Assembly: GCA_964386715.1 (NCBI GenBank)
Contig: CAYLTD010000019.1
Coordinates: forward strand, 7,075-71,074
DNA from: an uncultured Bifidobacterium sp.
GTDB taxonomy: Bacteria; Acidobacteriota; Vicinamibacteria; Vicinamibacterales; CAVVIG01
Direction of reading: 5' to 3'
Length of the DNA stretch: 64,000 nucleotides
Shown: piece by piece, positions 1-64,000 of the stretch
How the letters are laid out: the number at the start of each line of letters is the position of its first letter
How positions within the stretch are numbered: the first letter of the stretch is position 1
Program-made: the position numbers and the translations under genes
The notes under the pieces: generated by a model
The model's database searches: none
Told to the model about the DNA's origin: nothing
The model's input: the letters and a program-made list of their open reading frames with translations, nothing else

Positions 1-986
1 GTCTCCCAGGTCGAATCATCGAGAACAGCCCGCATGAAGTCGTCGGTCACGCGCACGCTGTTGTTCGAGTTCTGGAAGAACACGGACGAGTACGCCGGGC
101 CCGTGAACGAGCCGTCGTACCCGGCGTCGATGAGGGCCCACGCCTTCTTCTCTTCCTCGACCTTGCAGTTGATGAACTCGACGATGTCGGGGTGCTCGGC
201 GTTCAGGATGACCATCTTGGCCGCGCGCCGCGTCTTGCCGCCCGACTTGATGACACCTGCAAAGGCGTCGTAGCCCTTCATGAAGGACACCGGGCCCGAT
301 GCCGTGCCGCCGCCCGCCAGCAGTTCCTTGGACGAGCGAATCGGCGACAGGTTGGTGCCGGTGCCGGAGCCGAACTTGAAGAGCATGCCCTCGGTGCGGG
401 CAAGGGACAGGATGGAGTCCATCGTGTCCTGCACGGAGTTGATGAAGCAGGCCGAACACTGCGGCGCCTTCTCGAAGCCGCAGTTGAACCAGACCGGGCT
501 GTTGAAGGCGGCCTTCTGGTAGACGAGGATGTGCTTCAGGTCGTCGCTGAACGCCTGCAGGTCCTCTTCGCTGGCGAAGTACCGGTGGTGCCGGGCCCAC
601 TCGGTGATCGTGTTCACCACGCGGCCGATGAGCTGCTTCACGCTGCGCTCGCGCTCGGGCGTGCCAATCTGCCCGCGGAAGTACTTGGAGACCACGATGT
701 TCGTGGCCTGCTGCGACCAGGCCTTCGGGATCTCCACGTCCCGCTGTTCGAACACGACCTCACCGCGTTCGTTGCCGATCACCGCCGACCGCAGCTCCCA
801 CTCGACCTCGTCGAACGGGTCCACGCCCGCTTCGGTGAAGAAGCGGGGAAAGGTCAGCCCGGGGACGGTGGCAGCGGCCGCCTTCCTCACCTTGGGCTTC
901 TCGGCCTCGGCGAAATTCGCCACGCCCGACGAGCCACTCTCTACTGTCTGCTGACCGGCACCGGCGGCCTGGTAGCCTTCTTTCAT
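1..986 (-). CDS. nrdJ: Adenosylcobalamin-dependent (class II) ribonucleotide reductase, N-terminal ~328 codons; the rest lies beyond the left window edge
   Basis: Absent from the ORF track because there is no stop inside the window. My translation of the minus strand starts at ATG 986-984, with GGAG 8 nt upstream. It reads MKEGYQAAG...FTEAGVDPFDEVEWELRSAVIGNERGEVVFEQRDVEIPKAWSQQATNIVVSKYFRGQ...NSPVWFNCG...CFINSVQDTMDSILSLARTEGMLFKFGSGTGTNLSPIRSSKE...GGTASGPVSFMKGYDAFAGVIKSGGKTRRAAKMVIL. These blocks are typical of class II RNR. Confidence 0.9.
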   Translation of the reverse strand, partial: MKEGYQAAGAGQQTVESGSSGVANFAEAEKPKVRKAAAATVPGLTFPRFFTEAGVDPFDEVEWELRSAVIGNERGEVVFEQRDVEIPKAWSQQATNIVVSKYFRGQIGTPERERSVKQLIGRVVNTITEWARHHRYFASEEDLQAFSDDLKHILVYQKAAFNSPVWFNCGFEKAPQCSACFINSVQDTMDSILSLARTEGMLFKFGSGTGTNLSPIRSSKELLAGGGTASGPVSFMKGYDAFAGVIKSGGKTRRAAKMVILNAEHPDIVEFINCKVEEEKKAWALIDAGYDGSFTGPAYSSVFFQNSNNSVRVTDDFMRAVLDDSTWE

Positions 987-1186
987 TGCTGCTGCTCCGT
1001 TTGCTCCGGGGTCATGCCCGGATCAAGCAATCGAGCACCCCTCGCCCCAAGGGGTCCGATCGACTTGTCTCTGAAAATTGGTGGTGAAGCGAACGACCGA
1101 CCGACGTTGTCCCTCAGGTGCGGGTGTGCCGGAAGGCTGGGAGGCCCCCGGGCGCGCTCGCCCCTCCTTGACGTGCCAGGCGATTC

Positions 1187-1215
1187 AATATGCGCCCACG
1201 TAACGCCGATGTCAA
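1187..1215 (-). promoter_or_regulatory. Sigma-70-like promoter candidate for nrdJ (TTGACA-17 nt-CATATT)
   Basis: The minus strand reads TTGACA (1215-1210), tcggcgttacgtgggcg (17 nt), CATATT (1192-1187). This sits about 195 nt upstream of the nrdJ ATG. A perfect -35 hexamer in GC-rich DNA is notable. Confidence 0.4.
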
Positions 1216-1223
1216 TAGCGGAC

Positions 1224-1239
1224 CTACCACATATTGTGC
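1224..1239 (-). promoter_or_regulatory. NrdR-box-like operator candidate just upstream of the -35
   Basis: The minus-strand 16-mer GCACAATATGTGGTAG matches the published NrdR box consensus acaCwAtATaTwGtgt at about 11 of 16 positions. A weaker second copy (CCACATCTTGCG, 1257-1268) lies about 30 bp away; NrdR boxes usually occur in tandem about 3 helical turns apart. Confidence 0.3.
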
Positions 1240-1627
1240 GTGGCTTTTAGGGCACTCGCAAGATGTGGACACCTGTGCGAACGATGGAAATCCCGTGATT
1301 TCCCGGCAAACTCTCCGGGATCGGCCGCCGCGCCGCCTTCGATGGCCACACCCTGGCCCTGACACAAGCGGACCGACTGCAGAGAAGTGGCAGGTGGGAG
1401 GCTGGCCTGTCGGCCGCCTCCCTCGTGCATCAGGCAGGAGGTGTGGAAGGTGGTGTGCCCCCCCGCAGAACACGGGAGGAACGAGGTTGCCTTACACCCG
1501 AGCAACCCGAATGCCAGAGCCCGACCATCGGAAAACGGCGCATTCCCGCGGGCCGCGGCCCGTGTGCGGGCGTCAGGGTGTCACCTCCCTGCACAGGTCC
1601 ACTGCACGCTGGGTAGTCCGCTTCACA

Positions 1628-2221
1628 TCAGCGCCCCAGCAACTGGGCCGCGAGCGCGGCCGCCTTGTCGGCCAGGTTGCTGGCGAACACCAGGTTCCGC
1701 GCCTGGACGGCCGCCTCGGCCTGCACGGCAAACCGCTTCGCCGTGTCGTACTGGTTGCGCGCGTTGGCGTTCAGCGCCTGGTAGTTCACCCGGTTGAGGT
1801 CGCTCATGGCCTGCGCGATGAGGGTCCTCACACGCCGCTCCACCTCGCCCTCGCGCTGGGTCGGGGTGGTCTGCAGGGTGGTTGCCGGCGGCCGGGGCGA
1901 CTCGTCGGCCGGCCGCGGTAGGTCCGCAGGTACCGTCTCGACCTTGGGTGGCTCGGTCGCACGAGGTGCGTCGGTGCGCTGCGCCGGCTCGCTGCGCCGC
2001 AGCGTGGTCGGTTGCTCGTCGGGCAGTGCGATCACGGGTGACTGCGGCGGTTCGCTCGCCTCGACCACGCGCGGCGGCGGCGCCGGCATCTCGAGCGGAG
2101 GGAGTTCGACCAGCGTCCGGGCCTTGGCGTGCGCACAGGCTGACAGGCCGATCGCGGCAGACACGACCACGGCGGAGCGCAGGCACCCACGGACGTGCTC
2201 GCATGTGGCCTTCATCTCCAT
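1628..2221 (-). CDS. Hypothetical lipoprotein (Pro-rich linker plus helical C-terminal domain)
   Basis: The signal peptide has a lipobox (...SAAIGLSAC). A Pro/Glu/Thr-rich spacer follows, then a conserved-looking helical C-terminus (NRVNYQALNANARNQYDTAKRFAVQAEAAVQARNL). It lies 40 nt downstream of the kinase gene on the same strand. Confidence 0.6.
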   Translation of the reverse strand: MEMKATCEHVRGCLRSAVVVSAAIGLSACAHAKARTLVELPPLEMPAPPPRVVEASEPPQSPVIALPDEQPTTLRRSEPAQRTDAPRATEPPKVETVPADLPRPADESPRPPATTLQTTPTQREGEVERRVRTLIAQAMSDLNRVNYQALNANARNQYDTAKRFAVQAEAAVQARNLVFASNLADKAAALAAQLLGR

Positions 2222-2260
2222 CGATGCACCCCGCGTTCCTGCATTGTCAACGTCGCCCGC

Positions 2261-4120
2261 TCACGCCCGCGGGAGCAGGATCGTGAACGTCGTGCCCTTT
2301 CCTGGAGTCGACTGTACTTCAATCTCGCCGTCGTGCATCTGGACCGTGCGATAGACCATCGACAGCCCGATGCCGCTGCCCTGCGGCTTGGTCGTGAAGT
2401 AGAGATCGAAGATCCGCTGCAGGTGCTCCGGCTTGATGCCCACGCCGGTATCCGCCACGGTGAGCTTCACGCGGCCATTGCGACCCGCTTCGCAGGCCAT
2501 CCGCAGCGTGCCGCCATCCGGCATGGCCTGGCAGGCATTCAGGGCCAGGTTCAGGACCGCCTGCCGCAACATCGCCGGGTCGCCGTTCACCTCCGGTGCA
2601 GACGCCGCATCCACGTCGATGCGGATCCGACGCTGCACGGCCTCCGGCGTCACGATCGGCACCACCTCGCCGAGCAGTTCGGCCAGGTTCACCCGCTGCA
2701 GCTTCAGGTCCTCGGGGCGCGTGAACTTCAGGAATCCCTGCACGACCTCGTCCAGGCGCCGGATCTCGCGAGCGATCACGTCCACGTGCTGGAGCGCGGC
2801 CGGCGGCGGACCTGGGGGCGCCGCGTCCGCGATGCCGAGCGGACCTCGTGCCACGCCCCGTCCTGCACTCGCCACCGAGGGCGCCACGTACTGACGCAGC
2901 AGTTCCAGGTGGATCATCATCGAGTTCAAAGGGTTCTTCACCTCGTGCGCCACGCCAGCTGACAGGCGGCCGAGGGCGGCGAGCTTGCGGGAATACCGGA
3001 TCGTCGACTGCACCTGGCTCAGGTACTCGACGTTGCGCGCGATGAGCATCACGCCCATCAGCGCGCCGGTCGCATCGAGCACGGGATGCGCGAGCAGCAG
3101 GCGCTCGCCCTGCTCCCCGCCCGGCAGCGTGAAGGTGGCGGACAGCGGGCCGCGCGACTGGTGCGTGGCCAGCGTTTCGTCGGCAAGCTGCCGAAGCGGG
3201 TGCTTCGCGGGCACGAGTCCCTCGAGCGCCGCTCCACTCGTGGCGTCGGCCACGAGCGAACGCATGGCGGGGTTCGCAAAGAGCAGCTCGCCGTTCGGCG
3301 CGACGATCGCCACGGCGTCCTCGAGGTGCTCGACCGCGGATTCCAGGTTTGCGACCTGCCCTGCCATCTGCGAGCGGTCCGCGGCGATCTGCGCGCTGAC
3401 CGCGTTGAAGAACGTCCCGAGTTCCCCGAACTCGTCCTGTGGCAGATCCAGCTGCACTCCGGACTCGCCGCGCCCGAGCCGCGTCAGCCCGCTCCGGATC
3501 ACGTGAATCGGGCGCAGCAGCAGCTGAGCGAGCACCGAGGCCCCGAAGACCGCAATGGCCAGTGCTGCCAAGGCGGTGACCACCGCCGGGCCGAGCGATC
3601 GGTTCAGGTCGCGGCGGATGAGCAGGGTCGACACGCCGATGTGAATGGAACCGATCGGCCGATCATCGAGCAGCAGAGGCTGGGCGAAATCGAGGTTGCG
3701 CCCCTCGTCGCGATAGATCGTCGTGAGCTGCTCCACCTTACTCCGGGTCAGCAGTTCCTGGAGCGAGGCCAGCACCGGGATGGGCTCGCCCTCCTGCGCG
3801 CGGTCGGCGTGCATCACCGCCGTGCCGCGAGCGTCGGCGATTGCGGCAAAGGTCACGTTGTTGTCGTACAGGCTCGCCTCGAGGATCGACCGCAGGCCCG
3901 GGTCGTCGTGCAGCAGCAGCGTGGGGTCTGCCTCGCCAGTGACGACGACCTCGCGCGCGCGGTGGTAGATCGCATTCGCCAGCAGTTCGGCACGCGCCCG
4001 GCTCTCGTCCAGGCTGACCTGCGCCAGCCCCGCGAGGTGCAGCAGACTCAGGACCACGACGACGACGCCGACAATCAGCGTGACGCCGAGGACCTGCTTG
4101 CCCTTGATGCCGAGACGCAT
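2261..4120 (-). CDS. Membrane sensor histidine kinase (N-terminal TM and sensor region, HAMP, PAS, HisKA, HATPase_c)
   Basis: H-box AHEVKNPLNSM, N-box LNLALNACQAM, G-boxes DTGVGI and GSGIGLS, and an N-terminal TM segment VLGVTLIVGVVVVVLSLL. Confidence 0.9.
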   Translation of the reverse strand: MRLGIKGKQVLGVTLIVGVVVVVLSLLHLAGLAQVSLDESRARAELLANAIYHRAREVVVTGEADPTLLLHDDPGLRSILEASLYDNNVTFAAIADARGTAVMHADRAQEGEPIPVLASLQELLTRSKVEQLTTIYRDEGRNLDFAQPLLLDDRPIGSIHIGVSTLLIRRDLNRSLGPAVVTALAALAIAVFGASVLAQLLLRPIHVIRSGLTRLGRGESGVQLDLPQDEFGELGTFFNAVSAQIAADRSQMAGQVANLESAVEHLEDAVAIVAPNGELLFANPAMRSLVADATSGAALEGLVPAKHPLRQLADETLATHQSRGPLSATFTLPGGEQGERLLLAHPVLDATGALMGVMLIARNVEYLSQVQSTIRYSRKLAALGRLSAGVAHEVKNPLNSMMIHLELLRQYVAPSVASAGRGVARGPLGIADAAPPGPPPAALQHVDVIAREIRRLDEVVQGFLKFTRPEDLKLQRVNLAELLGEVVPIVTPEAVQRRIRIDVDAASAPEVNGDPAMLRQAVLNLALNACQAMPDGGTLRMACEAGRNGRVKLTVADTGVGIKPEHLQRIFDLYFTTKPQGSGIGLSMVYRTVQMHDGEIEVQSTPGKGTTFTILLPRA

Positions 4121-4214
4121 GGTGATCCTCGCCGGCTTCAGCCCAGGGAACGCCGGGCACCGGGTGGTGACTCCAGGCTCCGGGCTCCCGGGGCGGTTGC
4201 CCCGGCCGCCGGTC

Positions 4215-5675
<1,461 letters not shown>

Positions 5676-5711
5676 CTCTCCGTAAGTGATTGAAAAATCA
5701 AGCTCTACCTA

Positions 5712-5727
5712 TGGAGCCAGCTTTGCA
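5712..5727 (+). promoter_or_regulatory. -24/-12 (sigma-54-type) promoter candidate
   Basis: TGGAGC-CAGCT-TTGCA versus consensus TGGCAC-N5-TTGCW, with correct GG/GC spacing. It lies in the divergent gap next to the activator gene and only 13 nt before ATG 5740. Confidence 0.5.
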
Positions 5728-5739
5728 GTATCCGCCTCC

Positions 5740-6489
5740 ATGCAAGCACCGTTTACCTGTTGTGCAATTGTTGTGCTGGTCAGCATCGGGGCCGCTGGCT
5801 GCCAGCAGACCTCGCCTGGAGCGAGCCGTACCCGGAGCGCGGATTCAACCGTGATTCCGCCGGATGCGCCGGGGGGCGCACCTCGCAAGGACTCGCAGGC
5901 ACCGGCGCGATCATCAGAACCGGCCGCCAGCCCCGCGCCGGAGCAGGCGGCGCCGGCCTCGGCTTCCCGCGAGTTCACCCTGCCGGCGGGCACCGTGCTG
6001 CAACTCGTCCTCGACACCGGCGTAGCAAGTGATGTCAGCTCGGCTGGTGACGAAGTCCGGGCGCACCTGCTCGACCCCGTTCGCGTCGGTGACGCGGACG
6101 TCTTGCCCCAGGGTACGCCGCTGGTGGGCGCCGTGACCACTGCCGAGCGCCCGGGAAAGGTACAGGGCCTCGCGCGGGTGGCATTCAGCTTCAGCCGCAT
6201 CGAGGTGCACGGGGCGCGGTATCCGATCGCGACCCGCGCTGTCGCGCGCACGGCCAAGGCCACGAAGAGCAAGGACGCGCTGAAGATCGGGGCCGGTGCC
6301 GGAGGTGGTGCTCTGGTCGGCGGACTCGTCGGCGGCAGGAAGGGCGCGGCGATCGGTACCGCGGTCGGAGGCGGGGCGGGCACGGCGGTCGTCCTCTCGA
6401 CCCGCGGTGAAGACATCCGGCTGGCGCGCGGCGCGCCGGTTCGGGTGACGTTGAGCGAGCCGCTGACAATCCGCGTGCCGGTCCGCTGA
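5740..6489 (+). CDS. Glycine-zipper outer-membrane-type lipoprotein
   Basis: The internal ATG at 5740 gives MQAPFTCCAIVVLVSIGAAGC, a lipoprotein signal peptide. The C-terminal half carries a Gly-zipper: IGAGAGGGALVGGLVGGRKGAAIGTAVGGGAGTAVV. Confidence 0.7.
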   Translation: MQAPFTCCAIVVLVSIGAAGCQQTSPGASRTRSADSTVIPPDAPGGAPRKDSQAPARSSEPAASPAPEQAAPASASREFTLPAGTVLQLVLDTGVASDVSSAGDEVRAHLLDPVRVGDADVLPQGTPLVGAVTTAERPGKVQGLARVAFSFSRIEVHGARYPIATRAVARTAKATKSKDALKIGAGAGGGALVGGLVGGRKGAAIGTAVGGGAGTAVVLSTRGEDIRLARGAPVRVTLSEPLTIRVPVR

Positions 6490-6507
6490 GCCCGTCGGAA
6501 CCGCCTG

Positions 6508-7293
6508 GTGCGGTACGCTGAGGACATGGAGAGCGACTCCACCCAGGGTTCTGCCCCGCTCGAGCCGCCCGCACCCGAGGCCTTTGGAGCCTCGCCGACC
6601 GGAGCCGAGCGAGCCGTCGCCGCTGCGGAGGTGGTGCTCTGCTCGGACTACCCGACACAGATCGCGCTCGCCGCCACATTCAGCCTGTTCGGGTTCCGGC
6701 CGCTCGGGCCTGACGGCCTGAGCCTCGCCTACGTCGTCGTGCTGTCCCTGGCGGACACGGCGTTCCTCGTCGCGCTGATGTTGTTCTTCCTGCAGGTGCA
6801 CGGCGAATCCCCGCGCGACCTCTTCCTCGGCGGGAAGGACATCCGGACTGAAGCGTGGGCCGGCATACCGCTGCTCTTCGGAGCCCTCGCCATTGCGCTG
6901 GTCGTGCTTCTGGGCATCCAGGCCGCCGCGCCCTGGCTGCGCACCCAGCCCCGAAATCCGCTTCAGGACCTGGTGCGCACGCCTGGCGACGCGGCAATGT
7001 TTGCCGTCGTGTTGATCGTGGCCGGTGGCATTCGCGAGGAGTTGCAGCGCGCGTTCCTGCTGGGCCGCTTCGAACGATGGCTCGGGGGGCGGAAGGTCGG
7101 GCTCGTCGTGTCGAGCGTGATGTTCGGGGCCGGGCACCTCGTGCAGGGAGCCGACGCCGCGATTGCGACCGGCGTGCTCGGCGCCTTCTGGGGCCTGGTC
7201 TATCTCCGGCGCCGCTCGGTCGTCGCGCCGGTGGTCAGCCACGCGGGGTTCAATCTCGTGCAGGTGCTCCAGTTCCTGTCCCTGGCGCGCTGA
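6508..7293 (+). CDS. CPBP family intramembrane glutamic endopeptidase (CAAX protease-like)
   Basis: Multi-TM protein with the family motifs GGIREELQRAF (EExxxR), FGAGH and SHAGFN. The start is uncertain: GTG 6508 or ATG 6526. Confidence 0.85.
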   Translation: MRYAEDMESDSTQGSAPLEPPAPEAFGASPTGAERAVAAAEVVLCSDYPTQIALAATFSLFGFRPLGPDGLSLAYVVVLSLADTAFLVALMLFFLQVHGESPRDLFLGGKDIRTEAWAGIPLLFGALAIALVVLLGIQAAAPWLRTQPRNPLQDLVRTPGDAAMFAVVLIVAGGIREELQRAFLLGRFERWLGGRKVGLVVSSVMFGAGHLVQGADAAIATGVLGAFWGLVYLRRRSVVAPVVSHAGFNLVQVLQFLSLAR

Positions 7294-7792
7294 GTTCGTC
7301 ATAGAGGTTGACGATCTCCGCCCGCTGGCGCAGCCCCGCGACCCACTCCTCCACCAGGCGCCGCTGCTGCTCCGGCGAGTCGGCCGTGAAACGCTGATCG
7401 AGGTATGCCCGGATGCGGAGATCCTCGCGGACGAGGCCACGCACGTAGCCAACGTCCACACCGAGCCTTGCCAACTGCGCGTCGAGTGCCCGGGCGGAGC
7501 CTGCGCGCTGGACGAGGGCGACCATCGCGGCCTCGATCGCGGCCGGTGTCGGCTCGGGCGGTGCGAAACGCTCGGCTTCCTCGAGGATCAGCGCACGGTC
7601 GATGAGCCGGGTCAGGGCCTCCCGTACGGGGTCCGTGGCCGACCCAACCTCCACCCGGCCCAGTTCGCGGGCCGTCCGCACGTCACTGAGCGTGATCACC
7701 TCACCCGCCGCCACCGCGAGGATGCGGTCGATCACTTCCTGCGCACTCGAGACCTGCGCCAGTCCGCCGAGCAGCGCGCCCAGGACGAGCAT
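7250..7792 (-). CDS. SurA N-terminal-domain-like periplasmic chaperone
   Basis: From ATG 7792 the product reads MLVLGALLGGLAQVSSAQEVIDRILAVAAGEVITLSDV..., a signal peptide plus the typical SurA_N opening. It lies directly downstream of bamA. The upstream in-frame Val and Leu codons I checked are GTC, TTA and CTC, so none is a start codon. Confidence 0.65.
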   Translation of the reverse strand: MLVLGALLGGLAQVSSAQEVIDRILAVAAGEVITLSDVRTARELGRVEVGSATDPVREALTRLIDRALILEEAERFAPPEPTPAAIEAAMVALVQRAGSARALDAQLARLGVDVGYVRGLVREDLRIRAYLDQRFTADSPEQQRRLVEEWVAGLRQRAEIVNLYDELSAPGTGTGAPARD

Positions 7793-7920
7793 GAGGATAC
7801 CCGCGACATGCCTGGCGCCACGGGGTAAACGGGTGAGACAGCGCCCGGCGTTGGCGACCGGCCGGCGCGGTCGCGGGACGCCGATCACCCGGTCCGCACC
7901 GCTGCGGGCCCCGGCCACGG

Positions 7921-10827
7921 CTAGAACGCCTCCCCGAAGGTGATGAACCACGCCGTCCGCGTTTCACCCGTGCGGCGGGGCACCTTGAATCCGAGATCGA
8001 AGCGAAGGGGGCCGACGGGCGACTTGTAGCGGAACCCGAAGCCGAGCGCGGGGCGGAGATCACGCACGGTCACGTCCGACACCGTCTTGAAGACATTGCC
8101 GACGTCCGCAAAGCCCACCACGCGAACGCCGCTGCGGACCGGGACCCGGAACTCGCCGTTGAACAACAGCAAGGCATTGCCGCCGAGGGCGAACCCCGCC
8201 GCGTCGAGGGTGTCCACCGGGCTCGGCGGATCCCGGCGCACGCCCAGCCGGTCGAGTGTGAATCCGCGCACGGTCGTGTCGCCGCCCGCGAAGAAGCGCT
8301 CGCTGGCCGGCAGGTCGCGCGACCCCGCTGCGTTCGGGAACCCCGCTGCGGCGCCCAGCCGCGCGCTCGCCGCGAAGACGATGCCGTTGGTGCGCGGCAG
8401 CGTCCGGAACGACTGCGCGGTGATGTACGACTTCACGAATCCGACCTCCGAGCCGACCGTGCGCGCTGCCACCTGCCCGTTGCCGCTGAAGTAGGAGCCC
8501 CTGCTCGGATCGACCGGATCGTCCCTCGTGTCGCGGATGGCGGACGCGAGGAACGACGACACACGCACCTTGGGAAACAGCCGGTCGATCGCTCGCTGCT
8601 GCGACTGCTCCACGCTCTGGTTGAAGACGCGCGTGCGCTGGATCTGGTAGCCGCCGCTGACGCTCACGTTTCGGCTCAGGCGCATGGCGAGTTCGGCGAT
8701 GACACTGCGACGAGAGAAGTTGAAGCTGGATCGAATCTGCTGCTCGAGCGTGCCGGTGACGCGGAAGTCGGCGGTCGACTGCAGGATGCGCGGCTGGCGG
8801 AACTGCCCCAGGACCCGGTACTGCGGGAACCCGTAGCCCCCGGAGTCGCCGGAGGCCGGCGCCTGGTTGGCGAAGACCGGCGAGTTGCGTGGGTGCAGGC
8901 TGGCGCTGGTGAACAGGTTGACCGACCGGTTCGTGCCGAACAGGTTTCGACGCCCCACCTCGAACGACGCGCGCGGCGCGAACTGCAGCTGCTCGGAGGC
9001 AACATCGGGGTCGTTCGCCGTGCGGACGACCCGGCGCCGCACCTCGAACCCGGCGCCGTAGCCGATGGTCGTGAGCGGGGCTTCCTCGATCGTGACGAGC
9101 ACGTCGCGCCGCCCTTCATCCGCACGCCCGAGCTGCGTGATGCGCGCCCGGCGAAACAGGCCGAGCGCCGCGAGCCTCCGCTGGCTCTCGCTGATGGCCT
9201 CGAGGCCCAGCGGCTCGCCCGGACGGAACCGCAGTTCGCGCTCGATGGTCTCGCTGCTCGTTCGATCGTTGCCGACGATGAGGATGCGGTCGACGAACAC
9301 CCTGGCCCCCTCCCGGACCGCGAACACCACGTCGGCGAGCCGGCCGTCGGGGCTGACGCGCGTGCGCGATTCCACCGACGCCGTGTGATAACCGAGATTC
9401 GCGTACTTGAGCTCGATCGCATCGCGATCGAACGCCAGTCGCCCGGTGGAGTACGGCTGCCCCGGGGACAGGCTCAGGCCGGTCGTGAGACTCTCGGGAG
9501 CGATGTCCCGATTTCCCTCGATCGAGACCGAGTTGACGATGGTGCGCACGTTTTCCGTGATCGCGATGCGAACCGCCATCGGCACGACCGCCTCGGTGGA
9601 CGCGCCCTGGGCCTCCACCGTGGCATCGGCGCGCGCCGACGCGAACCCCTGGCGTCGATAGGCCTCCTCGATCTGCACGAGGTCGGCATCCAGCGCGGCG
9701 GCCGAGAACGGCTGGCCCGCCCGCACACGCAGGCGCGCCGCCAGATCCGGGGTCGGGATGGACGCGTTCCCCCCGACGTCCACCGTCGCGACCCGATACT
9801 GGCTGCCACGGCGCACGGTGAAGGTGATGACCAGTTCGCCCTCCCGTGTCTCCCGCACGAAGGGCGCAGACGCGTCGCGATACCCCTGCGCGCGGAGGTA
9901 CTCGGCGATGCGGTTGCTGGAGTCCTCCAGCAGATCCTCGTCCGCGGACCCTTCCCTGGCGACCGGCACCAGCTCTGCCTGACGATCCGCCGGAATCGGA
10001 TCGCCCGCGAAGACGATGCGGACCCGCGGGCCCTGGTCGACCACGAAGTCGAGGCGCGCTGTCAGCTGCTGCGCATCGAGCCTCGGCGTCACGGAGGCGC
10101 GCGCCTGGTAGTGGCCCTGACGGCGTCGATCGGCGAGATACCGCTCGAGCCGTGCGCCGAAGACCTCGCGCACGAACGGGTCGCCGGTGTGCAGATCGAC
10201 CCGATCGAGGAACTCGGCGACCGACATGCCGGGCGTGCCCTCCACCGTGATGTCGCCGATGCGCGCCAACGGGCCTGCGTCGACCGTGAAGAGCAGGCGC
10301 CGGCGTGGATCCCCGGGCACCGGCTCCACCCGGGCAGTGGCTCGCGCGCTCAGGTAGCCGGCATCTCGAATCACGCGCTCCAGCGTGTCGGCCATCTGCG
10401 GGGCACGCGTCTCGCGAGGAGCGCGCCCGAAACTCTCCGCCAGCTGCTGACGGAGGCGCCCCTCGTCCAGGCCGGGCCGGTCGATTCCCCTGAAGGCGAT
10501 GACCTCAATCGGGTGGGCGGGCACCAGTTCGTACACGAGCCGCACACGTCCGTCCTCGAGCGCCGCCACGACGCGCACGTCGGCATAGGTGCCGAGGCTG
10601 AAGAGGTGGGTGATCGATTCCCGCACGGCGTGCAGGTCCAGCGGCTGGCCGACGGCCGTCTCGATGAGCGAGACGAGCCGCGGGTCGGCGAGCGTGCGGC
10701 CTTCGGACCGGATGGTCACCGACGCCACCACGCGTCCGAGGTAATCCGCAACGTCCGCCGCGGCGGGCGACGGCGCACCCAGCGCCAGCAAGGCTGCCAG
10801 GACCGCCGTCACGAACAGCCGACCCAT
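7921..10827 (-). CDS. bamA: Outer membrane protein assembly factor BamA (POTRA repeats plus Omp85 barrel)
   Basis: Signal peptide MGRLFVTAVLAALLALGAPSPAAA. Repeated POTRA-like units follow (..V..I.F.G.....). The barrel motifs FAGGDTTVRGF are present, and the C-terminus is ...FITFGEAF (terminal Phe). Confidence 0.93.
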   Translation of the reverse strand: MGRLFVTAVLAALLALGAPSPAAADVADYLGRVVASVTIRSEGRTLADPRLVSLIETAVGQPLDLHAVRESITHLFSLGTYADVRVVAALEDGRVRLVYELVPAHPIEVIAFRGIDRPGLDEGRLRQQLAESFGRAPRETRAPQMADTLERVIRDAGYLSARATARVEPVPGDPRRRLLFTVDAGPLARIGDITVEGTPGMSVAEFLDRVDLHTGDPFVREVFGARLERYLADRRRQGHYQARASVTPRLDAQQLTARLDFVVDQGPRVRIVFAGDPIPADRQAELVPVAREGSADEDLLEDSSNRIAEYLRAQGYRDASAPFVRETREGELVITFTVRRGSQYRVATVDVGGNASIPTPDLAARLRVRAGQPFSAAALDADLVQIEEAYRRQGFASARADATVEAQGASTEAVVPMAVRIAITENVRTIVNSVSIEGNRDIAPESLTTGLSLSPGQPYSTGRLAFDRDAIELKYANLGYHTASVESRTRVSPDGRLADVVFAVREGARVFVDRILIVGNDRTSSETIERELRFRPGEPLGLEAISESQRRLAALGLFRRARITQLGRADEGRRDVLVTIEEAPLTTIGYGAGFEVRRRVVRTANDPDVASEQLQFAPRASFEVGRRNLFGTNRSVNLFTSASLHPRNSPVFANQAPASGDSGGYGFPQYRVLGQFRQPRILQSTADFRVTGTLEQQIRSSFNFSRRSVIAELAMRLSRNVSVSGGYQIQRTRVFNQSVEQSQQRAIDRLFPKVRVSSFLASAIRDTRDDPVDPSRGSYFSGNGQVAARTVGSEVGFVKSYITAQSFRTLPRTNGIVFAASARLGAAAGFPNAAGSRDLPASERFFAGGDTTVRGFTLDRLGVRRDPPSPVDTLDAAGFALGGNALLLFNGEFRVPVRSGVRVVGFADVGNVFKTVSDVTVRDLRPALGFGFRYKSPVGPLRFDLGFKVPRRTGETRTAWFITFGEAF

Positions 10828-13800
10828 CAGAACGCGTGCCTCACGCGGAGGTCGATGGCGTAGGTGGAGTCCTCGTTCCTTGACAGGATCCAGGAGAGCC
10901 GATCGCTCTCGTCGTACTCCAGCAGCAGGATTTGATCGTTGAGCGAGCTGCTGAGGCTGCGGGAGAACGTCAGGTAGACGCGGTCCGAAATCCGTTTGCC
11001 GATCGTCACGCGCGCCGACGGGTTCACGCGGCTCGTCGCCTGGTTGTAGGGGTCGATCAGCGACGGCGACACCTGGAAGGTGTCCACGCCGAAGGTCTGC
11101 TCGACGACGCGCCCCACCTCCGATGACAGCGGCGTCGCCAGCAGGGCCGTCGCTCTGGTCGTCAGGATGTCCTGCTGGCGCTGGTTGGGATTCTGCAGCG
11201 CGCGCAGTTCCACGTCTCCGGGTCCCTGGGCCGACCGGCGCACGTCGCTGAAGAGGAGTGCGAGCACGTCCGCGGCCGGGAGGGGCGGGTCCGAGCTGAG
11301 CTCGGGCTGCAGCCGGTCCACCGTCCCCACGGCTCGCACGATCACCTGGTAGGTCTGTCCCGGGATGCGCACGCGCGTGCGGGCCTCGACGTCGAAGAAC
11401 GGCTCGATACGCGTCGGGTTGGTGAAGTCGATGTTGCCACGCGTCACCAGGTATCGGCGGCCCTCGAAGGTCACCTCTCCCCGGTCGACCTCGGCGCGGC
11501 CGAACAGGACCGGGCGATCGTAGGTGCCGCGCAGCTGGAGGTCCGCACTGGCGACCAGACGCGCCAGGTTGTTCTCGACGCGCAGCGTGGATGGCACGAT
11601 GACCTCGAGGTCGAAGCGCAGTGGGACCGCCGTGGCCGCGGGCGTCGGCGCCGTTTCGGGACCAGTGCGCCCCGAGCCGAAGTCGAGGATGCCGCCGCTC
11701 GGATCGATGCGACGCGTCCAGGTTGCCTGCTTCACGCGCACGACACCGCCGAGGGTGGGAGCCTGCACGCTGCCACGCACCGACAGCTCGGCGTCCACGG
11801 TCGACCGGATCCCCTCGGGATAACGCAGGTGCATGTCCTCGCCGCGTACGGTGACGTTCAGGTCGCCTGGGGCGTATCCATCGAGGCCGATCCGCCCGCC
11901 GAACTGGATGCGCCCTCCCCCCATCGCCGCCGTCACGTCGTCGAGGCGGACGCCGCGCGAGTCGAACCGGATGGTGCCGTTGATGGCGTCGAGGGCGTTC
12001 GGGAGCGAGAAGTGCCGTACGCGGCCGTCGGTGATGACGGCGCTGCCCGTGATCACCGGTTCGTACAACGGGCCGTCGAGGGCGGCGGTCAGCGTGGCGC
12101 GGCCAGCGCCCCGTACGTCGCGCATGAAGCCCTGGAGGATGCCAAGGTTGGCGTCGCCGTTGGCCCTCAGCGCGATGCGCTCATCGCCGAGCGAGACCGA
12201 GCCGGCGATCGAGAGCTGCGTCTGGTCGCCGACCAGCTGGAGGTCCTCGACGCGAACGACGCGCCGGTCCATGGTCAGCCGGATCGGGCGCGGAATCCGG
12301 ATGTTGTAATCGAACAACGCCATCTCGAGGCGATCCACCGTGCCCGCCACGCGCAGCCGATCGATGTCGGCCAGGGGGCCCGAGATGCGCAGCGTGCCGC
12401 TGGCAACCGCGGTCGTATACGGCGAGAGCTTCGGCTGGAACAGGCGCACGTACGGGTCGAGCGGGCTGTCGTGGAAGCGGAACGTCAGGTCGGCGTCGGA
12501 TCCGGCGGCGAGCGAAATCCGTCCGGTCGCCGTCAGCGCGAGTTTCTCCGACGAGGCTTCGAGCTCGCCGTTGACCTGCTCGCCCCGCAGCGCGAGCGTG
12601 CCCGTGACGAGCCCCACGGGTTCCTGGGCCAGGTGAAAGTCGTTGATCCGGAACCTGACGTCGTATCGCGGCTCGTCGAACGTGCTGCTACCCGCCGCCG
12701 AGAACTCGATGACGCCGGACGGCTGGATCGTCGGATACGCAAAGAGGCTCACGCGCTCGGCCGGCAGCCGCCGGCCGTCTACCGCGAAGGAGTACGTGCC
12801 GTCCCACCCGACGTACGCTGCGCCGGTGACAGTCCCGCTGTCCTTCGCCATATTGAGCGCGTCGAGCCTGACACCGGTTCCATCGAAGCGCAGGTTCGCG
12901 GTGGCGCGCTGGAACGGCTCGTCGTACGCCACGCCGTCCTCGATGGTCATCGCGCCGTACCCTATTGGCGTCTCGTACGCGCCGGTGAGGTGGAACTCGC
13001 CGCTCAGCCGCCCGCTGACCGGCCAGTCGTCCAGCTCGAACGCGTGGCGCAGGCTGTCCAGATCGCGGCCGTTCACCCGGATGCGCGCGTTGATCTCCTC
13101 GCCGCCGTCCCTGCGGGGATAGCCCAGGGAATAGAGCCCCTCGGCCCTGATCTCGGATTCCCGGTGGCGGATGCGGCCGTCGGTGACAGCCACGTAACCG
13201 TTCTCGACGACGATATGCGCCGACCCGTCGCCCCAGAGGGTGTCCCACGCGCGCATGTCCTCGCCACGGAACTCGCCCTCGACGCGCGGGCGGCGGAACG
13301 TGCCCGTCATCCCTCCGTCGAACTCCCCGCGGCCGCCGAATGCCACCGGACCGGTCTTCGAACCGAAGTCGGTGAGGATGCCCGCCAGCACCTGGTCGCT
13401 CTCCTGCCAGTCGCCGCTGGTGACGTGGAAGTCGAAGTCGGACTCGTCGCCCCACGCGGAGCGCCCGTCGAAGGAGACGAAGGTACGCGGCGTCGCGAAC
13501 TCGCCGCCGCGCACCTCGACCGTGTCCGGCCCATAGCGGTAGGTCACGCGCGCGGCGATCGGCAGGTGCGCCGGCAGCGGCAGCGGGGCGAATGGCCCCC
13601 ACTCGTGGAGTGCATGGTCGCGGTCGGCTGCACGCAGGGCGTCGAGCGACGGCGTCATCACCGTCTGCCCGGCTGGCGGCTCGACCGTGAGGGAACCATC
13701 GCCCCGGTGTTCGCGGAAGCGGCCCATCGGCCACTCGAGCAGGTTCCGGCCCGACGCACGTCCGCCGAACCGCACGCCCGGCAGCTGGTAGAAGTCGCTC

Positions 13801-14918
13801 AGCTGCGCCACGTCGATGCCGGCGTACGACGCCTCGAACCGCCCGATGGGTTTGGTGGGCGCACCGAGCGGCGCAATTCCGAACGTGAAGCGTGCGTCTC
13901 CTCCGAGGAACTTCGAACCGGCGTTGCGCACCTCGAAGCCGGAGCGCGTCCAGGTCAGCGAGCCGAACAGCTCGGGGAAGCGGTAATCGTAAAGGCCTGC
14001 CACCCTTGACGTGAAGTCTCCCGAGAGTTCGTGCCCGCCCTTGAACAGGTGAAAGCGTCCCGAGAAGTCGCCCTCGCCGCTGAGCGCCCACTTCTCGTCC
14101 TTGAAGAACAGCTCCCGCATGCGCTGGAACTGCACGCGCGACTTCACGTCGTAGGCCATCTCGGGCCAGTTCCCCATGTCGAGGTCGCCGACCGCGCTGC
14201 TGACAGCGCCTTCGGTGCGCATCTCGATGCGGTCCATGTGGAGCTTCGAACCGTCGATGAAGAAGTGCGCGTCGAAGTCCGCCCACATCGGGACGTAGTT
14301 CTGGATGGACACGAGCCCGCCCCGGAACGACGCGTCGCCGTTGTAGCCGCGGCTGTTCGTTACGACGATGTCGATGTTCGGCGCCAGGATGCCCCAGGGC
14401 GTCTCGTGATCCTCGTAGGCGAACTGGCCACGCAGCGCGTGCACGTACTTGAGCGTGGTGACGAACCGGCGGGGCCCTGGCGGGCGGGTGCTCGTGCTGC
14501 GACGAAGCCGGAGGAAGCTGTCCGAGCCCTTCCACTTCTCGACCAGCATGTTCCAGTCGGCCAGTTCGACCGACGTGATCACGATTTCGGGACGCCGCTG
14601 GACCAGGCGGCTCCAGTCGAGCGACACCGACAGCAGGCGTGCCTCGAAGAAGGGGCGGTCGCCCGGGTTGAGACCGTCGATGCGGAAGTTCTCCACTTCT
14701 ACACGGCCGCGGGCCACCCGGATCATGAGCCGCCCGATGTGCAGGGGACGCTGGATCTGCTTCGAGCCTTCGCGCTCGGCGAGGCCGCGGAGGCGTGGCC
14801 CGAGATCGATTCGCAAAGTGACGAGGACGGCCACGACGAGGATCGCCAGCATCGTCACGAAGCCAATGGCCACGTAGCGGAAGAAGCGCCGGCGGAAGAA
14901 GCGGAGGATGGCGACCAC
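10827..14918 (-). CDS. tamB: Translocation and assembly module protein TamB (AsmA/DUF490 family)
   Basis: 1363 aa. There is an N-terminal TM anchor (FRYVAIGFVTMLAILVVAVLVTL), a very long beta-rich body, and a C-terminal DUF490-like end (...LLEYDESDRLSWILSRNEDSTYAIDLRVRHAF). Its stop overlaps the bamA start (TGATG). Confidence 0.88.
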   Translation of the reverse strand: MVAILRFFRRRFFRYVAIGFVTMLAILVVAVLVTLRIDLGPRLRGLAEREGSKQIQRPLHIGRLMIRVARGRVEVENFRIDGLNPGDRPFFEARLLSVSLDWSRLVQRRPEIVITSVELADWNMLVEKWKGSDSFLRLRRSTSTRPPGPRRFVTTLKYVHALRGQFAYEDHETPWGILAPNIDIVVTNSRGYNGDASFRGGLVSIQNYVPMWADFDAHFFIDGSKLHMDRIEMRTEGAVSSAVGDLDMGNWPEMAYDVKSRVQFQRMRELFFKDEKWALSGEGDFSGRFHLFKGGHELSGDFTSRVAGLYDYRFPELFGSLTWTRSGFEVRNAGSKFLGGDARFTFGIAPLGAPTKPIGRFEASYAGIDVAQLSDFYQLPGVRFGGRASGRNLLEWPMGRFREHRGDGSLTVEPPAGQTVMTPSLDALRAADRDHALHEWGPFAPLPLPAHLPIAARVTYRYGPDTVEVRGGEFATPRTFVSFDGRSAWGDESDFDFHVTSGDWQESDQVLAGILTDFGSKTGPVAFGGRGEFDGGMTGTFRRPRVEGEFRGEDMRAWDTLWGDGSAHIVVENGYVAVTDGRIRHRESEIRAEGLYSLGYPRRDGGEEINARIRVNGRDLDSLRHAFELDDWPVSGRLSGEFHLTGAYETPIGYGAMTIEDGVAYDEPFQRATANLRFDGTGVRLDALNMAKDSGTVTGAAYVGWDGTYSFAVDGRRLPAERVSLFAYPTIQPSGVIEFSAAGSSTFDEPRYDVRFRINDFHLAQEPVGLVTGTLALRGEQVNGELEASSEKLALTATGRISLAAGSDADLTFRFHDSPLDPYVRLFQPKLSPYTTAVASGTLRISGPLADIDRLRVAGTVDRLEMALFDYNIRIPRPIRLTMDRRVVRVEDLQLVGDQTQLSIAGSVSLGDERIALRANGDANLGILQGFMRDVRGAGRATLTAALDGPLYEPVITGSAVITDGRVRHFSLPNALDAINGTIRFDSRGVRLDDVTAAMGGGRIQFGGRIGLDGYAPGDLNVTVRGEDMHLRYPEGIRSTVDAELSVRGSVQAPTLGGVVRVKQATWTRRIDPSGGILDFGSGRTGPETAPTPAATAVPLRFDLEVIVPSTLRVENNLARLVASADLQLRGTYDRPVLFGRAEVDRGEVTFEGRRYLVTRGNIDFTNPTRIEPFFDVEARTRVRIPGQTYQVIVRAVGTVDRLQPELSSDPPLPAADVLALLFSDVRRSAQGPGDVELRALQNPNQRQQDILTTRATALLATPLSSEVGRVVEQTFGVDTFQVSPSLIDPYNQATSRVNPSARVTIGKRISDRVYLTFSRSLSSSLNDQILLLEYDESDRLSWILSRNEDSTYAIDLRVRHAF

Positions 14919-14922
14919 GTGC

Positions 14923-15450
14923 TTACGAGGCGGACACGATGGCCAGCAGCGCGCCGGCCTCCACGGACTGCCCCTCCTTCACGAGCACCTCGGTCACGAC
15001 ACCGTCGCGGCTCGCGCGGAGCTCGTTCTCCATCTTCATCGCCTCCACGACGACGACCGACTGGCGGGGCTGGACCGGGTCTCCGGGCCGTGCCAGCACC
15101 CGCACAATCTTTCCGGGCATCGGCGCCACGATGCGCTGCGGCCCCGTGCCTCCGGCGAGCCCATCCGACTTGCTGCCCCACTTCCGGCGCGTCTGAAGCG
15201 CCGCCGGCACGGGAAGCGAGCCGATCCCGACCACGACACCACCGGCCACCGCGTCGACGGCGAGCGACACCTCCCGGCTGGCCACAGCCCCGCCGTTCCC
15301 GTTGCTCATCAGGAGCGAGAGCACGTGCCTCCCGACCCGCGCCGCGTCGACGACCCACTCGCGCCCGTCGACGGCGCAGACGAACAGACCGTCACGCCGT
15401 GTGACGACCACCTGCCGAAGCCGCCCGTTGACCTGGACGTCGTACTGCAT
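14923..15450 (-). CDS. Biotin carboxyl carrier protein (biotinyl domain) of acyl-CoA carboxylase
   Basis: From ATG 15450 the product starts MQYDVQVNG.... The C-terminus GKIVRVLARPGDPVQPRQSVVVVEAMKMENEL contains the biotinyl-lysine AMKM motif. The start lies 1 nt after the accC stop. Confidence 0.85.
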   Translation of the reverse strand: MQYDVQVNGRLRQVVVTRRDGLFVCAVDGREWVVDAARVGRHVLSLLMSNGNGGAVASREVSLAVDAVAGGVVVGIGSLPVPAALQTRRKWGSKSDGLAGGTGPQRIVAPMPGKIVRVLARPGDPVQPRQSVVVVEAMKMENELRASRDGVVTEVLVKEGQSVEAGALLAIVSAS

Positions 15451-15451
15451 G

Positions 15452-17002
15452 TCAGCGCAGCCCTTCGGTTCGGGCGCGCATCTTCCACCGCGCAGGTGAT
15501 GCGAAGGGCGCGGCAGTCGGCGACGCCGTCCCCGCCTGCCCGGCCTGCACGGACGAGGCCGCACGCGGGTCCAATGCCGCGTGGAGCGCCGCGGTGACGG
15601 CGGCGAGTTCCTCGCTCTCGGCATCCGGCTCGACGAACGGCCGCCCGTTTCGCTGCCGCAGGATCTCGTCGAGATACGTCGTGTGGAATGCGCCGTCGAG
15701 GAACGCCGGCTGCGTCAGCAGCCACGAGAAGAACGGCAGCGTCGTCCGGATGCCGGCGACGACGTATTCCCCCAGCGCCCGGCGCATGCGTGCGATGGCG
15801 GCCGGGCGATCCTCGGCCCATGCCACGAGCTTCGAGATCATCGGATCGTAGAAGATGGGCACGTCGAGCCCCTCGGTCGCACCACTGTCGTCCCGGATGC
15901 CAGGGCCGGACGGCGCACGCAGATGCTGGATGCGACCGGGCGAGGGCAGGAAGTTGTTGTCGGGATCCTCGGCGTAGATCCGGCACTCGATGGCGTGCCC
16001 CTGCGGCACGAGCACCCGTGCGGGATCGAGGTCGAGCCGCTCGCCCCGCGCGATCCGGATCTGCCAGCGCACCAGGTCGACCCCGGTCACCATCTCGGTG
16101 ATGGGATGCTCGACCTGCAGGCGCGTATTCATCTCGAGGAAATAGAACGCACCGGCGTCGTCGAGCAGGAACTCCATCGTGCCGGCATTGGTATATCCGA
16201 CGGAGCGGGCGACGGCGGCCGCGGCGCTGGTGATCCGCTCGCGCAACGCAGGCGAAACCGCGAGCGACGGCGTCTCTTCCACCACCTTCTGGTGCCGGCG
16301 CTGGATGGAGCACTCGCGCTCCACGAACGGCACGACGACGCCATGGTGGTCGCCGAGCAGTTGCACCTCGATGTGCCGGGGACGGAGCAGTCGACGCTCG
16401 AGGAACACGGCCGGGTCGCCGAACGCCGCGCCCGCCTCGGAGCGCGCCGCCCGCACCGCGCCGGGCAACTCCGCCGGGTCCGCCACCGTCCGCATGCCCT
16501 TGCCCCCGCCGCCGGCGACGGCCTTCACCAGCAGGGGATATCCGATGCCGTCCGCGATCCGGGCGATCTCCGCATCTGAGACGTCCGACGCCAGCGGGTC
16601 CGCCGTGCCGGGTACGACGGGTACGCCAGCCCGAACCGCAGCCTCCCGTGCTGCAGTCTTGCTGCCCATCAGCGCGATGGCCTCAGGCGTCGGGCCGATG
16701 AAGGTGAGCCCGGCGGCGCGGACGGCCGCCGCGAAGTCCTCGTTCTCGGCGAGGAACCCGTAGCCAGGGTGGACGCCATCGGCGCCCGAACGGCGCGCCG
16801 CGTCGACGATGGCGTCGATGCGGAGGTAACTGTCGCGCGGGGCGCTAGGCCCGATCGGATAGGCCTCGTCGGCATAGCGCACGTGCAGCGCGCTGCGGTC
16901 GCACTCCGAATAGACCGCGACCGGGGAGATCTCCATCTCCCGGCACGCACGGATGACACGCACCGCGATCTCGCCGCGGTTGGCGATGAGGATCTTCTTC
17001 AC
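15452..17002 (-). CDS. accC: Biotin carboxylase subunit
   Basis: MKKILIANRGEIAVRVIRACREMEI...HPGYGFLAENEDFA...GGGGKGMR...EMNTRLQVEHPITE. This is a classic ATP-grasp biotin carboxylase. Confidence 0.95.
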   Translation of the reverse strand: MKKILIANRGEIAVRVIRACREMEISPVAVYSECDRSALHVRYADEAYPIGPSAPRDSYLRIDAIVDAARRSGADGVHPGYGFLAENEDFAAAVRAAGLTFIGPTPEAIALMGSKTAAREAAVRAGVPVVPGTADPLASDVSDAEIARIADGIGYPLLVKAVAGGGGKGMRTVADPAELPGAVRAARSEAGAAFGDPAVFLERRLLRPRHIEVQLLGDHHGVVVPFVERECSIQRRHQKVVEETPSLAVSPALRERITSAAAAVARSVGYTNAGTMEFLLDDAGAFYFLEMNTRLQVEHPITEMVTGVDLVRWQIRIARGERLDLDPARVLVPQGHAIECRIYAEDPDNNFLPSPGRIQHLRAPSGPGIRDDSGATEGLDVPIFYDPMISKLVAWAEDRPAAIARMRRALGEYVVAGIRTTLPFFSWLLTQPAFLDGAFHTTYLDEILRQRNGRPFVEPDAESEELAAVTAALHAALDPRAASSVQAGQAGTASPTAAPFASPARWKMRARTEGLR

Positions 17003-17074
17003 TCGACGGGTATCGATTGCGACCGCTAACTATTCTAGCACCGGGACTTAGGTCGGAGTGCCGGATGCCGCGCC

Positions 17075-18616
17075 TCAGAGCGGGATATTGCCGTGCTTTT
17101 TCGGAGGATTGCGATCCCGCTTGTTCTCCAGGCTGCGGAGCGCGGCGATCACCTTGCGGCGGGTGTGCCGCGGCCGGATCACCTCGTCGATGAATCCGTG
17201 CGCGGCCGCGACGTACGGATGGGCGAACTTCTGCCGGAACTCGGACACCTTCTCGGCGCGCGCGGCGATGGCGTCCGCCGCAGCCTCGAGTTCCCGCTTG
17301 TAGAGGATGTTCACGGCGCCGTCCGGTCCCATCACGGCGAGTTCGGCGGTGGGCCAGGCGAAGTTCAGGTCCGTCCGAATGTGCTTGCTGGCCATGACGC
17401 AGTAGGCGCCGCCGTAGGCCTTGCGGGTGATGACGGTCACCTTTGGCACCGTGGCCTCGGCGAACGCGTACAACAGCTTCGCCCCGTGACGGATGATCCC
17501 CCCGTACTCCTGCACGGTACCGGGGAGGAACCCGGGCACGTCCTCGAAGGTGACGAGCGGGATGTTGAACGCGTCGCAGAAGCGGACGAAGCGGGCGCCC
17601 TTCACCGACGCATCGATGTCGAGCGTCCCGGCGAGCACTGCGGGCTGATTGGCGACGATGCCCACCGACCGGCCGTCGATCCGGGCAAAGCCCACGACGA
17701 TGTTCCTGGCGTAGTGCTGGTGCACCTCGAGGAAATAGCCGTCATCGGCGACCGCGTGGATGACATCGAGCATGTCGTAGGGTTGGTTCGGCGATGGGGG
17801 CACGATCGTATCGAGCGCCGGCACGTCCGCGTCCGGGTGCTCGGCGGGCGCCAGCCGAGGGGCATCGTCGACATTGTTCGACGGCAGGAAGGAGAGCAGC
17901 TCGCGGATGAGCGCCAGGCACTCGCGATCGTCGTCGACCGCAAAATGCGCGACGCCGCTCGTGGCGTTGTGCGTCATCGCGCCGCCGAGCTGTTCCTTCG
18001 TCACCTCCTCGTGCGTGACGGTCCGGATGACGTCAGGACCGGTCACGAACATGTAGCTCGTGTTCCGGACCATGGCCGTGAAGTCCGTGATGGCCGGTGA
18101 ATAGACCGCGCCACCCGCGCAGGGCCCCATGATCGCGGAGATCTGGGGCACGACCCCGGACGCGAGCGTGTTGCGGAGGAAGATGTCCGCGTATCCGCCG
18201 AGCGAGAGGACGCCTTCCTGGATACGCGCGCCCCCGGAGTCGTTGAGGCCGACGATCGGCGCCCCGAGCCTCATCGCGAGATCCATGATCTTGACGATCT
18301 TCGCGGCATTCGTCTCGGAGAGCGAGCCGCCGAAGACGGTGAAGTCCTGGGCGAACGCGAAGACCACACGGCCATCCACGAGACCGTGGCCGGCGACGAC
18401 GCCGTCACCCGGGACGAGCTGCAGCTCCATGCCGAAGTCGCGGCACCGGTGGGTCACGAGCTTGTCGACCTCCTCGAAGGTGCCGGGGTCGAACAGCAGC
18501 CCGATCCGCTCACGAGCGGTGAGCTTGCCCGACTCGTGCTGGCGTCGCAGCCGGTCCTCACCGCCGCCCAGTTCGGCTCGGCGCTCGAGATCGTCGAGAA
18601 CGGTCTTCGGGTCCAT
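17075..18616 (-). CDS. Acyl-CoA carboxylase carboxyltransferase (beta) subunit, PccB / methylmalonyl-CoA carboxyltransferase type
   Basis: [53 protein letters not shown], and the C-terminal PKKHGNIPL. Confidence 0.93.
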
Positions 18617-18653
18617 CGGGTCGCGGCTCGCGTGGCTGTGTCGGGCGGAGCGC

Positions 18654-19307
18654 CTACTTGCGGCCGCCGTAGGCCTTCTCCCAGTCCTTGAGGAACCGTT
18701 CGAGGCCGATGTTGGTGAGCGGGTGGTTGAACAGCTGATCGATCACCGCCGGCGGGCAGGTGCAGATATCCGCTCCCATGCGCGCCGCGTCGACGATGTG
18801 AATGGGGTGCCGGCAGCTCGCGACGAGCACTTCGGTGGTGAATTCGTAGTTGTCGTAGATCTCGACGATCTCGCGGATCAGCTCCATCCCGTTGGCGCCG
18901 ACGTCGTCGAGGCGCCCGACGAACGGGCTGACGAAGGTGGCCCCGGCCTTCGCCGCGAGCAGCGCCTGGGCGGCTGAGAACACCAGCGTGACGTTCACCT
19001 TGATGCCCTCGTCCGCCAGGGTCTTGCAGGCGCGGATGCCGTCGCGCGTGAGCGGCAGCTTGACGACCATGTGCTCGTCGAGATCGGCGATGCTGTGGCC
19101 TTCCCGGATCATGCCGTCGAAGTCGGTGGCAATCACCTCCCCACTCACCGGCCCCTTCACGATCTCGCAGATCTTCTTGAGGTTCTCGCGGTAGTCACCC
19201 GGCTCCTTCGCGAGCAGGGAGGGGTTGGTGGTCACCCCGTCGAGGATGCCGATGGTGGCAAGGGTCTGGATGTCCTTGATGTTGCCGGTGTCGACGAACA
19301 GCTTCAT
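18654..19307 (-). CDS. tal: Transaldolase / fructose-6-phosphate aldolase (short type 3B)
   Basis: [13 protein letters not shown]...GVTTNPSL...VKLP.T..G..A...L...[31 protein letters not shown]. Confidence 0.93.
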
Positions 19308-19353
19308 GAAAACCTCTCAGTAGGGCCGGCTGTCCGGCTGGTCTCACCCGTCG

Positions 19354-20136
19354 TCAGTGCGCGCGTTCGGCTCTCACCGGGTTGCTGAGCTCACCGATGC
19401 CCTCGATGCGGACGCTGACCGTGTCGCCATCGACGATGGGACCAACCCCGGACGGTGTCCCGGTCGAGATGATGTCACCCGGCTCGAGCGTCATGACGAA
19501 GGTGATGTATTCGATCAGGTACTCGACAGGAAAAATCAGGTTACTGGTGCTCGAGTGCTGGCGGCGCTCGCCGTTGACGAACCCCTCGATTATGCGCGGG
19601 CCGCGGGATCCACCAATCTCGACGCAGGGTCCGAACGGCGCGAAGGTGTCGAATCCCTTTGCACGCGTGTACTGCACTTCCCGGTTCTGGATGTCGCGTG
19701 CCGTCACGTCGTTCAGGCACGTCAGCCCGAAGACGTGGTCCCATGCCTTCGCGGCCGGCACACGGTGCGCACGCCTGCCGATGACGAGCGCGAGTTCGGA
19801 TTCGTAGTGCACGGCACCAACGCCGGGCGGCAGCAGGATCGGCGCGCCCGGATCGAGGACCGTCGTCGACGGCTTCAGGAAGAGCATCGGTTCCGGCGGC
19901 AGCGGCTTCTTCATCTCCGCGGCATGATCGCGATAGTTGAGCCCGACGCACACGAGCTTGCCGGGTTGCGCGGGTGCCAGGATGGACAGGTTGTCGAGCC
20001 CACCCTCGAGAACCGGTCCCGTGGTGTAGCCGTCGTAGATGCTCCGGCCCGACGGAACCGCGCGCGACAGCAGGCCGTCCCGTTCCACCGCGTAGAAGGC
20101 GTCCCCGCCCTGTGACACTCGATACAGTCGCTCCAT
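19354..20136 (-). CDS. Fumarylacetoacetate hydrolase (FAH) family protein
   Basis: KLVCVGLNYRDHAAE, HYESELALVIG, NDVTARD.Q, and PGDIISTGTPSGVGPI. Confidence 0.9.
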   Translation of the reverse strand: MERLYRVSQGGDAFYAVERDGLLSRAVPSGRSIYDGYTTGPVLEGGLDNLSILAPAQPGKLVCVGLNYRDHAAEMKKPLPPEPMLFLKPSTTVLDPGAPILLPPGVGAVHYESELALVIGRRAHRVPAAKAWDHVFGLTCLNDVTARDIQNREVQYTRAKGFDTFAPFGPCVEIGGSRGPRIIEGFVNGERRQHSSTSNLIFPVEYLIEYITFVMTLEPGDIISTGTPSGVGPIVDGDTVSVRIEGIGELSNPVRAERAH

Positions 20137-20156
20137 GGATGCCTCGAATTCTACGT

Positions 20157-21239
20157 CTATCGCGCGGTCTCGACGACCCGCTCGGATGGCGTACTGCGGT
20201 TGCCGGCCTTGTCCACGGCGACGACGGCGTAGGTTACCGTGGCCCCCGCCGGGACGGTGTCGCGGAAATTCGACTCGGTGATCGGCTCAGGCGTGACCGG
20301 GGTCAGTTCGGTGGCAGGAGCGACGGCCCGCAGCACGACATACCCTCCCAGGTCCGCTTCCCGGCTGGCCGACCAGATCAGGCTGATGGCCCCTGCGGAA
20401 CTCACACCGACAAGGCCTTCCGGGCGGGCTGGAGGAAACGTGTCGCGCAGCGTGACACACTGCCGCGGCGACGGCGCGCTCTCGATGCGCGCGCCCTCGA
20501 CGACGGCGACGCTGCGCACCTCGTAACAGCGCTCGGCCCCCCACTCGATAGCCTTGTCCGTCGCCTCGGCCTGGGGAACGGGATCGGCCGTCAGTGCCGA
20601 CCCGTCGGGCCGATACACTCCGTACGCCAGGGCCGCTGTGCCTTCCGCGGGCGGTACCGGGTCCCAGGTAATCGTGATCGTGTCCTCGGTGTAGCTGAGC
20701 CTGGGCTCGGCCGGTGCGGGCGGGGGCGGCACGAGCGGCACCGCGATCCGATCGGACAGCGCACCACGACGGCCCCGATGGTTGATGCCGACCGCGACAT
20801 AGGCACGATAGCCGTCACCCCCGACGGCCTCGAGGGTGTCCCGCACCGACGCGACGGCGTCCTGGTCGACGGCGCCTTCGCGCCTGGGACGCTCCGCCTC
20901 GGGCTGGTCGTCGTCGGGCGGCTCGTTCACGGGCACTGCACCGACCCTGGTGCCTCGCCGCACCACGTCCTCGGCCACGACCGTGCCCGGCACGGTCCAC
21001 GCGTAGATTTCCACCCGGGCGATGTCAGCCGGAGCCGTGCGATCCGTGTTCGACGCGGGCACCTTGAACGAAAGGTCGACAGTGTCGCCGCGCCGCACTG
21101 CCCGTATTTCACCCGGCGCGACCGGCAATTGCACGAGCGGCGGGAGGGGCGGGCCCTTCTTGCCGCAGCCGGCGAGGGCGACTGCGGCGGCGAGCGCTGC
21201 CAGCACGCCGGGGCGCCACCCCATGCGCGAGCCGATCAC
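20157..21239 (-). CDS. Lipoprotein with fibronectin type III-like repeats
   Basis: Lipobox ...[12 protein letters not shown]. The FN3-like segments read ITITWDPVP...YGVYR and [20 protein letters not shown]. The start is either GTG 21239, which overlaps the hslU stop as GTGA, or ATG 21224. Confidence 0.6.
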
Positions 21240-22618
21240 AGCACGTACCGGGAGAGGTCTTGGTTCTTGACGATGTCCGCGAGCATCCGGGTGACGTAGG
21301 CTTCGTCGATCACGACGTCCTTGTTGGTGAGGTCGGGCCCTTCGAACGAGATTTCGTCGAGCAGCCGCTCCATCACCGTGTGGAGGCGCCGCGCCCCGAT
21401 GTTCTCGGTGCGCTCGTTGACGAGGGTGGCGAAATCGGCGACCTTCCGGACCGCGTCCTCCGTGAATGTGAGCGAGATGCCCTCGGTCGCCATCAAGGCC
21501 GTGTACTGCTTGATGAGCGCGCTCCGCGGCTCCGTGAGGATGCGCACGAACTCGTCCTTCCCAAGCGGCTCGAGTTCCACGCGAATCGGGAAGCGCCCCT
21601 GCAGTTCGGGGATGAGATCGGAAGGCTTCGAGACGTGAAACGCGCCCGCGGCGATGAAGAGGATGTGGTCGGTCCGCACCAGTCCGTGCTTGGTGTGGAC
21701 GGTGGTGCCCTCGACGATCGGCAGGATGTCGCGCTGCACCCCTTCTCGGCTCACATCCGGGCCGTGCGCACCTTCACGTCCGGCAATCTTGTCGATCTCG
21801 TCCACGAAGATGATGCCGGACTGCTCGACTCGCGCGACGGCCGCGCGCGAAACGCTGTCCATGTCGATCAGCTTCTGTTCCTCTTCCTGGACCAGATGCT
21901 CGAGCGCGTCCGGCACCTTCATGCGACGCCTCTTCGTCCGTCCCTGGAAGAGCCCCTGCATCGTGTCGGTCAGGTTCGCGCCGATCTCCTCGACCGAAGC
22001 TCCCGACACGACGTCGAGCGATGGGAAACTCGGCTTCTCGCGGACGTCGAGTTCCACCGTGCGCGCATCGAGCCGCCCCGCACGCAGCTGCTCGCGGATA
22101 CGCTCGCGCGTCTGGAGGTGCCCGTCACGCGCCGCCGGCGTGTCCTCGTCCGCCCCCGGCGGACGGGTGGGCGGCAGCAACAGGTCGAGGAGACGCTCCT
22201 CGGCATTCTCGGCCGCCTTGCCCCGGACCTCCTCGCTCCGCTCGGCCCGAATCATCTCGACGCCGAGCTCGACCAGATCGCGCACCATCGACTCGACGTC
22301 GCGGCCAACGTAGCCGACCTCCGTGAACTTCGACGCTTCGACCTTGATGAACGGCGACTGGGCGAGCCTGGCGAGACGCCGCGCAATCTCGGTCTTGCCC
22401 ACCCCGGTCGGCCCGATCATCAGGATGTTCTTCGGTGCGACATCCTCGGCCAGTTCGGGCGACAGCTTCTGCCGGCGCAGCCGGTTCCTCAGGGCGATCG
22501 CCACCGCACGCTTGGCCGCAGCCTGACCGACGACGTGCTTGTCGAGTTCGGCGACGATCTCGCGGGGCGTCAACGACTCGGTGGCCGTCCTGGTGCTTTC
22601 CGGCAGGAAGATGGGCAC
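21236..22618 (-). CDS. hslU: ATP-dependent protease ATPase subunit HslU
   Basis: GTG at 22618 lies 4 nt after the hslV stop and gives [44 protein letters not shown]. Walker A is [15 protein letters not shown]. The 5-prime extension shown in the ORF track overlaps hslV and is unlikely to be real. Confidence 0.95.
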
Positions 22619-22622
22619 GGGC

Positions 22623-23150
22623 CTAGAGCTCTTCGATCGCGATGTTCGCGTTGGTGTAGATGCAGATTTCACCCGCGATCGCCATGGCGCGCTCGGCAAT
22701 CGTGCGGGCGTCGAGCGAAGTGTGGCGGGTGAGTGCGCGCGCGGCGGCGAGGGCGTAAGGCCCCCCGGATCCGATCGCCACCACCCCGTCGTCGGGTTCG
22801 ATGAGATCGCCCGTGCCCGACAGCAGGAACGTCGACTGCTGGTCGAGCACGAGCAGCATGGCCTCGAGCCTGCGCAGCAGGCGATCGCTCCGCCAGTCCC
22901 TTGCGAGTTCGACGGCCGATCGTTCGAGGTTGCCTCGGTATTGCTCGAGCTTGGCTTCGAAGCGCGAGAACAACGCGAAGGAGTCGGCGGCGGAACCCGC
23001 GAAGCCGGCGAGGATGCGGTCGTTGTACAGCCGCCGGATCTTGCGTGCTCCCTGCTTCATCACGGTCCGGCCGAAGGTCACCTGGCCATCGCCGGCGAGA
23101 ACCGCCCGTCCCTGGTGCCGGACGGCGAGGATCGTGGTGCTGTGGAACAC
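22623..23150 (-). CDS. hslV: ATP-dependent protease peptidase subunit HslV
   Basis: (GTG start) [27 protein letters not shown]...[10 protein letters not shown]...[13 protein letters not shown]. The N-terminal-Thr protease signature is present. Confidence 0.95.
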
Positions 23151-23158
23151 GAACTCTG

Positions 23159-23188
23159 ACTGTATCGGCCGGATGATCGGGGTGTCAA
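23159..23188 (-). promoter_or_regulatory. Sigma-70-like promoter candidate for hslVU and downstream genes (TTGACA-18 nt-TACAGT)
   Basis: The minus strand reads TTGACA (23188-23183), an 18-nt spacer, then TACAGT (23164-23159). The -10 ends only 8 nt before the GTG start, which implies a very short leader. Confidence 0.4.
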
Positions 23189-23281
23189 GAAAACGGGACG
23201 ACCCCTGCCCACACGTCAGGACACGCCGCGACGCGCGACGGGAATCCGCGCAAAATGCGGCGAGTTTGGCCGATGCGCGTC

Positions 23282-23297
23282 TGGCAGCGTGGTTGCT
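23282..23297 (+). promoter_or_regulatory. -24/-12 (sigma-54-type) promoter candidate
   Basis: TGGCAG-CGTGG-TTGCT versus TGGCAC-N5-TTGCW (one mismatch). The predicted +1 is near 23308, leaving a 13-nt leader that still contains GGAG (23311-23314) before ATG 23321. Confidence 0.6.
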
Positions 23298-23320
23298 CTC
23301 GTGCAGAGGTGGAGCCGTCC

Positions 23321-24292
23321 ATGGTCACATCGAACAGGTTCTTTTCCGTCTTTCATCGTCCTGGTGCGGCCGCGCTGCTCGTGGCCGCCGGACTCATCGC
23401 ACCGGTCGGGCCCGCGGCGGCGCAGGAGCCCGTTACCGACGAGGCTCAGGCCAGCGCGGGCGCAGTGGCAGCGCCGGAGCCGGCCTTCGCTGTCGCACGC
23501 GCATCCCGCGTACCAGACGCCGACGCAGGCCGCACGATCGACGGCCGCGTCTCGGCAGTCGCCGGTGAACTGCAGACGGTGTTCGAGCAGCGCTCCCGCG
23601 GAGGCGGGGGCGGTCGGAGCGGCGGCGGGTCGGGCGGCGGCACGGCCGTGCCGCGCGGCGGCGGCGGCGGCGGCAGCAGTGCCGGGGGCGGCGGGTCGCG
23701 AGGTGGGTCCGGAGGCGGAACCTACACCGGTCCACGCACCAGGAGCCGCAGCGGGAGCGGCGGCGATGCGAGCGGTACGCCCACCTACAGTCGGCCCCGC
23801 GACGGGCGGAATGCGACAGGTGAAGCCGTGCAGCGGAGGCCCGGCACAGGGGGAGGGGGCGGGGGCGGGGGGACGACCGTCATCGTGCCCGGCCGCGGGT
23901 ACTGGGGCGGCCTGTATCCCTGGGGCTGGGGCGGCCTCGGCTTCGGTGGGCTTTACGGCGGCTACTGGGGCGGATGGGGCGGCGGCTTCTACGACCCGTG
24001 GTGGTATGGCGGCTATCCCGCGGGTGGTTGGGCCGGCGGCGTCGCTTACGCGGACGGTGGCATCAAGCTGAAGATGAAGCCGCGGCAGGCTGAAGTGTTC
24101 GTCGACGGGTACTTCGCGGGACGGGTGGACGACTACGATGGGTTCCTGCAGCGCCTGCGCCTCGAGCCCGGACCGCACCGCGTGGAGGTGCGGCTGGACG
24201 GGTACGAGCCGCTGTCTTTCGAGGTACGGATCATCCCGGACCGCACGATCAGCTACAAGGGATCGCTGAAGAAGATCGGCGAAACCAACTAG
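23321..24292 (+). CDS. Secreted Gly-rich low-complexity protein with C-terminal PEGA domain
   Basis: ATG 23321 has GGAG 6 nt upstream. The signal peptide reads [37 protein letters not shown] long RGG/SGG tract is followed by a GW/GY tract ([48 protein letters not shown]). The PEGA-like end reads [20 protein letters not shown]...[17 protein letters not shown]. Confidence 0.75.
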
Positions 24293-25662
24293 GGTCGGGT
24301 GCGCGCCGCCGAGCGCTGCATCCACCAGTAAACCGGAATCCCCAGCGCGATGATGGCGAGGCCCGCCAGCGACGGCTGGGGATTGCGCCAGATCTCATTG
24401 CCGACCATCACGGCGCTCGCGACCACGAAGATCGCCGGCGCCGCGGGATAGCCCCACGCCCGGAACGGGCGCTCGCGCGCGGGCTCACGCCGCCGCAGCA
24501 CGAACACCGCCGCCACCGCAACTCCGGAGAACAGCACGACCGCGAACCCGGTGTAACTCACCAGTTGCGAGAGCGACGCGGACAGCACCAGCACCCCGCT
24601 CCACAGCGCCTGCGTGACGATGGCACTGACCGGCGCGTGGAACCGTGGATGGATCCGGGCGGCAGGGGCGGCGAACAGTCCGTCCCGCGCCATCGCGAAG
24701 TACACCCGCGGGCCCGCCAGCACCATGGCGCTGATGCTGGCGGCGATGCTGATGATGGTGAACACGGCGAGCAGGCTGCCCACCGTGAAGCCGAACAGCC
24801 GTTCGGCAACCGTGTCCACGAGCGTTCCCTTGACGGCCGCCAGTTCGGCCGCGGGGAGCGCAACCAGGTAGAGCGCGTTCAACCCGAGATAGATGAGCAC
24901 CACGGCCAGTGTGCCGAGCCCCAGGGCGAGCGGCACGTTTCGCTGGGGCTCGCGGACTTCCTCCGCCACGTAGGCGGCGGCGTTCCAGCCCGAGTACGTG
25001 AACATCACCGGAACCAGCGCCAGCACGACGCCGGTGAGTGGAATCGTCCCTGGCGTGGCGATGTTCGCGGCGTGGCCGCCGCCGGCGGAAAAGCCAGCTG
25101 CAAGAAACAGCAGGATGCCGGAGACCTTCGCACCCGCCAGGATGTTCTGCACGACACGCCCCGGCCCGAGGCCGCGCAGGTGGACAAGCGTAATCAAGAG
25201 GATCGCGGCCAGCGCGAACAGCGACTTTGGCGTCACCACGAGGGAGACCGCGGGGATGGGGATCGTCAGCAGCGGCGTGGCGTCGCCTGCGATTGGCACG
25301 AACCGTCCGAGATACTCGGCGAGCGCGACGGCACTGGCCGCGATCGCGCCCGAGAAGCCGGCAACGAACGACGTCCACCCGCTCAGGAATCCCGCCAGCG
25401 GACCGAACGCCTCGCGCAGGTAGACGTACTCGCCACCGGCGCGCGGACGCATGGACGCGAGTTCGGCGTACGCCATGGCGCCGGCAAAGGCCAAGGCCCC
25501 TCCGAGGGCCCAGACCAGCAGGATGCCGGGGGCGCTGGGCACCAGGCCGGCGACGATGATCGGCGAAAAGAAGATGCCGCCACCGATGACATTGGAGACG
25601 ACGATGGCGGCCGCGTCGACGGGGCCGAGGCGTCTCTGGAGGGCCGGGGCGGGTGCGGGCAC
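24289..25662 (-). CDS. APC superfamily amino acid permease
   Basis: About 12 TM segments. The N-terminal signature reads VSNVIGGGIFFSP...LVWALGGALAFAGAMAYAELASMRPRAGGEYVY. Confidence 0.9.
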   Translation of the reverse strand: MPAPAPALQRRLGPVDAAAIVVSNVIGGGIFFSPIIVAGLVPSAPGILLVWALGGALAFAGAMAYAELASMRPRAGGEYVYLREAFGPLAGFLSGWTSFVAGFSGAIAASAVALAEYLGRFVPIAGDATPLLTIPIPAVSLVVTPKSLFALAAILLITLVHLRGLGPGRVVQNILAGAKVSGILLFLAAGFSAGGGHAANIATPGTIPLTGVVLALVPVMFTYSGWNAAAYVAEEVREPQRNVPLALGLGTLAVVLIYLGLNALYLVALPAAELAAVKGTLVDTVAERLFGFTVGSLLAVFTIISIAASISAMVLAGPRVYFAMARDGLFAAPAARIHPRFHAPVSAIVTQALWSGVLVLSASLSQLVSYTGFAVVLFSGVAVAAVFVLRRREPARERPFRAWGYPAAPAIFVVASAVMVGNEIWRNPQPSLAGLAIIALGIPVYWWMQRSAARTRP

Positions 25663-25678
25663 GCGCGCAGCCGTGACG

Positions 25679-26158
25679 TTATCGGGCGAGCAGCTGGCGC
25701 TCGACCGGGTGCTCTGCGATGAGCGTCCACTGGGTCGAGCCGTACTTGGCGAAGATCTGGACGCGCGCGTCCACGAACAGCTTGTTGGCGAGCATCTGCG
25801 CGCGCGGCTCGGTACTCGTGTAGCCGAGGTTCGATTTGACCGTCAGGACGTTGCTGGACGCGCCAGGCGCCAGGCCCTCAGAGCCGGTGACCTTCAGGAA
25901 GCCGGCGCCCCACTCCTCGTTTTCGCCAACGCGTCGGAAGATGACGTTGCCTTGCAGGGTCGTTAACGGTTCGGTGCCGACGTTCTTGAAGCGGAACGTG
26001 ACAGTGGGCGCGATCTTGTTCTGGCCATTCACGACGCCAAGGTCCGACCAGCCGGTCGAGACCTCTTCCACCTGAAGCGCGGTCTTCAGATCGATCTTGG
26101 AACCGCAGCTTGCACCGGCGAGGGCGAGCAGCAGTGTCAGGCAGAGTGTCGCGCGCAT
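25679..26158 (-). CDS. Hypothetical lipoprotein
   Basis: MRATLCLTLLLALAGASCGSK (lipobox) followed by a beta-rich body. Third codon positions are G/C-rich, and it lies on the same strand as the ECF operon upstream. Confidence 0.6.
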   Translation of the reverse strand: MRATLCLTLLLALAGASCGSKIDLKTALQVEEVSTGWSDLGVVNGQNKIAPTVTFRFKNVGTEPLTTLQGNVIFRRVGENEEWGAGFLKVTGSEGLAPGASSNVLTVKSNLGYTSTEPRAQMLANKLFVDARVQIFAKYGSTQWTLIAEHPVERQLLAR

Positions 26159-26167
26159 GCCGCCATT

Positions 26168-27106
26168 CTAGAACACCCGGACTTCGATGCGGTCGCGCAC
26201 GTCCAGCCGGGACACCTGTCCCCCGAGAAACGCGGTCAGGTCCGCGCCCCGTACCCGAATGACGACCGTGCGGGCTTCAGTGTCCACCCCGAGCCTGGGT
26301 CGGTCGTCGCTGCGCCGGGCCGCGACCGTGAGCCATTCGGATGCTCCGATGTTCAGGCCGCGGCTGTGCTCGAGCATGGCGTCGATCAGAGCCTCCCGGA
26401 TTTCGGTGCGGTAGGCCTCTTCAGGGTCGGCCAGCACCGCATCCACCGCTGGACGGGCCGCACTGACTGCGCTGGCCGGCACCGGACCCACGCCGATCGC
26501 CTGGGTGGCCGCGCCTGCGGGATCGGGAGCGGCCGGCAGGGGCGCCACCTGAAGCTCGACGCGTTTGAAGGCCTGCTGCACGTCGCTGCCTGCGGCCTGG
26601 ACGAACGTGCGCAGCGTGCCGAGCGCCCGCTCCAGGCCGAGGTCGTTCTGGTCGAGCGTCCGCATGCTCCAGGCAAACGTCCCCTCGAGCGAGGGCACCT
26701 CGACATCGAAGAACACGCCGTACCCCTCGAGGCGGAACCCGCGTGCGCGCGCGTTCTCGGCGAGCAGCATGTCCGCCGGCATGGCGGCGGACAGCCTGTC
26801 CCTCATGACCGTAGCCCCGTGCTCCACGGCGCCCTCGAGCACGCGCTCCATCTGGCCGATCTGGTAGCGCGCTTCCCGGAGCCGCTGCTGTTCCTGGCGC
26901 CCGGCGCCCGCACTGCCACGCGCTTCCGGGGGCTGCGCGCCGACCAGCGACGCCAGGCCGACCATCATCGCCGTTACGCAAGCAGTCCGCATGAATACGA
27001 AAGCAGTCCGCATGAAGATGTATCCCTGCCGTGTGTCGTACGCCCGTGACTCCGCCGGGCGCGCCGTCGAGTCGTCCATGTGCCCCTCTGCCGGCCCAGG
27101 CGGCAT
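26168..27106 (-). CDS. Hypothetical secreted or membrane-anchored protein (no recognisable family)
   Basis: The ORF has coding-like composition. The hydrophobic segment MRTACVTAMMVGLASLVGAQP looks like a signal peptide if translation starts at ATG 26992 or 27013. ATG 27106, 4 nt after the anti-sigma stop, is the longest option. The start is unresolved. Confidence 0.55.
   Translation of the reverse strand: MPPGPAEGHMDDSTARPAESRAYDTRQGYIFMRTAFVFMRTACVTAMMVGLASLVGAQPPEARGSAGAGRQEQQRLREARYQIGQMERVLEGAVEHGATVMRDRLSAAMPADMLLAENARARGFRLEGYGVFFDVEVPSLEGTFAWSMRTLDQNDLGLERALGTLRTFVQAAGSDVQQAFKRVELQVAPLPAAPDPAGAATQAIGVGPVPASAVSAARPAVDAVLADPEEAYRTEIREALIDAMLEHSRGLNIGASEWLTVAARRSDDRPRLGVDTEARTVVIRVRGADLTAFLGGQVSRLDVRDRIEVRVF
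26976..27017. repeat. 21-bp tandem duplication (2 copies, 19/21 identical)
   Basis: acgcaagcagtccgcatgaat / acgaaagcagtccgcatgaag. On the coding (minus) strand this duplicates the start-codon region, giving FMRTAFV-FMRTACV. Confidence 0.85.
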
Positions 27107-27110
27107 GCCG

Positions 27111-27926
27111 CTACGGCCGTTGTGAGACCTGCTGCGCCAGGCTGTTCAATTGCCGTTGGGTTCTCATCACCTCGACGCCCGTGCGGCTCTGAATCAGCCC
27201 GAGGCTGCGATCGATCTTCACGAGATCGGCCTGCCGTTGCGCCTGCGCCTCGCGGGCGACCTGCGCGACACGAAGCGCCAGCTCGTTCTGCTGTCGCTGC
27301 TCGCTCTCGGCCACGAGGGCACGCACGCGCCGGAGCAGCGACTCGGCGTCGGTCGACGAGACCGCCTCGACGCGTGTCCGCTGCGCCGCCAGTTCCGACC
27401 GCAGGGCGCCTTCGAGCGCGACCAGGTCCGCCTTCCACGGAGTATCGGCCGGTCCTGCCAGGGCTGCGGGTGTCGGCGAGGTGGTGCCACGAGCCGTCGC
27501 CTGGGACGACTCCAACGGCGCCATCCAGCCCGTGCGAACGGTGAGGCCGTCTCCCGTGAACGAGACCCGCAGGTTGGCCAGGCCCAGTCCCGCCGAGAAC
27601 AGCAGGACCGCCGCGGCTGCCTGTGCCCACGCCGGGAGCCGATGCCCCGCGTAACTCCAGCGTTCGGCCGCGGCGGGCGCCGGGACCAGGCGCAGCGGCA
27701 CGCGCGGCGACTTTCCGCCCACTCCTGGCGCCGGCTCGGGTGACGCCCAGCTCGCGAGCGTCTCCCTGACGTCCGAGAAGGCCGCCAGCTCACTCCGACA
27801 CGCCGCGCACGCCGGAAGATGGGCCTCGAAGACGCGTCGGTCCGGCGCGTCGAGTTCGTCATACACGAATGCGATCAGCGCCTCTTCGCGCTGCTCGCCA
27901 AATGGACAGGTCATCTCGTTCTTCAT
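27111..27926 (-). CDS. Anti-sigma factor (zf-HC2), single TM, periplasmic coiled-coil domain
   Basis: The N-terminus ...FEAHLPACAACRSEL matches the H-x3-C-x2-C zinc motif. The TM segment is AAAAVLLFSAGLGLANL. It starts 1 nt after the ECF sigma stop. Confidence 0.8.
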   Translation of the reverse strand: MKNEMTCPFGEQREEALIAFVYDELDAPDRRVFEAHLPACAACRSELAAFSDVRETLASWASPEPAPGVGGKSPRVPLRLVPAPAAAERWSYAGHRLPAWAQAAAAVLLFSAGLGLANLRVSFTGDGLTVRTGWMAPLESSQATARGTTSPTPAALAGPADTPWKADLVALEGALRSELAAQRTRVEAVSSTDAESLLRRVRALVAESEQRQQNELALRVAQVAREAQAQRQADLVKIDRSLGLIQSRTGVEVMRTQRQLNSLAQQVSQRP

Positions 27927-27927
27927 G

Positions 27928-28500
27928 TCACGCCACTCGCCCGGCGGTCCGCTCCAGTTCGCGGCGCAGCACCGTCAGTCCTTGATACAAGCGCGTCTTC
28001 ACCGTGCTCAGCGGACACCCCATCAGGTCTGCGATCTCCTGGAACGTCAGGCCGTGATACTCCTTCAGGATGATCGCCTCTCGCTGCTCATCGGGCAGGA
28101 GCGCCATCGCCCGTTCCACGTGTCGAGTCAGGTCCTTGCGCGCGACCAGCGCCTCGATCGATTCCGACGGCTCGGTCGAGGCCTGGAGGTCGGCCAGGTC
28201 GGTGTCCTCCGGCGGCTGGACGACCGGCGTGCGGCGCTCCCGGCGCATCCAGTCGTGGCACAGGTTCAGCGTGATGCGATAGAGCCAGGACGAGAACTTC
28301 GCCTGTCCCCGGAACTTGGGTAACGCCCGGAAGGCGCGCAGGAACGTCTCCTGGCACACGTCCCGTGCGTCCTCTTCGCGGCCGATGGTGCGGTACGCCA
28401 ACGCATAGATTGGCCGCTCCCACCGCAGGACCAGCTGGTTGAAACTGTCGTGATCGCCGCCCATCGATCGGGCGACGAGTTCTTCGTCGGTCCACGTCAT
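27928..28500 (-). CDS. ECF (group 4) RNA polymerase sigma factor
   Basis: Region 2 reads FNQLVLRWERPIYALAYR...EDARDVCQETFLRAF and FSSWLYRITLN. Region 4 reads LPDEQREAIILKEYHGLTFQEIADLMGCPLSTVKTRLYQG. Confidence 0.92.
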   Translation of the reverse strand: MTWTDEELVARSMGGDHDSFNQLVLRWERPIYALAYRTIGREEDARDVCQETFLRAFRALPKFRGQAKFSSWLYRITLNLCHDWMRRERRTPVVQPPEDTDLADLQASTEPSESIEALVARKDLTRHVERAMALLPDEQREAIILKEYHGLTFQEIADLMGCPLSTVKTRLYQGLTVLRRELERTAGRVA

Positions 28501-28998
28501 GCGTCGCCGGGGGCCCTCACAAGCTTAGACGGTCCCGGCCGTGGTTCGGCCGGACGCCTGCCGGCCGCCCCTCCGGGTGCTCGCCCGGCGCGCCGGTGTA
28601 GCCGAGCTTGGATGTGGTCCCTCCCAGTGCTCGAGCGCTGACCCGAAGGCGCCCTGCCGGCGGCCACAGCCGCGATCGGCCGCGCCGCCCGGCGTCGGGC
28701 CCGGAGGCGCAGCCACGCGGACGACCCGCTGGCGCAGTGCGCAGGACCAAGCGCCACGCGCGTCGCGTACTCGCCCCGGCGCTCCAGGCCTGCGCGGGGT
28801 ACCGCCCCCTGTGACAAGGCCACACCCCCGACATCGAAGTTCGTGCGACACTAAGTGCAGCAGCCGCGCAGAACCTTGTGGTCCGTGGTGTCGAGCGAGG
28901 GGGGAGGCTCCAGGCCACCACCTGCGCGGACGCGCGCACGCCGGAATCATTCACGACAGGGAGCGGTCGGCCCGGTCGGATCGCCGAGCAACACCAGG

Positions 28999-29604
28999 AT
29001 GATTGACAAGACGTTTCTGACAACCGAAGAAGTACTCGAATACCTGCAGGTCAACCTGCGGACGGTATACCGGTTGATTCAGGCCGGCAAGCTGCCCGCC
29101 GTCCGCGTCGGTCGACAGTGGCGCTTCCGCAAGACGGACATCGACTCGTGGCTGGACAGTCAGCACACGCGCGCCGCCGCCCGTCCGGCCGTGTCGGCCG
29201 CCTCCCCTGCCCCGGCCGACGCGCGGGAGGCGCAGGCCGGTCGGCGCCCGAGGATCCTCGTGGTCGACGACGAGCCGAGCATCCGCGACGTCCTCGCGAA
29301 GACACTCGCCCTGGCAGACTACGACGTCGACCTCGCGCAGGACGGCCGGGCCGCACTCGATCGCGTGCGGCGCGGCAGCTACGACCTCCTCATCGCAGAC
29401 TTGAAGATGCCGGACCTCGACGGGCTCAGCGTCATCCGAGAGGCCCGGCGCTACGAGTCCGACCTGCCGGTCATCATCATCACCGGCTACTCGACGGAGT
29501 CGGCCGCCATCGAAGCGGTGAACCTTGGTGTGTCCGGCTACCTGACCAAGCCGTTTCGCGTGCCGCAGGTCCTCGCCGCGGCCGCCAAGGCCCTCGGCGA
29601 GTGA
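28999..29604 (+). CDS. Excisionase/MerR-type HTH fused to a C-terminal receiver (REC) domain
   Basis: ATG 28999 gives MIDKTFLTTEEVLEYLQVNLRTVYRLIQAGKLPAVRVGRQWRFRKTDIDSWL, an excisionase-family HTH. A linker follows, then RILVVDDEPSIRDVL...DLLIADLKMPDLDG...YLTKPF, the REC domain with its phospho-acceptor Asp context. Confidence 0.85.
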   Translation: MIDKTFLTTEEVLEYLQVNLRTVYRLIQAGKLPAVRVGRQWRFRKTDIDSWLDSQHTRAAARPAVSAASPAPADAREAQAGRRPRILVVDDEPSIRDVLAKTLALADYDVDLAQDGRAALDRVRRGSYDLLIADLKMPDLDGLSVIREARRYESDLPVIIITGYSTESAAIEAVNLGVSGYLTKPFRVPQVLAAAAKALGE

Positions 29605-31607
29605 TCCAGCTCTCGGACCTCACCAAGACCTTCGGCGACCGGGTCCTCCTCGACCACGTCACCTGGCAGATCACCGCCCGCGAACGGGTGGGTCTGTGCG
29701 GCCCCAATGGCGCCGGCAAGACCACCCTCCTCAAGATCATGGCGGGCCTGGAGGAGCCCGACTCCGGCGCCGTGCTGAAACCCTCCGCCCTCACCGTTGG
29801 TTACCTGCCGCAGGACGGACTCTCGCACGCGGGCAGAACGGTCTTCGAGGAAGCCAGCAGTGCCTTCGACGACCTGCTCCGGATGAAGGCGGAGATGCAC
29901 ACGCTGGAGGACCGGCTGGGCGACGCGTCGGTCCCGGCGGGCGAACACGACGCGATGCTCGCCCGCTACAGCGACCTCCAGGACGCGTTCCGGCTCGGCG
30001 ACGGCTACACCATCGAGTTGAAGACCGCGACGGTGCTCCAGGGTCTCGGCTTCCGCAGCGCGGACTTCACGCGGCCGACCGAGACGTTCTCGGGCGGCTG
30101 GCAGATGCGGCTGGCGCTGGCCAAACTGCTGCTTCGCCAGCCCAACCTGCTGCTCCTCGACGAGCCCACCAATCACCTCGATCTCGAGGCCCGCAACTGG
30201 CTCGAGGAGTACCTGAACGCCTATCCGCACGCCGTCATCCTCGTGTCGCACGACCGCTTCTTCCTCGACGCCGTCGTCACGCGGATCGCCGACCTGACCC
30301 TGCGCACGCTGACCGATTACGTCGGTAACTACAGCGCCTACCTCGCGGCGCACGAGGCGCGCATCGAACAGCTGCGCAAGGCCAAGCGGGAGCAGGACGA
30401 GGAAGTCGCGCGCGTGAAGATGTTCATCGACCGGTTTCGCTACCAGGCCACGAAGGCGTCTCAGGTGCAGAGCCGGATCAAGATGCTCGAGAAGGTGGTG
30501 CCGATCGAGGTGCCGCCAGAGCGGAAGAAGATCCGCTTCGACTTCCCGGTCTGCGGGAAGAGCGGCCGGACGGTGCTGGAACTGAAACACGTCCGGAAGG
30601 CCTACGCCGACCTGGTGGTGTTTGACGACCTGAACCTGCACATCGAGCGGGGCGACCGGATCGCCCTGGTGGGCCCCAACGGCGCAGGCAAGTCCACGCT
30701 CATGCGCATGCTCTCGGGCGAGGAGGCACCCGACAGCGGCGAGCGGATCGAAGGGCACCACCTCGTCATGCAGTACTTCGCGCAGGACGAGGCGACGCGC
30801 ATCAACCCGGTGCCGACCGTCTACGAGACCCTGGCCGACGGATCGCCGCTGCACATGGTCCCGATGATCCGGAACATCCTCGGCGGCTTCCTCTTCAGCG
30901 GCGACGACATCTACAAGAAGGTCCGCGTGCTCTCGGGCGGCGAGCGCACCCGCCTCGCCGTGGCGCGGATGCTGCTGCGTCCCTCGAACACGCTGCTGCT
31001 CGACGAGCCGACCAACCACCTGGACCTCGACTCCAAGGAAGTGCTTCTGGACGCCCTGGTGGACTACGGGGGCACCCTCATCTTCGTGTCGCACGATCGC
31101 TACTTCGTCGAGCGGCTGGCGACCAAGATCATCGAGGTCGGCAACGGAACCGCGATGCTCTACCCCGGCACCTACAAGGAGTTCCTGTGGCACAGGGACC
31201 ATCCGGCCGATACGGAGATCACGACGTTGTCGGCCGCCAGGCGGGAACCGTTCCCGTCGGCCCGGGTCTCGCCCGAGAAGGCACCGGCGTCGAGGCCGGC
31301 GCAGGCAGCGGCTGCGCCACCGAGCCGTGAGGAGCGCAAGCGGCAGGACGCGGAGGCGAGGAAAAAGGCCCGCGCCGACCGGGAGCGGAAGGCCCAGGTC
31401 GACGCACTCGAAGCGGAGATTGCGACCACCGAGGCGGCGATCAGGGCTATCGAGACCCGGATGGCGGCACCGGGCTTCTATGACGATCGCGACGCGGCGC
31501 AGCAGGCGATCGACGAACACCAGTCGCTGATGTGGAAGGTGGGCGAACTGATGCAGCGCTGGGAAGATCTGCAGTCCGCCTCCGACATGGCCGCGGCGAC
31601 CGACTGA
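29601..31607 (+). CDS. ABC-F family ATPase (two ABC domains, no TM domain; C-terminal coiled-coil, Uup-like)
   Basis: The GTG at 29601 overlaps the upstream TGA (GTGA). The product reads VIQLSDLTKTFGDRVLL...GPNGAGKTTLL, LSGGWQMRLALA, LLLLDEPTNHLD, then a second set GPNGAGKSTLM, LSGGERTRLAVA, LLLDEPTNHLD. The tail is Lys/Arg/Glu-rich and helical. The longer ORF in the track (from 29118) is an off-frame overlap of the REC gene. Confidence 0.93.
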   Translation: MIQLSDLTKTFGDRVLLDHVTWQITARERVGLCGPNGAGKTTLLKIMAGLEEPDSGAVLKPSALTVGYLPQDGLSHAGRTVFEEASSAFDDLLRMKAEMHTLEDRLGDASVPAGEHDAMLARYSDLQDAFRLGDGYTIELKTATVLQGLGFRSADFTRPTETFSGGWQMRLALAKLLLRQPNLLLLDEPTNHLDLEARNWLEEYLNAYPHAVILVSHDRFFLDAVVTRIADLTLRTLTDYVGNYSAYLAAHEARIEQLRKAKREQDEEVARVKMFIDRFRYQATKASQVQSRIKMLEKVVPIEVPPERKKIRFDFPVCGKSGRTVLELKHVRKAYADLVVFDDLNLHIERGDRIALVGPNGAGKSTLMRMLSGEEAPDSGERIEGHHLVMQYFAQDEATRINPVPTVYETLADGSPLHMVPMIRNILGGFLFSGDDIYKKVRVLSGGERTRLAVARMLLRPSNTLLLDEPTNHLDLDSKEVLLDALVDYGGTLIFVSHDRYFVERLATKIIEVGNGTAMLYPGTYKEFLWHRDHPADTEITTLSAARREPFPSARVSPEKAPASRPAQAAAAPPSREERKRQDAEARKKARADRERKAQVDALEAEIATTEAAIRAIETRMAAPGFYDDRDAAQQAIDEHQSLMWKVGELMQRWEDLQSASDMAAATD

Positions 31608-31714
31608 TTACGTTTTCGTCAGTCGATTACGTATCCGTGATATTCGAGCGAGGGCCGGCCCGGTTACACGTGCCGTTTGCGCAATCTTTTCCGCAAATCT
31701 GACGGGAACAGCCC

Positions 31715-31730
31715 GGGCATGCCGCTTGCC
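31715..31730 (+). promoter_or_regulatory. -24/-12 (sigma-54-type) promoter candidate
   Basis: GGGCAT-GCCGC-TTGCC versus TGGCAC-N5-TTGCW, with the GG and GC dinucleotides at the right spacing. It ends 24 nt before the kinase ATG at 31754. Confidence 0.45.
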
Positions 31731-31753
31731 CCCACGTTGTCGAGCTGAAGGGT

Positions 31754-32923
31754 ATGCCCGCACTGCGTCCACCAACCGAAATCGCGTCGAAGAGGCGTCG
31801 TGCCGCCACACCTGCTCCCGGCGCGGGGCCCGACGACCGGTTCTTCCGGCACCTCGTCAACAGCATGCGGAACGGCGTCATTGCCATCCACCGCAACGGC
31901 ACGCTGGCGCTCGTCAACGACGATGCGTATCGGGTGTTTGCGCTGACGCGAGGCGCCGAGGACATCGGGCAACCCTTCGGCACCATCTTCCGCAGCCGCC
32001 CGGAACTGGTGCGGGTGCTGGCCGCGGCCTTCGAGATGTCGACGCTGCCGAACCGCGCAGAACTGCGCCTGAAGGACCTCGACCGCGTGGTCGGCTACAC
32101 GCTCTCCCGGGTGAGGGACGACGCCGGCCAGGCGATCGGCGCGGTGATGTTCCTGAAGGACCTCACCCAGGTGGAGCAGCTCGAGGAGCGCGAGCGCCTG
32201 CGCGATCGGCTGGCGTCGCTCGGCGAGATGGCGGCCGGCATCGCGCACGAGTTGAAGAATCCGCTCGCGGGCATCGAGGTCATGGCTGGCCTGCTGCGGC
32301 GGCAGGTCCCCGATTCGCCGGACGCGCAGTCGCTGCTCGCCGACATCCTCAGCGAAGCCAAGCTCGCGAACGCGATCGTGGTGGAGATGCTGGAGTTCGT
32401 GCGCCCAATCCGGCTGCAGATGGAACAGACCGACATCGCCGGCGTGCTGCAGCAGTCGCTGATGAACGCGGACAGCAAGGTGCCGCGCCACCGGATCGAG
32501 GTGCACATGGACATCGCACCGGGCGTTCCGCTGATCGATGGCGACGCCGTCCAGTTGTGCCAGGTGTTCACGAATTTGCTGACCAATGCGTTCGAAGCCG
32601 TCGGCGGGGCCGGCCGAATCGAGGTGAAGGCGGTACTCGAAGCGGTCGAGCACGACCCGGAGTTCCTCGACGTGCAGCAGCCGACCCAGGCGGTGGTGAT
32701 CGAGGTCGCCGATGACGGGCCCGGCATCCCCGCGGACCTGAGCGACCGGATCTTCAATCCCTTCTTCACGACCAAGACGACCGGCTCGGGGCTCGGGCTG
32801 CCGATCGTCCGCAAGATCGTGGACGCCCACGATGGGCGGATCGACCTGAGCAGCGAGCCGGGCCGGGGCACGCGGTTCCGCGTGACGCTGCCCGTCTCGT
32901 CGAATGCGAGCTGGTTCAAGTAG
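31754..32923 (+). CDS. Cytoplasmic PAS-domain sensor histidine kinase
   Basis: There is no TM segment. The PAS-like region reads FRHLVNSMRNGVIAIHRNGTLALVNDDAYRVF. The H-box is AAGIAHELKNPLAGI, the N-box is FTNLLTNAFEA, and the G-boxes are DDGPGI and GSGLGLPIV. Confidence 0.9.
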   Translation: MPALRPPTEIASKRRRAATPAPGAGPDDRFFRHLVNSMRNGVIAIHRNGTLALVNDDAYRVFALTRGAEDIGQPFGTIFRSRPELVRVLAAAFEMSTLPNRAELRLKDLDRVVGYTLSRVRDDAGQAIGAVMFLKDLTQVEQLEERERLRDRLASLGEMAAGIAHELKNPLAGIEVMAGLLRRQVPDSPDAQSLLADILSEAKLANAIVVEMLEFVRPIRLQMEQTDIAGVLQQSLMNADSKVPRHRIEVHMDIAPGVPLIDGDAVQLCQVFTNLLTNAFEAVGGAGRIEVKAVLEAVEHDPEFLDVQQPTQAVVIEVADDGPGIPADLSDRIFNPFFTTKTTGSGLGLPIVRKIVDAHDGRIDLSSEPGRGTRFRVTLPVSSNASWFK

Positions 32924-32936
32924 AGAGGCATCGAAC

Positions 32937-34358
32937 ATGGGCCGAATCCTGGTTGCGGACGATCACGATGCGCTGCGGCGCGGGCTTGCCCGCGGCCTGG
33001 CGGAAGCCGGCCACGAGGTGGAGGAAGCGTCGAACGGCAACGCCGCCATCGAGCGCCTGCACGACAGCCACTTCGACGTCGTGCTGAGCGACCTCAAGAT
33101 GGGCGGCAGCGACGGCATGGACGTCCTCCGCACGTGCCGCGCGCTGCATCCCACGACGGCCGTGATCCTCATGACCGCGTTCGGCACCGTCAACACGGCG
33201 GTCGAAGCCATGAAGATCGGCGCGTTCGACTACGTCCAGAAGCCCTTCGAGATCGAGGAGATGGAGGTCAAGATCGAGAAGGCGCTCGAGATGAAGCGCC
33301 TGAAGCACGAGCTCGAGTACCTCCGCGGCACCCAGCAGGACATCTACGACTTCGACCGCATCGTGGGATCGAGCCCCGCCCTCGGGAGCGTCCTCGACAT
33401 CGTCAAGAAGGTGGCGAAGAGCAACACAACGGTGTTGATCCGCGGGGAAACCGGCACCGGCAAGGAACTGATCGCCGGCGCCACGCACCACAACTCGCTG
33501 CGCAATGCCCGCAACTTCGTGAAGGTGAACTGCGCGGCCCTGCAGGAGAACCTGCTCGAGTCCGAGCTGTTCGGGCACGAGAAGGGCGCGTTCACCGGTG
33601 CGGACAAGCAGCGCATCGGCCGATTCGAGCAGGCCGACGGGGGCACGCTGTTCCTCGACGAGATCGGCGACATGAGCCCGAGCACGCAGGCCAAGATCCT
33701 GCGCGTGCTCCAGGAGCACGAGTTCGAGCGACTCGGGGGGACGCGGACGCTGCGCGTGGACGTGCGCCTGATCGCCGCGACGAACCGCGACCTGCCGGCG
33801 ATGGTGCAGGCCGGGCAGTTCCGCGAGGACCTGTATTACCGGCTGAACGTCGTGTCGATCGAGATGCCGCCCCTGCGAGAGCGCAAGGAAGACATCGTGC
33901 CGCTCGCCAACTCGTTCATCCGCCGCTTCTCGGGCGAGCTGAAGAAGCGGATCGACGGGCTGGAGCCCGACGCGCAGAAGCTGCTGATGCGCTACAACTG
34001 GCCCGGCAACATCCGCGAGCTCGAGAACACGATTGAGCGCGCGATGCTGCTGGCCGAGGGCCGCGCCATCGCCGCCGACGATCTCCGCCTCGGCGAGACG
34101 CCGACGCCGGGTGGGCGCGAGCAGGCGCCGGTCGTGCGCATCCCCCCCACGGGCATCCCGCTCGACAGCGTGGAGCGCATCGCGCTCATCGAGGCGCTCA
34201 AGATGTCCAACTGGGTGCAGAAGGACGCAGCCGAACTGCTCTCGATCAGCCCGCGGGTCATGAACTACAAGATCAAGACGCTCGGCATCGAGTTCCCGCG
34301 CGGCCGCCGTGCGGCGCCGCTCCACCAGGCCGAGGGACCGATCGCCGCTGCGTCCTGA
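32937..34358 (+). CDS. Sigma-54-dependent response regulator (NtrC family)
   Basis: ATG 32937 has AGAGAGG upstream and gives MGRILVADDHDALR...DVVLSDLKMGGSDG. GETGTGKE, GAFTGA, RLIAATNRDL and WPGNIRELEN follow. The C-terminal HTH reads VQKDAAELLSISPRVMNYKIK. Confidence 0.93.
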   Translation: MGRILVADDHDALRRGLARGLAEAGHEVEEASNGNAAIERLHDSHFDVVLSDLKMGGSDGMDVLRTCRALHPTTAVILMTAFGTVNTAVEAMKIGAFDYVQKPFEIEEMEVKIEKALEMKRLKHELEYLRGTQQDIYDFDRIVGSSPALGSVLDIVKKVAKSNTTVLIRGETGTGKELIAGATHHNSLRNARNFVKVNCAALQENLLESELFGHEKGAFTGADKQRIGRFEQADGGTLFLDEIGDMSPSTQAKILRVLQEHEFERLGGTRTLRVDVRLIAATNRDLPAMVQAGQFREDLYYRLNVVSIEMPPLRERKEDIVPLANSFIRRFSGELKKRIDGLEPDAQKLLMRYNWPGNIRELENTIERAMLLAEGRAIAADDLRLGETPTPGGREQAPVVRIPPTGIPLDSVERIALIEALKMSNWVQKDAAELLSISPRVMNYKIKTLGIEFPRGRRAAPLHQAEGPIAAAS

Positions 34359-34418
34359 AGGTGTGGCGGTCCGGCATCGCGAAACGCGCGAACCTCGCGC
34401 GGCGTTCGGCCGGCCGAT

Positions 34419-34444
34419 GGGCACCAGCCACATCACTGGTGCCC
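34419..34444. terminator. Perfect 9-bp stem hairpin between convergent genes (possible bidirectional terminator)
   Basis: GGGCACCAG-ccacatca-CTGGTGCCC. A second 7-bp stem (CGCGCGA-acc-TCGCGCG) lies at 34385-34401. Neither has a U-tract, so terminator function is uncertain. Confidence 0.35.
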
Positions 34445-34459
34445 GGCGCGCGTACGGGG

Positions 34460-35464
34460 CTATGTGCGCTCGTCGGTCTTCGGGGGCGGCTGGTGGGTGG
34501 CCGCCTGCCGTCGCGCCCGCGGGTGAGCCTTCCGGTAGACGTCGAGCAACTGCGCCGCGTTGACGTGCGTATAGCGCTGCGTCGTGCTGAGGCGCGCGTG
34601 TCCCAGCAGCTCCTGGATGGCCCGCAGGTCGGCGCCGCGCTGCAGCAGGTGCGTCGCGAACGAATGACGCAGGGCATGCGGGCTGATCTCGCGGCTCGCG
34701 GTGGCCGAGTACTTCCGCACGATCCGGTCGATGCTGCGGACGGTGAGGCGACCGCCCCGGTAGTTGACGAACAGCGGCTCGCGCCTGGCGCGCCCGGAGG
34801 CGCGCTGATCCCGTCCCCGCGAGCCGGGCACGCGCGGGTCGGCGATCCCGTGGCGCACGTATCGCTCCCGATCCTGCAGCCATGCCCGGATCGCCTTTGC
34901 CGCGGCGGTGTTGAACGGTACCAGCCGCTCCCGCCCTCCCTTGCCCAGCACCCGCACCATCCTTCCGGACAGGTTGACGTCCGCGAGGTCGAGGCCGGCC
35001 AGTTCCGCACGGCGCAGCCCGGATGCATAGAACAGCTCGAGGATGGCCTGGTCGCGGCGGCCGAGCGGCTCCTCGGCGTCCGGCGCCTCGAGCGTGCGCG
35101 CCACCTCCTGCTCCGAGAGGTAGGTCGGCATCCGTACGTCCCGTTTCGGGGTGGACACGAGGCTGCCCGGATCGTGATCGATCACACCTTCACGGCGGAG
35201 ATAGCGCAGGAAGGTGCGGATGGCGGCGAGCTTGCGCGCGGCGGTCGCGCGCGACTGCCCCTCGGCGTACAGGTGGGCGAGGAACGCCCGGATCGCGTCG
35301 CGGTCGAGCGCCTCGGCGCCGAGGTCCCGCCGCTTGACGTCTGCGGCGGCGGCCACGTGGCCGATGAACTGGGAAAGGTCGGTGTCGTAGGCCTGCACCG
35401 TGTGCGGGGACACGTTGCGGTTCAGCGCGAGGAACTTCAGGAAAACCTTCAGGTGCTCGATCAT
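34460..35464 (-). CDS. xerC: Tyrosine recombinase XerC/XerD family
   Basis: ATG 35464 overlaps the trmFO stop (ATGA). The product reads MIEHLKVFLKFLALNRNVSPHTVQAYDTDL...ELFYASGLRRAEL..L...D........GKGGRER.VP...HALRHSFATHLL..GADLR.IQELLGH..LSTTQRYTHV. The R-H-R-Y catalytic context is present. Confidence 0.9.
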   Translation of the reverse strand: MIEHLKVFLKFLALNRNVSPHTVQAYDTDLSQFIGHVAAAADVKRRDLGAEALDRDAIRAFLAHLYAEGQSRATAARKLAAIRTFLRYLRREGVIDHDPGSLVSTPKRDVRMPTYLSEQEVARTLEAPDAEEPLGRRDQAILELFYASGLRRAELAGLDLADVNLSGRMVRVLGKGGRERLVPFNTAAAKAIRAWLQDRERYVRHGIADPRVPGSRGRDQRASGRARREPLFVNYRGGRLTVRSIDRIVRKYSATASREISPHALRHSFATHLLQRGADLRAIQELLGHARLSTTQRYTHVNAAQLLDVYRKAHPRARRQAATHQPPPKTDERT

Positions 35465-36843
35465 GCGGCGCGGTGGCGCGTCCAGGTCTCGAGTGCGGCG
35501 AGGGCGCGCGTCGCCATCGCCAGCTTCCGTTCCATCTTGCCGCGCGGCGGCGTCATGAGCGGCTCCATGATGCCGAAGGTGATGTTCGAGGGCACATAAT
35601 GCGCCGGGTCGGCATGCGAGGCGTAGTAGGCCAGAGCGCCGATGGCGGTGCTCCGAGGCGGCGCGGAGGTGGGCCGCCCCGCGGCCAGCGCGGCGGCGTT
35701 CAGGCCGGCGAGCAACCCGGACGCCGCGGACTCCACGTAGCCCTCGACGCCGGACATCTGGCCGGCGAAAAACAACGTCGGGTGCCTCCGCAGCTGCCAC
35801 GTCTCGGTCAGCACCGTCGGACCGTTCACGTACGTGTTGCGGTGCACCATGCCGTAGCGGACGAACTCCGCCTGAGCGAGCCCTGGAATCAGGCGGAGGA
35901 CGCGCGCCTGCTCGCCCCACTTCAGCTGTGTCTGGAACCCGACCAGGCTGTAGTGGTCCGCGGCCAGATTGTCCTGGCGCAATTGCACGGCGGCGTACGG
36001 CGTCCGACCCGTCGCCGGGTCGGTCAGGCCGACCGGCTTCATCGGCCCGAACCGCAGCGTATCAGGCCCCCTGTGCGCCATCACCTCGATCGGCAGGCAT
36101 CCCTCGAAGAAGTGCGCCGTGTCGAAGTCGTGCACGGTCGCCGACTCGGCGTGGACCACGGCGTCGTAGAAGCGCTCGTACTCGTCCTTCGTGAACGGGC
36201 AGTTGAGGTAGTCGCCCTGTCCATCATCCACGCCGCAGGCCACGTCGGCGCTCACGGGCTTTCCAGCGCCGGTTGACGCGCCCCGGATGCTGCGGTCCCA
36301 TCGCGACTGCCGGAAAACCTTCCTCCGGTCGATCGACTCCGCCAGGACGATCGGGCTGATGGCGTCGTAGAAGTACAGGTGGTCGGCGCCGACCAGGCGG
36401 GCAATCTCGTCGGACAGGGCGTCGGACGTCAGCGGGCCGGTGGCCACGATCACCGGGTGTTCGGTCGAGGAAGGAGGGATCATCCGCACCTCCTCGCGAA
36501 CGATGGTGATGAGGGGATGCGCCGCGACGGCGGCGGTCATCGATTCGGCAAACCGCTCGCGATCGACCGCGAGAGCCGCACCGGCAGGCACTCGACTGTC
36601 TTCTGCCACGCGCAGCACCAGCGACCCGAGCCGTCGCATCTCCTCCTTCAGGAGGCCGACGGCGTTATCCAGCTTGTCGCCACGGAACGAATTGCTGCAC
36701 ACCAGTTCGGCAAGCCGGTCCGTCTTGTGGACGGCGGTCGGCCGGACGGGGCGCATCTCATGGAGCGTCACCGGCACGCCGGCGTTTGCCGCCTGCCAGG
36801 CGGCCTCGCATCCGGCGAGACCTCCCCCGATGACGCGGATCAT
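35461..36843 (-). CDS. trmFO: Methylenetetrahydrofolate--tRNA-(uracil54-C5)-methyltransferase TrmFO
   Basis: MIRVIGGGLAGCEAAWQAANAGV.V.L.EMRP...T.AH.T...AELVCSNS.R...NAVGLLKEEMR...FFAGQ..GVEGYVES. Confidence 0.93.
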   Translation of the reverse strand: MIRVIGGGLAGCEAAWQAANAGVPVTLHEMRPVRPTAVHKTDRLAELVCSNSFRGDKLDNAVGLLKEEMRRLGSLVLRVAEDSRVPAGAALAVDRERFAESMTAAVAAHPLITIVREEVRMIPPSSTEHPVIVATGPLTSDALSDEIARLVGADHLYFYDAISPIVLAESIDRRKVFRQSRWDRSIRGASTGAGKPVSADVACGVDDGQGDYLNCPFTKDEYERFYDAVVHAESATVHDFDTAHFFEGCLPIEVMAHRGPDTLRFGPMKPVGLTDPATGRTPYAAVQLRQDNLAADHYSLVGFQTQLKWGEQARVLRLIPGLAQAEFVRYGMVHRNTYVNGPTVLTETWQLRRHPTLFFAGQMSGVEGYVESAASGLLAGLNAAALAAGRPTSAPPRSTAIGALAYYASHADPAHYVPSNITFGIMEPLMTPPRGKMERKLAMATRALAALETWTRHRAA

Positions 36844-39581
36844 GACGCGGTCGTGGCCTTGCGCGCCGCCTTCTTGCGGGCCGTACCGGGCTTCTTCGCG
36901 GTCTTCCCCGAGGCGGCCGCAGACCCGGCCGACTTCCTCGCCGTGCGTGAGCCGCCGGCCCGGCCCCGCTTCGGCCGCGGAGTCGCCGACCGGCGGGCCT
37001 CCAGCAGGTCATGGGCCGCGGCGAAGGTGAGGGTCCCGGGGTCGACCCCCTTCGGCACGGACGCGTTGGTTTCGCCGTCGGTGACGTACGGGCCGTATCG
37101 CCCTTCGAGCACCTGCAACGGCGCGCCGCCGTCGGGACGGGCAATCGCCGCGATCACCTTCTTCACCGCCTGCCGCCGGCGGGAGCGCTTGGGCTCGCTG
37201 AATAGCTGGAGCGCCCTGCCCAGATCGACGGTGAAGAGTTCCTCGTCGCTCTCGAGCGACCGGAAATCGTCGCCGTGCTTCACGTACGGACCAAACCGAC
37301 CGAGCCCGGCCAGCACGGACTGGCCCGTGTCGGGATGGACCCCGAGTTCCCGGGGCAGTTGCAGGAGCCTGAGCGCCTCGTCCAGCGTCACGCTGGCTTC
37401 CGTCATGCCGCCGATCAGGGAGGAACGCTTCGGCTTGTCCTTCGAGCCCTTCTCCGGGGTCTCGCCAAGCTGCACGTAGGCGCCGAACCGACCGTGAATC
37501 GCATAGACGTTCTGCGCGGTCGCGGGATCCACGCCAAGCAGGCGCGGCCCCTCGGCCTTCGCGCGCAGGAGCGCCACGGCCTTGTCGACCGTCAGGTCGG
37601 CCGGAGCCATGGTGTCGGGCAGCGACGCCGTCCTGCCGGGCCCGCCTTCCCCCTGCTGCAGGAACGGTCCGTAGCGCCCAATCCGGACGCGGATCGGCTC
37701 GCCCGACTCCGGCTCGGTGCCAACGTCGATGAGCGGGTAGTCTGCGCGCTCCTCTGCCTGGCGCACCGCGTCTTCGAGGCCGCGATGGCTCGCATCGCCG
37801 CGGTAGAACTCCTCGATGAAGTGCAGCCAGTCGCGCTCGCCACGTGAGATCTGGTCGAGGTCCTCTTCCATCTCGGCCGTGAACTCGAAGTCGACGAGGT
37901 CATCGAAATGAGCACGCAGCAGCCGAGTCACGGCGAAGGCCGTGAAGCTCGGCACGAGTGCCTTCCCCTGGCGGAAGACGTATCCGCGGCGCTCGATCGT
38001 CCCGATCGTGGCAGCGTAGGTCGAGGGTCGACCGATACCCAGCCGCTCGAGTTCCTTGATGAGCGAGGCTTCCGTGAAGCGTGCGGGCGGCGAGGTGTCG
38101 TGACGCTTCGACGTAAGCGACAGCAGTGCGACCTCGTCGGGTCGAGGGGCCGCGGCTGCCGTCGCCACGACTCGCGCTCCAACCGCGAGCTTGGGCAGCA
38201 CCGTTTCCTGGTCTTCGAGTTCGGCTGTCGGGTCGTCGCTGCCTTCGACGTACGCCCGGCGAAAGCCTGCGAACTCAATCGCCTTGCCCGATGCCGCGAA
38301 CACGGCCGGCTCCCCGTTGGTGCCGGTCCCGGTGATTTCGACGGTGGTGCGCAGCACCCGCGCATCGACCATCTGCGACGCCATGGTCCGCTTCCAGATG
38401 AGGTCGTACACGCGCAGGTCGTCGCCGTCGAGGCCGACCGCCTGCGGGGTCGCGGCGAAGTCGGCCGGCCGGATCGCCTCGTGCGCTTCCTGGGCGTTCT
38501 TGACCTTGGTCGCGTAGCGCCGCGGACCGGCGTGGTACGCCTCACCGAACATGTCGCGGATGGCCGCCGCCGATTCGGCCAGCGCCTTCTCGCTGAGCGT
38601 CGTCGAGTCGGTCCGGTGGTACGAGATGTGGCCGTCCTGGAAGAGGCGCTGGGCCGCCTGCATCGTGCGCTCGGTGGAGAATCCGAGCTTTCGGCTGGCC
38701 TCCTGCGTGAGGGTCGAGGTCGTGAAGGGCGGCGCCGGGCGTTCGACGCCGGGCTTCTCTTCGACCGACGTGACGGTCCAGGGCAGGTTCGTTCGCAGCG
38801 CGGCGACGAGAGCCTCCGCGTCCGCCTGCGAAACGACCCGGGTGTGACGGCCGATGAAGCGGCCGCTCGAATCGAAGTCCTTGCCGCTGGCGACCCGCTC
38901 GCTGCCGACCCGGACCAGCGTGGCCCCGAACTCGCGCCCGTCGCCCGACAGCCGAGCCTCGAGGTCCCAGTAAGTGGCCGTGCGAAACGCCAGCCGCTCT
39001 TCTTCGCGGTCCACGATCAGCCGGACCGCGACGCTCTGGACGCGTCCGGCGCTCAGGCCGGTCTGCACCTTCTTCCAGAGCACCGGCGACAGCGTGTAGC
39101 CATACAACCGATCGAGAATCCGGCGGCTCTCCTGTGCCCGCACGAGATTTTCGTTGACGTCCTGCGCGTCCTGCACCGCTTCGCGAATCGCGGATTCGGT
39201 GATCTCGTGGAACACGATGCGCTTGACCGGCACCTTCGGCTTGAGCACCTCCTTGAGATGCCAGCTGATCGACTCGCCTTCGCGGTCCGGGTCGGTCGCG
39301 AGGAACACGGCGCTGGCGTTCTTCAGGGCAGCCTTCAGCGCCTGCACGTGTTTCTTCTTGTCGTTCGGGACGACGTAGTAGGGCTTGAAGTCGTTGTCGG
39401 TATCGACGCCCAGACGCCCCCACTTCTTCTTGCGAATCTCGTCGGGGATTTCGTCGGCGGACTCCGGCAGATCCCGGACGTGCCCGTAACTGGCCTGGAT
39501 GTCGTAGTCGCGGCTATCCAGGAACCGCTGGATCGTCCGGGCCTTGGCCGGTGATTCCACAATGACGAGTGTCTTTGCCAT
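36840..39581 (-). CDS. topA: DNA topoisomerase I
   Basis: MAKTLVIVESPAKARTIQRFL is the Toprim start. DPDREGE is present, and the active-site region reads ISYHRTDST. A long basic C-terminal tail follows. Confidence 0.95.
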   Translation of the reverse strand: MAKTLVIVESPAKARTIQRFLDSRDYDIQASYGHVRDLPESADEIPDEIRKKKWGRLGVDTDNDFKPYYVVPNDKKKHVQALKAALKNASAVFLATDPDREGESISWHLKEVLKPKVPVKRIVFHEITESAIREAVQDAQDVNENLVRAQESRRILDRLYGYTLSPVLWKKVQTGLSAGRVQSVAVRLIVDREEERLAFRTATYWDLEARLSGDGREFGATLVRVGSERVASGKDFDSSGRFIGRHTRVVSQADAEALVAALRTNLPWTVTSVEEKPGVERPAPPFTTSTLTQEASRKLGFSTERTMQAAQRLFQDGHISYHRTDSTTLSEKALAESAAAIRDMFGEAYHAGPRRYATKVKNAQEAHEAIRPADFAATPQAVGLDGDDLRVYDLIWKRTMASQMVDARVLRTTVEITGTGTNGEPAVFAASGKAIEFAGFRRAYVEGSDDPTAELEDQETVLPKLAVGARVVATAAAAPRPDEVALLSLTSKRHDTSPPARFTEASLIKELERLGIGRPSTYAATIGTIERRGYVFRQGKALVPSFTAFAVTRLLRAHFDDLVDFEFTAEMEEDLDQISRGERDWLHFIEEFYRGDASHRGLEDAVRQAEERADYPLIDVGTEPESGEPIRVRIGRYGPFLQQGEGGPGRTASLPDTMAPADLTVDKAVALLRAKAEGPRLLGVDPATAQNVYAIHGRFGAYVQLGETPEKGSKDKPKRSSLIGGMTEASVTLDEALRLLQLPRELGVHPDTGQSVLAGLGRFGPYVKHGDDFRSLESDEELFTVDLGRALQLFSEPKRSRRRQAVKKVIAAIARPDGGAPLQVLEGRYGPYVTDGETNASVPKGVDPGTLTFAAAHDLLEARRSATPRPKRGRAGGSRTARKSAGSAAASGKTAKKPGTARKKAARKATTAS

Positions 39582-39598
39582 CTCTCTGACCTGTCACC

Positions 39599-40675
39599 CT
39601 AGCACGTTCTGTCAAACCGGACGAAACAGCCGCCCGGCACCCGACCGACCCTGCCGGCGAGTTCCAGTTCGAGCAGGCGCGCGAGCACCAGATGTGGGGA
39701 CATGCCAGTTTTGGCCGAAATTACCGCCAAATCGACGGCTTCCCCGACCTCCATGGCCGACAGACACGGGTCCGGCGGGCCGGTCGCCTCCGGACTCGGC
39801 CTGCCCGTGCCTGCGCGGTCCAGCCCGGCTTCTTCCAGGATGTCCGCCGCACACTCGACGAGGCGGGCCCCGTCCCTCAGAAGCGCGTGCCCGCCCCGAT
39901 TGCGTCCACCGAGCACAGCGCCTGGAACCACGCACACCTCTCGTCCCTGATCGAGCGCGCAGCGTGCGGTGATGAGCGACCCGCTCCGTTCTCCTGCCTC
40001 CACGACCACCACGGCGGTTACCAGCCCGCTGATGAGTCGGTTGCGACGCGGGAAGAATTCCGGACGCGGCCATGTTCCCGGGAGGAACTCGCTCACGATC
40101 GCGCCGTTGGCCTGGACCGCCGCGGCCAGGTCGCGGTGTTCCGCCGGGTAGATGACGTCCGCCCCGCACCCGAGGACGGCCACGGTGCCCCCGGAGCCGG
40201 AGAGTGCGCCCCGATGGGCCGCGGCATCAACCCCACGCGCGAGACCGCTCACGACAGCGACCCCGGCTGCCGACAGGTCGGCCGCCAGCCGCTCGGCGAC
40301 CGTGAGTGCATAAGAGGTGGCCGCGCGGGAGCCGACCAGGGCGACCGAGGGCTCGTGCAGTCGGCGGGGCTCGCCTGAGACCCAGAGCACGGGCGGGGGA
40401 TCGGCGATCTCGCGCAACAGCGCCGGATAGTGCGGATCACCCCATCCAACGGCGTCCAGGTTCAGTGCGCCGGCCTCGGCGAGTGCCCGAGCTGCGCGGG
40501 TGAGCAACTGACCCGGATCGGTCCAGGCGGGCCGCCGCGGCAGGCCCGCGCCCTCGGCGCAGTGCTCGGTCAGAATGTGTCGAGGCGACACTCCGCGTCG
40601 CAGATCGCACGCGACACGTGGCCAGCGCGTCAGCGGCAGGAGCGACAAGGCGGCCAGTTCAACCGCAACCGGCAT
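39599..40675 (-). CDS. dprA: DNA processing protein DprA (Smf)
   Basis: From ATG 40675 the product contains ...VALVGSRAATSYALTVAERLAADLSAAGVAVVSGLARGVDAAAHRGAL...GGTVAVLGCGADVIYP.EH..L......GA.VSEF.PG......FP.RNR.ISGL. The ORF-track extension up to 41521 lacks coding character. Confidence 0.88.
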   Translation of the reverse strand: MPVAVELAALSLLPLTRWPRVACDLRRGVSPRHILTEHCAEGAGLPRRPAWTDPGQLLTRAARALAEAGALNLDAVGWGDPHYPALLREIADPPPVLWVSGEPRRLHEPSVALVGSRAATSYALTVAERLAADLSAAGVAVVSGLARGVDAAAHRGALSGSGGTVAVLGCGADVIYPAEHRDLAAAVQANGAIVSEFLPGTWPRPEFFPRRNRLISGLVTAVVVVEAGERSGSLITARCALDQGREVCVVPGAVLGGRNRGGHALLRDGARLVECAADILEEAGLDRAGTGRPSPEATGPPDPCLSAMEVGEAVDLAVISAKTGMSPHLVLARLLELELAGRVGRVPGGCFVRFDRTC

Positions 40676-40849
40676 CACACACCCCGGCGGCACAGGCGTG
40701 CGGCGACCGCACGACCGTCCGCGTCGATGCGGGGCCCGACCGTGCTCAGTATAGGGCTGGCTCGTGCTCGCGTGAGGACACTCCCGAAACCGCGCACAGA
40801 GGGTGGGCGTCATATGTGTGCAGACAGGCCGTTTCTGCTGCGTCCGCCG

Positions 40850-40865
40850 TGGCACCCTGCTTGCT
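40850..40865 (+). promoter_or_regulatory. -24/-12 (sigma-54-type) promoter, perfect consensus
   Basis: TGGCAC-CCTGC-TTGCT equals TGGCAC-N5-TTGCW exactly. It lies 78 nt upstream of ATG 40943, in the divergent dprA/TPR gap. Confidence 0.7.
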
Positions 40866-40942
40866 CGTCCCGAGGCGATTGTTCGCGCCAAAGCCTTGCT
40901 CGGCCTGATCCGAGTGGCTATAGTGAGGTCACAATCCACGCC

Positions 40943-41302
40943 ATGCGCCATACGCGGTTGCTCGCACCCTCGACGCTTCTCGCAGTGCTCATCGCCGCGA
41001 GCCCTGCGTTTGCCGACGCGCGCAGCGAAGCCAAGTCCCATGTGGAGTTCGGCATCGACGTCGCGCAGCGTGGCCTGTGGCGCGAAGCCATCTACCGCTG
41101 GGAGCGTGCCCTCGAGATCGACCCCACGTACGCTGCCGCCCTGAACAACCTGGCGGTCGCCTACGAGCACGAAGGACAACTGGACAAGGCGCGAAAGGCG
41201 TACGAGCGCGCACTCGAAATCGACCCCAACAACGCGCAGATCCGGCAGAACTACGAACTGTTCAAGGAAATCAATGACCGCTCTGCTGCCGAGGACAAGT
41301 AG
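40943..41302 (+). CDS. Small secreted TPR-repeat protein
   Basis: ATG 40943 gives MRHTRLLAPSTLLAVLIAASPAFADA (signal peptide). Two TPR units follow: WREAIYRWERALEIDPTYAAALNNLAVAYEHEGQLDKARKAYERALEIDPNNA. Confidence 0.75.
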   Translation: MRHTRLLAPSTLLAVLIAASPAFADARSEAKSHVEFGIDVAQRGLWREAIYRWERALEIDPTYAAALNNLAVAYEHEGQLDKARKAYERALEIDPNNAQIRQNYELFKEINDRSAAEDK

Positions 41303-42101
41303 GTCGCGGCTCGCGCTCAGTGCCGTAGCGGCCATCGCGGCCACCACTTTGGCGTGCGGTCCTACCTCCTTCGAAATCCCGATTGAAACACCGCTCCAGC
41401 CCAAGCTCGATATCAGCGCGTTCCAGCGCGTGCTCATCGCCGGCTTCGTCGCGGGCGGCAGCGAGGATGTGGACACGAACCAGGAGACGGTGCGGCTGCT
41501 TCGGAGCCAGCTGCGCTCCAAATCGTCGCTCCGGGTGATTGACGCGGACGTGATGCCGTTGATGCAGATCGCGCAGGAACAGAGCCGGCCCGAGCCGGCC
41601 GGAGTCGTGGCGAGCCGCGACGGCGGGGCTGCCGGTGCACCGGCACCGATGCTCGCGCTGCCCGAACGGATCCGCGAGGAAAAGGATCTCGAGCCCTACG
41701 AGCGCCTGTTCGCGAACACCGCCTACTGGAAGCGTATCGGCGAGGAATACCAGAACCCCCTCATCGTCACCGGCACGGTGCTGTTCACTCCCCACACCCG
41801 GTCCGGGTTCGTGTCGCGCGACGTCGAGCAGTACGACTCGTTCGGCCGCCGGCGTGTGACGCCGGTTCGCACGTACATGGAGCGGAAGGGATTCATCCTC
41901 CGTCCGAAGTTCGTGTTCATCGACGGTCGATCCGGCGCCACGATGTATTCGGAGAGCTACAGGGAAGAGGTGCTCTACAACGCCCAGCAGACGACGCCGG
42001 CTCTGTCGTCCTATTTCGAACTGATGGACCGGCTGGTACCCAACTTCCTCAGCACGCTCAGCAGCCAGAAGGTGCGCGGGTCGCGCGTCCTGCTGAAGTG
42101 A
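41274..42101 (+). CDS. Hypothetical lipoprotein
   Basis: MTALLPRTSRSRLALSAVAAIAATTLACG (lipobox). It overlaps the end of the TPR gene by 29 nt on the same strand. I recognise no family. Confidence 0.6.
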   Translation: MTALLPRTSRSRLALSAVAAIAATTLACGPTSFEIPIETPLQPKLDISAFQRVLIAGFVAGGSEDVDTNQETVRLLRSQLRSKSSLRVIDADVMPLMQIAQEQSRPEPAGVVASRDGGAAGAPAPMLALPERIREEKDLEPYERLFANTAYWKRIGEEYQNPLIVTGTVLFTPHTRSGFVSRDVEQYDSFGRRRVTPVRTYMERKGFILRPKFVFIDGRSGATMYSESYREEVLYNAQQTTPALSSYFELMDRLVPNFLSTLSSQKVRGSRVLLK

Positions 42102-42166
42102 CGACGCCAGCGCGCTCGGCGCCGGACGGTTCCCGGGCAGCACCCGGCCGATAGGCCAGCAGACCG

Positions 42167-42694
42167 ATGATGGGCCTGACCGTGGGGCGTCGTTCTCTCG
42201 CCGGCATCGCGGCAGCGCTGACGCTGAGTGCCGGCTGCACCTCCTTCTCTCCGTCCGCGCCAAGTTCCACGCTCGCAGTTCCCGCCGTCTCGCCTGCAGC
42301 TCCCGGCACCATCGGTGGGCTCGAGGCCACGCTGTCGTTCTGTGCCAGCGAGATCAACCGCTACCGCGCCGCCGCTGGAGTCGGACCGCTGGCCCGCTCT
42401 GGCGCCCTCGAAGCCTTCGCGGCAGCCGCCATCGAGTACGACCACAAGGCCCGGCTGCCGCACGCCTACTTCACGACCACCAACGGTGGCAACGGCGTCT
42501 CCCGTGCGCAGAATCAGCTGCTGCTCTGGAAGGGCTACGCGGTGAACGAGGTGATTCGCCTCGGCCTGGCACGCATGTGGGCCGAGGGGGAGCAGGGATC
42601 GCACCGACAGACCATGACCGGTCCGTACACGGAAGTAGGCTGCGGGGTGTTCCTGTCGGGCACCGAAGTGAGCGTCAGCCAGGACTTCCGGTAA
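42167..42694 (+). CDS. CAP/SCP/PR-1-like domain lipoprotein
   Basis: Lipobox LTLSAGC. The CAP-like blocks read NRYRAAAGVGPL....LE.FA...A......H, then GEN-like and WAEGEQGSHRQTM...YTEVGCGV. Confidence 0.65.
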   Translation: MMGLTVGRRSLAGIAAALTLSAGCTSFSPSAPSSTLAVPAVSPAAPGTIGGLEATLSFCASEINRYRAAAGVGPLARSGALEAFAAAAIEYDHKARLPHAYFTTTNGGNGVSRAQNQLLLWKGYAVNEVIRLGLARMWAEGEQGSHRQTMTGPYTEVGCGVFLSGTEVSVSQDFR

Positions 42695-42766
42695 CAGGTG
42701 GTTGTCCCGGGCGCCAGCGGCCCGGGGTCGAACCAGCGGCCGGTCCAGGCGCACCTCAGGTTTTGC

Positions 42767-42796
42767 TTGGCACTGCTGCCCCGCAGGTTGTACACT
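42767..42796 (+). promoter_or_regulatory. Sigma-70-like promoter candidate for rplU-rpmA (TTGGCA-18 nt-TACACT)
   Basis: The hexamers are read directly from the sequence. An AGGTG Shine-Dalgarno lies 7 nt before ATG 42821. Confidence 0.35.
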
Positions 42797-42820
42797 CCAT
42801 CCTTTGCACAGGTGTCGAAT

Positions 42821-43135
42821 ATGTACGCAATCGTTCAGACCAGCGGTCGTCAGGTGAAGGTCACTCCCGGTGCTGTCGCGCTCGTGGACGGCACGGCGGG
42901 AGAACCCGGCGCGGAACTGACGCTGGAACAGGTGCTGCTCGTCGAGAAGGACGGCGGCGAGGTGGTCGCGGGCGCGCCGTTCGTGGCCAACGCCAAGGTG
43001 CTGGCCGTCGTCGAAGGCGAGGCGCGCGGGCCGAAGATTCGCGTGTTCAAGAAGAAGCGTCGGAAGGGCATGCGCCGGACCAAGGGCCATCGCGCGACGT
43101 TCACGCGGCTCCGCATCAAGGACATCGTTCTCTAG
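42821..43135 (+). CDS. rplU: 50S ribosomal protein L21
   Basis: MYAIVQTSGRQVKV.PG.......L......G....L..VLLV.......G.P......V.A.V......G.KI.VFK.KRRK...R..GHR...T.L.I..I. Confidence 0.93.
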   Translation: MYAIVQTSGRQVKVTPGAVALVDGTAGEPGAELTLEQVLLVEKDGGEVVAGAPFVANAKVLAVVEGEARGPKIRVFKKKRRKGMRRTKGHRATFTRLRIKDIVL

Positions 43136-43144
43136 GTTTCAGAC

Positions 43145-43408
43145 ATGGCTCACAAGAAAGGTCAGGGCAGTTCCCGCAACGGTCGCGATTCCAACTCGCA
43201 GCGGCTGGGCGTGAAGCGGCACGACGGCAACGTCGTGACCGGAGGCAGCATCATCGTGCGCCAGCGCGGCCGCCGGTTCCGCCCGGGGCTGAACGCCGGC
43301 ATCGGCAAGGACGATACGATCTTCGCGAAGGTCGACGGCCGTGTACGTTTCGAGGACCACGGCGCGAAGGGGCGTGTCATCAGCATCCTTCCGCTCGAGC
43401 AGGCGTAG
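43145..43408 (+). CDS. rpmA: 50S ribosomal protein L27
   Basis: [55 protein letters not shown]...G.V.F. Confidence 0.95.
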
Positions 43409-43537
43409 TCCCCCAGACACGCACTCGGATCAGGTCAGCCGTCCGGTTCCCTCCTCAGCGCCGGTCTGCGCACCGTTGTTGCAGCGGAATCCAGCAGATG
43501 GTGGAGTTGGCCAGGCGGCGCCCGACCAGATGATCTG

Positions 43538-44617
43538 ATGTTCGTCGACGAAGTAGACATCCACGTCACGGCGGGCCACGGCGGGCGCGGGTGTCTGGCG
43601 TTCCGGCGCGAGAAGTACGTGCCCCGCGGCGGCCCAAGCGGCGGCGACGGCGGCCACGGCGGCTCGGTGTTCGTAGTCGCCAGCCCGCACCTCAACACCC
43701 TGATCAACTTCCGCTACCATCCGGAGTTCGACGCCGAACGCGGAGGGCACGGCGAGGGTTCCAACCGCACCGGCCGGAACGGCCGCGACCTGGAGTTGCA
43801 GGTTCCGGTGGGCACCCTCGTGTACGACCGCACCGGAGCGGCGGATACCCCCCGGCTGATCGCGGACCTCTCGCATGCCGGCGACCGCGTGCTCGTGGCC
43901 AAGGGCGGACGCGGGGGCCTGGGCAACGCGCACTTCGCCACCTCGACCAACCGTGCGCCGCGCAAGGTGCAGCCCGGCGAGGCCGGGGAAGAGAAGTACC
44001 TCCGCCTGGAACTGAAACTGCTCGCAGACGTGGGGCTGGTAGGCTTCCCCAACGCGGGCAAGTCGACGCTGATCTCCCGCATCTCCGCCGCCCGACCGAA
44101 GATCGCCGACTACCCGTTCACGACACTGACGCCGAATCTCGGTGTCGTCGGCCTCAGCGACGACCGCAGCTTCGTCGTGGCAGACGTTCCCGGCCTCATC
44201 GAGGGCGCGCATCGCGGCCTGGGCCTCGGGCATCAGTTCCTGCGCCATCTGGAGCGAACCAAGGTACTGATCCATCTGATCGATGTATCGGGCGCCACAG
44301 GGCGCGACCCGATCGAGGACATGGACACCGTACGGCGGGAGCTGGAGCTGTTCGATGCCCAGCTGGCTGGCAAGCCGCAACTGGTCGCCGCGAACAAGAT
44401 AGATGCGCTCGATGACGAGGCGCGTGCCGTGGCCGTGGAGACGCGGGCGCGCGCGCTCGGGCTGCCCTTCTTCCGCATCTCGGGTGTCACCGGTGTCGGG
44501 GTTCCTGCGCTGCTCGAGGCAGCATGGCGGGAACTGGTGACGGCGCGTGACGCCCAATCGGCCCAGCTCCACCTTCCACCCGACGACGAGAACGCCGGGA
44601 GCGCCTCACACGAATGA
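43538..44617 (+). CDS. obg: GTPase Obg/CgtA
   Basis: [44 protein letters not shown] is the Obg fold. The G-domain motifs are [10 protein letters not shown] and [20 protein letters not shown]. Confidence 0.95.
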
Positions 44618-45318
44618 TGTCCCGACGCATCGGCCTCCTCGGCGGCACTTTCGACCCGATCCACATGGGTCATCTCGATGTCGGCCGACTGGCACAGCTT
44701 GCCCTGGGTCTTCAGGAAGTGCTGGTCATCCCGGCCAACGTCCCGCCACATCGGCCGAAGCCGCTCATATCCAGCTTCCACCGGTTTGCGATGGTGGCAC
44801 TTGCGGTGGCCGGTCGCGAGGGGTGGCGAGCCTCGGACGTGGAACTGCGCCACGAGGCTCCGTCCTATACCGTGACAACGCTGCAGCGGTTTCACGAGCG
44901 CGGGTACGCGCCGACCGAACTGCACTTCCTGATTGGCGCCGATGCGTTCATCGACATTGCCAAGTGGCGCGACTACCCCCGGCTGCTGGACCGGGCGCAC
45001 TTCGTGGTGGTCTCGCGACCGGGCTGCCCGGCCTCGAACCTCCCGCAGGCCCTGCCCACGCTCGCCTCGCGCATGGTCCGCCCCGGAACCGAGCCGTCGA
45101 CACCATCGATATTCCTGATCGACGGGGACACGGCCGACGTGTCATCCACCGCCATTCGCCGCCTGCTGGGCGCGGGCGAACGCGTCGAGGGCATGGTGGA
45201 CCCGCGCGTGCTGCAACACATTGAGCAGCATGGGCTCTATCGCGCATTCACTTCGGAGCGGCGAGGCGTGCCGATCACGCCGCCGGCCGCGGCAGGCAGG
45301 TTGCATGGCGAAGACTGA
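44614..45318 (+). CDS. nadD: Nicotinate-nucleotide adenylyltransferase
   Basis: [17 protein letters not shown] and SYT..TL...IGAD....I..W, plus the ISST-like ...VSSTAIR. The start overlaps the obg stop (ATGA). Confidence 0.9.
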
Positions 45319-45733
45319 GAAACCACAGGCCGACCCGCCCACGGAGAAACCTGCACGCCGCAGGAGGGCGCCCCGCCTGCCGACGCAGGTGTTGCGCGCA
45401 GTGCAGGCGGCCGAGGACAAGAAGGCGGTCGACCTCGTGGTGCTGGACCTCCGGAAGGCCGGGGGCTTCACCGACTTCTTCGTCATCTGCTCCGGTACGA
45501 ACAGCCGCCAGATTCGCGCGATCGCCGATGGCATCGAAGAAGCCCTTGCCGCCGAGGGCGAGAAGCCGGCCCACGTCGAGGGTTACGACCGCTCGGAGTG
45601 GGTGCTGCTCGATTACTTCGACTTCATCGTCCACGTCTTCTCGCCGGAGACCCGGGCCTTTTACGGCCTCGAGCGGCTCTGGGGAAACGCGGAGATGGTC
45701 GGACGCGGCGAATCAGCCTCTCCTTCAGCCTGA
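45305..45733 (+). CDS. rsfS: Ribosome silencing factor RsfS (iojap)
   Basis: ATG 45305 gives MAKTEK.... Later blocks read DKKAVDLVVLDLRK.GGFTDFFVICSGTNSRQIRAIAD.I and WVLLDYFDFIVHVF....R.FY.LE.LW. Confidence 0.88.
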   Translation: MAKTEKPQADPPTEKPARRRRAPRLPTQVLRAVQAAEDKKAVDLVVLDLRKAGGFTDFFVICSGTNSRQIRAIADGIEEALAAEGEKPAHVEGYDRSEWVLLDYFDFIVHVFSPETRAFYGLERLWGNAEMVGRGESASPSA

Positions 45734-45757
45734 CATCGTCCGGCCGCGCGGGCTGCC

Positions 45758-46435
45758 GTGATGCAGGCGGCCCGCGAGTGGCTGGATGCGCTTCTCGCTG
45801 TCACCTTCGCGCCGCTCTGCGCGGCGTGCGACGCACCCCTGCGTGCTCCGACGCGCGGCTGTGTGTGCGGGGACTGCTGGGAGGGCATCACACCCGACGT
45901 CCCGCCTGCACACGACATCCTCGCGGCATTCGGGGGCGTCGTGCGAAGCGGCGCCTCCGCGGGGGTGTACGAAGGCTCGCTGCGAGCGATCATCCAGGCC
46001 CTCAAGTACGACGGGCGTCGATCGCTGGCGCGGCCCCTCGGCCAGCGGATGCGTGCGGCGAGCCACCCGCTGCTCGTGGGCGCCAGCGCGGTGGTGCCAG
46101 TGCCCCTTCACCGTTCCCGCCGGCGGGAGCGCGGCTTCAACCAGGCGGCCGACCTCGCCGCTCATTTGGGGCCGCCTGTCGTCCATGCACTGGCACGGGC
46201 CAGGCGGACTCAGCCCCAGGCCGGCCTGACGGCGGACGAGCGGCGCGCGAACGTCGCAGGCTCGTTTGTCGGAACGAGGGCGGCCGCCGAACTGGGGGGC
46301 GCTGCAGTCGTGCTGGTGGATGACGTGTGGACCACGGGGGCGACTCTGGGCACCTGCGCGCGCGTGCTCCTCGAAGCGGGCGCGCGGGAGGTGCGGGTCG
46401 TTACCGCAGCCCGAGTCGCGCCATCGTCGCGGTGA
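45758..46435 (+). CDS. comF: ComF family protein (phosphoribosyltransferase-type, ComFC-like)
   Basis: The N-terminal Cys pairs read CAACD....C..C. Then LKY.GRR.LA..L, VPVPLH..R...RGFNQA..LA, and the PRT motif VVLVDDVWTTGATL. Confidence 0.8.
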   Translation: MMQAAREWLDALLAVTFAPLCAACDAPLRAPTRGCVCGDCWEGITPDVPPAHDILAAFGGVVRSGASAGVYEGSLRAIIQALKYDGRRSLARPLGQRMRAASHPLLVGASAVVPVPLHRSRRRERGFNQAADLAAHLGPPVVHALARARRTQPQAGLTADERRANVAGSFVGTRAAAELGGAAVVLVDDVWTTGATLGTCARVLLEAGAREVRVVTAARVAPSSR

Positions 46436-46994
46436 GCACTTCACCGGCGATGACGTCCCTGCCGCGCTCACCATCGAGCAGCAGCCAGCCCTCGGCCGCT
46501 GCGAGCGTGCGGTAGTGCTCGCGCACCCGGGCCTGCAGCGCGAGGTCGCGCTCGTAGCGGTCGCGATCCATGGCCTTGCGGCGCACGGCGGTCTCGGGAG
46601 CGATATCCAGCATGATTGTCAGGGAAGGCCGCGGGAGAAATCGCTGGATGTCGCGCAGCCACGCCCCATCGAGGCCAAAGGCCTGGCCGTAGGCGACGCT
46701 GGAGGCGAGGTACCGGTCGCTGATCAGGATCCAGCCCTCCGCCACGCGGTCGGCCATTTCCTGCCGGTGCTCGTACCGGTTCGCCACGTAGAGCAGTTGC
46801 ATCACGTCAGGGCCGTAGTCGCGCTCGCCTGCCAGGGCGCGGCCGAGTTCCGTGCCGATCGGGGTGTCGTAGTCGGGAAACGCGATCAGCTGAACGCGAT
46901 GGCCGGCGGCCTCGAGCGCCGCGCGCAGGCGTTCCGCCTGGGTCTGCTTGCCGCTCTGGTCGAGGCCTTCGAACGCGATGAGGTGCCCCTGCAT
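46401..46994 (-). CDS. tmk: dTMP (thymidylate) kinase
   Basis: ATG 46994 gives MQGHLIAFEGLDQSGKQTQ (P-loop). DRY..SS.AYQ is present and the lid region reads ...RDRYE. It begins 5 nt after the lysA stop. Confidence 0.9.
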   Translation of the reverse strand: MQGHLIAFEGLDQSGKQTQAERLRAALEAAGHRVQLIAFPDYDTPIGTELGRALAGERDYGPDVMQLLYVANRYEHRQEMADRVAEGWILISDRYLASSVAYGQAFGLDGAWLRDIQRFLPRPSLTIMLDIAPETAVRRKAMDRDRYERDLALQARVREHYRTLAAAEGWLLLDGERGRDVIAGEVLTATMARLGLR

Positions 46995-46998
46995 CCGC

Positions 46999-48261
46999 TC
47001 ACGCGCCGGTCTCGACCGCGGCCCGCTCGAGGGCCAGCATGTCGTCCACCGTCTGACGCCGCCGGATGACCTCCCACCGGCCGTCGTCCACGAGCACTTC
47101 GGCAGGCAGCGGCCGCCGGTTGTAGTTGGAAGCCATGGCTGCGCCGTAGGCGCCGGCGTCGCGGATGACCAGCAGGTCGCCGACCTGCAAGGGCGCGAGC
47201 AGGCGATCGCGTCCCACGACGTCACTGCTCTCGCACACGGGCCCGACGATCTCGTAGTGCCGTGCCTCCTCGCCCGAGTCGGACGCCCGCTCGATCCGGT
47301 GGAAGGCGCCGTAGAGCGCCGGCCGCATCAACTCCGTCATACCCGCGTCGATGACAGCGAAGTCGCTCACCGCGTTGCGGGGCTTGATGTCGATCACACG
47401 CGCGAGCAGGACGCCGGCCGGTCCCACGATGGCGCGGCCCGGCTCGAGCACGATTGGCAGGCCTGTTGGCCGGACCGCATCCACGATCGCGCTCACGTAC
47501 TCGTGCGCAGACAGAACCGGCGTCCCGTCGTAGGAGATCCCGAGGCCTCCTCCCACGTCCACGTACTCGAGCGGCAGGCCGGCGCGGGAGAGTTCACCGG
47601 CCATGGCGGCCACGAATGCCGCTGCCCCCCGCAGGGGTTCGAGGCTGGTGATCTGCGAACCGATGTGCACGTGGACCGCCACGAGCTTGAGAAACGGGCG
47701 CCCGTCGAGGGTCGCGAACACCTCGCGTGCAGCGTCGGTGGGCACGCCGAACTTGTTGATCTTCAGGCCGGTCGAGATGTGCGGATGGCTCTTGGCGTCG
47801 ATGTCGGGATTGATGCGAACAGCGACACGCGCAGGACGTCCCAGGCGCGCGGCGATGGCCTCGATGCGGTCGAGTTCCCCGGCGGACTCCACGTTGATGG
47901 CCTTCAGACCGAGCGGCACGGCGGCTTCGAGTTCAGCGGGCGCCTTGCCGACGCCCGTGAACACGATTTGGGAGACGTCGAACCCGACGCGCCGGGCCAC
48001 CTCGATTTCCCAGATCGAGTTGGCATCCGCGAAGCTGCCGAGCGAGCGGAGCAGGCGGGTCAGCCCCAGACTCGAGTTCGCCTTGAGCGCGTAGTGCAGC
48101 GCGTGCGGGTAGCCGCCAAACGCCTCGTCGAGCGCGGCGTAGCGACCGCGGATTTCGGACGCGCTGTAGACGTAGGTGGGCGTGCCCTCGCCCGCCGCGA
48201 TCGACGACAGCGGCACGCCCTCGCACGCGAGGTCCCGCCCTGCTCTGTGGAATCCAGTCAC
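46999..48261 (-). CDS. lysA: Diaminopimelate decarboxylase
   Basis: GTPTYVYS...YALKAN (PLP Lys), HIGSQ, DVGGGLGI, EPGR..VG and CES.D. I prefer GTG 48261, which has GGGAG 7 nt upstream. The ORF-track start at ATG 48294 is the alternative. Confidence 0.92.
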   Translation of the reverse strand: MTGFHRAGRDLACEGVPLSSIAAGEGTPTYVYSASEIRGRYAALDEAFGGYPHALHYALKANSSLGLTRLLRSLGSFADANSIWEIEVARRVGFDVSQIVFTGVGKAPAELEAAVPLGLKAINVESAGELDRIEAIAARLGRPARVAVRINPDIDAKSHPHISTGLKINKFGVPTDAAREVFATLDGRPFLKLVAVHVHIGSQITSLEPLRGAAAFVAAMAGELSRAGLPLEYVDVGGGLGISYDGTPVLSAHEYVSAIVDAVRPTGLPIVLEPGRAIVGPAGVLLARVIDIKPRNAVSDFAVIDAGMTELMRPALYGAFHRIERASDSGEEARHYEIVGPVCESSDVVGRDRLLAPLQVGDLLVIRDAGAYGAAMASNYNRRPLPAEVLVDDGRWEVIRRRQTVDDMLALERAAVETGA

Positions 48262-48317
48262 GAATCGACTCCCGACTATATCACCTGATATCATCGCGTG
48301 ATCCTGCGCTCCCTCAC

Positions 48318-48950
48318 ATGGCCGTCGAACCTTCCGCGCCCGAAGACGTCGAATCGCTGATCCAGCGGTGCCTGCGAGGCGATCAGGCGGCGTGGGAGCG
48401 CATCGTCCGGCTGTACTGGCGAAAGGTGTTCAACGTCGCCTACAAGTTCGTGGGCAAGCACGACGAGGCCGAGGACCTGACGCAGGACATCTTCCTGAAG
48501 ATCTTCAAGTCGCTCGAGACCTTCGATCGCCGCGCCAACTTCCAGACCTGGCTGATCAGCGTCAGCCGCAATCTCTGCATCGATCACTACCGGAGCGTGC
48601 GCAAGGAACGCGAAACGATCGATCGTGACGTCGACGCGAACGAGCTGACACCGGCGGCGGCGGATGCCAGCCCCATCGCCGCGCTCGAGCAGCGCGACCG
48701 CGTGACGCTGCTGCGCGACGCGCTCGCTTCCCTGCCGGAGGCGCTCCGGACCGCGGTCGTGATGCGCGACATCCAGGAGTGCTCCTACCAGGAGATCGCC
48801 GACCGCCTGCAACTGCCCGAAGGCACGGTGAAGTCACGGATCAACCGCGGGCGGACCGAACTCGCACGGCAGATTCGGCGCCTGCGGGGGGAAGACTACA
48901 GTCCGAGCGGGTCGTCCACGGACGGCCGCTCTCGTACGGGAGCCTACTGA
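48318..48950 (+). CDS. ECF (group 4) RNA polymerase sigma factor
   Basis: WERIVRLYWRKVFNVAYKFVG..DEAEDLTQDIFLKIF, FQTWLISVSRNLCIDHYR, and LPEALRTAVVMRDIQECSYQEIADRLQLPEGTVKSRINRGR. Confidence 0.9.
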   Translation: MAVEPSAPEDVESLIQRCLRGDQAAWERIVRLYWRKVFNVAYKFVGKHDEAEDLTQDIFLKIFKSLETFDRRANFQTWLISVSRNLCIDHYRSVRKERETIDRDVDANELTPAAADASPIAALEQRDRVTLLRDALASLPEALRTAVVMRDIQECSYQEIADRLQLPEGTVKSRINRGRTELARQIRRLRGEDYSPSGSSTDGRSRTGAY

Positions 48951-49291
48951 TGAACGTCACGACCGAACAGTCCGGCAACGTCTCGATCGTCAGGGTCGGC
49001 GACAGCCGGTTGATGTACCCGATGCTGGCCGACTTCTCTGCCGTCGTGACGGCACTCGTGAACGGCGGCTCACGCCGGATCGTCATCGACCTGGCGCCGG
49101 TCACCTACGTGGACAGCGCCACGATCGGCTGCTTCATGGATCTCTACCGGACCATCGCCGGTGTCGGCGGACAGCTCAAGCTGTCAGGCGTGCAGAAGCG
49201 CGTCGAGACCATGCTGACGATGACCGGCGCGCAGAACTTCATCCAACTGGTCACCGACGAGGCGACCGCGGTGAAGAGCTTCGGGAACTAG
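48950..49291 (+). CDS. STAS-domain protein (anti-sigma-factor antagonist, SpoIIAA/RsbV-like)
   Basis: ATG 48950 shares one base with the sigma stop (TGATG). The product reads NVSIVRVGD.RL.......F...V..L...G.RRIVIDLAPVTYVDSATIGCFMDLYR...G.GGQLKLSGVQ..V...L.MTG. The conserved Ser context DSA is present. Confidence 0.8.
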   Translation: MNVTTEQSGNVSIVRVGDSRLMYPMLADFSAVVTALVNGGSRRIVIDLAPVTYVDSATIGCFMDLYRTIAGVGGQLKLSGVQKRVETMLTMTGAQNFIQLVTDEATAVKSFGN

Positions 49292-49293
49292 CC

Positions 49294-49560
49294 ATGCGCA
49301 CCATCAAGACCACGACGGGCTCCGAGGTCACGCTGGACGGGGACCTGCTCGCGATCATGGAGCTGCTGTACCGCGAGGTCACGGCCAGGCGGGCCCTCGA
49401 GCGCACCTTCGACGACATGGTGCGCGAGATTCATCACCTCATCGACCAGATGGACGAGGACGAGCGGCGGGCCTACCTGCTCGAGAGCCTGTTCCTGAAC
49501 ACCGTGCGCTACGAGAACGACAAGCTCGAGGCGTACATGAAGAAGCTCTCGAAGAAGTAG
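49294..49560 (+). CDS. Hypothetical 88-aa acidic, helical, Cys-free protein
   Basis: ATG lies 2 nt after the STAS stop, and third codon positions are strongly G/C. The product is MRTIKTTTGSEVTLDGDLLAIMELLYREVTARRALERTFDDMVREIHHLIDQMDEDERRAYLLESLFLNTVRYENDKLEAYMKKLSKK. I recognise no family. Confidence 0.55.
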   Translation: MRTIKTTTGSEVTLDGDLLAIMELLYREVTARRALERTFDDMVREIHHLIDQMDEDERRAYLLESLFLNTVRYENDKLEAYMKKLSKK

Positions 49561-49563
49561 CAC

Positions 49564-50925
49564 GTGTCACTGAACTTCCTCGCCACACGCTTCCAGTGTT
49601 CGTGGCCGTGGGACATCCTCGTGATGCTCTGCGACGGCCGCTTCGTCTGCGGGTGCGCCGACCCGTATGGACGGCGCGTGCTCGGCGATGCCAGGACCGG
49701 TTCGGTGCAGGACACGTGGACCGGCGATGCGATCCGCGCCCTCCGGGCGGATCTGAACACCGGCGGCTCGCGGTTCTGCGGCGACTGTCCCCTGAAGCTG
49801 CCGCTCAGGAAGGACCAGGTCCCCACGGTGCGCCCGCTCGACGCAGGCCTGCGGCCGCGGCGCATGTACGTGGAGTGCACGGCGGCGTGCAACATTTCGT
49901 GCAGCCAGGCGTGCTGCGCTCCCGAGACCGGCATCACCCGCACGCGGCAGGCGGGGATGCTGGACTTCGAGCTGTTCCGGCGGGTGATGGACGAAGCCGG
50001 ACCGACGCTGGCCCGCGTCGACTTCTTCAACTACGGCGAGGCGTTTCTCCACAAGAGGGCCGTGGAGATGTGCGAGTACATCAAGACGCACTTCCCGCAC
50101 ATCTACCTGTACACGAGCACGAACGGCCTGGCACTCTCCGAGGATCAGGCCAGGCGCCTGGTCCACTCCGGAATCGACGAGGTGACGTTCTCGATCGATG
50201 GCGCCTCCCAGGCGGCTTACGAGCAGTACCGCCAGCGCGGCAAGTTCGACGTCGCGATTCGCAACCTGCGCGCGATGGTGGACGAGAAGCGGAAGTCCGG
50301 GCGAGACCTCCCCTACCTGAACTGGCGATACATCCTCTTCAAGTGGAATGACAGCGACGAGGAGATGCAGCGGGCCCGTGACCTGGCCCGGGACATCGGG
50401 GTCGATCGCCTGTGCTGGGAGATCACCGATCACCCCGAGAACGCCTACTCGCGCCGCTTCGTGCCCGGATCGGAAGCCTGGGAGTCGATCCGCCGCGAAA
50501 CGTGGGACGACAGCAACCTCGGCAACGCGATACCGGGCGCCACGCCTCGGGCCCGGATTGAGGTGAAGCCGCTGCTGCCTGGGCTGCCGTTTGTCGGGGT
50601 CCGCGGGCGTGGCCTGGCCATTCGGGCACGCGTCCACAACCTGAGCACCCGCACTTTCCCGGTCACCGGATCGCAGGGACGGCGCATTGTCCGCCTGGGG
50701 GCGCAACTGTGCGCTGAGGATGGCCGCCTCATCAACCTCGACTACGCGCGGGCCGACTTGCCCCGCCCCCTCGAAGGGGGAGGCACCGCGGACGTGACCG
50801 TGGAACTGAAGGCCCTCCCCGACCCCGGGCGTTATGTGCTGAAGTTCGACCTGGTCAACGAAGGCGTGGAGTGGTTCGAGAAGTGCGGGTCTGCGACGAC
50901 GACCCACCCGCTACGCGTACTCTAG
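49564..50925 (+). CDS. Radical SAM enzyme with N-terminal SPASM/twitch-like Cys-rich block and C-terminal beta-rich domain
   Basis: GTG start lies 3 nt after the previous stop. Core motifs are VECTAACNISCSQACC (Cys triad region), FFNYGEAFL (GGE-like), YTSTNG and VTFSIDG. The N-terminal block reads CSWPWDILVMLCDGRFVCGC...W.G....LR......FCGDCP. Confidence 0.8.
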   Translation: MSLNFLATRFQCSWPWDILVMLCDGRFVCGCADPYGRRVLGDARTGSVQDTWTGDAIRALRADLNTGGSRFCGDCPLKLPLRKDQVPTVRPLDAGLRPRRMYVECTAACNISCSQACCAPETGITRTRQAGMLDFELFRRVMDEAGPTLARVDFFNYGEAFLHKRAVEMCEYIKTHFPHIYLYTSTNGLALSEDQARRLVHSGIDEVTFSIDGASQAAYEQYRQRGKFDVAIRNLRAMVDEKRKSGRDLPYLNWRYILFKWNDSDEEMQRARDLARDIGVDRLCWEITDHPENAYSRRFVPGSEAWESIRRETWDDSNLGNAIPGATPRARIEVKPLLPGLPFVGVRGRGLAIRARVHNLSTRTFPVTGSQGRRIVRLGAQLCAEDGRLINLDYARADLPRPLEGGGTADVTVELKALPDPGRYVLKFDLVNEGVEWFEKCGSATTTHPLRVL

Positions 50926-50987
50926 CGGGGCGCGTGCGCCTCAACGGCAGCGGGCCGCGGCCTGTTCCGCCGCGCGATCGTGGCGCG

Positions 50988-51899
50988 TCAGTTCGCGAGC
51001 CTGGCGGCGGGTGCGGCTGACGTCGTCAGCGCCGGGACCACGACGTCCGCAGAGCCTTCCACGAGTCGCCAGCAGTCGCTGGCCTCGAGAATCTTCCCCG
51101 CAAACTCGGTGTGCAGCGCATGGCCGGCACGGTGCGCAACTAGGTGCCCAATGACCGGGTGGCCGACCAGCGCGAGGTCGCCGACGGCGTCGAGAATCTT
51201 GTGGCGCACGAACTCGTCCTCGAAACGCAGCGCGTTGTTCAGGACGCCCGTCTCCCCCAGCACGATCGCGTTCTCGAGCGAACCACCCAGCGCCAGGCCG
51301 TTGCGCCGCAGCATTTCGACGTCCTTCAAGAAGGTGAACGTGCGCGCCGGCGCGATCTCCTCGATGAACGTTTCTTCGGTGATGCGCAGCGTCCGGGTCT
51401 GGTGCCGCAGCAGCGGGTGATCGAAGCTGATGCTGTAGGTGACCTTGAAGTGATCCGAGGGGTAGAGCGCAATGCGCTTTTCGCCCTTCGACAACGTGAT
51501 GGGCCGCGTGATCTTGAGGTACTTCCGCGGCGTTGCCAGCTGCTTCACACCCGCTTCCTGGATCAGGTAGATGAAGGGAGCGGCGCTGCCGTCCATGATC
51601 GGGACTTCTGGAGAGTTCAGCTCGATGAGCACGTTGTCGATGCCCATGCTCACGAGCGCCGCGAGCAGGTGCTCGACCGTCTCCACCGAGACTTCATTGC
51701 GCGACAGCGCGGTGGCCAACTGGATGCCGCCCAGGTGCTGGACCCGGGCCGGCACTTCGTGGTCGCCCTGGTCGGTCCGGCGGAACCGGATGCCAAAGTC
51801 GACCGGAGCCGGCTTCAGTGATAACTGGACCTTGTTGCCGGAATGCAGACCGATTCCGACACAGGAAATTGCGCGACGAAGGGTACGCTGTGCGTCCAT
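50988..51899 (-). CDS. lpxC: UDP-3-O-acyl-N-acetylglucosamine deacetylase
   Basis: ATG 51899 gives MDAQRTLRRAISCVGIGLHSGNKV.L.L.PA..D.GI.F.R.D. Later blocks read TVEHLLAAL...GIDN..IEL...EVPIMDGSA.PF and HKILDA.GDLAL.G. The upstream in-frame extension shown in the ORF track is not LpxC-like. Confidence 0.93.
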   Translation of the reverse strand: MDAQRTLRRAISCVGIGLHSGNKVQLSLKPAPVDFGIRFRRTDQGDHEVPARVQHLGGIQLATALSRNEVSVETVEHLLAALVSMGIDNVLIELNSPEVPIMDGSAAPFIYLIQEAGVKQLATPRKYLKITRPITLSKGEKRIALYPSDHFKVTYSISFDHPLLRHQTRTLRITEETFIEEIAPARTFTFLKDVEMLRRNGLALGGSLENAIVLGETGVLNNALRFEDEFVRHKILDAVGDLALVGHPVIGHLVAHRAGHALHTEFAGKILEASDCWRLVEGSADVVVPALTTSAAPAARLAN

Positions 51900-52090
51900 G
51901 AGTCTCTCAGCGAGCGGGGACGTGCACAGACGAGGTGAGCAAACGGGATGCCCGGTGAACTCGCGCGCAACCTCGGTAACGAGGCCCTGAGTCACCGTTA
52001 GTTTCAGCGATGTTTCGCCGAATATTCGCAATAGCCGAGACGTGCGGGTGTGGCTGCGAGACCACAGTCGAAGCCGCCAAAGTTGTGGCG

Positions 52091-52099
52091 ATTATACCA
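52091..52099 (-). promoter_or_regulatory. Extended -10 promoter element TGgTATAAT (candidate lpxC promoter)
   Basis: The minus strand reads TGGTATAAT, a perfect TGnTATAAT, directly after the uvrA stop and about 190 nt upstream of the lpxC ATG. This is striking in such GC-rich DNA. Confidence 0.5.
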
Positions 52100-52105
52100 C
52101 AAGAG

Positions 52106-54910
<2,805 letters not shown>

Positions 54911-55016
54911 GGTCCCTCAGCTGCCAGAACTTCGTGGTGCGAAAACCTTCATTCTAGCATCGGGAAACACCGTGCGCCCCTGGCTGAAGCAATGTCCGCG
55001 TCCAGCCGCCGCGGCG

Positions 55017-56528
55017 CTACGGTGCGTCGCTGCGGAGGCGACTGTGGCGGTAGCCGTAGCCGAAGTACAGGAGCAAACCCAGCACAAGCCAGATGCCGAA
55101 GCGCTCCCAGGCATGCGTCGGGAGCCCCAGCATCACGTAAACGCACGCTGCCGCGCCTGCCGTGGCCACCAGCGGCAGCGCGGGGACGCGGAACGGGCGC
55201 GGTCGGTCGGGGTCCGTGCGGCGCAACACAAGGACGCCGATGCAGACGATGGCGAAGGCGGACAAGGTGCCGATATTCGTCAGGTCGTAGATCTCGTTCT
55301 CGTCGAGGACGAGCCCACCCACCGCGACCGCGATCCCGGTCACCAGAGTGGTCACGTGAGGCGTTCGGTAGCGCGGATGAATCCGGGACGCCCACGCGGG
55401 AAGCAGACCGTCGCGCGCCATGGAGAAGAAGATGCGTGGCTGGCCGTATTGGAACACGAGCAGCACGGCTGTGAGCGACACCACTGCGCCGAGCGCCACG
55501 AACCACCCGGCCGTCTCGAGCCCCGCCAACTGGAGCGCTTCCGCGAGCGGATCGGCAGCCCGGAGTTGTTGGTACGGCACCAGGCCTGTGGCCACGAGCC
55601 CGACGACGACATAGATCAGCGTGCAGATGGCGAGCCCGCCGAGGATGCCAATCGGCATGTTCCGCTGCGGATCCCGTGTTTCTTCCGCCGCCGTCGAGAT
55701 CGCGTCGAAGCCGATGTAGGCGAAGAACACGATCGCCGCGCCCTGGTGTATTCCGCGCCAGCCGTTGGGAGCGAAAGGCACGAAGTTCGCCGCGTCGATA
55801 TGTCCAACCCCGACGGCAACGAACACCGCCAGGACCAGGAGCTTCACTGCCACCATGACGTTGTTGACCCGGACGCTTTCCTTCACGCCGATGTACAGGA
55901 GCCAGGTGATCAACATCACGATCACGAACGCCGGTATGTTCAGGAGCACCGGTATCCCAGCGACACGTGGCGCCGTCTGCAGCAGGGCGTGTACGGCGGG
56001 ATCCGAACTGAGAAGTGCGGTCCGATACCCGTGTGTCAGGTAATCCGGCAGGTGAATGCCGAACCCGGTCAACAGCGACGAGAAGTAGCCTGACCACGCG
56101 ATCGCCACGGCAATGTTGCCGACGGCATACTCGAGGATCAGGTCCCAGCCGATCACCCACGCCACCAGTTCCCCGAGCGTCGCGTAGGAGTAGGCGTAGG
56201 CACTGCCGGACTGCGGCATCATCGCGGCCAGTTCCGCATAGCAGAGGGCCGCCAGCCCGCACACGGCTCCGAGGAGGATGAAGGACAGCACCAGGGCCGG
56301 CCCGGCGCCGAGCCGGACGACCTCCCCAGACGGAAGCGTCTCTCCGGCCGCCGCCGTGCCGATCGACGAGAAGATGCCCGCCCCGATGACGGCGCCGATC
56401 GCGAGCATGACGAGATCGCCGGCTCCCATCACCCGCTGCAGTCCACCGGGCGTCTCCACCTCGGAGACGATCGCGGCGATCGGCTTGCGCTTGAGCAACT
56501 GCGACATATGCGGGGGCATTGTACCCAT
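55017..56528 (-). CDS. APC superfamily amino acid permease (cationic amino acid transporter-like)
   Basis: LKRKPI....E.......[16 protein letters not shown]...G.AA...AGPA...SF...G....L.AL.YAE.A.M.P.SGSAY.Y.Y. Three closely spaced ATGs (56528, 56519, 56507) are possible starts. The ORF-track extension to 56795 is not coding-like. Confidence 0.88.
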
Positions 56529-56550
56529 GGGTCGGAGCGTGCGGTGCGGG

Positions 56551-57537
56551 CTACCGCAGGGAGAATCGGTACGCCGTGTCGTTCGTGCAGGCGACGAGAA
56601 CGCCCCTGGCGTCGTCGAAGGCAAACCCGATGAGACCGGGTGCGGACAACAGCAACTCGGGTCGTCGGGCATCACCCAGGCGATAGAGTCCCGCGCTCCC
56701 GGCCAGCGCCTCGACGACGTGCAGCACCCCGTCGGGGCCGAGGCCGAGACCCTGCGGGCGACCGAACCCGTCAGCGAAGACGGAGACGGTGCCATCCCAG
56801 AGCACCCGATACACCACGTCGCGAGCCGACAACGTCGGGGCGGTCACAAACAGTCCGTCGGGAGCGAGCGCCAGGTGGAACGCCGCGACGCTCGAGGGCA
56901 GGGTCGCGAACGTCGTCGCCTCGCCACTCGGCGCCACTGCGAAGATTGTTCCGGACCGATCGCCAACGAACAGCGTGCCGTCCGCTCTGAAGGCGAGGCC
57001 GCATGCGATGCCAAGGTCGGTCGCTACCGCCTCTGCCCCGCCATCCGCGTTCAGGCGGTAGACCGCACCCTCGAACCGGCTCGTGACATACAACGCATCT
57101 TCAGGCCCGATGACCATCGACGTGGGGTTGGTAATGGCGGAAGAGAAGTTCTCACGGGTGCCGTCGGGCCGCACACGGAAGATCGACACCGGAACCTGCT
57201 GTCCGCGGCTCCCGCTGTACGTCAGGTAGACATTGCCGGCGGCGTCGATCACCGGGTTGTCCACCTGGTGCAGCCCGGTGGCGATCGGGACGCCCACATC
57301 GACGAAGAGTTCGCCAGGAACGCCGCCAACCCGCACGGCTACCCGTCCGGCTGCGTGGCCATCGACGACCACGCCAATGGTGGACGGCGACGCGAAGGCA
57401 ACCCGGGCGGAATGGTCGCCGACCGTAACCTGCGGTAGTGCGGAGCTGACGACGGGAAGCCCGTCGCCAACAACCGAAATACGGCCGCCCGGGATGGTGA
57501 ACTGCGGAGCGATCGACAAGAGGCGCGGGGTGGGCAT
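56551..57537 (-). CDS. IPT/TIG-like domain plus beta-propeller (NHL or SMP-30/gluconolactonase-like repeats) protein, no signal peptide seen
   Basis: ATG 57537 gives MPTPRLLSIAPQFTIPGGRISVVGDGL.... Repeated blades follow (D..GN.Y.T., P..LA...DG.L.V.D): GNVYLTYS, ALYVTSR, GTLFVGDRS, GLFVTAP, GVLHVVE. Confidence 0.7.
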   Translation of the reverse strand: MPTPRLLSIAPQFTIPGGRISVVGDGLPVVSSALPQVTVGDHSARVAFASPSTIGVVVDGHAAGRVAVRVGGVPGELFVDVGVPIATGLHQVDNPVIDAAGNVYLTYSGSRGQQVPVSIFRVRPDGTRENFSSAITNPTSMVIGPEDALYVTSRFEGAVYRLNADGGAEAVATDLGIACGLAFRADGTLFVGDRSGTIFAVAPSGEATTFATLPSSVAAFHLALAPDGLFVTAPTLSARDVVYRVLWDGTVSVFADGFGRPQGLGLGPDGVLHVVEALAGSAGLYRLGDARRPELLLSAPGLIGFAFDDARGVLVACTNDTAYRFSLR

Positions 57538-57572
57538 GAAGAGGAGTGGACGGGCCGAAGGCCGCTGCTGGA

Positions 57573-58106
57573 TCAGGTATCGTCCAGCTCGGCGTTCCAG
57601 TACAGGTAATCGCGCCAACTCTCCGGCGCGTTGTGCAGCCCAATCGTAATCCGGATTGCCGGTGCGGACTCCGGGCGCTTCGGAACTCGCAGGAGGTGCA
57701 TGCCGGCCTGGGACGGGGTCCGTCCGCCCTTGCTCCTGTTGCACTGGACGCAACAGGTCACGATGTTCTCCCAGTCCTTGCGGCCGCCCTGGGCGACGGG
57801 CACGACGTGATCGAATGTGAGTTCGCTCGTCGGGAAGACGTGCCCGCAGTACTGACAGCGATGCTCGTCCCTGGCGTAGATGTTCGCCCGGGAGAAGGGG
57901 ACGTAGTCGAAACGGCGCTTGATCTTGATGTAGCGCAGCAGGCGGATGACGGATGGGAGCTTGAAGCTGATGGAGACGGCGCGGATCTCCCGGTCGTACA
58001 CGGAGATAACCTCAACCTTGCCCTGGCACCACAGCGTCACCGCCTTCTGCCAGTGGACAATCTTGAGGGGCTCGTACGACGCGTTCAGGAGAAGCGTCTG
58101 TTCCAT
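57573..58106 (-). CDS. HNH endonuclease family protein
   Basis: LLNASYEPL..V.W.KA..L......V.........S.....PSVIRL..Y..........FSR.NI..RD...CQYCG........T.DHV.P...GG...W.N.V..C..CN..KG. Confidence 0.85.
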   Translation of the reverse strand: MEQTLLLNASYEPLKIVHWQKAVTLWCQGKVEVISVYDREIRAVSISFKLPSVIRLLRYIKIKRRFDYVPFSRANIYARDEHRCQYCGHVFPTSELTFDHVVPVAQGGRKDWENIVTCCVQCNRSKGGRTPSQAGMHLLRVPKRPESAPAIRITIGLHNAPESWRDYLYWNAELDDT

Positions 58107-58252
58107 AGCATCGCTTCGACTGTTTCGCTGTTCCTCCGCTCGAGGCCTTCAGCAGTTTGCCCCGACCGTTGCCGAGGTGTCAAGGCGAGTGCCCGCTGTA
58201 AACACCCACGGCTGCGGTGGTTAGCGCTGAATGCCGATACAATGCCGAGGCT

Positions 58253-58810
58253 ATGGGGACGCGCGCGGCGAGGATGGGGTTCACTGTTGGGTCGGTCGCC
58301 CTCACCCTGCTGCTCACTGGCTGCGCAACGACCGGTGCCCGCCCGAAGCCATTCCCGACACCTGCGGCGGGCGAGGTGCCTCGCGTCGCCCCGCCCCGTG
58401 CCGGATCGGCGGCGGAAGCGGCCACTGCCGTCGATGCCAGCGGGCTTCCGTCGCTGGTGCAGACGGCGCTGGCACTACGCGGGATACCCTACCGTGCCGG
58501 CGGTTCCACGCCGGACGGGTTTGACTGCAGTGGCTTCACGCAGTGGGTCTTCGCCCAGCACGGCGTTCGGCTTCCTCGCGAGACGCAGGAGCAGTTCCAC
58601 GCGGGTGTGCCGGTGGCCCCTGGGCAGCAGCGGCCTGGCGACCTGGTCTTCTACCGCACGGGGGGTGGGTCGGTCTCGCACGTCGGCATCCTGCTCGGCG
58701 ACGGCTCGTTCGTACACGCGCCCAGTTCGCGAGGGGTTGTCCGGATTGAACCGATGGCGCTGACGTACTGGCAGCGCCGCTTCGTCGGATTTCGTCGGAT
58801 GATCGACTAG
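58253..58810 (+). CDS. NlpC/P60 (C40) peptidoglycan endopeptidase lipoprotein
   Basis: ATG 58253 gives MGTRAARMGFTVGSVALTLLLTGC (lipobox). The catalytic blocks are GIPYRAGGSTPDGFDCSGFTQWVF and PGDLVFY......SHVGI..G.G.F.HAP. Confidence 0.88.
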   Translation: MGTRAARMGFTVGSVALTLLLTGCATTGARPKPFPTPAAGEVPRVAPPRAGSAAEAATAVDASGLPSLVQTALALRGIPYRAGGSTPDGFDCSGFTQWVFAQHGVRLPRETQEQFHAGVPVAPGQQRPGDLVFYRTGGGSVSHVGILLGDGSFVHAPSSRGVVRIEPMALTYWQRRFVGFRRMID

Positions 58811-59637
58811 GCCGCGTGCCGCCGTTCGCGGCCCCGGTCCGCGCAGCGTGAGGCGTCGTGGAAGAACTGGCGCAGGTGCAGATCGGCTTCCGTGAACGAA
58901 GTGCGCCGCAGCGGAGCCCGCCAGGCGTCAACTTCCACACCACTCATTGCCACATCACAGGCGGGCTGTGGCTCGACACGCTCGACGAAACGCTGCGGAT
59001 ACGAGGGGAAGCCCCGAAAGCTGGTGCCGACCACCGCCGAGTACTGCGCGACCAGCCCGTTGAAATCGTGCCGCAGGAAATCGTACGCGGTGGGATCGGG
59101 TCGCGTATCGAGGTAGTCGGACACCATCTGCGCGACCTGGGTGAAGAAATGCGGGCCGTGGCAATTGGCCACGAACGTACCGTTCTCCCGCTCGAAGCGC
59201 CGGATGCCGTTCTGAGCCGGGTCGATGTGATACAGCTCGTGCACCACCGTGTCGAGCTTCGCAATCCAGGCGTCGCTGGCGCGCCGGTAGAAACGCTCTT
59301 TGCGCGAACGCTCCAGCGACTGATCACAGAAACGCGGGAGCGTGAACGAGATGAGGTACTTCATCGGCCGGCCGGAAACCGTGACGCTCGGTGATTTCGT
59401 CACGAACCACTCCGACCGTCTGGTGACCTCGCCGGTCCGGCGATCCCGCCAGAAGTAGTATCCAGGCTCGCTCGGTGGGAGGGTGAGGCAGTGGCAGGTG
59501 GCGAACACGCCGTCGGTGTGCGCCCGGCCGAACCGAGCAAAGACCAGAATGTCTTCCACGTCGATGAAGGACAGGGTCGGCACGCGCGCCACGATGTCGC
59601 GCATGAGCAGCGCGAGACGTTCCGTGTAGTTGATCAT
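58807..59637 (-). CDS. Hypothetical protein with HExxH zinc-metallopeptidase motif
   Basis: ATG 59637 gives MINYTERLALLMRDIV.... The single motif is DTVVHELYHID. There is no signal peptide and I cannot assign a family. Confidence 0.5.
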   Translation of the reverse strand: MINYTERLALLMRDIVARVPTLSFIDVEDILVFARFGRAHTDGVFATCHCLTLPPSEPGYYFWRDRRTGEVTRRSEWFVTKSPSVTVSGRPMKYLISFTLPRFCDQSLERSRKERFYRRASDAWIAKLDTVVHELYHIDPAQNGIRRFERENGTFVANCHGPHFFTQVAQMVSDYLDTRPDPTAYDFLRHDFNGLVAQYSAVVGTSFRGFPSYPQRFVERVEPQPACDVAMSGVEVDAWRAPLRRTSFTEADLHLRQFFHDASRCADRGRERRHAA

Positions 59638-59789
59638 GCGCCTGCGTCCGCCGAACACGTCAGGGGCCGTGCGCCGCCCGTGAAGTGGACGCAACGCGGG
59701 AAGCCACTGTCGCTCGCCATACGCCTGTTACCGATGCCACTCACCTTAGCCCCCGCCGGATAACGCGTCAAGCTGGTCAGGCTCAAAGG

Positions 59790-60542
59790 TTATCGTCCAG
59801 TCCTGCGGTCAGGGTCAGGTGTCGACAGCCGCTCGCCCTCGTCTGGCGCGGGTTGGGCGCGGGCCCCCATTCGCCTGAGAATGAGCCGCTGCCGCCGGCT
59901 GAGCCTCGCAGTGGGCCTTGCAGGGTTCAGGACCCGGGGGTTGATGATGGCGCCGGCGAGCAGTGCGGCTTCCTCGGGCCCCAAGGTCGCGGCAGAGTGG
60001 CCGAAATACGCCTGCGAGGCCGCTTCAACCCCGTATATGCCGTCTCCCCACTCGATGACATTCAGGTAGATTTCCAGAATCCGCGACTTCGAGAGTTCTG
60101 CCTCCAGCCGCCGAGCGATGATGAGCTCACGGAACTTGCGCAACGGATTGCGCGAGGGGGATAGATAAAGGTTCTTCGCGAGTTGCTGGGTGATCGTGCT
60201 CGCACCGCGTACCATCCGCCCGCGCTGCCAGTCGAGTTCGATGGACTTGCGCAGTTCGTAGTAGTCCACACCCTCGTGGCCCCAAAACGCCGCGTCTTCC
60301 GCCACCAGCACGGCCTTCGTCAGGCTCGGGGAGATGCGGCGATACGGGAGCCAGCGCTGGATACGCTGCGGTCGCCGCCCGGCGGCTGATGCTTCTCCAT
60401 CCCGCAGCCGCATGAAGGCTGTGGTCGAGGGGTTGTCCGAGCGGAGTGGCCGGACGTCGGGAAGCGTAAGGTACGCGTAGGCGAGGGCGGCGAACGCGGT
60501 CGCGACGCTTCCAACGAGGGCGACAGCGGCCCGGCGCAGCAT
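59790..60542 (-). CDS. mtgA: Monofunctional biosynthetic peptidoglycan transglycosylase (GT51)
   Basis: N-terminal TM segment. The GT51 motifs are LVAEDAAFWGHEGVD, GASTITQQLAKNLYLS, RK..E...A..LE...SK..ILE.YLN..EWG.G.YG and INP. Confidence 0.9.
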   Translation of the reverse strand: MLRRAAVALVGSVATAFAALAYAYLTLPDVRPLRSDNPSTTAFMRLRDGEASAAGRRPQRIQRWLPYRRISPSLTKAVLVAEDAAFWGHEGVDYYELRKSIELDWQRGRMVRGASTITQQLAKNLYLSPSRNPLRKFRELIIARRLEAELSKSRILEIYLNVIEWGDGIYGVEAASQAYFGHSAATLGPEEAALLAGAIINPRVLNPARPTARLSRRQRLILRRMGARAQPAPDEGERLSTPDPDRRTGR

Positions 60543-60545
60543 CGG

Positions 60546-61661
60546 TCAGGCCGGCGCAGGGTGATTCTGCCTGGTCAGCGCAGCGGTCAGCGCACTGCCC
60601 AGCAGCAGGACCAGCCGGGTGGAAGAGCTGTGTCCCATGAGGCCGATGCGCCAGATCTTCCCGGCCAATGGACCCAGCCCCGCACCAATTTCGATGTTGA
60701 AGGCTTCGAGCAGTTCGCGCCGCACGGCGGCCTCGTCGACTCCGCGCGGAACCGTCACGGCATTCAGTGTCCACAGCCGCTCGCCCGGCGGCGGCAGCAC
60801 CGAAAGGCCCAGCGGTGCGAGGGTTCCGATCAACGCCTGATGGTTGCGCTCGTGTCGCGCCCATCGCGCCTCGAGCCCCTCCTCCTCGATGGCTGCCAGT
60901 GCCTCATCGAGGGCATACACCAGCGTGGAGGACATGGTGTGGTGGTACTTCCGCCGCAGCCAGTAGTCCTCGAGCAGGGTCAGGTCGAAATAGAAGCTCC
61001 GGCACGGCACGCGTCGTTCCAATGCCCGTGGCGTAAACACGACAGGAGACAGGCCAGCAGGCGCCCCGAGGCACTTCTGCGTGCAGCTGTAGCAGGCGTC
61101 AATTCCCCAGGCGTCGACCTCGACAGGGTGTCCGCCGAGCGAGGTCACCGCGTCGACGAGCACCAGGGCACCATGGCTGCGCGTCACGGCGGCCAGGTGC
61201 TGCACGGGATTGAGCACGCCAGTCGAGGTCTCGGCGTGCACCATGGCGACGATGTCAGCCGGCGCGGCGCGCAGAGCCGCATCGAGTGCCGCGGGCTCGC
61301 AGGCCCGGCCCCACTCGACGGGCAGTCGCGTGACGACGGCGCCGTAGCGTTCACACATCTGTGCCAGCCGGTCGCCGAAGTACCCGGTGACGATGACGAG
61401 CACCCGTGTGCCCGGCGCGACGAGGTTCGCCACGGCCGTCTCCATGCCGCTCGTCCCGGTGCCGGACACGGCGAAGGCAAAGGAGCCTTCGGGCGCACGG
61501 AACACCCGGGTCAGCCTCGCCCGCACATCATCGAGCAACGCCAGCATGAGCGGATCGAGGTGACTGAGCGTCGGCGCCGCCATGGCGCGCATCACGCGTG
61601 GCGCCGTCATGCTGGGCCCGGGTCCAAGCAGGATGCGATCGATATCGGGCAAGAGACTCAT
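60546..61661 (-). CDS. Class V aminotransferase (serine-pyruvate / alanine-glyoxylate aminotransferase-like)
   Basis: ATG 61661 overlaps the upstream stop (ATGA). The product reads LLGPGPS......M......H.DP.......D....L...F...........SGTGTSGMETA..N, and the PLP-Lys block is YSCTQKCLGAPAGLSP. Confidence 0.88.
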   Translation of the reverse strand: MSLLPDIDRILLGPGPSMTAPRVMRAMAAPTLSHLDPLMLALLDDVRARLTRVFRAPEGSFAFAVSGTGTSGMETAVANLVAPGTRVLVIVTGYFGDRLAQMCERYGAVVTRLPVEWGRACEPAALDAALRAAPADIVAMVHAETSTGVLNPVQHLAAVTRSHGALVLVDAVTSLGGHPVEVDAWGIDACYSCTQKCLGAPAGLSPVVFTPRALERRVPCRSFYFDLTLLEDYWLRRKYHHTMSSTLVYALDEALAAIEEEGLEARWARHERNHQALIGTLAPLGLSVLPPPGERLWTLNAVTVPRGVDEAAVRRELLEAFNIEIGAGLGPLAGKIWRIGLMGHSSSTRLVLLLGSALTAALTRQNHPAPA

Positions 61662-62557
61662 GCGTATGCCTCCTCGAATGCTGCGAGCGCGGCGCGCAAG
61701 GCGTCGAGGGCCTCCGGCGGCGCTGGTTCCAGAGGCGGACGCGGCAGTCCGACGTCGACGCCTCGAAGCGCGAGAGCTGCCTTCAAACCCGCGACTCCCC
61801 ACGCGGAAGCGATCAGTCGGGCCAGCGGCAGCAACTGCCGCTGCAGCACTCGCGCCGCTTCGTATTGGCCGGACCGCATCAGGTCGAACAGGCGAACGCA
61901 GGGCTCCGGCAGCAGGCCCGCCAGGGCCAGGATGCCTCCCGTGACCCCGGTCGCCAACGCGGCCTGGAACGTCGAGGCCGAACCCGCCAGGACGGCGAAC
62001 TCCGGCAGCGTGAGTGCGACGAGATCGGACAAGTGAGGGATGTCGCTCCCGGATTCCTTGATGCCGCGCACGTTGGGATGTTGCGCCAGCTTCATGACGA
62101 CGTCGGGTTGCAGCGTCACGCCCGTTGCCGCGGTGAAGCTGTACAGCAGGACCGGCACGGGCGACGCATCGGCGACGGCCGTGTAGTACCGCTCGAGAGA
62201 CGCGCCGTTCATCTGCCCCTTGAAGTACATGGGAGTCCGGACGATGACGGCGTCGGCGCCCAACTCCGCGGCCGTCTTCACGGCGGCGATCGTGTGCAGC
62301 GTCGACTCGCGAGCGGCGCCCGCGATCAGGAGCCGACCCGCGGGGATCCCTGCCCGGGCGGTCGCAATCACGGCTGCCGCCTCGCCCTCGGACAGGAGGC
62401 CGGCCTCGCCGTTGGTGCCGAGCATCACAAAACCGGTCAGCGGGCTATCCACCCAGTGTGGGAGGGCGGCGCGAAGCCGGTGCTGGTCGACTCGGCCCTC
62501 ATCATCGAAAGGCGTCGGCAGGGGCGCGAAGACACCGTCGAGGCGCATGCGCTTCAT
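61658..62557 (-). CDS. Dihydrodipicolinate synthase family aldolase (DapA / 4-hydroxy-2-oxoglutarate aldolase-like)
   Basis: ATG 62557 gives MKRMRLDGVFAPLPTPFD.EG.VD...L. Then LGTNGEAGLLSEGE, and the Schiff-base Lys block VRGIKESGSD. Confidence 0.85.
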   Translation of the reverse strand: MKRMRLDGVFAPLPTPFDDEGRVDQHRLRAALPHWVDSPLTGFVMLGTNGEAGLLSEGEAAAVIATARAGIPAGRLLIAGAARESTLHTIAAVKTAAELGADAVIVRTPMYFKGQMNGASLERYYTAVADASPVPVLLYSFTAATGVTLQPDVVMKLAQHPNVRGIKESGSDIPHLSDLVALTLPEFAVLAGSASTFQAALATGVTGGILALAGLLPEPCVRLFDLMRSGQYEAARVLQRQLLPLARLIASAWGVAGLKAALALRGVDVGLPRPPLEPAPPEALDALRAALAAFEEAYA

Positions 62558-62662
62558 TGTATGGCGTCTGGAGGGGCGCGCACCGGGCGCGAGCCGGAAC
62601 GGTCGTCCGCGCGTTGACGGCAGCCGACCAGCGCTGCGCAGAGACATCCAGAACCCGACCGT

Positions 62663-62682
62663 GTGGCCAACGGGTTGGCCAC
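62663..62682. repeat. 20-bp palindrome GTGGCCAAC-GG-GTTGGCCAC; its 12-mer core GGCCAACGGGTT recurs exactly 100 bp downstream (62765-62776)
   Basis: Read directly from the sequence. It has 9-bp perfect arms. Both copies lie in the 490-bp non-coding gap upstream of the -24/-12 element at 62888. Confidence 0.6.
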
Positions 62683-62887
62683 TGCGATCCTGCGAGGAAA
62701 GCGTACGCAGGGGTGCACGTCAGCGCGGCGGGCCTGCGTCGCGCCAGGATGCGGTACGGGTGACGGCCAACGGGTTACCCGAACGCGAGTCGCCCCGGGG
62801 AGTCGACGCCCGCCACACGCTACCGCTAACCGTCTGACCAACCAGCAGTTGGGAGCGTCCGTGGTGTCCGCGTCAGTGACGGACCCC

Positions 62888-62902
62888 TGGCACCGAGCGT
62901 GC
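62888..62902 (+). promoter_or_regulatory. -24/-12 (sigma-54-type) promoter candidate
   Basis: TGGCAC-CGAGC-GTGC versus TGGCAC-N5-TTGC (one mismatch). It lies about 145 nt upstream of the S8 protease ATG at 63047. Confidence 0.55.
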
Positions 62903-63046
62903 CTTCACGTCGGTCATCTGCGCACACTGCTGCAGCCACGGCGCCCCGAACCTGACGCCCCGACTCAGGTATCGGCCGGGACGTGCTGCATCAATAGCGC
63001 GCCCCTTCGACCTGCTCAGGACCTGAGTGACCGAGTGGAGTGCTTC

Positions 63047-64000
63047 ATGGCCCGTGTCCCGCTTCTTCGAACGACTGCCGCTGCACTGCTGCTGCTCTGC
63101 CACGGGTGGGTGACGCCTTCGGCCGTCGCGGCTCCCCGGGCGCGACTCGGCGTCGACCTCGAACAGAAACTGGCCGCCGGCGCGCAGCGGATCGACGTCA
63201 TCGTGCAGGGCACGCCCGCCGAGGTCGCGGCCCTGGCTCGCCGCTACAACCTCCGCGTGCGCAAGCCGCTCAAGGCCGGGGCGGTGTTGACGGTGACGGC
63301 CGGACAACTGGAAGCCCTCGCGTCGGACGGGGCGCTGACGCACGTCGCGGAAGACGGGATCGTCCGGTCCGCGTATCTGGCGACGACGGCCATCGGCGCC
63401 GACCAGGTCTGGGAGGGGGTTGGGAGGCTTCGCGGGGTCAGCGGCCAGGGCATCGGTGTGGCGCTGATCGATTCCGGCATCGACCCGCGGCACGCGGCGC
63501 TCGTGAACCGGGTGGTGGCGACCAGGGACTTCATCGGGGGAGACGGGTCGGATCCCTTTGGTCACGGCACGCACGTGGGTGCCCTGATTGCCGGTGCGGC
63601 GGCGCAACTCCCCGAAACTGAGGGCCTGCGGGGCGTGGCGCCGTCGGCGCGGCTGATCAACCTCCGCGTGCTCGATGGGTCCGGCCTGGGCCGGGTGAGC
63701 GACGTCGTCGCCGCCATCGACTGGGCGATCGACAACCGGCACCGCTACAACATCCGGGTCATCAACCTCTCACTCGGCGCGCCGGTCACTCAGTCCTACC
63801 GGGATGATCCGATGGGCGAGGCCGTCGAGCGGGCCGTAGCGGCCGGAATGCTGGTCGTCGCGGCTGCCGGGAATCAGGGGACCCGAGACGGCACGCCGGT
63901 TTTCGGCAGCGTGACGTCGCCGGGCAATCACCCGCTGGCCATGACGGTGGGGGCCGTGGACATGCACGGGACGCCGGAGCGGTCCGATGACACGGTCGCT
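63047..64000 (+). CDS. Secreted subtilisin-like (S8) serine peptidase, N-terminal 318 codons; continues beyond the right edge
   Basis: Absent from the ORF track because there is no stop inside the window. My translation from ATG 63047, with GGAG 6 nt upstream, begins MARVPLLRTTAAALLLLCHGWVTPSAVAAP (signal peptide). An inhibitor-I9-like propeptide follows. The catalytic Asp is in GIGVALIDSGID and the catalytic His in DPFGHGTHVGALIAG. NLSLG and AAAGNQG are also present. The catalytic Ser would lie outside the window. Confidence 0.9.
   Translation, partial: MARVPLLRTTAAALLLLCHGWVTPSAVAAPRARLGVDLEQKLAAGAQRIDVIVQGTPAEVAALARRYNLRVRKPLKAGAVLTVTAGQLEALASDGALTHVAEDGIVRSAYLATTAIGADQVWEGVGRLRGVSGQGIGVALIDSGIDPRHAALVNRVVATRDFIGGDGSDPFGHGTHVGALIAGAAAQLPETEGLRGVAPSARLINLRVLDGSGLGRVSDVVAAIDWAIDNRHRYNIRVINLSLGAPVTQSYRDDPMGEAVERAVAAGMLVVAAAGNQGTRDGTPVFGSVTSPGNHPLAMTVGAVDMHGTPERSDDTVA

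Follow-up and report, generated by a model that had tools for sequence, protein, structure and literature searches.

A conserved ECF sigma, STAS and small-protein module in Vicinamibacteria: a possible partner switch without an adjacent kinase

The genes for an ECF sigma factor, a single-domain STAS protein and an 88-amino-acid protein (here p88) form a conserved three-gene unit in Vicinamibacteria; the three occur together in 76/76 related loci with room upstream, and the module is inherited vertically, and its place on the chromosome, upstream of lpxC and uvrA, is fixed. A fourth gene that follows them in the window (the 64 000 nucleotide stretch of DNA analysed here) encodes a radical-SAM enzyme; the slot that it fills is variable, and the gene is accessory and lies outside the conserved module. 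We propose, with a probability of about one half, that the trio is a partner switch without an adjacent kinase, in which p88 would act as a non-kinase anti-sigma factor (or other sigma-binding factor) that is countered by the STAS protein.

Among alternative sigma factors the ECF family is the largest, and for many of its groups it is still not known how they are regulated. Vicinamibacteria (Acidobacteria subdivision 6, gp6) are dominant in many soils but poorly cultured, with a physiology that is, to our knowledge, almost unexplored. The trio is compact, and in it a STAS antagonist of Firmicute-style partner switching would be wired to an ECF sigma factor via a small protein family that is not recognised by databases. 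If the proposal is true, the anti-sigma factor need not be a kinase in partner switching; p88 would represent a new anti-sigma or sigma-cofactor fold; and research on Vicinamibacteria would gain a concrete regulator to work on. The module occurs in all 76 loci and its housekeeping neighbourhood is fixed, which suggests that its role belongs to core physiology and is not confined to a niche.

The operon and its encoded proteins

Four tightly packed genes lie on the forward strand (Table 1), and the coordinates and spacing given in the initial annotation were verified. The stop codon of the sigma gene and the start codon of the STAS gene share one base (TGATG, 48948-48952), which couples the STAS gene translationally to the sigma gene; gaps of 2 nt and 3 nt separate STAS from p88 and p88 from the radical-SAM gene respectively. 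For this genome co-translation of all four genes, as originally suggested, is plausible, but it does not characterise the system in general; the radical-SAM gene is probably co-transcribed with the module here.

Table 1. Genes and candidate promoter of the operon, with positions in the window.
Feature	Position	Strand	Basis
Candidate sigma-70-type promoter	48265-48294	+	-35 (TCGACT), 18-nt spacer, extended -10; TGATATCAT
ECF sigma gene	48318-48950	+	ORF list and Pfam
STAS gene	48950-49291	+	ORF list and Pfam
p88 (88-aa ORF)	49294-49560	+	ORF list; without Pfam family
Radical-SAM gene	49564-50925	+	GTG start; Pfam

The candidate promoter is the only promoter-like site in the region 47900-51300 (mean of 0.2 in shuffled sequence) and overlaps with lysA, a divergent gene, at its start codon. 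Transcription is predicted to start near 48301, giving a 5' UTR of approximately 17 nt. An extended -10 element (TGnTAyvAT) was found upstream of the sigma gene in 40/79 related loci, compared with 0.4 in shuffles, and a TTGACA -35 element was also seen in several of them.

The sigma factor is a protein of 210 amino acids with a C-terminal tail of about 20 residues that is not conserved; its sequence identity across 79 loci is 70-88%. Pfam matches were obtained to Sigma70_r2 (7e-20, residues 30-95), Sigma70_r4_2 (2e-17, residues 132-182) and Sigma70_ECF (6e-9), and no Pfam match to regions r3 and r1 was found; possession of regions sigma-2 and sigma-4 only places it with the ECF (group 4) sigma factors. 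The protein scored 119 bits against the NCBIfam model sigma70-ECF (TIGR02937, cutoff 43) and below the cutoff of every NCBIfam equivalog, and its nearest solved structure is Bacillus subtilis SigW (5WUQ, 1e-27).

A cognate anti-sigma gene beside the ECF sigma gene is typical, although not obligatory. The downstream proteins here are STAS and p88 rather than an anti-sigma factor with a recognisable domain, and Pfam and NCBIfam searches bore out the earlier reading that the operon contains neither a HATPase-type anti-sigma kinase nor a recognisable anti-sigma domain; the other ECF locus of the window (27111-28500) does have the zf-HC2 partner ascribed to it. Among the scanned window ORFs there was no RsbW-type kinase, the sole HATPase proteins being two classical HisKA histidine kinases. 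PP2C/SpoIIE phosphatases, which act on the STAS protein in classical partner switches, were not found among these ORFs or in the called genes of related loci, and no two-component genes adjoin the module. p88 is the sole candidate for the missing partner, as initially proposed.

The STAS protein has 113 amino acids and is a single-domain protein of the SpoIIAA/RsbV type (anti-sigma-factor antagonist); the Pfam STAS domain (PF01740, 6e-14) covers residues 3-107, in keeping with the approximately 110 residues of single-domain members. Its score against NCBIfam ant_ant_sig (TIGR00377) was 51.6 bits, slightly below the cutoff of 53.45. The protein aligns to SpoIIAA (1TH8) at 3e-9, with S56 at the phospho-serine position of the DSSG motif; the matching residue in the 1TID chain is alanine. 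D55 and S56 are kept in at least 98% of 82 sequences and, judged by this alignment, the phosphorylatable serine of the DS[ST]G motif is conserved as S56.

The radical-SAM protein (453 amino acids) has the atypical architecture that was originally noted: an N-terminal SPASM-like Cys domain (Pfam SPASM, residues 12-76), an unusual cluster motif and a C-terminal beta-sandwich. The Radical_SAM domain (residues 104-244) scored 40 bits in Pfam (cutoff 29.5), and Foldseek also matched radical-SAM cores. The CX3CX2C motif, which in this superfamily binds the SAM cluster within a partial TIM barrel, is replaced by C105x3C109x3C113x3C117C118, in a loop modelled at a pLDDT below 50, and all of the cysteines are conserved among homologues. 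The C-terminal 125 residues are predicted to form an Ig-like beta-sandwich (AlphaFold, pLDDT 74), and Foldseek returned only generic radical-SAM cores and Ig-like domains for the model. Among SPASM/twitch maturases (TIGR04317, BtrN, BlsE), the core resembles TIGR04317 (6e-26) and, in the PDB, BlsE (7VOB, 6e-7) and BtrN (4M7T, 1e-5), and the Cys-rich auxiliary domain is recognised as SPASM; however, the auxiliary Fe-S domain is C-terminal to the core in those enzymes and N-terminal here, the motif is CX3CX3C(C) rather than CX3CX2C, the Ig-like beta-sandwich is extra, and all NCBIfam scores were far under family cutoffs. The GTG start is backed by homologues, in which residues 2-20, including C12, W14, P15 and W16, are conserved. 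One public gene call places the start 20 codons downstream of this GTG.

Conservation and coupling of the trio

The four-gene unit put forward initially is not conserved in relatives; only its first three genes are. The STAS gene adjoins the sigma gene in 76/76 related loci, and p88 always lies directly downstream of STAS, even in relatives with a p88 of only 34-43% identity, which keep either all three genes or no less than STAS and p88; the full trio was also seen in divergent lineages with p88 identities of 34-46%. One locus (L088) has the STAS-p88 pair with no neighbouring sigma gene. Across relatives the sigma and STAS genes overlap by 1-4 nt, and STAS and p88 are 1-3 nt apart or overlap by 8 nt. 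By comparison, the radical-SAM gene directly follows p88 in 32 of approximately 75 loci and is absent in 42; elsewhere the slot is empty or taken by a DUF1573 gene or by unrelated genes, and lpxC comes directly after p88 in 30 loci. The radical-SAM enzyme is consequently not the general output of the system, as had been supposed, and this correction keeps a modification-cassette reading out of annotations.

Evolutionary rates of the three proteins covary beyond the species and housekeeping background (partial Mantel r of 0.46 for sigma-STAS, 0.36 for STAS-p88 and 0.34 for sigma-p88; all p <= 0.0004), which indicates functional coupling rather than binding and does not give the sign of regulation. 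Correlations of p88 with the adjacent lysA, lpxC, uvrA and tmk were not significant (r -0.15 to 0.07), and the sigma factor likewise showed no significant covariation with its neighbours lysA and lpxC.

p88 and models for its function

Conservation of the 88-aa ORF, on which the initial annotation depended, was confirmed: p88 is a real gene under purifying selection and strongly constrained, with a GC3 of 0.98, mismatches per codon position of 0.13/0.10/0.37 and numerous homologues. The latter number approximately 8000 at 90% clustering (85-94% identity among the matches listed) and form only 275 clusters at 50% clustering; relatives are present in 418 species genomes, and all named homologues are from Vicinamibacteria or Acidobacteria. 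Mean pairwise distances (p88, 0.21; sigma, 0.25; STAS, 0.26) show p88 to be no less conserved than its partners.

The protein is Cys-free and mildly acidic (net charge about -3) as first described, but in the AlphaFold model (pLDDT 78, pTM 0.51) it is not all-helical: residues 3-13 form an N-terminal beta-hairpin, and three helices come after it. Conservation extends over the full length with no variable core. The conserved core, Y61-x2-ESLFLNxVxYEN, is located in the long C-terminal helix, where almost all residues are conserved, and this near-complete conservation fits a protein buried between partners. Divergent homologues carry K/R-rich C-terminal tails; window p88 and its close relatives are without this basic tail.

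No significant relative of p88 was found in Pfam, NCBIfam, PDB sequences or Foldseek (best Foldseek PDB match, E = 1.4). Anti-sigma families in Pfam (zf-HC2, RskA, RsrA, NepR, FlgM and others) were not matched by p88 at E <= 1, nor by any of 27 p88 family members at E <= 0.1. Three known anti-sigma types were rejected individually: a Class I factor (ASD/zf-HC2, HxxxCxxC), as p88 has no cysteine and no zf-HC2 or RsrA-type match; a member of the NepR or FlgM families, given the lack of Pfam and fold matches, although p88 may yet be their functional analogue; and a GHKL/HATPase_c serine kinase of the RsbW/SpoIIAB type, as p88 has only 88 amino acids and no match to HATPase_c or HATPase_c_2 in Pfam or NCBIfam.

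Gene conservation and linkage, selection, the identity of the domains and the covariation of rates are the part of the proposal that was observed directly. Transcription of the operon would start at a promoter of the housekeeping type (sigma-70, extended -10) and, if so, control would be mainly post-translational. We infer that p88, small, soluble and without an ATPase domain, would bind and hold the ECF sigma factor, that is, act with a negative (anti-sigma) sign; p88 occupies the position relative to the STAS gene that RsbW and SpoIIAB occupy. An anti-sigma factor is defined by binding its sigma factor and keeping it from core RNA polymerase, a role for which linkage and rate covariation give indirect support. 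The SpoIIAA-like STAS protein would then compete for p88 and free the sigma factor; a kinase and phosphatase from elsewhere in the genome, or an input of another kind, probably set the state of the STAS protein at its invariant Ser56. The gene after p88 is lineage-specific cargo riding on the operon, radical-SAM here, DUF1573 or others elsewhere, and often absent. There is a precedent in HsbA, a STAS antagonist that when unphosphorylated binds the small non-kinase FlgM, freeing FliA (PMC6482189).

Several points count against such a switch. p88 is unlike the known anti-sigma classes in sequence and fold, and its monomer model has only moderate confidence. An invariant phospho-serine calls for a kinase, which the locus does not encode; in classical partner switches the anti-sigma factor is itself the kinase that phosphorylates the STAS protein. 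Further, it is STAS and not p88 that directly follows sigma, so STAS could be the direct sigma binder; and as L088 has the pair without a neighbouring sigma gene, the target of the pair need not be a sigma factor. More tentatively, and with the odds somewhat against it, p88 may found a class of soluble kinase-less ECF anti-sigma factors displaced by SpoIIAA-type STAS proteins, which would be a third partner-switch architecture besides RsbV/RsbW and NepR/PhyR and a lineage-wide, general-stress-like master switch of Vicinamibacteria.

Linkage and covariation would equally support p88 as a positive cofactor that binds the sigma factor or RNA polymerase (like Crl with sigma-S, or RbpA with group 1 and 2 sigma factors) and on which the ECF holoenzyme depends for its activity or stability, with STAS modulating the availability of p88; in a variant of this reading STAS inhibits sigma and p88 antagonises STAS. 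It is STAS rather than p88 that is translationally coupled to sigma, a GC3 of 0.98 with very strong conservation would fit an abundant core transcription cofactor, and the K/R-rich tails of divergent homologues could contact nucleic acid. However, window p88 and its close relatives do not have these tails, the characterised partner switches compared all have STAS binding an anti-sigma or kinase-type partner, and we know of no STAS protein that binds a sigma factor directly; we regard a cofactor role as rather unlikely, at roughly half the weight given to the switch. Less probable again is that STAS and p88 signal to a non-sigma target (an enzyme, transporter or c-di-GMP protein; cf. SypA, SiaC and HsbA-HsbD) and are merely co-regulated with sigma. 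The L088 pair, the documented STAS proteins with non-sigma outputs and the lack of an anti-sigma signature in p88 are in its favour; against this, the sigma gene is adjacent in 76/76 close loci and most divergent ones, usually translationally coupled to STAS, and sigma covaries with both partners but not significantly with lysA or lpxC.

The initial annotation also raised the possibility that p88 is the substrate or chaperone of the radical-SAM enzyme, either a RiPP-like precursor or a dedicated chaperone, with sigma and STAS simply regulating the cassette. The two genes are 3 nt apart in the window, the enzyme has a SPASM-like auxiliary-cluster domain of a kind common in peptide-modifying maturases, and its best NCBIfam matches are SPASM-type maturases. 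Despite this, all related loci examined have p88, among them the 42 of approximately 75 without the radical-SAM gene; L010, in which sigma and p88 are both 88% identical to those of the window, has no radical-SAM gene after p88, L070 has it 3.6 kb away, and other lineages have a DUF1573 gene or nothing in the slot. A protein conserved end to end, predicted to fold, Cys-free and without a variable core or an obligate maturase is also not what is expected of a RiPP precursor, a candidate that was rejected. As a general explanation this reading is largely refuted, and we consider it very improbable.

Comparison with known systems

The proposed kinase-less switch resembles RsbV-RsbW-sigmaB and SpoIIAA-SpoIIAB-sigmaF of Firmicutes in having a single-domain SpoIIAA-type STAS protein with a conserved phospho-serine, the partner gene immediately downstream of STAS and the sigma gene in the same operon. 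It differs in that the partner has 88 amino acids and no HATPase_c kinase domain; the sigma factor is ECF (group 4) rather than group 3; the genes are arranged as sigma-STAS-partner instead of STAS-partner-sigma; and the locus contains no PP2C phosphatase or kinase. The Bordetella btr locus (ECF sigma BtrS, BtrU, BtrW, BtrV and anti-sigma BtrA) also combines an ECF sigma factor and a STAS antagonist in one regulatory locus, but there the kinase (BtrW) and the PP2C phosphatase (BtrU) are both encoded to complete the set, the anti-sigma factor (BtrA) is separate and secreted, and the partner switchers act on type III secretion and not demonstrably on sigma (PMC7498569). BtrW, BtrU and BtrA have no counterpart at the window locus.

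HsbA-FlgM-FliA of Pseudomonas aeruginosa shares with the proposed switch a STAS antagonist that binds a small non-kinase anti-sigma factor and frees the sigma factor, and the phosphorylation state of HsbA Ser56 decides its binding partner (PMC6482189). By contrast, p88 has no sequence link to FlgM and its family matches no anti-sigma Pfam family, FliA is sigma-28 and not ECF, and a kinase/phosphatase, HsbR, is known in that system. hsbA lies in a separate hsbAR-hptB cluster. It is not known to share an operon with flgM and fliA.

In agreement with the initial annotation, no described STAS-based ECF mechanism was found; STAS goes unmentioned in the main text of the paper that re-classified ECF sigma factors, and the only partner switch given there is NepR/PhyR of ECF15. 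In this system (EcfG-NepR-PhyR, Alphaproteobacteria) the antagonist is a sigma-mimicking response regulator, PhyR, and not a STAS protein; no scanned member of the p88 family matched NepR in Pfam at E <= 0.1, and no two-component genes are adjacent to the module. What it shares with the proposed switch is a small soluble helical anti-sigma factor that holds an ECF sigma factor until a partner switch removes it, conserved lineage-wide.

Gene layout and promoter region

The four forward-strand ORFs that the initial annotation had read as one operon, encoding an ECF sigma factor, a STAS protein, an 88-aa protein (p88) and a radical-SAM enzyme, are present where it had placed them, and its contrast with the second ECF sigma gene of the window, which has a zf-HC2 partner, was correct. 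The window has a G+C content of ~68% and the genes flanking the four ORFs lie on the opposite strand, with lysA and tmk upstream and lpxC and uvrA downstream.

Features of the window, with positions in nucleotides
Feature	Position	Strand	Remarks
ECF sigma gene	48318-48950	+	Sigma70_r2, Sigma70_r4_2 and Sigma70_ECF matches
STAS gene	48950-49291	+	STAS domain; ATG has one base in common with the sigma stop codon (TGATG, 48948-48952)
p88 gene, 88 codons	49294-49560	+	2-nt gap after STAS; no significant domain match
Radical-SAM gene	49564-50925	+	GTG start; 3-nt gap after p88; Radical_SAM and N-terminal SPASM-like domain
Predicted sigma-70-type promoter	48265-48294		TCGACT, 18 nt, then TGATATCAT
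Second ECF sigma gene	27928-28500	-	zf-HC2 anti-sigma adjacent
zf-HC2 anti-sigma gene	27111-27926	-	classical type
ORF after second ECF pair	26168-27106		no Pfam match
ORF after second ECF pair	25679-26158		no Pfam match
Histidine kinase gene	2261-4120	-	HisKA/HATPase by Pfam
ORF adjoining histidine kinase	4215-5675		N-terminus response-regulator-like by eye
Histidine kinase gene	31754-32923	+	HisKA/HATPase by Pfam
ORF adjoining histidine kinase	32904-34358		N-terminus response-regulator-like by eye

Start codons of the divergent lysA and sigma genes, as called, are separated by just 23 nt (window 48292-48318), so each promoter must overlap the 5' end of the other gene. The lysA ORF of the window is 431 aa long, and public gene calls in relatives range from 421 to 432 aa. 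Of 79 loci, 40 have an extended -10 element, TGnTAyvAT, ahead of the sigma gene (0.4 expected from shuffles), and a TTGACA -35 is also present in several related loci. This sigma-70-type extended -10 was the only conserved element in the region upstream of the sigma gene, where a search for an ECF-type autoregulatory promoter found none; farther upstream, conservation is confounded by the lysA coding sequence. From the conserved candidate sigma-70-type promoter, together with the lack of an ECF-type autoregulatory motif, we infer that transcription of the operon is constitutive and that control acts after translation. A search of 47900-51300 for intrinsic terminators gave none; in the window genome the radical-SAM gene is probably co-transcribed with the sigma, STAS and p88 genes (the trio). 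The two histidine-kinase loci (2261-5675 and 31754-34358) had no visible link to the trio.

A conserved trio and a variable fourth gene

A scan of one genome per species recovered p88 relatives in 418 genomes, and the best 80 loci were mapped with the window proteins. Sigma, STAS and p88 genes occurred together and in that order at 76/76 of these loci with room upstream. What follows p88 varies among the best 80 loci: directly downstream lies a radical-SAM gene in only 32 and lpxC in 30; other genes fill the p88–lpxC gap in nine, and at one locus the radical-SAM gene is 3.6 kb away. It is absent even from L010 (L-numbers designate related loci from other genomes), although the sigma and p88 proteins of this locus are each 88% identical to those of the window. 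Throughout Vicinamibacterales, the interval between p88 and the convergent lpxC (window 50926-50987) serves as a slot for variable insertions (L014, L031, L035, L039, L040, L073, L075): genomes differ in having there the radical-SAM gene, a gene for a ~160-aa protein (on the opposite strand, with a signal-peptide-like N-terminus), genes for ~745-aa membrane proteins, a DUF1573 gene, or no gene at all.

Among divergent lineages, with p88 34–46% identical, the trio is retained in L087, L090 and L093. A DUF1573 gene follows the trio in L091, where it is translationally coupled (4-nt overlap), and in L092, where it lies 2 nt downstream; L088 has a STAS–p88 pair without an adjacent sigma gene, and on the short contig of L086 this pair is preceded by a truncated ORF. 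Linkage is therefore tightest for STAS and p88, with sigma next, and the fourth gene is lineage-specific cargo, the radical-SAM gene lying outside the conserved module. The four-gene unit that had been proposed thus gives way to three genes, its order not being conserved in relatives. With the radical-SAM gene optional, the suggestion that p88 is its dedicated substrate or chaperone loses its basis and is highly improbable.

The radical-SAM protein does have the unusual architecture that had been noted: an N-terminal SPASM-like Cys domain (residues 12–76; C12, C23, C29, C31, C72, C75), a non-canonical core motif, C105x3C109x3C113x3C117C118 (window 49876-49917), instead of CX3CX2C, with all five Cys conserved, and a C-terminal Ig-like beta-sandwich (residues ~330–452). 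The loop carrying the cluster motif (residues 105–118) was modelled by AlphaFold at pLDDT <50. Foldseek searches with the model returned only generic cores (LIAS, viperin, MiaB, AprD4) and Ig-like, CARDB or PapD-like domains, and NCBIfam matches were far under the family cutoffs. One public call of the identical protein (record P0121, 433 aa) begins 20 codons 3' of the GTG (window 49564-49623), so that C12 of the SPASM-like domain and other conserved residues are lost. An Ig-like, PapD/ASH-type beta-sandwich occurs in both alternative fourth genes, radical-SAM (50530-50925) and DUF1573 (L091 4300-4683). A sequence link between the radical-SAM C-terminal domain and the DUF1573 protein was rejected, the two being alike in fold class only (BLASTP E = 0.14); as this pairwise similarity is not significant, the common beta-sandwich may be coincidence.

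The p88 family

The p88 gene is clearly under purifying selection in the called frame. Its G+C content is 0.98 at the third codon position versus 0.30 at the second, and mismatches across 45 equal-length orthologues are 0.13, 0.10 and 0.365 at successive codon positions. It is conserved at least as strongly as its partners (mean pairwise distances: p88 0.21, sigma 0.25, STAS 0.26). The family has depth but little breadth: at 90% identity it comprises ~8000 clusters, and only 275 clusters at 50% identity, many of them fragments or frameshift chimeras, emerged when 1.8 billion representatives were searched exhaustively with HMMER. All named homologues come from Vicinamibacterales, Vicinamibacteria or Acidobacteria. 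Three loci labelled Bifidobacteriaceae, Acidimicrobiia and Gemmatimonadales (L028, L029 and L057) carry the trio with p88 76–80% identical, and L028 and L029 keep the synteny of the window including the tmk–lysA flank; we read these as mis-binned Vicinamibacterales contigs and not as a wider distribution. STAS–p88 and p88–radical-SAM fusion proteins in databases were likewise set aside as frameshift chimeras of metagenome assemblies.

No relative of p88 was found in Pfam (p88 and 27 family members) or in NCBIfam (p88); a Pfam PUMA_CC match (E = 0.002; 18 bits, cutoff 30; 3 of the 27 members) was dismissed as coiled-coil noise. PDB sequences gave only noise (E >= 0.4), and Foldseek searches with the p88 model found no relative, with best E values of 1.4 (PDB) and 0.5 (viral BFVD). 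AlphaFold predicts an N-terminal beta-hairpin (residues 3–13) followed by helices at 18–33, 39–51 and 55–87 (pLDDT 78, pTM 0.51). Nearly all residues of Y61–N75 (YLxESLFLNxVxYEN) are conserved, which suggests that this helix is buried on all sides by partners. Divergent homologues (protein records P0300, P0361, P0339 and P0270; L087 1099-1503) have K/R/P/A-rich C-terminal tails of 20–50 residues that the window protein and homologues close to it lack; these tails could make nucleic-acid or ribosome contacts.

Candidate mechanisms and known partner switches

The sigma factor is a plain ECF protein with B. subtilis SigW as its closest solved relative, and had no equivalog at cutoff in NCBIfam. 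In an alignment of the STAS protein with SpoIIAA (1TH8, 3e-9), Ser56 coincides with the serine of the SpoIIAA DSSG motif, a position at which the 1TID chain has Ala; across 82 sequences, at least 98% retain D55 and S56. Searches of the operon, of genes called at related loci and of the scanned window ORFs revealed neither an RsbW-type kinase nor a PP2C phosphatase. The reading we favour, at a probability of about 0.5, is a partner switch without an adjacent kinase gene. Here p88, whose gene sits relative to the STAS gene as those of RsbW and SpoIIAB do, would hold the ECF sigma factor; competition from the STAS protein for p88 would counter this, and a kinase and a phosphatase with genes at other sites would set the state of the STAS protein at Ser56. 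A small anti-sigma that is not a kinase is already known as the target of a STAS antagonist: HsbA, when unphosphorylated, binds FlgM and thereby releases FliA (PMC6482189).

A mirror-tree test on 40 loci, with the common phylogenetic signal removed using a lysA, lpxC, uvrA and tmk background, gave partial Mantel r values of 0.46 for sigma–STAS, 0.34 for sigma–p88 and 0.36 for STAS–p88 (all p <= 0.0004); between p88 and the genes beside it no correlation remained in the same 40 loci (-0.15 to 0.07). This supports functional coupling of the three proteins, from which neither binding nor regulatory sign follows. Such coupling would also accommodate p88 as a positive cofactor of sigma or RNA polymerase, or the STAS protein as a direct binder of sigma; we consider this alternative possible but rather unlikely. 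A target of STAS and p88 other than sigma would suit the pair lacking an adjacent sigma gene in L088 and would sit uneasily with the sigma–p88 correlation; it appears improbable.

The trio occurs throughout its lineage, a clade abundant in soil, and lends itself easily to testing; a partner switch of the kind favoured here, as proposed from genomic comparison, would extend the partner-switch concept. By sequence and model comparisons, the module is built around a protein family, p88, that has no known relatives. STAS goes unmentioned in the main text of the ECF re-classification paper, which gives NepR/PhyR of ECF15 as the sole partner switch, and a review of non-canonical ECFs likewise has only the ECF15 NepR/PhyR switch. 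In its proposed logic the trio would be similar to known partner switches, but it lacks the defining feature of the RsbW type, a kinase anti-sigma. The Bordetella btr locus resembles the trio in combining an ECF sigma factor with a STAS protein, and differs from it in having a kinase, a PP2C phosphatase and a separate anti-sigma (PMC7498569).
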